Assembly (NCBI GenBank): GCA_900128395.1
Contig: LT649343.1
Location: 1 to 35,360, forward strand
Reading direction: 5' to 3'
DNA from: Stramenopiles sp. TOSAG23-2
Lineage: Eukaryota
DNA length: 35,360 bases
Made by a program: the position numbers and the translations under genes. Below, in pieces: positions 1 to 35,360 of the stretch (within the stretch, counting starts at the first letter, position 1; each line of letters begins with the position of its first letter). The notes below the pieces were generated by a model. The model saw only the letters and a program-made list of their open reading frames with translations. It ran no database searches and was not told the origin of the DNA.

Positions 1-131
1 ATTATTGAAAATAATAAACCAGGTATGAAAATGGAAAGCACATTTTGTGTAAATGGTTCAGTTTTCAAGACTTTCTCATTATTTTCCTCGTTGCTGCTAT
101 TTTGATTATTTGTTGATGTAGATGAACTCAT
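1..131 (-). CDS. 5' end of a membrane protein, probably an MFS transporter (truncated by the window edge)
   Basis: ATG at 131-129 in a caacaacATG context, open to the edge: MSSSTSTNNQNSSNEENNEKVLKTEPFTQNVLSIFIPGLLFSI. The last residues resemble the first TM helix of MFS proteins (xYxPxLLFS). Not in the ORF track. Confidence 0.5.
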   Translation of the reverse strand, partial: MSSSTSTNNQNSSNEENNEKVLKTEPFTQNVLSIFIPGLLFSI

Positions 132-361
132 GTTGTTGCTTTTGTTGTTGCTGTTGTTGTTGTTCTTTTGAATAAAAGGAAATGTAGAATGTTGTTGTTC
201 TCTATCTTCTATATGTTTGTATAATTACATAGATTCTAGTTTTTAATTTATGTGTGTAACGTGTTTGTTGTTTTGAAAATGGGCGAGTGTTTTCAAACCC
301 TAATTCATAACATGAAAAATGGTAAAACTTTCCTATCCAATTCTACTGTACTACAGTACAG

Positions 362-1327
362 TACAGTACATGGCAATGGTTGAGGATTTTCCATCCGTTC
401 AATTTTCCACCTTTCTAGCTCATCCAAAAATTGCAAATCTGCACGGAACCGAGAGCAAACTTCGATGACGTTGATACACCGTTAGATGTCCTAGCTGTTG
501 GTTCCACGTCGATAACCAGTCATCGTATAATTGCTTGCGGCTATCGTAATGTACGTGGGTTGTTTTTATTTAATCCGTTTGCAAACGAACCTATAACCAT
601 TAGCTCGTCGCGGTCTACATCTTCATATGCCGGCAATTTCAAGAGATTTGTTAAGTCTTTTGATCTACCTGCGATATCGGCATAAAAATTCATAATATCT
701 TTGCCTCCTCGATTGGATGCTTCATTCACTGGGAATGGAAAATTATCCATTACAGGTCCCGGATGGGACGCTTCCCCAAAAAGGATGCCGTTCGCAGCGT
801 TTTTGGGTCTAAATTGATTAAAGAAGCAAAATAATAACATATAAAGTGTATAGGTTCTTCATTATTAGGTTCCAAGGGCCATCAAGGAATAATACTTGAA
901 CGTTGTTGATTAATGCAAATGGTGGATCTTTCTCAAACAACAATGGCATTACATCGAACTGTAATGATAATAGCAATATTATTAATCTTATTGATGCTAC
1001 TAGTACAATAATTCGCAAATTACCAGCTTGTAAAGCACATAATAAAAACAAACCACATATAGATACAAACAAACCTACAAAAAGATGTTCACAGTGTCTA
1101 AGGAAATTACCATCATGTTTTTACAACAAAGGTCAATGGGACATGACTTCGCTTAGTATGCAAAAATAAAGGCCTAACGACCTGAAACACCAAGGAACAA
1201 TTTTGGTGAATTTCTACGGCCAGATCAATTGTTTTGATCAATTGGATACTGTATTTGTGGACTTGGAAATGCAAGGAGTTGATGATAATTGAAATAATGG
1301 AAAGATTTTTATTTTTTTGATACTGTA
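362..1327. mobile_element. possible decayed TIR-type element
   Basis: Bounded by TACAGTA (362-368) and TACTGTA (1321-1327); both ends carry TTTCCAT-nnn-TTCAATT in inverted orientation 17-19 nt inside. Interior looks more GC-rich than the flanks and holds broken ORFs. No transposase recognised. Confidence 0.25.
541..840 (-). pseudogene. broken ORF carrying a 2A-like motif GILFGEASHPGP
   Basis: Motif at 789-754, preceded by hydrophobic sequence (also ORF 818-1072 in another frame); the frame ends at TAG 543-541. Confidence 0.35.
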
Positions 1328-1558
1328 ATCATGTTCTTACTATACTATCAAGTATAAATTTTACCACCTCGTCTCCCTCCCTCCATTCAGGTTTCTTCTT
1401 CCTCTGTTGTTGTTGATTTGCAACATCATTTTTTTTTTGAATTTTATCGATTTGCATTTTGTTCATTAATTTCACATGAATTGATAATGTATTAAAAAAC
1501 AAATACACAAGTATTATACATACATAGACATATTTTTTGAAATATAACAAACACAACG

Positions 1559-1767
1559 AATAAATAAATATTAACAATCATACATCAAAATAGTTCAAAC
1601 AATTCATCATTATTAGATAATATAAGAAGAAAAATAATCTACATATAAATATTATAATAATCAATAAATAAATATTAACAATCATACATCAAAATAGTTC
1701 AAACAATTCATCATTATTAGATAATATAAGAAGAAAAATAATCTACATATAAATATTATAATAATCA
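1559..1767. repeat. perfect tandem duplication, 104-bp unit
   Basis: aataaataaatattaacaatcatacatc...attataataatc starts at 1559 and again at 1663; no mismatch seen. Confidence 0.95.
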
Positions 1768-1846
1768 TATTATTTAAAATTAATAATTTCAATTTTTTCC
1801 CACCAACCACAAAAAAAAGATACAAAAATAAATATAATAAAACATC

Positions 1847-3610
1847 ATGCCAAAACGTACTTCAGAATCAGGACAAATGCGGAAGGAAGAATATGAAGCA
1901 ATGGAAAACCAGGACAGTGAAGAAGCAGGTGTGTGGCAAAAAGCATCTTCTAATGTGATTAGGAAACGTAAAATTTTAAAAGTAAGACGTAAAGGAAGTA
2001 GTGGTCCAAGTGTTGCTGCGAGTAAACCTGCAGCATCGAAAGGAAGTATATTTGGTGGTTTAGGAGGAAGTTTTGGTGGTGGAGGAAGTACATCAAACAA
2101 TAGCAGTGGTAAAAGTACCACGAGTGGTACAGGAGGAAGTATATTTGGTGGTTTAAGTAGTTTTGGAACATCTAGTGATACTACTACATCTTCATCTGGA
2201 TTGAATAATAATAATAATAATGGTGGGAGTGGAATGTTTAATTTTGGAAACAATAATAAACCATCAACAAGTAGCAAACGTAGTAGTAGTAACAATAATA
2301 GCTTTATTACTACTACTACTACTACCACTACCAGTAATAAAAATAATAGTAATAGCAATAGCAATTATCGTTCAACAACAAACGGTAATGGTACCGATAG
2401 CGATATGAAAAAATTAATTGGTTTGAATCTAGCATTTGCCGATTGGGTCAAGAAACAACATGGAAAGAATCCAAGTATATCGTGGGCAAAAGGATTGCAA
2501 GGTTATTTGAAACAATCTGCAAGTTTTGTTGATAAAAAAAAGAGTAATACAAGCAAAGCATCAAGTAGTAATAAAAGCAATAGCTTTTTCACAGCACCAA
2601 CAGCACAAACATCATCAGCTACGAGTAAAAGTTCGAGTAGTAATTTCAATTTTAATACAACGAATAACAGTACATCATCAACACCATTATTTAATATACC
2701 AAAAAAAACTGCTGTAAAAGACGAAGCGCCTGCAAAAATTAGTACGAGCAGCAGCAATATATCATCTTCTGGAAGTAGTGGAGATGATGATGAAGATGAA
2801 GTACTGAAAGTACGTGTGAAGATATTACGATTTAGAAAAGATGATAAAGAACAACCATGGGGTGATATGGGAATACATCAAGTTAGTATAATGACAAATC
2901 CATCTACAAAAAAATCACGTATTTTAGCAAGAGATGAGACACCATTAGCAAAATTACAAATCAATACGAATTTATATAAAGGAATGAAAGTAGATCGTAG
3001 TGGTAAACGTGATGTTCAAATATATTTAATAGTAGATGATGGTAAAATGACAATGTATTCAATACGTTGTAAATCGGGTGATATTGCAGATAAGTTATGT
3101 CAAACGATTAAAAACGCTGCGGAAGGAGTTGGTGGTGGTGGTGGTGGTGGTGGAGATAGTAGTAGTAGTAGCAACAATAGTAATAATACTTTCAAAGTAC
3201 CAGCACCAAAAATTCCAACAAAATCATCTAGTAATACTACAAGTAGCAGTAGTAGTGGTAGTAGTGATGAAGATGAAGTACTGAAAGTACGTGTGAAGAT
3301 ATTACGATTTAGAAAAGATGATAAAGAACAACCATGGGGTGATATGGGAATACATCAAGTTAGTATAATGACAAATCCATCTACAAAAAAATCACGTATT
3401 TTAGCAAGAGATGAGACACCATTAGCAAAATTACAAATCAATACGAATTTATATAAAGGAATGAAAGTAGATCGTAGTGGTAAACGTGATGTTCAAATAT
3501 ATTTAATAGTAGATGATGGTAAAATGACAATGTATTCAATACGTTGTAAATCGGGTGATATTGCAGATAAGTTATGTCAAACGATTAAAAATGCTGCTGC
3601 ATCTTGTTGA
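1847..3610 (+). CDS. NUP50: NUP50/Nup2-like nucleoporin with two C-terminal Ran-binding (PH-like) domains
   Basis: N-terminal NUP50 motif (KR..Q..KEEY..; G.WQKAS..VIRKRKILKVRR), FG-type repeats (GSIFGG x2, FNFG), two RanBD-like domains (KILRF..W.DMG..RILARDE..L.IN..LY). Confidence 0.85.
   Translation: MPKRTSESGQMRKEEYEAMENQDSEEAGVWQKASSNVIRKRKILKVRRKGSSGPSVAASKPAASKGSIFGGLGGSFGGGGSTSNNSSGKSTTSGTGGSIFGGLSSFGTSSDTTTSSSGLNNNNNNGGSGMFNFGNNNKPSTSSKRSSSNNNSFITTTTTTTTSNKNNSNSNSNYRSTTNGNGTDSDMKKLIGLNLAFADWVKKQHGKNPSISWAKGLQGYLKQSASFVDKKKSNTSKASSSNKSNSFFTAPTAQTSSATSKSSSSNFNFNTTNNSTSSTPLFNIPKKTAVKDEAPAKISTSSSNISSSGSSGDDDEDEVLKVRVKILRFRKDDKEQPWGDMGIHQVSIMTNPSTKKSRILARDETPLAKLQINTNLYKGMKVDRSGKRDVQIYLIVDDGKMTMYSIRCKSGDIADKLCQTIKNAAEGVGGGGGGGGDSSSSSNNSNNTFKVPAPKIPTKSSSNTTSSSSSGSSDEDEVLKVRVKILRFRKDDKEQPWGDMGIHQVSIMTNPSTKKSRILARDETPLAKLQINTNLYKGMKVDRSGKRDVQIYLIVDDGKMTMYSIRCKSGDIADKLCQTIKNAAASC
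2788..3597 (+). repeat. intragenic 333-bp direct repeat (2788-3120 and 3265-3597)
   Basis: Offset 477 nt; identical by eye except C3115/T3592 (synonymous). Confidence 0.95.
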
Positions 3611-3903
3611 AGTGTAAGGGAGATAGATGAATAATATGGTGGTAGAAAATGCGTGTGTGAGAGTGTAAAAAACTGTGTTTCTCTTCAAAATTACAAAAAG
3701 AGAAGCTTATATATGCATATCATATTTTAATTTATTTTTATAAATTAAAGTCTGCTGTTAGTTCATAGAAATTTTAAAAAACGTCAATCATTTTCTTCTT
3801 TCTTTTTTTTAAATACTTTAAAATTTTTATCTTACACATACACACACACAAATATTTTTCACAGGGTTTGATATATATATATATACATATATATACATGA
3901 AAA

Positions 3904-4596
3904 TCAACCTGTAATATTATTGTTCCATATGTTAAATCCTGGTTTTATGTTATCACTTTTTCTACCTGCTGGTTTTGGCATTGAACCGTCTTTTATTGGC
4001 AATGTTGCAAAATATTCTTCTTTTTTCTCTTTTAAAGCATTTGCTGCTAATATATCTTGTGCTTGGAACATTGTATCTGCACTATATAACCACGAACGTT
4101 GAGCAGCTGTATTATTTGCTGGATCACTACCTGTTTTTAATCTTTCACCTGTTAATTCAGTACCTGCTGCTTTAAATTTTGGATTGCTTGGCAAGACACC
4201 AGCTTTACGTGCATAACGTCCACCTCTTAATTTTTTCTCTTGTAATGTAACTTTTGTACCTTTTCCAAATCCTGAACCGTGTGTTGTTTCATCATAAAAG
4301 ACTTCTTGTGCACCTCTAGGTTTTGATATAAACGATTGTATGGCACTAGCATCTGCAACTTTTTGATGACGTTGTATTGTTTCTTTCGAAATCATGCCAC
4401 CACCAAATTTCTTCCTTCGTTGTGCTTGTGTACGTTGCCACATAGCACGTTGTTTTTTTTGTTTTTTAAAGTCATCATCAAAGGTTGTACCATATTCACG
4501 GTTGCCATAATCAGCAACTACACCATTTAAAGCAGGTGCACGTTCCTCACACCATCCATCATTCAATGTTTGCGGTCCATACGTTCTCAATGCCAT
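3904..4596 (-). CDS. uncharacterised 230-aa protein, possible ciliary microtubule inner protein
   Basis: Clean ORF. N-terminal TYGPQTLNDGWCEER resembles the L.GNW.EER motif of CFAP107/CFAP68/CFAP95-type proteins. The CDS is well supported; the product is tentative. Confidence 0.55.
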   Translation of the reverse strand: MALRTYGPQTLNDGWCEERAPALNGVVADYGNREYGTTFDDDFKKQKKQRAMWQRTQAQRRKKFGGGMISKETIQRHQKVADASAIQSFISKPRGAQEVFYDETTHGSGFGKGTKVTLQEKKLRGGRYARKAGVLPSNPKFKAAGTELTGERLKTGSDPANNTAAQRSWLYSADTMFQAQDILAANALKEKKEEYFATLPIKDGSMPKPAGRKSDNIKPGFNIWNNNITG

Positions 4597-5496
4597 ATTG
4601 ATTCAGTTAATTAACTATATTTTTTCTCTCTCTTGCGTAGTATATAATATATATATTCCTCGGTCGTTCTATTTCTCTCTTCATCTTGCCATCATACATC
4701 TCAGTTTTTACATCTTCTACGACTTTTTTGGTAAATTTCTAACGATAATGTGTGAAACGACAGGATCAATTGCTGAGAAGTGAGATTGTTGAAGGCCTAT
4801 CACATGCAAGCCCGCAAGTATGGATTTTAGTACTGTCAAGCATCTTAGAAACATCGTGTTTAAAGTAGGGTTTTATCACCACTACTGTAGCATTGGAATA
4901 GCTGGTCGGAACACACGACGCATAATTGGAATATTTTTTTATAAATACCATCGATTGTGATGCTATGCCTCTCTGCCCAAATAAGCCCTGACCGAAATTA
5001 CAAAACTTATAGAATAATTTCTGTCAAATTTTTTAAAATATCCGATATTAGCATGGTCATAGTACAAAGTCTTTTCCAGATATAGTTATAATTAGGGTTA
5101 GTAATAATAGCATGGGAACACCAGGGGGTGACGAAAACATAGTAGGTAATGGTATAGCATGGAGAGGTAGAGCTATGTTGGATGGAAAATATGAGCCTCG
5201 GCCTGTCGGGTAGTATATAGGAATAGCTGCTACTACAGACAGTACTAATAAATATATTATCGATTATTATTTTAATAAACTGCATCATTTTATTAATAAA
5301 TCTCTCATTAAAAAGATATAGAAGCAACTCGTAATAGATGCAAGAAAGATTGATGAAACATATTATTTATTTTTATTTTTGTTTTATTTGTTTGTTTCTT
5401 TCAATATATTTATATCTGTTTAATAACTTCACCTCCTCCTTAAATTTTCACATTGTTTGGATAGATATCCAATAATTATAGTTTTAGTTTTGAAAA

Positions 5497-6279
5497 ATGG
5501 CAAGTTATGAAACAGATGAATTTTTAGAAAAACATGAAACAAGAAATAAACGTAAAGATGATAAAAATATTCCATATTTATTAAGAGTACAAAAGACGTC
5601 GTATCGTCCACGTTTGGGATTAGCTAGTGCAATATATTTAACAGTAGGCGTCATGATATATATCACTGGCGATTCTAATTTAACAACATACCATGCATGG
5701 TTGTCTGGTGGAATGTATTCTAAATTTGCCATGTTGATGGGATTTTTAGCAATGTCATGTGGTTTAGTTGGAATATATTCATCAGCAACATTATTTGCAA
5801 AAGGACGTTATTGGGCATATTTATATACTATATTTATGGGAATTACAATTGTCGGTTCTTTCCTTGTTGGAAGTGCATGCCTGATTTATAGAGCAAATAC
5901 AAGTTCAATATCAAACGATTTAAGCACCAATTGGATTACGCAAGGAAAAAATCAACAAGGTCAAGCAACGTTAAATGCATGTCAAGCAAAATATAAATGT
6001 TGTGGGTTTAAAGATGATACCGATCATGCTATACAACCATGTTTACGATTTTCACCGGGTGAAAGATTACCAGGATGTGGACCAACATTAATTAAACATG
6101 AACAAAGCGACCTTTTAAAAATAGGTTTATTACTGTTGCTATCATCTTTAATATATATATATGGCATGTGGATTGCATTCAAAATGATAAAAAAAAGGGT
6201 ATGGAGTCAAGAAGCAAAGATGCCACAACTTACTCATGGTATACCAGATACGATTTATGAGGATGGTGACAACTTATGA
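5497..6279 (+). CDS. tetraspanin family protein
   Basis: Three N-terminal hydrophobic helices, a large loop with CCG (QAKYKCCGF) and further Cys (PC, GC), then a fourth helix. Confidence 0.85.
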   Translation: MASYETDEFLEKHETRNKRKDDKNIPYLLRVQKTSYRPRLGLASAIYLTVGVMIYITGDSNLTTYHAWLSGGMYSKFAMLMGFLAMSCGLVGIYSSATLFAKGRYWAYLYTIFMGITIVGSFLVGSACLIYRANTSSISNDLSTNWITQGKNQQGQATLNACQAKYKCCGFKDDTDHAIQPCLRFSPGERLPGCGPTLIKHEQSDLLKIGLLLLLSSLIYIYGMWIAFKMIKKRVWSQEAKMPQLTHGIPDTIYEDGDNL

Positions 6280-6532
6280 TTCAAAAAAAGTGTGTGTGTG
6301 ATGTGTGTGCGCGTGTATTTTTAAAAAAAGCAAAATAAATCTTGCGCACAAGATAGTAAAAAATTTATACGTGTGTACTAATTAGGATATATATATATAC
6401 GTATATATATATATTATATAAAATGATTTTTTTGTACGAACATGTATACGCTCGTAATACGACGCGTACACACATGTATCTCATAAAATGTAAAAAATTT
6501 TTATTATACACGCTGACTTCGTTTTTAGCGAG

Positions 6533-6747
6533 ATAGATATTAATATTGGCTCAAGCACTGTATTCTTTGGAGAGTAGGAATTGTTATGGAGTAGAAATAA
6601 AAAATTAAAAATACGCGCGTACATTTATGTAAGTAGTATAGATATTAATATTGGCTCAAGCACTGTATTCTTTGGAGAGTAGGAATTGTTATGGAGTAGA
6701 AATAAAAAATTAAAAATACGCGCGTACATTTATGTAAGTAGTATAGA
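6533..6747. repeat. perfect tandem duplication, 105-bp unit
   Basis: atagatattaatattggctcaagcactg...tatgtaagtagt starts at 6533 and again at 6638; no mismatch seen. Confidence 0.95.
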
Positions 6748-6985
6748 ATAAATAAGCGGTTCTCTATTCATAATCTTAATCATTTGCTCTTTCATTCTTC
6801 CCATTTATATTACTATTGCTTATTCTTTTAAATCAATTTTATAATTTTAAATTATAAACAATCTCAACTTTATTATTGTTAATATCGTTTATAACAACCA
6901 TTCCTGAAAAATGTCTATGTTACTTATGTATCATACACGCGCATGTAAAAACACATTTCTCGCGTCTCGCACCATGCATATTTTT

Positions 6986-8689
6986 CTACACCTCACCAAA
7001 CTCTAGCTTGACTAAATAATTGATACTATTATCATCATTGTTTTCCATTTTTTTTCTCATTTTAACTTGAACAATAGTAGTACTAGTTTTTTTAATAGAT
7101 GATGATGATGATTGATTTTCTTCTTGTTGCCATTTTAAACTTATCAATACACGATTCAATTCACGCTTTACAATATTATTTTGAGCATCCTCGGATGTAT
7201 CTATTTTATTATTTCCATCTTCATCATCATCATCATTAAGCCATTCTTCATCTTGTTCAGCTAATTCATCATATCCACGTATATAAAAACCATTTGATGG
7301 ATAATTTGATATTCTTGTAATAATATTATTATCATCATTTTTATTATTAATGACAAGAACATTTGATAATACGATATGTATTGGTTCATCGTATGGATTT
7401 ATGACATACATTAATAATTCATTATCATCACAAGATTCTATTGTAAATCTTGGATAAAATGCCATGGCTAAACTGCTTTTTTTATACCAATTCCCAATAT
7501 TAGTTCTCATAGACGTATCACCCATTAATGGATTAATATGTGGTTTTAACAATATACCAGGACTACCATCTTCAAATGTTTCTCGACAACGAAGTGTACG
7601 TTTGGTTATCAATGGATGACGTTGTGGCAATAATTCATTACGATTTCTTGTTATTAATCCAGGTTGTTGTATACGACTTTCTAATGAAGCTGCTTTGTCT
7701 AATAATTCATTACCATCATAATATATCAAATCAGGTGGACTCATCATTGGATTTATCATATCATTTGTTGATTTTATTTTAGTTTTTCCTTGTATCTTTT
7801 TATCATCAGCATCATCATTATTATTATTATTGTTATCGCTAACGCTGGTGCTACTACCACTATTGCGTCGTTTACTTTTATTATGTTTTTGCCTACTTAC
7901 TAATGATTTTCCTTCTGCAATATAATTTTGAATTTGTAACGACATATTTTTATTGTATTCTTTTTTTCGTATAATCTCTTCTTGTTCTTTCTTTTTTTCA
8001 TATTCAGTAGCATCTTGCCAATTCCATGTGGTATATGTATCTTGTTTCTTTCCATATTCTAAACGTGCTAATTGTAGCAATAAATTAGTTTTCATAGATG
8101 TTGTTGAACGTTGTTTTAATCGATCTTTTAATGTTGTTTTACGATCAATCAATTGACTTGTTTCACGTAATGCATGTATACGAGATGTTACAATACAGGC
8201 AGAATCAACTGTATCTTCAATTTCCATCATATGATTGAATAATTCAGCTCCATTTTTTGCTACTAAATCAATTTGAACAGAATCCCAATAACAATATCCA
8301 CAGCTTAAATATGTTTGCGGCCCATCATAACCATTTAAATGTGATACAATGGTAGTTAATACTGTAGAACAAAATGGACATTTTAAACATTCAACACGTG
8401 GACAACGATTTTTATACATAGCAGCTTCACTTGATGGATAGTTTTCAAGACACTGAGGGCAATAAAAACTTTCAATCTCTTCTATAGCATTTGAAGGGTG
8501 ATCCGTTAGTAACATATTACGTTTTGAAGAATAATATAAATTTCCAAGTGGATGAAATATATCTCCATGTAGTTTTTCATCATATTCTTCCGTATCTTTT
8601 TCATCATCATTTTTATTATTATTATTTGATAATAATATATTATTTCCATATGTAATTGTACATCGCATTTTGTTTGTCTCACTCATCAT
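6986..8689 (-). CDS. DCTN4: dynactin subunit 4 (p62)
   Basis: EIESFYCPQCLENYPSSEA..KNRC..C.KCPFC, YLSCGYCYWDS and LLPQRHPLITKRTLRCR..LLKP match dynactin p62 motifs. Confidence 0.9.
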   Translation of the reverse strand: MMSETNKMRCTITYGNNILLSNNNNKNDDEKDTEEYDEKLHGDIFHPLGNLYYSSKRNMLLTDHPSNAIEEIESFYCPQCLENYPSSEAAMYKNRCPRVECLKCPFCSTVLTTIVSHLNGYDGPQTYLSCGYCYWDSVQIDLVAKNGAELFNHMMEIEDTVDSACIVTSRIHALRETSQLIDRKTTLKDRLKQRSTTSMKTNLLLQLARLEYGKKQDTYTTWNWQDATEYEKKKEQEEIIRKKEYNKNMSLQIQNYIAEGKSLVSRQKHNKSKRRNSGSSTSVSDNNNNNNDDADDKKIQGKTKIKSTNDMINPMMSPPDLIYYDGNELLDKAASLESRIQQPGLITRNRNELLPQRHPLITKRTLRCRETFEDGSPGILLKPHINPLMGDTSMRTNIGNWYKKSSLAMAFYPRFTIESCDDNELLMYVINPYDEPIHIVLSNVLVINNKNDDNNIITRISNYPSNGFYIRGYDELAEQDEEWLNDDDDEDGNNKIDTSEDAQNNIVKRELNRVLISLKWQQEENQSSSSSIKKTSTTIVQVKMRKKMENNDDNSINYLVKLEFGEV

Positions 8690-9174
8690 CTAATTTATCA
8701 TAAAATATTACTGCAAGGAGAAAGAAAAGTATAGCTATAGGCTTTTTCTTTAACTCTGTAGAAAAAAATATGCATATATATATAAATGTTTATGTCTAAA
8801 ACTTATACATCTTTCTCTCCACATAAACATAATATTTTTTTCAAATTCATTACAGGTATTTTATTATTTTTTTTTTTATTATTATTTTTTTTGGTGGATT
8901 TTGGACTGATGAGTTAAGGTATTTTTCGAAAATATTGTCAAATTAAGTGAACCAAAAATATTGTTATGGTTGCTTATAGAGTTTAAATATTTTATTTGTT
9001 TATACTCTTGACATTTTATAAAAAATAATCCTTTCTTATCTTATACACTTGACATTTCGCAAGTGCCAAGTGTCGGCAGCAGATTGAACATATCCTCAGA
9101 CAAGGTTCATTATGAACTATTCTGAAGATTTTTTTAATACGGTTGCAATGCTATGTAACATCTCACAAAAATAA

Positions 9175-9627
9175 TTATTTCTCTAATGTGGTTAACGCAT
9201 TTTTATATTCCTTCGACTGCGCTCCATACTCTTTTCTTATTGTTTTTAGCTGTTCAACCGTCTGTTTCTCTCCTGAGTTAGACAAGAGGCGTAATACCTT
9301 CCTAGTTTTGCCTGTGTTACGTTCTTGTGATTCTATTTGTATCATATCTTTTTCAATCGCTAAAAAGTATCCCATAGCAGCTTGTTGTCTCTCCCCACGC
9401 GCAGCATATGCATTCCGTTCGACTTGAGACGCTTTTAGTACCAATCCCAACATCATGGTAAAGGTGATAGCAAAACTAGCGAGAAATGCTAACGTACGGC
9501 CTGGTCCAGGTACATGCGGTTTTTCTACCAATATAAATGTCAGAAAACAGATGTTGCAAAGCGCAATAAACACCACTTGGAACGATTTACCAGGGAAGAT
9601 TAATACAATCACGCCTGTTAACAATAA
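9175..9627 (-). pseudogene. 5'-truncated C-terminal fragment of a multipass membrane protein
   Basis: LLLTGVIVLIFPGKSFQ..KP..LAFLASFAITFTMMLGLVLK resembles the last TM helices of large algal/protist membrane proteins. No ATG at the 5' end; preceded by ttttctacccAG. Confidence 0.55.
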
Positions 9628-10041
9628 CTGGGTAGAAAATTAAAAAAATATTAATGCTTCGTACGAATTAATTAATGGTTAAAATCTACGACGGTTCTCG
9701 TAAGTTTTATAATAATTTTACTGTGGGCGTTTTAGTAATACTTCCTACGAAGTATATACAAATATTTTTATTCGGTATTACATATATATATATACGGTAT
9801 TACATATATATATATATAATCATCCGTCTCGGTGGTATAAAGATGGTTAAAATCTTTAAGTTATATATATAATAATTTTAATTCCCGTGGTAAATACGAA
9901 TACTACATATCATATGATATATGTCGGTGGTATATCAAATATAAAATATATATATGATTTTATTACTCGTATAATTATTCCTACGAACTCGTACGATCGT
10001 ACGTACGTACGATACACACGACTCCCCCGTAGTGTATTATT

Positions 10042-13000
10042 TTATTCTAACCCCAATGCATTGCTCCAACTATTATCTAACGATGCATTAATAGATGCAT
10101 TTACACCTGATGTATTACTCCCACCATGATTCAAAGCATCATCAGTTACCCTTCTTAATCTTTCCTCTCGATTTTTTAATTGTTTTAAATCTGTTGCTAA
10201 AGATAAAGATTCTTCATCTAAATAGTTTTGTTGTCGTTTCAATGTTTCTGACCAGCTTTTCAACTTTTCTTCACGTTCATGCAATTCAAGAGCATTTACA
10301 TTATCATTACTGTTTCTATTGTTCTTATTATTTTCTACATTATTTCTATCCTCAATATTATTATTAAATTGCAAATCTTCATTTTCCCGTTGCAATTCGA
10401 CCACTTTTGACGTTAATTTCCCAATTTTATCAATTAATTCCAAGCGTTTGTTACGATTTTCTCCTTCCGTCAATCGTGTATTTCCACCATTTCCACTACC
10501 ATTATTATCCATCCCACCTCCATTACCGTACAACATGCTTGCCTCCCATTGTTGCAATTCTATTTCTCTCAGCTGCATACTTTCTTCCCGATTCTTCACA
10601 GCCTCTAACGTTCGTTGTATGCTATCCAAAGCTTTCGTCCTGCTCCTTTCCTCTAAATGTTGTTCACGAAGCAAAACATCTCGTTCTTTCTTCTCTAATT
10701 CACTTCGTGCACCCTCAAGCGCTAAGCGTTGCTTTGCTAATGATGCACGTTGAAATATACGCTGTTCCTCCTCTTCTACGTAACTGCTGTTTCTCTCTCT
10801 TTCAAACAATCCCATTTTTTCTTCAAACATCTCGTTCTTTTTTATATATTCTTCCTCTTTCTTGTTATATTCAATTTCCATAAGTTCCTTCCTTTTTTCT
10901 AAATCTTTTTGATCTCGTTCCACTTGTTCGCGGAGCAATACAACCTGGTCCATTTCAATTTGATTAGCTTGCGTCAACACAGTATTGTTTTCAAGCTGTT
11001 CCAATTGTTTCTTCATCGCATTTGTTTTTGTTTCCATTTCTTCTTCAAATTTTTTCTCACGTTTTTCCAACTCTAACTTTTGCGCATCTAGTTGCTTCTT
11101 CGTATCGTTCACTTCATGTATTTCTTTCTCCAACAAATCAGCTGAAGCGTTTGTTCTTGCAAATGAACTTGATAATTCCTTCTTTGCTTTTTCTTGATTT
11201 TTCATAAACACTCGATCTCGTTCTTCCATTTCACCCAATTTAATATTTAGCTTTTTTTGCCATTCTTCCAATTGTTTTTCCTTACTTTTCAAGTCATTCT
11301 CTTTCATGTTTAACGTTCTTAAATTCTCTTTCATGTTTTCCTCTTGATTTTTTAATTTTAAACGAATGTCTTCCATTTCCCCAGTAAGAGTGTTTTTTTT
11401 TTCAACAAATTTTGTCTCAACATTTTGTTGTTTCTGCTCTAGATCATTCTCCTTTTGTATCAATGCTTCCCTTTGAGATTCCACTTCTTGTTGGATTTTC
11501 TCCATATCAGCATGTTTTTCCTCAACTTCAGCTTTTACTTTATCTTGCAATTCCTTTAATTCCTTATATTTAAACTCATATTCTTCCTCCAGTTTCTTCT
11601 TCATTTCTTTTACTTCCATTAATTGGTCTCGTTCCAATTCTTTAACACGTACATACTTATTTTCAGCATCTTCCATCATTTTTTTCGCAGTGTTTGCTTT
11701 TAATTTATTTGAATCCAAAATTCTCTTCTGCTCTGACAGTTTAGTTTCTACCTCTTGTAACTCTCTTGTTTTTTTCTTTAGAGCATCCGCTCGCTGATCG
11801 GCGCTTCTTTGTCTGTCTTTTAAACGCATTTTTAAAGATTCTAATTCTTTCTTATCAGCATTGAACGACTCTTCTTTCGACTGTAGTGCTTCAATTTTGT
11901 CATTCAATAATTCTTTTTCGGAATTTAATTGTTTTTGTTGATGTTTAATATTTTCAAACTGTCGTTCCATTTCGAGTTTGGCTTCATTTGATTTTTCTTC
12001 TGCAGATTTTGAAGCATTATTTAATAATTTTGTTAATCTCTCATTATTTAACTGTCTTGCTCTCAACTCTTCCTTTAAAGTACTTTGTATGGTATCGAGC
12101 TCTTGCTTTTCATTCTTTAGGATAACAATATCGTTTTTTAATTTGTTAATAGTAGAATCCATTTCTTCTCTATTTATTGAAGATATTTTTTCTTTCAATT
12201 CTTCTCGTTCCTTCACGAAATTAGATTTCAATTCAGCAATTTCTTGCTCACGTTCTTTAACTTTCAATTTTACTTCTTCCCTTAATTTATTATGGCCTTT
12301 TTCGAATTGCAGCTTCATGGTTTTGTATTTATTATTCAACATCTTCAATTCTTCTCTCAGTTTCCCTATTATCTCCTCTTTACTATCGATTTTGTGCTGA
12401 AGCGCGGCGGCTTTATTTGCAGCTAGTATACCAGCTGATTTTTGACCTTCTTCCGTACGCACAGAGAGAGCTATATTCCTTTCTCTCAATTTCTGCAAAT
12501 CCATTTTCTGTCGCTCGATTGTATTTTCTTGATCTTCTATCATGATTGTCAACGATTGAATCTTCTCGCTATCTTGCATCGATTTATCAACAATTTTATT
12601 CAATTTTGAGATTGTACGTTCCAACTCTTGCTCTACTGAGGTAGTTTTAGTCATTTCTGTTTGTAGCTTTGCTTTAATAGCTTCAATTTCTTCTTGCAAT
12701 GTCTCAATATTGTGCTTGCTTTCATCTTCTTGATGTGTCAACCGGTTGATGGTGCGTTCAAATTCTTTCTGTTTCTCTTCCAATTGCACCGTTAACTTTG
12801 CATTCTTGGTTGCCTTTTCTTCAAGTTTTCCTTGCAGTTCTTCACACTTGACATTTGATGTTTTCAAAAGTTCTTCTAACCTCGCAATCGCACTTTGTTT
12901 TTCATCTATTAGCGCGTTCAAAGTGCGCAAATCACTTTGAGCTTCAGCACCAACCGCAGCAACATCACGCTGTTTCTGAATTTTTAAATCGTTCATCTTG

Positions 13001-16000
13001 TTTGTCATTTGCCGCAATTCGCGCTCTAATTCCATGATTTTACCAGTTTTTTCACGCACATCGTTTTGTAGTTTTTTTAAAAGTTTCTTCTCGTTAGCTG
13101 ATTGTGCTTTCATTCTAAGTAAATTCTCATTTAGTTTCGAAACTTCTAACAGTTGTTCCTCAAATGTGCGTTGCTGTCTATCATATTCTTTTTCTTTGTG
13201 AGATAAATTTGATTGTAATTTAACAATTTCAGTAGCTTTGGTCTGTAATTTCGTATAAACTTCATCATACTCCGATCTAGTGGCCGCGACAGTATTTTCC
13301 AGCGACTTAATACGTTCATCTTTTTCAGTTAAAAGATTTTTTAACGTCATAGTAACATCGCGATCATCGTTTAATTTTTCACGCCACCTTTTCTCCGTAT
13401 TTGCAATAGCATTTTCTTTTTCCTTTATTCTGACAGATGAAATTTCAAGCTCCATGGTTTTCTGATCTAATTCAAGTTTCTTCTGCTGAAGTTCTTCCAT
13501 CATGGCCTGCTCATTAGCAGTTTTTGTCTGTTTCCAATTATTCATGTCACTCGCTTTCTGAGATTCGAATTCATTTTTTTCTTTTATAAATAAATCTTGT
13601 TGTAATTTAAATTCTGTCAATTCCTTTTGCAATGCATTGTTTTTCTCCTTCAAAGTGTCTTGATCTTCCCTGATTTTACTTTCAGTGATTTGTAACTCAT
13701 CTTCTTTATGCTTAATATTTCCTTCTTTATTTTGTAAAGCTAGGCTTTCTGATCGAATTTTCATCTCTGATTCATGGCGCTGCATATCCATTGACATCTT
13801 AAATTCTGCCATAGCCTTTTTTAAACTTTCCTCTCTTTCGAATAAATCCTTTCTCTGCAATTTCCGTTCTTCCTCCCACTCTTCTTGCTTTCTCTCAAAT
13901 TTAGATTCTATCTCTCTTTTATATAAAAGAAGTTCTTGTTCTTTGTCGATACTTTCTTGATTGAACTTGGAAACCTTTTGACTCAACTGGTCTTGAAGCT
14001 GCTTCAATTTCGTATCGTTCTCAGCCATTTTGCTTTCTATTTCGTCTCTTCTGCGCTTCAACGACGTTTCTTCATTTCGTATTTTTACCTCTTTCTCCGC
14101 AATTTGATGTTGCTGGCTTTCATGCAAAATACGTGATTTTTCCGCCTCTTCTTTTAACGCGTTTTTCTTTAATTCTATTTTTCGAATATCTTCTTCCAGA
14201 CGATGTATTCGATCTTCGTAATCTAATTCCAATTCACGTAACTTAGCCCGTCTCTGGATATTTTCTGCTTCCATTTCTTCAATATCCACTTTCCTACTGG
14301 CTAATTGGGCTTCAATTTGTTGTAATGTTCCAGCTTTTTCTGCTGTTCGCTGAGTAATTTGTTGTGCTGCATCATTCGTCATAGCCATATCATGTTGTAT
14401 TTTCCCAATCATTTTTTTCACATCTTTATCCATTGCCAATCGTTGCTCTTTTAGACGTTTTTCTTTTTTCTTTACAACATTCAACCTCTTGTCAATATCC
14501 GATTGAATAGATTTCTTGTAATCTTCAAAATTTTGTTTTATAACTTTTATTTCTTCTTCTTTTGTTTTAAATTGTTCCAGTTCTTCTTCTTTCTTTCTTA
14601 ATTTTAATTCTTTGCTTTCCATTTGCTCCAACTCTCTTTTTTGTTCAATTTTAAATCGTTCTTTTTCTAGAATGAAATTTTGTTGCTCATGCTCCATATT
14701 ACGCAACTCAATCAATTTCACGTCAATTTGATGTCTATTTTTCTCGTTCGATTCCCGTTCCTTCTCAATTTGTTTCCTCATTTCAACTTGCTCCTTTGCA
14801 ACAAGAATGTATCTTTCCTGTTCCTTCTTAAACTTATCTCTTGTTACGTTGAACGAATTTTCTTTTCGCTCATGCTCAAAACATTTACTTTCCAATTCAT
14901 CTTTCAAAGCCGACAATTCATCCATTTTTCTTCGATGTCGCGCTGTCTCTATTTTCATACTATTTTCTTCATTTTTCAAAGCAGCCAACCTTTCATTTAA
15001 TTGTTCTCGTTGTTGTTTTTGTTCAACTTGAAATTCTAGTCTAAGTCTCTTTAGCTCATCCTTTGAGTTGTTAATCACTTCTTGTATTGAGATCAAATTA
15101 TTTTCTTTTTCCTTTAATTTACCAAGACCGACTTCTATCCTCACGCGATGCTCTTCATTGAGCATTTTCTTCTGCTGCAACATGCTTGAAATGAAACGCT
15201 CATTTTCAGCCTTTAATTTTCCATGCCGTTCTATTTCTTTCGTTAATTGCTCTGTAACTTTAATTTTATCTTGTTGCATCTGATCAACATCTGCAGCCAT
15301 TTTTAATTGATGTTTTCGCATACTCTGCTCAAGCATATCTGCTTGAGTTTTGATATTTTCTTTTTGTGCCTCTAGAATATCACGCTCTCGTTTAAAAGCT
15401 TTCTCTGCTGTTGATCGGGCATTTTCTAGAATCTGTTGTTGGTTCAAAATACGTTCCTCTTGCGCTTCCCGTTCCATTTCCCAGGCTTGCCTTGCTTGTA
15501 AAAATGCTTGTTCCCAAGCTTTTACACTTTCAGCTCGACCATGAATTTTTGCAGCTGCTTCACTTTTTTCATCTGCTTCTTTCATTAGCTGTACAGCATG
15601 TTGATGGACTTGGTTTATCTCTTCTTCCTTTGTCTTCAATTTACGGTGTTCTTTCTGTAGATCCTGCATGAACTCTTTTGCATCCTCTTCCATTGCTCTT
15701 GCGTTATTTTCTTTTGCTGCAATTCTACTTTCTGATAGAGCCGTCATTTCACGCACATTTTCTCGTTCAATTAAAACCAGTGCTTTTTCTTTTTCCAATT
15801 TCACTTGCGTTTCTTCCAGTAATTGCATCGCTTGTCTTTTGTCAAGTTTCAACTTTTGCAAGTCTTCACGTAAGGTTTCAACCTCTTCTAATCGTTTTGT
15901 AGCTTTCAAGGTATCTTCATTGTGAGCCTTTAGTAACTTTTCTCGTTCTTCTTGAAGTTGCTTTTCTTTCCCCTCAATCATCGTATGTGTCTCTAATTGC

Positions 16001-19000
16001 GTGTTCCGCAACGTTGTGTCCAGGTCGTTTATTTCCATAGCTTTGTTTTCAACTACTTCTTCCTTTTTTATAACTTCTTGTTCTTTGTTCAATAATACCT
16101 TTTCTTTCAACATAAGTTTTGCTACCAAATCTTCATGTGTCATCTTCATCGCTTCTTTTTCCTGGTCAATTACACGTTGAGTAAGTTCTAGCTTTTTCTC
16201 TCTCATTTGCATCGTATCTTTCATTTCTTTTAATTCCAATCGCTGTTCAGCAAGCGCCTGCCATTCCTCCTCTAACAACTTAGTTTGATCATCATCATTT
16301 TTCTCAGCAAATATTTCCCTTTCAGAAACAGTTTGTTCCCTAGTCAACAAGTCATTCCGCAAGTTGTCGAGTGCCGCAGCGCGCGCTACTAATGCTTTTT
16401 CCCATTCATCCTTTTGTTGCCTTATATTCTCAGATGCACTTTCTAAGCTAGAACTTTGAAGGCCAAGATCATTTGCATGATTGTCAAGCGATTTCTCTCT
16501 ATTTTCCAATATTTTTAGACGTGAATGGTAATCCGCTTCATTTTTGGCCCATAGTTCCGCTTTTTCTTTGTATTCTTTTTCCACTTTTGCTTTGGCATTT
16601 TCAACAATTTTAGATGCACTTGCTTCCGCATCACGAAGTACTTTCCTCGCATCAGCATTAGCTTTTTCTTCAAGTTTTTGCGCATTGTTTTTTGCAGCAG
16701 TTTTAGCACTTTCTAGATTTTCCTTTGCTGTTTTTAATTGCTCATGCAATTCCAACTGTTTCTTCTTCAATTCTACTTTAGTAACTTTAGCATCTTCTTC
16801 CACTTTTGTTTCTAATTCCCGAATTTGAACCTGTGCTGTGCTAAATTCAAATTCAATACGACGTTGTGTTTCATTCTTCTCATCCGCTAATCGCTTTTTC
16901 GTCTCGGCTTCAAATATTTCAATTTCTTTCCATTTCTTCTTTACATGAGTATTTAATTCTTCCATTCTATTTGTTATATGATCTTCGCATTCTTTTTCCA
17001 TTTTCTTGCATTTACTTTCGCTTGCATCAATCATAGCTTCGGCTTCTTTTTTTGCCTTTGCTTCCATTTTTTCAACTTGAGCTTTCATATTTTCCTCTGC
17101 CATTTTCATTGCAACTTGAGCTTTTTTCAATTTTTCATGAACTTCCATTTGTTGTTTTTTCAAATTCTTCTTCGACTCGTGTGCATCCGACTCCAGCGTT
17201 GTCTCAACCTCTTTCACGCGTTGTTCAGATTTTTCTAATCGCATTTGAATCTCCTCTTCTATTTCCTTTTTACGCTCATAAATTTCTTTTTCAGCCTTTT
17301 CCTGTAAGCGTTTTATATTTTCCTGTTTCTCAGCAATTTCTTTCTTTGTTTCTGAAAGCATCTCCTGGCACTTTTCCTTCGTGTTTCTCTCACGATTTGA
17401 AGAATCTGCTTTTGCTTCTTGAATAATGTTATTTGCTTTATCTTCTGCTTTTGTTATTATACGATTTGCATCTTCACGAGCTTTCTCTTCACTCAGTTGT
17501 ATAGCTTGCTTGACTTGTGATAAACGTTTCTTGGCTTCCTCTCGATGTGATTTTAAAAGCTCTTGCTCTTTCATTGCTTCATCAACGATACTTTTTGCTC
17601 TTTGCTCTGCATGGGCTAATTTTGTTTGCATAATTTCATTTTGTCCTTGTATTTCAACATCTAGAAGTTCCATTTTTTTCTTACACTCAGTATCAATCAT
17701 AAATCTTTTTTCTTCAATCTCTTTATCCAATTCTATCAAAGCATTTTTCCTTATTTCTACCAAACGAATATTTTCATGCTCCTCCAATTCATTTTTTCGT
17801 CTCTCTATTTCAGCAGATTTCATTTCTATGTCCTTATTTGAGTTTTTAATATTTTCATCCATTTCCAATATTCGCTTTGCCACTTCTACATCTGCTGCTT
17901 TGAACATGTTTTCAACTTTTTCTTTTGCAGCTTTTTTCATATTTTCAACTTCAGTTTTAGCGCGCTTACTTGCTTTTTCCATTGAATCTTTTGCCCTTGT
18001 TAATTGCACATGGACAGATTCTTGCCTTCGTTTCAATTCTTCTTTCATTTTTTGTGTTTCTTTTGCTAGTTTTTCTCTCCTATCATTTGCTTCAAGTTCC
18101 GCGCGTTGTAAAACACCTTTTGCTTCACTTATCATAGCACTTTTTTCAGTTTCAAAAGCTTTCTTTTGATTCTCCAACGAACTTTGCGCGTCTCGTAAGC
18201 TTATTTTTAGTTGTTCCAACTGCTCTCTTTCTGATTCAAATCGACTCATTTTATCACCCGCAATTGTTTCAAACTCTACTATTCTACTTTTTAAATGATC
18301 TTCCCTCTCCTTAAATGCAGCAGTGCTTATCTTTTCTGTATGTTCAACTAATTTAATTCTACTTGAAATTTCTGCATCTAAATGTACTAGCTCTGCTTCT
18401 TGCTTTGCAACATTTTTATCTCGCTCATCAAGCATGCTACTTCTTTCATCTAGTTTTGTTTTCTCTTCTTCAATTCTACGCAATGCTTCTTTCTCACGTT
18501 CGAGTAAATTCAATCTTTCTGTATCCAACTCTTCTTTCCTGTTTTTGAAAAAACGCTCATTTTCACGTTCCGATCGATCTAGTAAATTTTTCGCATTATC
18601 ATATGCTTTCTCTCGCTCTTCAGATAGTTCTTTTCGCATTTCAGTTTCCTTTAATTTCAGTGCCTCTTCATTTGATTTACGTTCCTCCTCGATTTGTTTA
18701 TGAAGATCCTCACGTTCTTCTTCTAACCTTCTTTTTTCTCTATTGATAAATTCTTCTTTCTCTATTTCTAGTTTGGATTCCATTTGTTTTTCCTGATACT
18801 CTAGTTTTTTCATATTTAACGCTTTTTCTTCATCTAGTTTTTTCATATTTAACGCTTTTTCTTCATCTATCTTTTTCTTCTCTCTCTCTGTTTTATCTAG
18901 GAATTTTTTCTCTTTTGCCTCAAATTCGTTACTTAATCGAGTTCGCAACTCGCTTTCTTTTTGTTTGAAATTTGCAACAAGCTCTTCATTTCTTTTCTTC

Positions 19001-21228
19001 AGTTCGTATTGGCCTTTTTCTAATTCAAGTTTTACATCTTTTTTGATATTTGTAGCTTCTTCATTCCTGCGTTTAACTTCATTAGTTCGTTGTACAAGCA
19101 TCAATTCTGCATTTTTCAATACATTTTCTCTTTCATTAAGGGATTTCTTTAATTCTGTAAATTCATTTTCATAGTTTTCTAACGAATTGCGTTGCTCTTG
19201 AATATTACGAAGTTCTTCTTTTAGTTTGTCTCTTGCATCTCTAACTTGTTCCGCTGCAAGTTTTGCTCTCTCCTCTCGTGCTTTGACATCAATTTCATGA
19301 TTTCTTACTTTATTCTCACGATCTTCAATGTCTTTTTTCATGATTTCATACTTTTGTTTTTCATTTGTAAATTTCTTATCTTTCTCAGCAAATGAGGATT
19401 CTTTTTCATTTAACAAGGTAATAGCCTTTTCCATTTCAACATGTTTTTCATTCACTTCGGCAGTTTTTTCTTTCAAGTCATTTTCAACATTTTTAAAACG
19501 TTCCTTCGATAAGTTCAATTCATATTGCAATTTATTTTTCTCAATTTCCATCTGCTGAATTTTCTTTTGTAAACTAGTCACCTCTTCAGTTGCTCTATTA
19601 TTATTTTCATTCAATATTTTTTGATTTTTTTCCAATTCAATTAACTTGGCTTCCACATCTTTTCTTTTAAATTCTAACTCATTGGTCTTGTTATTTAAAG
19701 TAATTTCTTTCTTCGTTAATAACATCTCTTTCTCTTTAATTTTATCTAATAGCGATTCGTTTGATTTGTTTTGCTCCTTCATATTGTTTTCAAACTTTAG
19801 TATTCTTTTTTCTAATTTATTTTCATTTTCGTTTACTTCTTCTTGTTGTTTGTCTAATTGAGTCTCTCGCATTTTAACTTTATAGTCTTTCTTTTCTAAT
19901 AGAACTTCTCGTTCATTTAATTTTGAATTTGCTGCTCGTAGCCCAGTCTCTTTTTTTCGTATATCGGATAATGCGGTTTGAATATTGGTATTTTCCTTTT
20001 CCGACAATGCGTGTAATTTACGCTCTTCTTCCTCCAATTGTGATTCCCTAGTATTGCAACTATTTTCTCGATCTTTTAAAATTTCTTCTGTTCGTGTTAA
20101 ATTCATTTCTAGCATTTCTAATTCTTTTCGTTCTGCCAATGTATTTGCTTTGATGGTTGCTAATTGTTTTGACGTAGATGCTAAATTTATCGCATCGCCT
20201 TTTAAAGCTCGCTCATTTTCTAACATAGTATTTTCCCGATGACGTAGAGCCCTTTCATGGTTTTTCAATTTTTCCTCCCATTTACTATATAAAGACATTA
20301 ATTGTGTACGTGTTTGAAAATCATTGGTAGAATTTTTTGTAGTCTCAATGTTTAATAATATTTGATTTTTCTTATCATTTACTATCTCTAAATTATCAGC
20401 ATCATCATTACCATCAGTAAATTGTGCAGGAAGTGGTCTATTTGTTTTCAATTGAGATATGCGTAAACCTTCCATATATCCTTTTGCAAGATCAAAATCT
20501 ACATCTTCTTCGACTGGATTCAAGTTAACGTTATTGCTTTTTTGTTGTTGTTGTTGTTGTTGTGGCCGTTGACTAACACTTGTATTTGCATGTCTGCGAT
20601 GAAAATGATAATCATTCATATCAATCATATTTGGATTGTTGTTCATGTCAGCTCTAGCAGACGCATCAATAATCGTGGACAATTGGTCATTAATGCTTCG
20701 CAAGCCAGCAAGTGACGAAGTCCTGCTGGATATCAAAGATTCTTCCCGTTGTTGCTGCTCCTCTAGATCAAATATCGTGACAGCAGAAGATGAAGATATC
20801 CTACTTTTATTGCTATTATACCTCCGTGATTTGCTTTTTCTTTTTGATGACGTAGGAGTATTATTATTATTATTATTATTATTTGTCTTTGTAGGTGTAA
20901 ATACAGGTTGTCTCGGACGAAGACGACGACGAGTGGGTGTAGATGTTATTTTTTTTTTCTTTGTTCCTGTTGACTTGCGCATTGATGAAGTCTTTTTATT
21001 GCTTATTTTATTTTGTCTAACTTTCTTTTTCGCTGAGCTTATAGTTGGTCTTGATAGATCCCTAAGAACAACCTCATCAGTTTGTTTTATTGCTTTATTA
21101 TTTTCCTCAATAATTTGGTTCGTTATTTCAGTAGTTGCTGTTAAATCTTGTAATGCAGCTTTTAATCTACTTTTCCTACTTTCCCTGGCAGACGAGGAGG
21201 GGGAGGAAGGTGTAATTGTATTATCCAT
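10042..21228 (-). CDS. giant 3728-aa coiled-coil protein
   Basis: Uninterrupted 11.2-kb ORF; about 300-aa S/T/R/K-rich disordered head, then about 3300 aa of E/K/Q/L-rich helical sequence nearly free of Pro. No family recognised. Confidence 0.9.
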   Translation of the reverse strand: MDNTITPSSPSSSARESRKSRLKAALQDLTATTEITNQIIEENNKAIKQTDEVVLRDLSRPTISSAKKKVRQNKISNKKTSSMRKSTGTKKKKITSTPTRRRLRPRQPVFTPTKTNNNNNNNNTPTSSKRKSKSRRYNSNKSRISSSSAVTIFDLEEQQQREESLISSRTSSLAGLRSINDQLSTIIDASARADMNNNPNMIDMNDYHFHRRHANTSVSQRPQQQQQQQKSNNVNLNPVEEDVDFDLAKGYMEGLRISQLKTNRPLPAQFTDGNDDADNLEIVNDKKNQILLNIETTKNSTNDFQTRTQLMSLYSKWEEKLKNHERALRHRENTMLENERALKGDAINLASTSKQLATIKANTLAERKELEMLEMNLTRTEEILKDRENSCNTRESQLEEEERKLHALSEKENTNIQTALSDIRKKETGLRAANSKLNEREVLLEKKDYKVKMRETQLDKQQEEVNENENKLEKRILKFENNMKEQNKSNESLLDKIKEKEMLLTKKEITLNNKTNELEFKRKDVEAKLIELEKNQKILNENNNRATEEVTSLQKKIQQMEIEKNKLQYELNLSKERFKNVENDLKEKTAEVNEKHVEMEKAITLLNEKESSFAEKDKKFTNEKQKYEIMKKDIEDRENKVRNHEIDVKAREERAKLAAEQVRDARDKLKEELRNIQEQRNSLENYENEFTELKKSLNERENVLKNAELMLVQRTNEVKRRNEEATNIKKDVKLELEKGQYELKKRNEELVANFKQKESELRTRLSNEFEAKEKKFLDKTEREKKKIDEEKALNMKKLDEEKALNMKKLEYQEKQMESKLEIEKEEFINREKRRLEEEREDLHKQIEEERKSNEEALKLKETEMRKELSEEREKAYDNAKNLLDRSERENERFFKNRKEELDTERLNLLEREKEALRRIEEEKTKLDERSSMLDERDKNVAKQEAELVHLDAEISSRIKLVEHTEKISTAAFKEREDHLKSRIVEFETIAGDKMSRFESEREQLEQLKISLRDAQSSLENQKKAFETEKSAMISEAKGVLQRAELEANDRREKLAKETQKMKEELKRRQESVHVQLTRAKDSMEKASKRAKTEVENMKKAAKEKVENMFKAADVEVAKRILEMDENIKNSNKDIEMKSAEIERRKNELEEHENIRLVEIRKNALIELDKEIEEKRFMIDTECKKKMELLDVEIQGQNEIMQTKLAHAEQRAKSIVDEAMKEQELLKSHREEAKKRLSQVKQAIQLSEEKAREDANRIITKAEDKANNIIQEAKADSSNRERNTKEKCQEMLSETKKEIAEKQENIKRLQEKAEKEIYERKKEIEEEIQMRLEKSEQRVKEVETTLESDAHESKKNLKKQQMEVHEKLKKAQVAMKMAEENMKAQVEKMEAKAKKEAEAMIDASESKCKKMEKECEDHITNRMEELNTHVKKKWKEIEIFEAETKKRLADEKNETQRRIEFEFSTAQVQIRELETKVEEDAKVTKVELKKKQLELHEQLKTAKENLESAKTAAKNNAQKLEEKANADARKVLRDAEASASKIVENAKAKVEKEYKEKAELWAKNEADYHSRLKILENREKSLDNHANDLGLQSSSLESASENIRQQKDEWEKALVARAAALDNLRNDLLTREQTVSEREIFAEKNDDDQTKLLEEEWQALAEQRLELKEMKDTMQMREKKLELTQRVIDQEKEAMKMTHEDLVAKLMLKEKVLLNKEQEVIKKEEVVENKAMEINDLDTTLRNTQLETHTMIEGKEKQLQEEREKLLKAHNEDTLKATKRLEEVETLREDLQKLKLDKRQAMQLLEETQVKLEKEKALVLIERENVREMTALSESRIAAKENNARAMEEDAKEFMQDLQKEHRKLKTKEEEINQVHQHAVQLMKEADEKSEAAAKIHGRAESVKAWEQAFLQARQAWEMEREAQEERILNQQQILENARSTAEKAFKRERDILEAQKENIKTQADMLEQSMRKHQLKMAADVDQMQQDKIKVTEQLTKEIERHGKLKAENERFISSMLQQKKMLNEEHRVRIEVGLGKLKEKENNLISIQEVINNSKDELKRLRLEFQVEQKQQREQLNERLAALKNEENSMKIETARHRRKMDELSALKDELESKCFEHERKENSFNVTRDKFKKEQERYILVAKEQVEMRKQIEKERESNEKNRHQIDVKLIELRNMEHEQQNFILEKERFKIEQKRELEQMESKELKLRKKEEELEQFKTKEEEIKVIKQNFEDYKKSIQSDIDKRLNVVKKKEKRLKEQRLAMDKDVKKMIGKIQHDMAMTNDAAQQITQRTAEKAGTLQQIEAQLASRKVDIEEMEAENIQRRAKLRELELDYEDRIHRLEEDIRKIELKKNALKEEAEKSRILHESQQHQIAEKEVKIRNEETSLKRRRDEIESKMAENDTKLKQLQDQLSQKVSKFNQESIDKEQELLLYKREIESKFERKQEEWEEERKLQRKDLFEREESLKKAMAEFKMSMDMQRHESEMKIRSESLALQNKEGNIKHKEDELQITESKIREDQDTLKEKNNALQKELTEFKLQQDLFIKEKNEFESQKASDMNNWKQTKTANEQAMMEELQQKKLELDQKTMELEISSVRIKEKENAIANTEKRWREKLNDDRDVTMTLKNLLTEKDERIKSLENTVAATRSEYDEVYTKLQTKATEIVKLQSNLSHKEKEYDRQQRTFEEQLLEVSKLNENLLRMKAQSANEKKLLKKLQNDVREKTGKIMELERELRQMTNKMNDLKIQKQRDVAAVGAEAQSDLRTLNALIDEKQSAIARLEELLKTSNVKCEELQGKLEEKATKNAKLTVQLEEKQKEFERTINRLTHQEDESKHNIETLQEEIEAIKAKLQTEMTKTTSVEQELERTISKLNKIVDKSMQDSEKIQSLTIMIEDQENTIERQKMDLQKLRERNIALSVRTEEGQKSAGILAANKAAALQHKIDSKEEIIGKLREELKMLNNKYKTMKLQFEKGHNKLREEVKLKVKEREQEIAELKSNFVKEREELKEKISSINREEMDSTINKLKNDIVILKNEKQELDTIQSTLKEELRARQLNNERLTKLLNNASKSAEEKSNEAKLEMERQFENIKHQQKQLNSEKELLNDKIEALQSKEESFNADKKELESLKMRLKDRQRSADQRADALKKKTRELQEVETKLSEQKRILDSNKLKANTAKKMMEDAENKYVRVKELERDQLMEVKEMKKKLEEEYEFKYKELKELQDKVKAEVEEKHADMEKIQQEVESQREALIQKENDLEQKQQNVETKFVEKKNTLTGEMEDIRLKLKNQEENMKENLRTLNMKENDLKSKEKQLEEWQKKLNIKLGEMEERDRVFMKNQEKAKKELSSSFARTNASADLLEKEIHEVNDTKKQLDAQKLELEKREKKFEEEMETKTNAMKKQLEQLENNTVLTQANQIEMDQVVLLREQVERDQKDLEKRKELMEIEYNKKEEEYIKKNEMFEEKMGLFERERNSSYVEEEEQRIFQRASLAKQRLALEGARSELEKKERDVLLREQHLEERSRTKALDSIQRTLEAVKNREESMQLREIELQQWEASMLYGNGGGMDNNGSGNGGNTRLTEGENRNKRLELIDKIGKLTSKVVELQRENEDLQFNNNIEDRNNVENNKNNRNSNDNVNALELHEREEKLKSWSETLKRQQNYLDEESLSLATDLKQLKNREERLRRVTDDALNHGGSNTSGVNASINASLDNSWSNALGLE
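18800..18869 (-). repeat. 33-bp (11-codon) tandem duplication inside the giant ORF
   Basis: tctagttttttcatatttaacgctttttcttca twice; encodes DEEKALNMKKL x2. Confidence 0.9.
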
Positions 21229-21252
21229 TTTCTATATGTATGTACCAATATC

Positions 21253-21283
<31 letters not shown>

Positions 21284-21867
21284 GTATATTCCTTGTCTAG
21301 TCTATTATTTTCTACTATGTTTTCAATATTCAATTAATTATAAAAAAAATATAGTATTAATATATATATATATAATTTTGCCATTTTGAAAAAAAAAATA
21401 TCTTTTGGTACTTTGTGTTGCTGTTGTCCAGTTGTGGCACCTTTGTGTGGTGTTTTTTTTCCTCATGTGCTCATCTTCTCTCTTGGCCAACTTAAACTGT
21501 GGCCAAATCTCTTATAACTCTGCTGTTTTCAGGTGTTGTGTGCCTGGTATTTATATTTTAAGGTTAAGTGATGATGGCCGGGGAGATTATTTTTTGCATA
21601 ACACTTGCTAATTTTGATGCTATTAATATTTATATTAATCGGCCTAATCATATTTTTGCGCCAAAATAAAACATGGGCTCATTAAACCTTAACCTGATAG
21701 CCTGGTAAGACAAGAATCAGAGAGAAAACAAGAAAACAAGAATACAAGAATCAAAAAGATATATATTATTGTAATTATATATTTATATATATTTATCGAG
21801 TTTAAAATTTGATTTATTACAAATTGACATACAGCCGTACAGATATTCCATTGTTTATCCTTTAAAG

Positions 21868-23181
21868 ATGGCATTGTTTAGTAATAAGATGCATGGTCTG
21901 TATATTAATTTTTTCATAATTGTATGTGTAATTATTAATTCATTTTTCGTATTGAATTGTTTTGGTCAATCTAATAACTTCAACAACAACAATAATAATA
22001 ATAGAATAAATAAAAGTACTTCATTTGATAACAAAAACAACGATAATAGAAATAGATTGGCTACCTGCGTTGCAAATTCGCATTATGAATGTGGAAAACA
22101 AATTGGAAAGCAACAAGCTGCACGAATCCAAAAAACGCTTCAAACAAAACATGCACAGACTATTTTTCAATATGTAAATCAAACAGTGGATGGAAATAAA
22201 TTATATATATTTTATTTAAAACTTCATCTTCGAGTTTTTCCAAACTTAGTTGATGAAATAAATGGAACAAGCATTGGCGCAAAAGTTGATTTTCAAGCTT
22301 TGTTTGCGCTTAATATTGAATTTGAATTAATAGCAAAAGGAAATTTATCCACGAATAGATTTCGAAAAGGATGTAGTGATTATCATCTTTTTCAACCTAA
22401 TCAAGGTATAAATTATTGGGGCCATAATGAAGATGGTGATATCAATGATAAAGAAAATGGTTTTTATTTTGTTTCATCAACAATTAATAATCAAAGTTAT
22501 TTTGCATTTTCTTATAGTGGACGTTTACCTGGTTGGGCATGGGGATTTAACAATGCAATTATACAGACTATAAATGGTTTATATGTTAACCCAAGTACAA
22601 AGCCGGGTCTTGGTATTAATTTCATAGCTAGGGATCTTTTAAATTCACATTCAATGGAAAATGCAATTGAAAGAGCAAATAGAGATGGACAAGATGGCGG
22701 TTCACATTTTAATATTGGATCAATTTCAATGAAGCAGCAACTTTCAATAGAAACATCTTGGGAAGGTACTACGGTACAATATTTAAATGGTATGAATAGA
22801 AACTGGTATGCACATTTCAATGCATATTTGCATACAGATAAACCACCATTTGGTGATTATACTAGTAGCATACATCGTATGGCAAGAGTTTCTACAATAG
22901 CTACTCGTAGTAATGAATTAGAATTAAAAGATATTGGACATATATTAGACGTTTTGGGTGATAAGACGACCAAACCATATTGTTTAAATCGGTGCAATAC
23001 GCGTGAGGATCCATATATTACATTTTGTACATTAACTATTGATCTTGAAAATTCAAAAGTACGTGTTTATACAGATAGAACATCAAAAGAGAACATTGAT
23101 AATTATTGGGTAGAATTTGATGATGTAGACACAATAAATATTAGTCGTATAAAATCCTTTTTGCCGAGATTTCCATATTGA
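21868..23181 (+). CDS. secreted peptidase C45 (acyl-CoA:6-APA acyltransferase-like Ntn hydrolase)
   Basis: Hydrophobic N-terminal signal; G.QIG, FPNLVDEING.S.GA, autocleavage site G|CSD, GHNED, LPG.A.GFN, HFNAY, SSIHR motifs. Confidence 0.85.
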   Translation: MALFSNKMHGLYINFFIIVCVIINSFFVLNCFGQSNNFNNNNNNNRINKSTSFDNKNNDNRNRLATCVANSHYECGKQIGKQQAARIQKTLQTKHAQTIFQYVNQTVDGNKLYIFYLKLHLRVFPNLVDEINGTSIGAKVDFQALFALNIEFELIAKGNLSTNRFRKGCSDYHLFQPNQGINYWGHNEDGDINDKENGFYFVSSTINNQSYFAFSYSGRLPGWAWGFNNAIIQTINGLYVNPSTKPGLGINFIARDLLNSHSMENAIERANRDGQDGGSHFNIGSISMKQQLSIETSWEGTTVQYLNGMNRNWYAHFNAYLHTDKPPFGDYTSSIHRMARVSTIATRSNELELKDIGHILDVLGDKTTKPYCLNRCNTREDPYITFCTLTIDLENSKVRVYTDRTSKENIDNYWVEFDDVDTINISRIKSFLPRFPY

Positions 23182-23430
23182 TGTGTGATGATGATATGAT
23201 GATGAGCTTTTTAGATAGCTATGGCCACATTAAAATATGATGATGATCTTCTTTTCTTTGTTTTTTTGTTGGGTGCTTGGAGAAGAAATAATAAAATAAA
23301 AAGTTAATACAAGTAAAGTATATATATAGTAAGAAAAATTATACAAAAATCCATACAAGAGAACATATATATATTACATACTAGTTCTTCAATTCACCCC
23401 CGCTTCTGATGCCACCCTCAAAAAAAAAAT

Positions 23431-25053
23431 ATGAAAAGAAATATATCTATTACGATCCATCATGATAAGATATTATTATTAATATTATTATTATTTATTA
23501 ATGTAATAATTATACTGGCAATTGCAAATAATAATAATAATAATGTAAATAATAAATATATAATAAATCCATCCACTTCGTCGAAGAAAAAAAAAACAAA
23601 CAATGATGTTGGATCATTAAGTTGGTTTACATATCCATTAAACCCACAAAATTTTATTAAAGATTATTTTGAAGTAAATCCTGTTCTATTCAATCGTAAC
23701 ATACCATCATATTACGAAGAGGATAGTTCTTCAACATCATCAAAATCGAGACCATTGGATGAATTATTTCATTACATTCAACAATCAGCATATGATAAGA
23801 AATGTCCTAGTTTAATCGAGACCAATGGATTTCCTACCATCCGAGCAACTAATAATGGTAAAGATGTAAAACCTTTTTTATATTGGAACATGCCTGAAAT
23901 AAAACAAGGATACGATGAAGCTGTAATTGCAAAAGAACAATCAAAATATCAAAAACATCAAATGTGGGATAAAGATGCAATACAATATACTCATAGTCTA
24001 GGATTTTCAACATTATTTATTCGTGCCCAACAATGGGAAAATACAGTTGCAAAGCCATTTTTAAGAGACGTCGCTTCAAAATTAGGAATTTATGCACAGA
24101 TGAATTTATATGTAACACCAGGGAATAAAGTTGGTTTTGTAAGCCATTTTGACTCACATGATGTATATGTCTTGCAATTATATGGTAATAAAAATTGGCG
24201 GGTATATCAAAATCCACCTGAACAATTACCAGCAAATGATTGGCCAAGAGCGGAAATTCAAAAGTATCTTAAACGTCGAAAAGCAAATCGTAAACATTTA
24301 ATAAATACGGTGTTAAAACAAGGAAATGCATTGTACATACCTCGTGGTTACATACATGATGCGGATTGTAAAGATTTAAAAGATGATTCTGTACATGTTT
24401 CTGTTGGTTTCTTTCCACCACTTTATGCCGATTTAATATATTATGGATTTCAATCTTTATTATCATCATATGATGAGGATAATAATCATTTTTTTAATAT
24501 GTCATTTATAAAAAGAATGTCATTAAAGTCTTTGAAAACAACAACGTCAAAGACAAAGAAAGAAATGAAAGATCTTTTATTGGCATTAAAAAGTTCTCCT
24601 ACTTTGCCATTTGCAACTGAGGATACTAATAATAGCAATAATATGCAAAATAATTTTAATATGTATAAATTAGCAGTTGAAGCTTTTTTTAATTTGCATG
24701 TTTATAATGTAGATACATTTAAAGATTTGACAACTAATGTACATAATAATAATAATAATGAATTAATAGTTGGGGAAAGCGAAATGAAAGTAAAAGTAGA
24801 ACAAATAAAAAACGATTTAATGAATGAAATCATATGGGAATCTATTAAAAAACAGTATAAACAAAATTTACACAAATTCGTTAAAGATGGTTTTCAGAAT
24901 GACCACCGTGTATATCGCCCAGTAAGTCATGATGCACAAGAAGCTCGTTCTGCAGAAGAATATAATGAGGGTGGCGGTGGACAAAAAAAAAGAAAACGTA
25001 AACATCGAAGGAAGAAGAGGAAACATACTAAGAAAAGTAGAGGGCGTTTGTGA
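23431..25053 (+). CDS. JmjC / cupin_4 2-oxoglutarate oxygenase (RIOX1/NO66/MINA53-like) with N-terminal signal or anchor
   Basis: NLYVTP..GF..HFDSHDVYVLQLYGNKNWRVY and LKQGNALYIPRGYIH supply the HxD...H iron triad; N-terminal LLLILLLFINVIIILAIA; polybasic C-terminus. Confidence 0.85.
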   Translation: MKRNISITIHHDKILLLILLLFINVIIILAIANNNNNNVNNKYIINPSTSSKKKKTNNDVGSLSWFTYPLNPQNFIKDYFEVNPVLFNRNIPSYYEEDSSSTSSKSRPLDELFHYIQQSAYDKKCPSLIETNGFPTIRATNNGKDVKPFLYWNMPEIKQGYDEAVIAKEQSKYQKHQMWDKDAIQYTHSLGFSTLFIRAQQWENTVAKPFLRDVASKLGIYAQMNLYVTPGNKVGFVSHFDSHDVYVLQLYGNKNWRVYQNPPEQLPANDWPRAEIQKYLKRRKANRKHLINTVLKQGNALYIPRGYIHDADCKDLKDDSVHVSVGFFPPLYADLIYYGFQSLLSSYDEDNNHFFNMSFIKRMSLKSLKTTTSKTKKEMKDLLLALKSSPTLPFATEDTNNSNNMQNNFNMYKLAVEAFFNLHVYNVDTFKDLTTNVHNNNNNELIVGESEMKVKVEQIKNDLMNEIIWESIKKQYKQNLHKFVKDGFQNDHRVYRPVSHDAQEARSAEEYNEGGGGQKKRKRKHRRKKRKHTKKSRGRL

Positions 25054-25248
25054 TTTATTTTTAATGGGAAACTGAGGGGAGAGTGTTTTACATTATAATT
25101 TGAAAGCAGGTACCGATATTTGTAGAGATTAAATAAAAATATATTTTAAAATTTATATCGAGTACACATACACACACAGATATTGCCAAAACTTTAATGC
25201 TTCTTGCGGTTCAAGTGAATCTATTTACGGCGTATTCAATTATAAAGA

Positions 25249-25320
25249 AATATTTTTTCAAGTTTTACAAAAATTTTTTTTATATTTTTTTTCATTTGTA
25301 AACCCATCATGTCAAATATT
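25249..25320 (-). promoter_or_regulatory. candidate SECIS element
   Basis: Minus strand AAUAUUU-GAC-AUGAU-GGGUUUACAAAUG-(A8 UAU A8 loop)-UUUUUGUAAAACU-UGAA-A-AAAUAUU: helix I (7 bp), internal loop, UGAN/NGAN core, helix II of 13 positions with 2 mismatches, A-rich apical loop; about 120 nt after the TAA of the TGA-containing gene. Confidence 0.7.
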
Positions 25321-25440
25321 AATATAAACTGGACACACCATATCGATTTAGAATGACACAAGAGACACATGTTCGATAAGTGTTGCTTCAATATATTATG
25401 AATCACTTCTATACTATATATATTATATATATAATATTGA

Positions 25441-26655
25441 TTATGCAGAAGAACAAACACTTGCACTACTACCATCAGCACAGGCTTTCTTTTGGATAGT
25501 ATCATAATCTGCATCTATTACAACGCCATCAACAACAATTTGTGGTAGAAACACTTTTTTAGGAAATTGTTTATTCATTTTATTCATTGCAATTTTCATT
25601 AATTCATCACCCAATGGACCATCGGAACATTTTTTCAATTGGTCTCCATCAATATTATTTTCTTTTGCACATTTATAAGGCTTGTTAGGCTTTAATTCGA
25701 CATCCCAAGGGGAATCCATACAATCTAAAAAATCAACCTGTCCTTTTAATCCGCTAGTTGTTAAATTAAAGGCACATAATGTAATTCTTTCATAATAACA
25801 ATTTGGTGAATCGACACAGGTTCCATTTAATGAGCGCACCGCAGGAACCATGGATAAAGTTGCATCCTTGTTATTATCACCGCCAAAATTGGTAAAGACT
25901 TTAATCCAGTCACTTGAACCAAAATGACGGCATAAAGGTCATCTAGAAGCAAAGAAATAAGTTATTGATGGCGAATCATTATTACTGCTATTATTAGATG
26001 CCATCCTCATCGTTGTTTCTTCGTTATTATTATTATTCAATTTCCCAACTACACTTTTATAGTTGCATTGTGTTGACGTACAAGCAATTTTTTCATTCAC
26101 AAGTACAGTTGGTAAAGTAAATGAACCTTTTCCAACTTTATTAATGGTAGCAACCATTCCTTCATGCAATAAATAATCACCTTGCTTTCCATTGAAACAA
26201 GTTGTAACTTGATCAAAATTTATTTTATTATTTAAAGCACATTGTTTTGGGATTGTTGGTTCATAGAAAAGTGGAAGTTTAGATTCATCCATACAATCTA
26301 AAAATTTCAAATTTGTTTCTACATTACCATTTGTATTATTAAATGCACACAACGTTACCTTTTCCCAATCACATGATGTTTCGTCTGCACATATCGGCGT
26401 CCCAGACGCACTGTATGGAATGGCAGGTATAAATTCAATATTTACTTTCTTTGCATAGTTTTTATAAATTGTTTGAAAGTCACCTGAACCAAAGGCTTTA
26501 CATGTTGGTCACGCTGATCCAAATAAATATGTAATGGATTGTGTTCCTCCTTGTGTATCTTGCAATTCATTTCCCAATACAACAACGGAAGATGAAACGA
26601 TGATATTTAACACTACAAATAGTGATAAATACATGGTTGTTGTGAAAGTTTTCAT
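25441..26655 (-). CDS. secreted tandem GILT-like thiol reductase selenoprotein, 404 aa, Sec at codons 49 and 239
   Basis: ORFs 26509-26751, 25939-26352 and 25441-25851 share one frame, broken only by TGA at 26511-26509 and 25941-25939, giving SITYLFGSA-U-PTC and SITYFFASR-U-PLC. Both halves align (TLCAFN, FLDCMD, CA, C..G..G..L, LP...V.). ATG at 26655 starts a signal peptide; ends at TAA. Confidence 0.88.
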
Positions 26656-27235
26656 TTTGTTAATCCTTGTCTCATTACAGAATCTTCTTTCTTTTATTGC
26701 TATTTCTCTTATTGCTATAATATTTATCTGTATGTATGTTTCTATAGACAAAATGTATATGCATCATTATATATAGCAGGTTCATACGCTTACGTGTGTT
26801 TTGTTTTTTCAGCTTAGTATAAAAATAATATTAAATAGCACAATAAAAAAGCTGAAATCATTTTTACAGCCTAAAATTAATTTCGGGTTATGAAATAGGA
26901 TATTACTAAGTACAATTGTTAGTATTCTAAATAAATGAGGTATTTTAACCTTAAAAAACACTTCAAAAAAGAGAGAACAGATTTTGTTATTTTGTTGACA
27001 AATTCAAAATTCATATAATTGATTATGATAATATAAAAGAAAAAAGAAGAATAGTAGAAACACTAAGATCAACAAATAATATAGATATATATAATATCAA
27101 CGATTATATAACTCGCATTCCCTCTCTTTATTACCATAATTTTGTATACGATAAAATACGGATAATACAAAAACGAAAAAAAGGAAGATAGTCAAATTAT
27201 ATACTATACTATATAAAAAACTATATTATTAACAA

Positions 27236-28531
27236 ATGTCAACACGTGCAACAGCGACTTTACCATATAAACCTTCCATTGTTGTACAACTAAACCGTAA
27301 TGGTTATCGAACAACGAAAGATATATTAAATTCAACGCCAATACAAATAAGTGAGGATTTAAAAATATCATTGCAAGATGCACTGAATATCATACGCACT
27401 GCAGAGGAGAAAGAAAGAGGCAATGATTTAAAACCAGAAGATTTTGCTTCACATTCAGCGTTAAACATGTTAAAAAAAAAAAAGAAAAATATTGTAACTT
27501 TTTGTAAAGATATTGATACAGGTTTATTTGGTGGTGGTGGTGTACCTGTTGGTGAAATGACTGAATTTTGTGGTGTGCCTGGTGTTGGAAAGACTCAAAT
27601 GAGTATGCAATTAGCCGTTAATGTACAGATACCACCATTTTACGGCGGTTTAGGTGGTGCATGTGTATATATTGATACGGAAGGCAGCTTAATGGTGGAA
27701 CGTTTGGAAGAAATGGCAAATGCTATGTTAGAACGTTTAAGACAATTGCAACAATATCGTAGAAAGCAAAAACAACGTAAAACAAATGGTAATAATACTA
27801 ATGGTAATACAAATGAAAACAGTATCAATGGAAATAACAATACATCATCATCATCAAGCAAATCGAGTAGGAAAAAAAGAACAGATGATATCGATATAAC
27901 AATTGAATCTATTTTATCAAATATACATGTATTTCGTGTGCATGATTATGCAGAACAATTAGCTGTTGTGAAAATGTTACCTACTTTTTTAAATGATCAT
28001 TCAAATGTCCGGTTAATAGTTATGGATAGCGTAGCATTTCATTTTCGACATGGTTTTGATGATATGGCAAAACGATCTAGAATGTTAAGTCAAATGTCAC
28101 AAGATTTAAATAAAATGGCAACAGATTATGAATTATCAATTGTGGTCGTCAATCAAGTAACAACAAAATTTAAATTTGGAAATTCAAATAATAATAATAA
28201 TAAAAATAATGATAACATCACTAATAATAATAATAATGGTGGTGGTGGAGCAATCTTAATCCCAGCACTTGGTGAAAGTTGGTCCCATGCTGCAACCAAT
28301 CGTGTTGAATTATTTTGGAATCAAGGAATACGTAATGCAAAATTAGTCAAATCACCTTCGCAAAAAGTCAATACAGTTACATATGCAGTGACAAAAGATG
28401 GTATTCGTCGTTCATCAAAATCGATTGTATCAAATGTAGATAATGGCAATAGTGGTAGTAATAGTAGTAGTAGTACAAATAGTAGTGGAGGTGGTGGTTC
28501 TACAAAGAAACGTTCAAGGGGTGGTGATTGA
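27236..28531 (+). CDS. RAD51C: DNA repair protein RAD51 paralog C
   Basis: IVTFC, Walker A GVPGVGKTQ, QLAVNVQIP..GGLGG..VYIDTEGS, Walker B LIVMDSVAFHFR, PALGESWSHA are typical of RAD51C. Confidence 0.93.
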   Translation: MSTRATATLPYKPSIVVQLNRNGYRTTKDILNSTPIQISEDLKISLQDALNIIRTAEEKERGNDLKPEDFASHSALNMLKKKKKNIVTFCKDIDTGLFGGGGVPVGEMTEFCGVPGVGKTQMSMQLAVNVQIPPFYGGLGGACVYIDTEGSLMVERLEEMANAMLERLRQLQQYRRKQKQRKTNGNNTNGNTNENSINGNNNTSSSSSKSSRKKRTDDIDITIESILSNIHVFRVHDYAEQLAVVKMLPTFLNDHSNVRLIVMDSVAFHFRHGFDDMAKRSRMLSQMSQDLNKMATDYELSIVVVNQVTTKFKFGNSNNNNNKNNDNITNNNNNGGGGAILIPALGESWSHAATNRVELFWNQGIRNAKLVKSPSQKVNTVTYAVTKDGIRRSSKSIVSNVDNGNSGSNSSSSTNSSGGGGSTKKRSRGGD

Positions 28532-28705
28532 TGTGTGTGCGTGTGTGTAATTTTTATAAAATATTTATTGCATTTAGAGTATGATTTTTACAATATGATA
28601 TTATATACGCTTCGTATTATTTGTCTTACTCATATATTTTATATTTTATATAAATTTCTTTTACTCCCGGAAAGTTAACATCTCAAATCAAAAACAAATC
28701 AAAAA

Positions 28706-29313
28706 CTATCGCACATTTCCTTGGCTCATCCACTTCTGTAAGTCACTCTTATCAAAATCCCCATCACCATTTCTATCTAATTTTGTAAACATCAAGTCAA
28801 AAAATTTAGGCAATAATTCTCCCATTCGCCTTGTTTTCTTGCCATTCCAATGACATGGATTACTAAACGTAATAATGATATCCCGGATATTACCAACGAT
28901 GTCGATAAACTTTGCCCTGGCGTCAGTTTGAAAAATAGAAAGTCTTGACTTTCATTTGCATCAAAACCACACGATTTGCCTGCACAAACAAAAAATAAAA
29001 TAATTTGTATAATCGTTTGCGGCAAAGATTCAAAAACAACTTCTATTAATACACGCAATGCTTCGTATTGAACCATGAAAATAACAAACGGAGCTGGTAA
29101 ACATAGTTCAAACGGACGGTAAAATGGCATCATAATATCAAGTGCAGGAACAAAGATTGGGGATAATAACATAAGCATACACATTTTCACACGAGAACAC
29201 CTTCTTACGAGACGAAATGCTCCACTACTATTTTTTCTGTTTTGGTCATCATTACTTTCATCTTCTTGTCCAATAATCAGAATCCAAGAATATAAAAACA
29301 GTTCCGCTATTTC
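28706..29313 (-). pseudogene. truncated membrane-protein fragment (ESLPQ, XK-related-like) joined out of frame to an EF-hand fragment
   Basis: Frame open from about 29313 to 28792 without a convincing start (YEALRVLIEVVFESLPQTIIQ); a second frame from about 28828 reads RMGELLPKFFDLMFTKLDRNGDGDFDKSDLQKWM to TAG at 28708-28706. Confidence 0.55.
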
Positions 29314-29714
29314 TTATAAAAATGTTTCAATATAATTCGTTTTTGTAAATGTAGATACCTTCTTGATTATGTTGTTAATAGAATTCTATTCACATATATA
29401 AATTAAAACAATCATCTGTATTTCTTTTCTGTATACATCATTTGATATATGTTATTTTAAAATGAATAAAAAGAAGAAATGTGTGTTGTCGTAACGAAGG
29501 TTAGGTGGTTACATTTTGATTTTATGTTATGATGTGTCCATAGTAAAATAGTAAAAAAATAAATATAAAAAATTGCCATTTTTGGGCCTGAAAAAGTTGA
29601 TGAAAAAGGCGAAAAGGGAAAAGAGGCGTGTGCTGATTTTTACATAGGTATATTTATCAGTACAAATATTAGTATACTTATTAGATACGTTAGCAACTTA
29701 GACACACACACACA

Positions 29715-29798
29715 TGGTTCTACAAAAAGAAATGTTCAAGGGGTGGTGATTGAATGTGTGATGTGTGTGTTTGTATTTTTTTATATATTAACATTTAG
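29715..29798 (+). repeat. diverged copy of the RAD51C 3' end and 3' UTR
   Basis: tggttctacaaaaagaaatgttcaaggggtggtgattgaatgtgtg... matches 28495-28577 tggttctacaaagaaacgttcaaggggtggtgattgatgtgtg... Confidence 0.85.
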
Positions 29799-29964
29799 CG
29801 CATCTTGGTCCATGATTTACATGATGTCTAATTAATATTACAAATAATACGAGTAGTACGCGCGTTCGCGTACTGATATTTTAAACTATTTTTTTATTTT
29901 TTTTTATTTTTTTACTCTCACTGACAATATTCAAAATTGTTTTTTACAGAGAGGCAATTGGCCA

Positions 29965-30218
29965 TCAATTTGACTTCAACAGCATTAACATCTGATCCAT
30001 TTTATCTTTCATTTCTTGCATTTCGGTTTCCATTCCTTTTAATCTCTTGTCCATCCTTATCATTCTATCTTCCATTGGTTTCATAACGTTACGAACATGA
30101 TTTCCAGCAACTCGGGATTCTTCTTTTTCATTGCGCTCTTCTTTTGTGTGTTTATACAACTTCCAGATTTTATCGTATGCAACATTATTTGATTGAAATG
30201 ACTCAATAACTACAAAAC
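29965..30218 (-). pseudogene. C-terminal coiled-coil gene fragment
   Basis: ..MKPMEDRMIRMDKRLKGMETEMQEMKDKMDQMLMLLKSN-stop; the annotated ORF start (30303) lies inside the non-coding repeat, so the fragment has no real start. Confidence 0.45.
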
Positions 30219-30574
30219 AGTAAAATAGTAAAAAAATAAATATAAAAAATTGCCATTTTTGGGCCTGAAAAAGTTGATGAAAAAGGCGAAAAGGGAAAAG
30301 CACAAAAGAGGCGTGTGCTGATTTTTACATAGGTATATTTTTCAGTACAAATATTAGTATACTTATTTGATACGTTATCAACTTAGACACACACACACAA
30401 AAGCGCGCAAACATTTATCTATTTATAAATATAAAAAACGTATATGGAGAAATATACATCGAAAAATTCTACAATATATAATATACGACAATATTTTGAA
30501 AACAGTATAATATCAAACGATCGGAATTTAAAATATAATAATATATATATATATTTAATAACAAAAAAAAAAAG

Positions 30575-31795
30575 ATGGGTGGTGGTGCATCAACGGAAAT
30601 GACTGCAGAGCAACAAGGCCAAATAGCAGGTCAATGCATTTCGGAATTATTAAATTTATCGGCTGTATATGCAGTAGAACAAGGTCAAATAGCTGATACA
30701 TGGAAAAGAGATGAATTAGCCATTCCTGTACCTATGCGTGGCAAATTTGATGCGGCTGGTGCAGCAGTCGCTAAAATACCTATGGTTGGCTCAGGGTTGA
30801 AAAAACAAGTAGATGGTGCGGTAACGAAAATACAAGAGGCGTTTATTGATTGTGCTGTTACGGTTTGTAAAGACCCTGGAACGTTGAAAGCATATCAAAG
30901 TGCTATTGGCACTATGGCATTTACCGGCACAGGTGAAGGTATCAATCCTATTGAAATGTGCCGACAAGGTGGCGATGCATTTGCTGATTATATGATTACA
31001 ACTGCCGCTGGTAAATTGATTGAGTTGATGACACCAGTCATTAATGAAATTTTAAAAACACATACATTAACAAAAGTATGGGATGGTGCTAATAAAATTT
31101 ACGGCACCATGGCAAGCAAAGTGCCCGCGTTAAAACCTATTGAACTTGAATTGGCTGATTATTGCACGGAACAAATTTTAGGTTCTCTTGAAATGATGAT
31201 CAGAAGCAAAGAGCGCTTAGTGAAAAAAGATCCAGAAGCGGAAGGTAGTGGTGCAACTGATACCATCAAAATGGTCTACAAAGGTGGATTAGTAGCAAAA
31301 GAAAATCCAAGATTGATTTTAGTAGCAAAGGGAGATCCAAAAGCTATCATTTTCGAAAATGCAAGTGGATTGGCCGGTGATACATCGGAGCCAGTAAAAA
31401 TGACATTAAAAAATGCACAAGGTCATGCATTAACATTGAAACACAAACCTCGCACGTGGAAATATTGGAGCTATATAGAATTAGAGATTGCAAAAGGCAA
31501 TCCAGAATCAACTGTATCATTATCACGCAAAGGTAAATTTTTAGTTGCTGATGGAAGAGTATTAGATGTTGCTATGTGGAGATTAACAGTCGGTGCAATG
31601 GTAAATTTAGTATCTGATACTCGTGGTGAAGCACAGACATTTTCAGCGGGTGGTGGAAGAGATTTTGACATCAATGAAGATGGTACAATCAGTCCATCGA
31701 TGGGCAGAAATATTAAAGAATTTGTCTTAGGTTTTCAATTCCAACCAACTGTTGTCACTGTTGGAACTATGGTAACAACAACAACAACAGCATAA
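30575..31795 (+). CDS. N-myristoylated protein with a DUF4197-like N domain and a ricin-B-like C domain
   Basis: MGGGAS myristoylation motif; IP.P...AI..M...GG.A..Y....T...L.....P.I...L resembles DUF4197; C-terminal VLDVA.W..G..VN..GGGRDF.INEDGTISP..VLG resembles beta-trefoil repeats. The CDS is well supported; domain calls are tentative. Confidence 0.6.
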   Translation: MGGGASTEMTAEQQGQIAGQCISELLNLSAVYAVEQGQIADTWKRDELAIPVPMRGKFDAAGAAVAKIPMVGSGLKKQVDGAVTKIQEAFIDCAVTVCKDPGTLKAYQSAIGTMAFTGTGEGINPIEMCRQGGDAFADYMITTAAGKLIELMTPVINEILKTHTLTKVWDGANKIYGTMASKVPALKPIELELADYCTEQILGSLEMMIRSKERLVKKDPEAEGSGATDTIKMVYKGGLVAKENPRLILVAKGDPKAIIFENASGLAGDTSEPVKMTLKNAQGHALTLKHKPRTWKYWSYIELEIAKGNPESTVSLSRKGKFLVADGRVLDVAMWRLTVGAMVNLVSDTRGEAQTFSAGGGRDFDINEDGTISPSMGRNIKEFVLGFQFQPTVVTVGTMVTTTTTA

Positions 31796-32111
31796 ATTTT
31801 TGTGCGTTAAAAAATACGAAGAATGTTTATAATATGTACATGATGTACGTTCGTATTTAATACACGTGCAACGAGCGATATGGAGTAAAATTGAAATAAC
31901 AAGTACTTCGTACGAAGTTCGTATGTTGTGGATACGTATTTTTTTCGTTAAAAATATGAATTTCATAAGGAAAAAGCAATATTTTTTTTTATTTTTTTAC
32001 GTCATTTTACCAAAATTTACAAATAAATTTTTATCCTGATATATCTATTATCATACTTCTATCATACTTTTAATACTTCATTAATATCCTGATATATACT
32101 ATACCGAGACT

Positions 32112-32660
32112 CTATATTTCAGAACAACAAGTGCAGAAAGTACCATATCGTACACTACATTTACTATTTTGGTCATTGTCACTATATAAATCATGACAAT
32201 AAAAGCAAACATGATGATAATTATCCCGATCAAGCATCTGCATGATATCTTTTTTCATAGCTGCTAATATCGGAGCTAACAGATCTGCTCGAGCAAACCG
32301 ATCTTGAGCAATGTGTGTGCCACAGAATTTTGAACCATCAGGCATATTATTTAAGCGGGCTATTCTCCTACCCGTCATTGTCAAATCGACATGAGGAGGA
32401 TGCTCACCCTGAACAAAGCCAAGAGGGAGCGCATTTACAATTTGAGATGCGTAGCTCTCCAAATCCTGACCAATATTAGCACTAAACATACGTTCCAGTT
32501 TACGCTTGCGACAACCACGAGAGAGACATACGTCAAAAACGTCTTTACATTCATCTACTTCTTTATGGTTATGATTTGGTGAACCACCACCGGTCATTCT
32601 AAATCGATCTAACATTTCTTCATCGATCTTTTCTTCATTGTATTTTGGTGATGACATCAT
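32112..32660 (-). CDS. hypothetical 182-aa protein with Cys/His-rich C-terminus
   Basis: ATGATG start, normal amino-acid composition, more GC-rich than its flanks; no family recognised. Confidence 0.55.
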   Translation of the reverse strand: MMSSPKYNEEKIDEEMLDRFRMTGGGSPNHNHKEVDECKDVFDVCLSRGCRKRKLERMFSANIGQDLESYASQIVNALPLGFVQGEHPPHVDLTMTGRRIARLNNMPDGSKFCGTHIAQDRFARADLLAPILAAMKKDIMQMLDRDNYHHVCFYCHDLYSDNDQNSKCSVRYGTFCTCCSEI

Positions 32661-33841
32661 TATGCTTTCTTTTTGTTACAATTTCTATTAAATCCTATCT
32701 CTTTTGTTTGTTTCTTGTTTTTAATGAAGTACGAATATATAGACTATATATTGCATTTATAATTAGTTACCTTTACGTATATGAGGAAGGTTGGCTAGTT
32801 TATTATAAGTATATAAGAAGCTTTAAAAAGTTGTTGGGTGCTTGGGTAAAAAAACAGGTAAAAAAAAAAACTATTAAATATTTAAGTAAAAGGCTGTTAT
32901 AGTATTTATAATTATAATACCCTATCTTAACAGTTTTCTTGGTTTTCTTGTTTTCTCTCTTTTCTCTACCCGAACCCTATATATTAACATTATACATCAT
33001 TGAAATGAATAGAATTGAAATATGTTGTACTTATTAGTATACAAAAACACTTTTGTCTTGCCTCACTCATCAGTTTCACACACCTTTTTTTTCGTTTTCG
33101 TCATGTATAAAAGTATATATAATATACTATTTATAAAATGTATATATCACATGTGGACGGAATAGAAAGAGACGACTGATGGTATAATCTATATGTAATA
33201 TTTTATAAGTTAGCATATCTTCGACAATATATCGACAATCTACCAACAATGTCATCCTCAGCGCATAAATCACGATACATTAATGCACAATCTGTACATA
33301 TGTAATACGACATGTTCTCTTTGTATATTGATCATTAACAATGAACTAGACTATTTATTTTATTTTACATCTATCATATGTACACATCTATATCACATAT
33401 ATAATGCTTTTATTACTATCTCATTTGATCAATGTGTATAAACGTTTTTACCATATGGAATGTGTAATATATATAGATATATGTTTTTGACGACACTTAG
33501 CGCACCTAAAATTATGTCAAATTGTAGTACCAGGTTAAGGTATAATAAAACAAAAAAACTTTATACTCAGGCCGGCAGAGTATATACAAAATGATTACCT
33601 ATCAATTAATACCTTAATTCGAACTGTAGTTTTTGCATTTTATTATGCAAAAAACATAAAAAAACATAGAATCCTCACAAATTGAATTAACAATAAAAGA
33701 TCATAATATATAACACGATGAAAAGAAGTGAAAAGAAATCATAATATATATACATATATATATATTTGTATATTGTTGTGTTTATATTTGTATATTATTT
33801 GTATATATATATATATATTGAATATTTGAAATCAAATAATT

Positions 33842-35360
33842 ATGGCATCATCATCTTCATCATCAAGCTCGACTACCACTACTACAACAACGACTACCAC
33901 GACGACTACAAGAAATAATAGTCAAAATAATGGTGGAAATGCAATATCAACACCTGAACATTTCATATGTCCAATTTCTGGTGATATTTTTATCGATCCA
34001 GTATTTGCTTCTGATGGACAAACATATGAAAGAAAGGAAATATCAAAATGGATAAGACAAAAAGGTACAAATGCTACTTCGCCAATGACAGGAATAAAGC
34101 TGAAAACGAAAGTATTGACCCCAAACCATAGTATGAAAAGTTTAGTTGCAGCTTGGCAACAAAAAAATAAAAATGGTAAACATTTGGAAAAAGCACTGAA
34201 AGATTTGGCTGGAGAATTAATAACTGCTTCATCCAGTGAAGAATTAATCATCGTAATCAAAAAGACATCTAATCTTGTCGAATCAAGTGACAAAGTATTA
34301 GTGACTATGAAAAAGCTTGACAAATGGATAATTGCCATAGACGATGAACTTCTAACTAATGAAGTTATATCTTCTTTTGATGTTTTAAAATCACAAGTAT
34401 TAGTAATAACGAAAAAGAAAGAAATTGAATTGAAGCAGCTTTCTGATATAAATAAATGTCAATCACTTATGATGGAGAAAAAAAAAGAAGAAAGTATGCA
34501 GATAGATATTGAGCATAAAAAGGTATATGATAAATATGAAAAGTCTAAAGTAGCATTTGAAAAAGCAAGAGAGAAGATGAATAATGATGAGTTGGAATTA
34601 AAACGTGTACAAAAAGCAAAAGATACCAATGCAAAACAAATTGAAATGTTGGCAGGTTTAATGCAACAATCCATTTCAGAAATGAATAATAATAATATTG
34701 TTTGTGATAATAATAGTAGTAATAATAGCAATGGAAAAAGAAATTTATCAAACATTGATGGATCATCAAGAAAATCTAAACGACGTAAAACAAATAGTAA
34801 TACTTTCAATAATGATGTTGATTTGTCTCTTGGTGCTCGTAAATTATTTGAAGATGGATTAAACCATACATTAGTTATAAATTCAAAATTGTTCATACCA
34901 TTAAAGTATCAAACAATGATGGAAGCATCAGCATATGGTGGATTTGAGCTTGCAATAGGATATTGTCACTTACATGGACTTGGTAAATTTGTCAAAGATG
35001 AGAAAAAAGGATATAATATAATTAACAAATATATTAAGAATAACAAAGATGACCATTTGGCACAATATTTAATGGGTCGTATGTATTATCATGGTCGTGG
35101 TGTTACAAAGGATCACAAAAAAGCAGTTGAATGGTATACAAAATCAGCAGAACAAGGAAATGCAAGTGGTCAATGTAATCTTGGTTTTATGTATGGAACT
35201 GTTACAAAAGATTACAAAAAAGCAGTTGAATGGTATACAAAATCAGCAGAACAAGGATATGCAGGTGGTCAATATAATCTTGGTGTAATGTATCTTAATG
35301 GTAAAGGTGTTACAAAGGATAAAGCAAAAGCTGTTGAATGTTTTACAAAAGCAGCAAATT
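33842..35360 (+). CDS. U-box + coiled-coil + Sel1-like repeat protein (runs off the window)
   Basis: ATG at 33842, frame open to the end (translated by hand). U-box PEHFICPISGDIFIDPVFASDGQTYERKEISKWI..TSPMTG..L.PN; Sel1 repeats AQYLMGRMYYHGRGVTKDHKKAVEWYTKSAEQG. Absent from the ORF track because there is no stop. Confidence 0.9.
   Translation, partial: MASSSSSSSSTTTTTTTTTTTTTRNNSQNNGGNAISTPEHFICPISGDIFIDPVFASDGQTYERKEISKWIRQKGTNATSPMTGIKLKTKVLTPNHSMKSLVAAWQQKNKNGKHLEKALKDLAGELITASSSEELIIVIKKTSNLVESSDKVLVTMKKLDKWIIAIDDELLTNEVISSFDVLKSQVLVITKKKEIELKQLSDINKCQSLMMEKKKEESMQIDIEHKKVYDKYEKSKVAFEKAREKMNNDELELKRVQKAKDTNAKQIEMLAGLMQQSISEMNNNNIVCDNNSSNNSNGKRNLSNIDGSSRKSKRRKTNSNTFNNDVDLSLGARKLFEDGLNHTLVINSKLFIPLKYQTMMEASAYGGFELAIGYCHLHGLGKFVKDEKKGYNIINKYIKNNKDDHLAQYLMGRMYYHGRGVTKDHKKAVEWYTKSAEQGNASGQCNLGFMYGTVTKDYKKAVEWYTKSAEQGYAGGQYNLGVMYLNGKGVTKDKAKAVECFTKAAN

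Follow-up and report, generated by a model that had tools for sequence, protein, structure and literature searches.

A stretch of DNA from Stramenopiles sp. TOSAG23-2 (contig LT649343.1; its full 35,360 nucleotides were analysed and are called the window here) raises the question of whether two TGA codons that interrupt a minus-strand reading frame end translation or are the places where selenocysteine (Sec, U) enters a single protein. With standard stops the frame falls into three minus-strand ORFs, at 25441..25851 (136 aa), 25939..26352 (137 aa) and 26509..26751 (80 aa). An earlier note on this DNA had joined the three into one 404-aa frame ended by TAA, and translation with TGA=U agrees, as 26655..25441 on the minus strand is a single frame of 404 codons from ATG to TAA with the two TGAs as its sole breaks. 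The note had also placed the TGAs at the homologous position of two duplicated domains; when the domains are aligned with one another (37% identity, E=2e-30) both TGAs fall in the same column. A scan of the window listed 17 TGA-interrupted frames, and by eye none but this one resembled a gene. Its parts, from the coding sequence to the 3'UTR, are as follows.

25441 to 26655, minus strand: complete, intronless CDS of 404 codons plus TAA (25441-25443), from translation and colinear RNA contigs.
26575 to 26655, minus strand: probable signal peptide, about residues 1-27, suggested by hydrophobicity.
26041 to 26544, minus strand: GILT/DsbA-like domain 1, about residues 38-205, from Pfam, the alignment with mouse GILT and the tree.
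26509 to 26511, minus strand: first in-frame TGA, codon 49 (U49), motif U-P-T-C in the context FGSA-U-PTC, kept in loci L001-L005.
25975 to 26040, minus strand: Asn/Ser-rich interdomain linker, about residues 206-227, of low pLDDT and variable among variants.
25444 to 25974, minus strand: GILT/DsbA-like domain 2, about residues 228-404, from a Pfam stretch, likeness to domain 1 and the tree.
25939 to 25941, minus strand: second in-frame TGA, codon 239 (U239), motif U-P-L-C in the context FASR-U-PLC, kept in loci L001-L005.
25168 to 25440, minus strand: 3'UTR, at least this long, from record 10 of RNA study X4.
25249 to 25320, minus strand: candidate SECIS with an ATGA...GA pattern, 130 nt past the stop.

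The plainest objections to a recoded gene are that this organism reads TGA as Trp or Cys, that the frame is a decaying pseudogene, or that it comprises three separate small genes, and public gene calls lend these some colour, with W in full-length members of the family and fragments of 62-172 aa elsewhere. The genes around the locus speak to the first of them. Ten complete long neighbouring ORFs could be checked, six ending in TGA, two in TAA and two in TAG, and an internal in-frame TGA occurs in none of the ten, a 3728-codon ORF included. The earlier count of six TGA-terminated genes among ten is thus exact for these long ORFs, and the accompanying claim that TGA has not been globally reassigned stands as well. 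Because TGA stops six of the ten and lies inside none, it is an ordinary stop in the source organism and reassignment is excluded.

The neighbours are ordinary eukaryotic genes, for NUP50/RanBP1, a tetraspanin, dynactin p62, a JmjC protein, a RAD51 paralogue (RAD51C-like, eukaryotic) and a U-box/Sel1 protein, and the one convergent with the GILT gene ends at 25053. No tRNA genes were found in the window. The NUP50/RanBP1 gene (1847-3610, plus strand) carries a direct repeat within it that shows up as two stretches of RanBP1, and an antisense read-through frame at 2503-3690 contains a repeated block that mirrors it. The 3728-codon ORF (10042-21228, minus strand) is unbroken and matches no Pfam family; Glu (17%), Lys (14%) and Leu (10%) abound in its product, which is therefore probably a giant coiled-coil protein. 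The same ORF accounts for a strong strand skew from 10 to 20 kb.

If the TGAs were removed from the message, either by introns or because the genomic reading was wrong at these positions, there would be nothing to recode. The stretch is represented in marine metagenomes and metatranscriptomes of 12 studies, and contigs that span the full CDS were obtained from two RNA studies, X4 (record 11, 25440-26660) and X11 (record 1, 25371-26676), the latter a poly-A library; contigs from RNA libraries are not strict proof of transcription. Both are colinear with the gene, free of joints and identical to it at the two TGAs, and both TGAs are also intact in the DNA run X2. Two of the outcomes that the earlier note had named as fatal to its proposal, introns that remove the TGAs and reads with TGT or TGC at the sites, were accordingly not seen, the former in the contigs of the two RNA studies and the latter in the contigs of X4, X11 and X2. 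Most differences among variants from the environment fall either in the linker or in the A-rich loop of the hairpin in the 3'UTR. In the linker there are in-frame 3-base length differences at 25989 and 26027 and many substitutions between 25994 and 26029; in the hairpin loop, the A-run at 25274-25292 varies in length by 9-10 nt among variants and the stems are constant. The 3'UTR is covered from 25168 to 25407 by X4 record 10, and an AT dinucleotide repeat directly after the stop codon (25408-25439) breaks the RNA contigs.

The relatives of the protein bear on the two TGAs most directly. A word-index search gave two clusters, at 98% and 46% identity; in public gene calls, their full-length members read W at each of the two sites. 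Since the underlying DNA reads TGA, the W most likely comes from a gene-calling table in which TGA=Trp. The remaining members of these clusters are short fragments (62-172 aa) whose starts or ends coincide with the TGAs, and NCBI or JGI names some of these "hypothetical protein". It had been foreseen that gene callers would break such a gene apart, and these public fragments are the result; that they begin or end at the TGAs also argues against separate small genes.

An exhaustive search (E<=1e-3), from which the best 150 of 170 matches were parsed, extended this pattern. Domain 1 is present in at least nine cluster representatives (30-57% identity) whose sequence breaks off at ..Y[FY]FAS-x right before site 2 (11 were flagged, less the artefacts P0055 and P0121), and about a dozen others among the best 150 of the 170 matches start just past a site. 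Among the matches listed, 43 rows span a site, and Cys, typically as C-P-x-C, stands there in 39 of them, with W in two, S in one and L in one. Five sequences with Cys at the site (FGAN-C-P-x-C-K; P0090, P0112, P0118, P0152 and P0172) group with the Sec forms and not with the Cys-GILT outgroup, a placement that hints at exchange between Sec and Cys within the group.

Homologous DNA was sought by scanning JGI metagenome contigs with a two-sequence alignment, which yielded five loci, L001-L005. All five have TGA at both sites, followed each time by conserved coding sequence. Their GC content ranges from 0.30 to 0.64 (0.48 in L001, 0.54 in L003 and 0.64 in L004), and protein identity through both sites is 42-49%, save for L002, which is a near-copy of the window locus, and a 99% match to the query P0003. 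Homologues with either TGA or Cys at the two sites were what the earlier note had advised looking for, and both kinds exist, TGA in the five loci and Cys in 39 of the 43 more distant rows among the matches listed. The conservation past both TGAs in all five loci is purifying, which speaks against a pseudogene. With this, the reading of the frame as sense-coded, decaying or threefold is highly improbable and may be regarded as largely refuted already. Because the TGAs are kept in five of five loci and distant relatives have Cys in the same column, selenocysteine is very probably the best reading of both UGAs, to judge from the aligned sequences.

The fifth locus, L005 (2300-4030), is a paralogue whose accession prefix is shared with L001 and which has both TGAs; several introns split it, in contrast to L001 and the window gene, where there are none. 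On account of its introns L005 was left outside the tree, as were P0073, P0089 and P0181. In the tree, one clade (SH-aLRT 99) unites all four domain-1 sequences with six of the fragments that end before site 2, and a separate one (SH-aLRT 99) comprises all four domain-2 sequences; since the two are separate, the duplication of the domain predates the sampled lineages.

What kind of domain was duplicated is answered in the first place by Pfam. The GILT family (PF03227) matches with 43.9 bits against a cut-off of 22.4 (E=3.2e-11) in two stretches, the best of which in domain 1 covers residues 42-126. A sequence search of the PDB found mouse GILT (6nwx) weakly, at E=0.42, in an alignment over residues 43-190 that matches the redox motif and three further cysteines; BdbD was also among the matches. 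In this weak alignment, three Cys of the GILT signature region align with mouse GILT and the remaining signature residues differ. An AlphaFold2 model from a 14-row alignment has a mean pLDDT of 77.5 and consists of two folded domains joined by a disordered linker (residues 211-225, pLDDT <50); pLDDT is also below 50 at residues 1-36 and is about 61, a low confidence, around site 1. When this model was compared with the PDB by Foldseek, the top match was 6nwx_A (E=4.9e-6, TM 0.66 on the target, 166 columns) at about 21% identity. The assignment to GILT that had first been made by eye thus agrees with both the Pfam score and the structural comparison.

The model also bears on where the UGAs lie in the fold. 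In a thioredoxin fold, the canonical position of the redox residue is after a strand and before a helix. Domain 2 is modelled with a strand at residues 230-235, then the Sec codon at 239 and then a helix at 240-243, so that modelled site 2 agrees with a redox motif that opens helix 1 directly behind strand 1, and site 1 does so at lower confidence. At the other end of the chain, the most hydrophobic 15-residue windows of the protein start at residues 10-14 (spanning 10-28), and the protein has six N-x-S/T sequons; a hydrophobic N-terminus and sequons would fit a protein of the secretory pathway. Of the signal peptide that had been proposed, the N-terminal position of the most hydrophobic stretch is borne out, and its identity as a signal peptide is probable.

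After mouse GILT, the next fold matches are DsbA/BdbD proteins at 12-20% identity. This opens the possibility that a two-Sec protein is made, and that it is not a lysosomal reductase but a disulfide oxidase or isomerase that is secreted or works at the cell surface or in the ER, in the manner of PDI a/a' or DsbA. That oxidases of the DsbA/BdbD type come next in the fold search would suit such a function, and two redox domains in one chain recall PDI. The Pfam family and the best structural match are nevertheless both GILT, and three Cys of the signature region line up with mouse GILT in the weak sequence alignment, which makes an oxidase or isomerase the unlikelier assignment, if one still to be taken seriously. 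The likeness to bacterial DsbA and BdbD extends to the thioredoxin fold, the helical insert and the N-terminal redox motif, but these proteins are prokaryotic, oxidising, Cys-based and single-domain, and the match is one of fold only, at the 12-20% identity noted. Mammalian GILT (IFI30; mouse 6nwx) shares with the window protein its Pfam family, its fold and the motif after strand 1, and in the weak alignment three Cys of its signature region line up as well; it differs in having a single domain with Cys-x-x-Cys and only about 21% identity, and the non-Cys residues of the signature are different here.

Reading UGA as Sec in a eukaryote calls for a SECIS element, and the 387-nt 3'UTR holds one compact candidate. 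In it, helix I would have 7 bp (25320-25314 with 25255-25249), followed by the ATGA core at 25310-25307, a helix II of about 10 bp, an A-rich apical loop and the GA at 25259-25258, and an unconstrained MFE fold reproduces this layout in the window. Compared with shuffled sequence, the window hairpin has no excess stability (z=+1.05 and -0.16). A home-made SECIS descriptor passes 13 sites in 70.7 kb (the window, both strands), two of them at the candidate's quality, and the chance of a descriptor site in the right UTR is therefore about 1-7%. Rfam gave no SECIS or credible family in the window at gathering thresholds, in 24700-26700 at E<=10 or in L001-L005 at E<=1. The hairpin that had been noticed downstream of the gene is consequently upheld as a structure at 25320-25249 that fits the pattern, and not as one that matches Rfam or exceeds shuffled sequence in stability.

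The homologous loci provide a firmer example. In L001 the descriptor has its sole match in 10.2 kb at 57 nt past the stop, with a 12-nt spacer and a loop that begins with A's, and the hairpin has z=-2.55, with 6 of 200 shuffles folding as well. What L003 and L004 offer are loose ATGA..GA candidates, none of which passes the descriptor, and the 3'UTR of L005 is interrupted by the contig end. The SECIS is convincing in L001 and weaker in the window, and a SECIS in the 3'UTR of the window gene is probable on the basis of pattern and position.

Some further matches were met in these searches. Several unrelated X2 contigs match a 33-base stretch within 25265-25302 (the core side of the SECIS and the A-run) with 3 mismatches; these might be SECIS elements of other genes or simply an A-rich repeat or low complexity. 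The descriptor also passes sites at 32176 and 32005 (minus strand), near the end of and just downstream of a 182-aa ORF (32112-32660), and because this ORF has neither an in-frame TGA nor a Pfam family both are probably due to chance. Rfam hits to MALAT1, SNORA27 and SR1 antisense, found in 24700-26700 at E<=10, lie inside the CDS, far below the thresholds of their own families, and were dismissed.

It is at this point that a different decoding of the UGAs has to be considered, whether by near-cognate or suppressor-tRNA readthrough (to Trp, Cys or Arg) or as leaky stops with a regulatory purpose. In its favour, the SECIS in the window is recognised at the level of its pattern, with no Rfam family matched. 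Set against this are the well-formed SECIS directly after the stop of L001, the retention of both UGAs across genomes of 30-64% GC, and the position of the UGA exactly in the redox Cys column of CxxC, which is the classical exchange of Cys and Sec and has been published for GILT itself (PMC2398784, in its account of this family). Decoding as anything other than Sec is therefore quite improbable.

That GILT can be a selenoprotein was established by Zhang and Gladyshev in 2008, who, in the account of the family given in their paper, reported it as a eukaryotic selenoprotein family not described before, found in Global Ocean Sampling reads, with three Sec-GILT sequences, one predicted SECIS and an unknown organism (PMC2398784). 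A survey of algal selenoproteomes, in its sections on family distribution, places GILT among the least widely distributed Sec families (PMC7539508), and a "GILT superfamily" selenoprotein appears in the legend to Figure 6 of a transcriptome study of Aureococcus anophagefferens (PMC5917014). The statement in the earlier note that Sec-GILTs had been reported was therefore right, as far as these parts of the three papers go. As to the novelty of the tandem form, on which the note had not committed itself, a literature search of main texts found no paper that describes a tandem or two-Sec GILT, and the portions of the main text of PMC7539508 drawn on here make no mention of a two-Sec GILT. The Sec-GILT family is already published, and only the tandem two-Sec architecture appears to be new, as far as the texts searched go.

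Comparison with what is known makes the same distinction. Like the published Sec-GILT, as presented in the parts of those papers cited above, the window gene comes from a marine eukaryote and has a GILT domain, a UGA at the first Cys of CxxC and, in its 3'UTR, a SECIS (here a candidate); unlike those three short-read sequences, it has tandem domains and two UGAs about 570 nt apart, apparently with one SECIS. Recoding of more than one UGA per mRNA is shared with SELENOP, two-Sec SELENOW, SELENOJ and PDI_e (GUGUU), and multi-Sec forms of the last three are discussed in the relevant sections of the algal survey (PMC7539508). In such proteins the extra Sec lies in one motif or a Sec-rich tail, or arose through a change from Cys to Sec. 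In the window gene, by contrast, the duplication took in an entire catalytic domain, Sec codon included, and the arrangement is conserved.

Taken together, the locus is a genuine gene and very probably a two-Sec member of the Sec-GILT family, and the full reading, to which a probability of about 0.85 can be given, is that of an expressed, intronless nuclear gene for a secretory protein with two GILT domains, in which the UGAs are recoded as Sec and the likely role is that of a reductase. This gene of an AT-rich marine eukaryote would encode a secretory-pathway protein of about 400 residues with two GILT (DsbA-like thioredoxin-fold) domains, in each of which UGA would encode the first residue of the CxxC redox motif. 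Both UGAs would be recoded by one SECIS in the 3'UTR, dependent on SBP2 and eEFSec, to give two separate U-P-x-C active sites. At each of these the selenolate may attack a substrate disulfide to form a mixed selenenylsulfide, which the Cys of the motif would then resolve. It would probably serve to reduce the disulfides of proteins inside endolysosomes or phagosomes, at acidic pH. That Sec has a low pKa is established chemistry, and this would keep the nucleophile ionised under such conditions, a presumed advantage over Cys. The duplication would be old, and the tandem two-UGA form would be conserved in many marine lineages.

A bolder version of this reading can be put forward tentatively, at somewhat less than even odds. 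It holds that the gene belongs to an old and widespread clade of marine protists' proteins with two Sec-GILT domains, two distant UGAs and one SECIS, which would serve to unfold disulfide-rich proteins, for example those of prey, in acidic phagolysosomes, perhaps through a PDI-like relay, and which would be absent from selenoprotein catalogues and split by gene callers.

Few proteins contain more than one selenocysteine. In this family an entire catalytic domain, together with the codon for its Sec, was doubled, and many lineages have retained the result. Gene catalogues of marine eukaryotes misrepresent the gene, because annotations split it or read Trp at its active sites. The conditions under which GILT acts are acidic, and it is there that a low pKa such as that of Sec should count most. 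Because of this, and because the family has natural Cys relatives, Sec-GILT and those relatives together would allow a clean test of why cells bear the cost of Sec in place of Cys.
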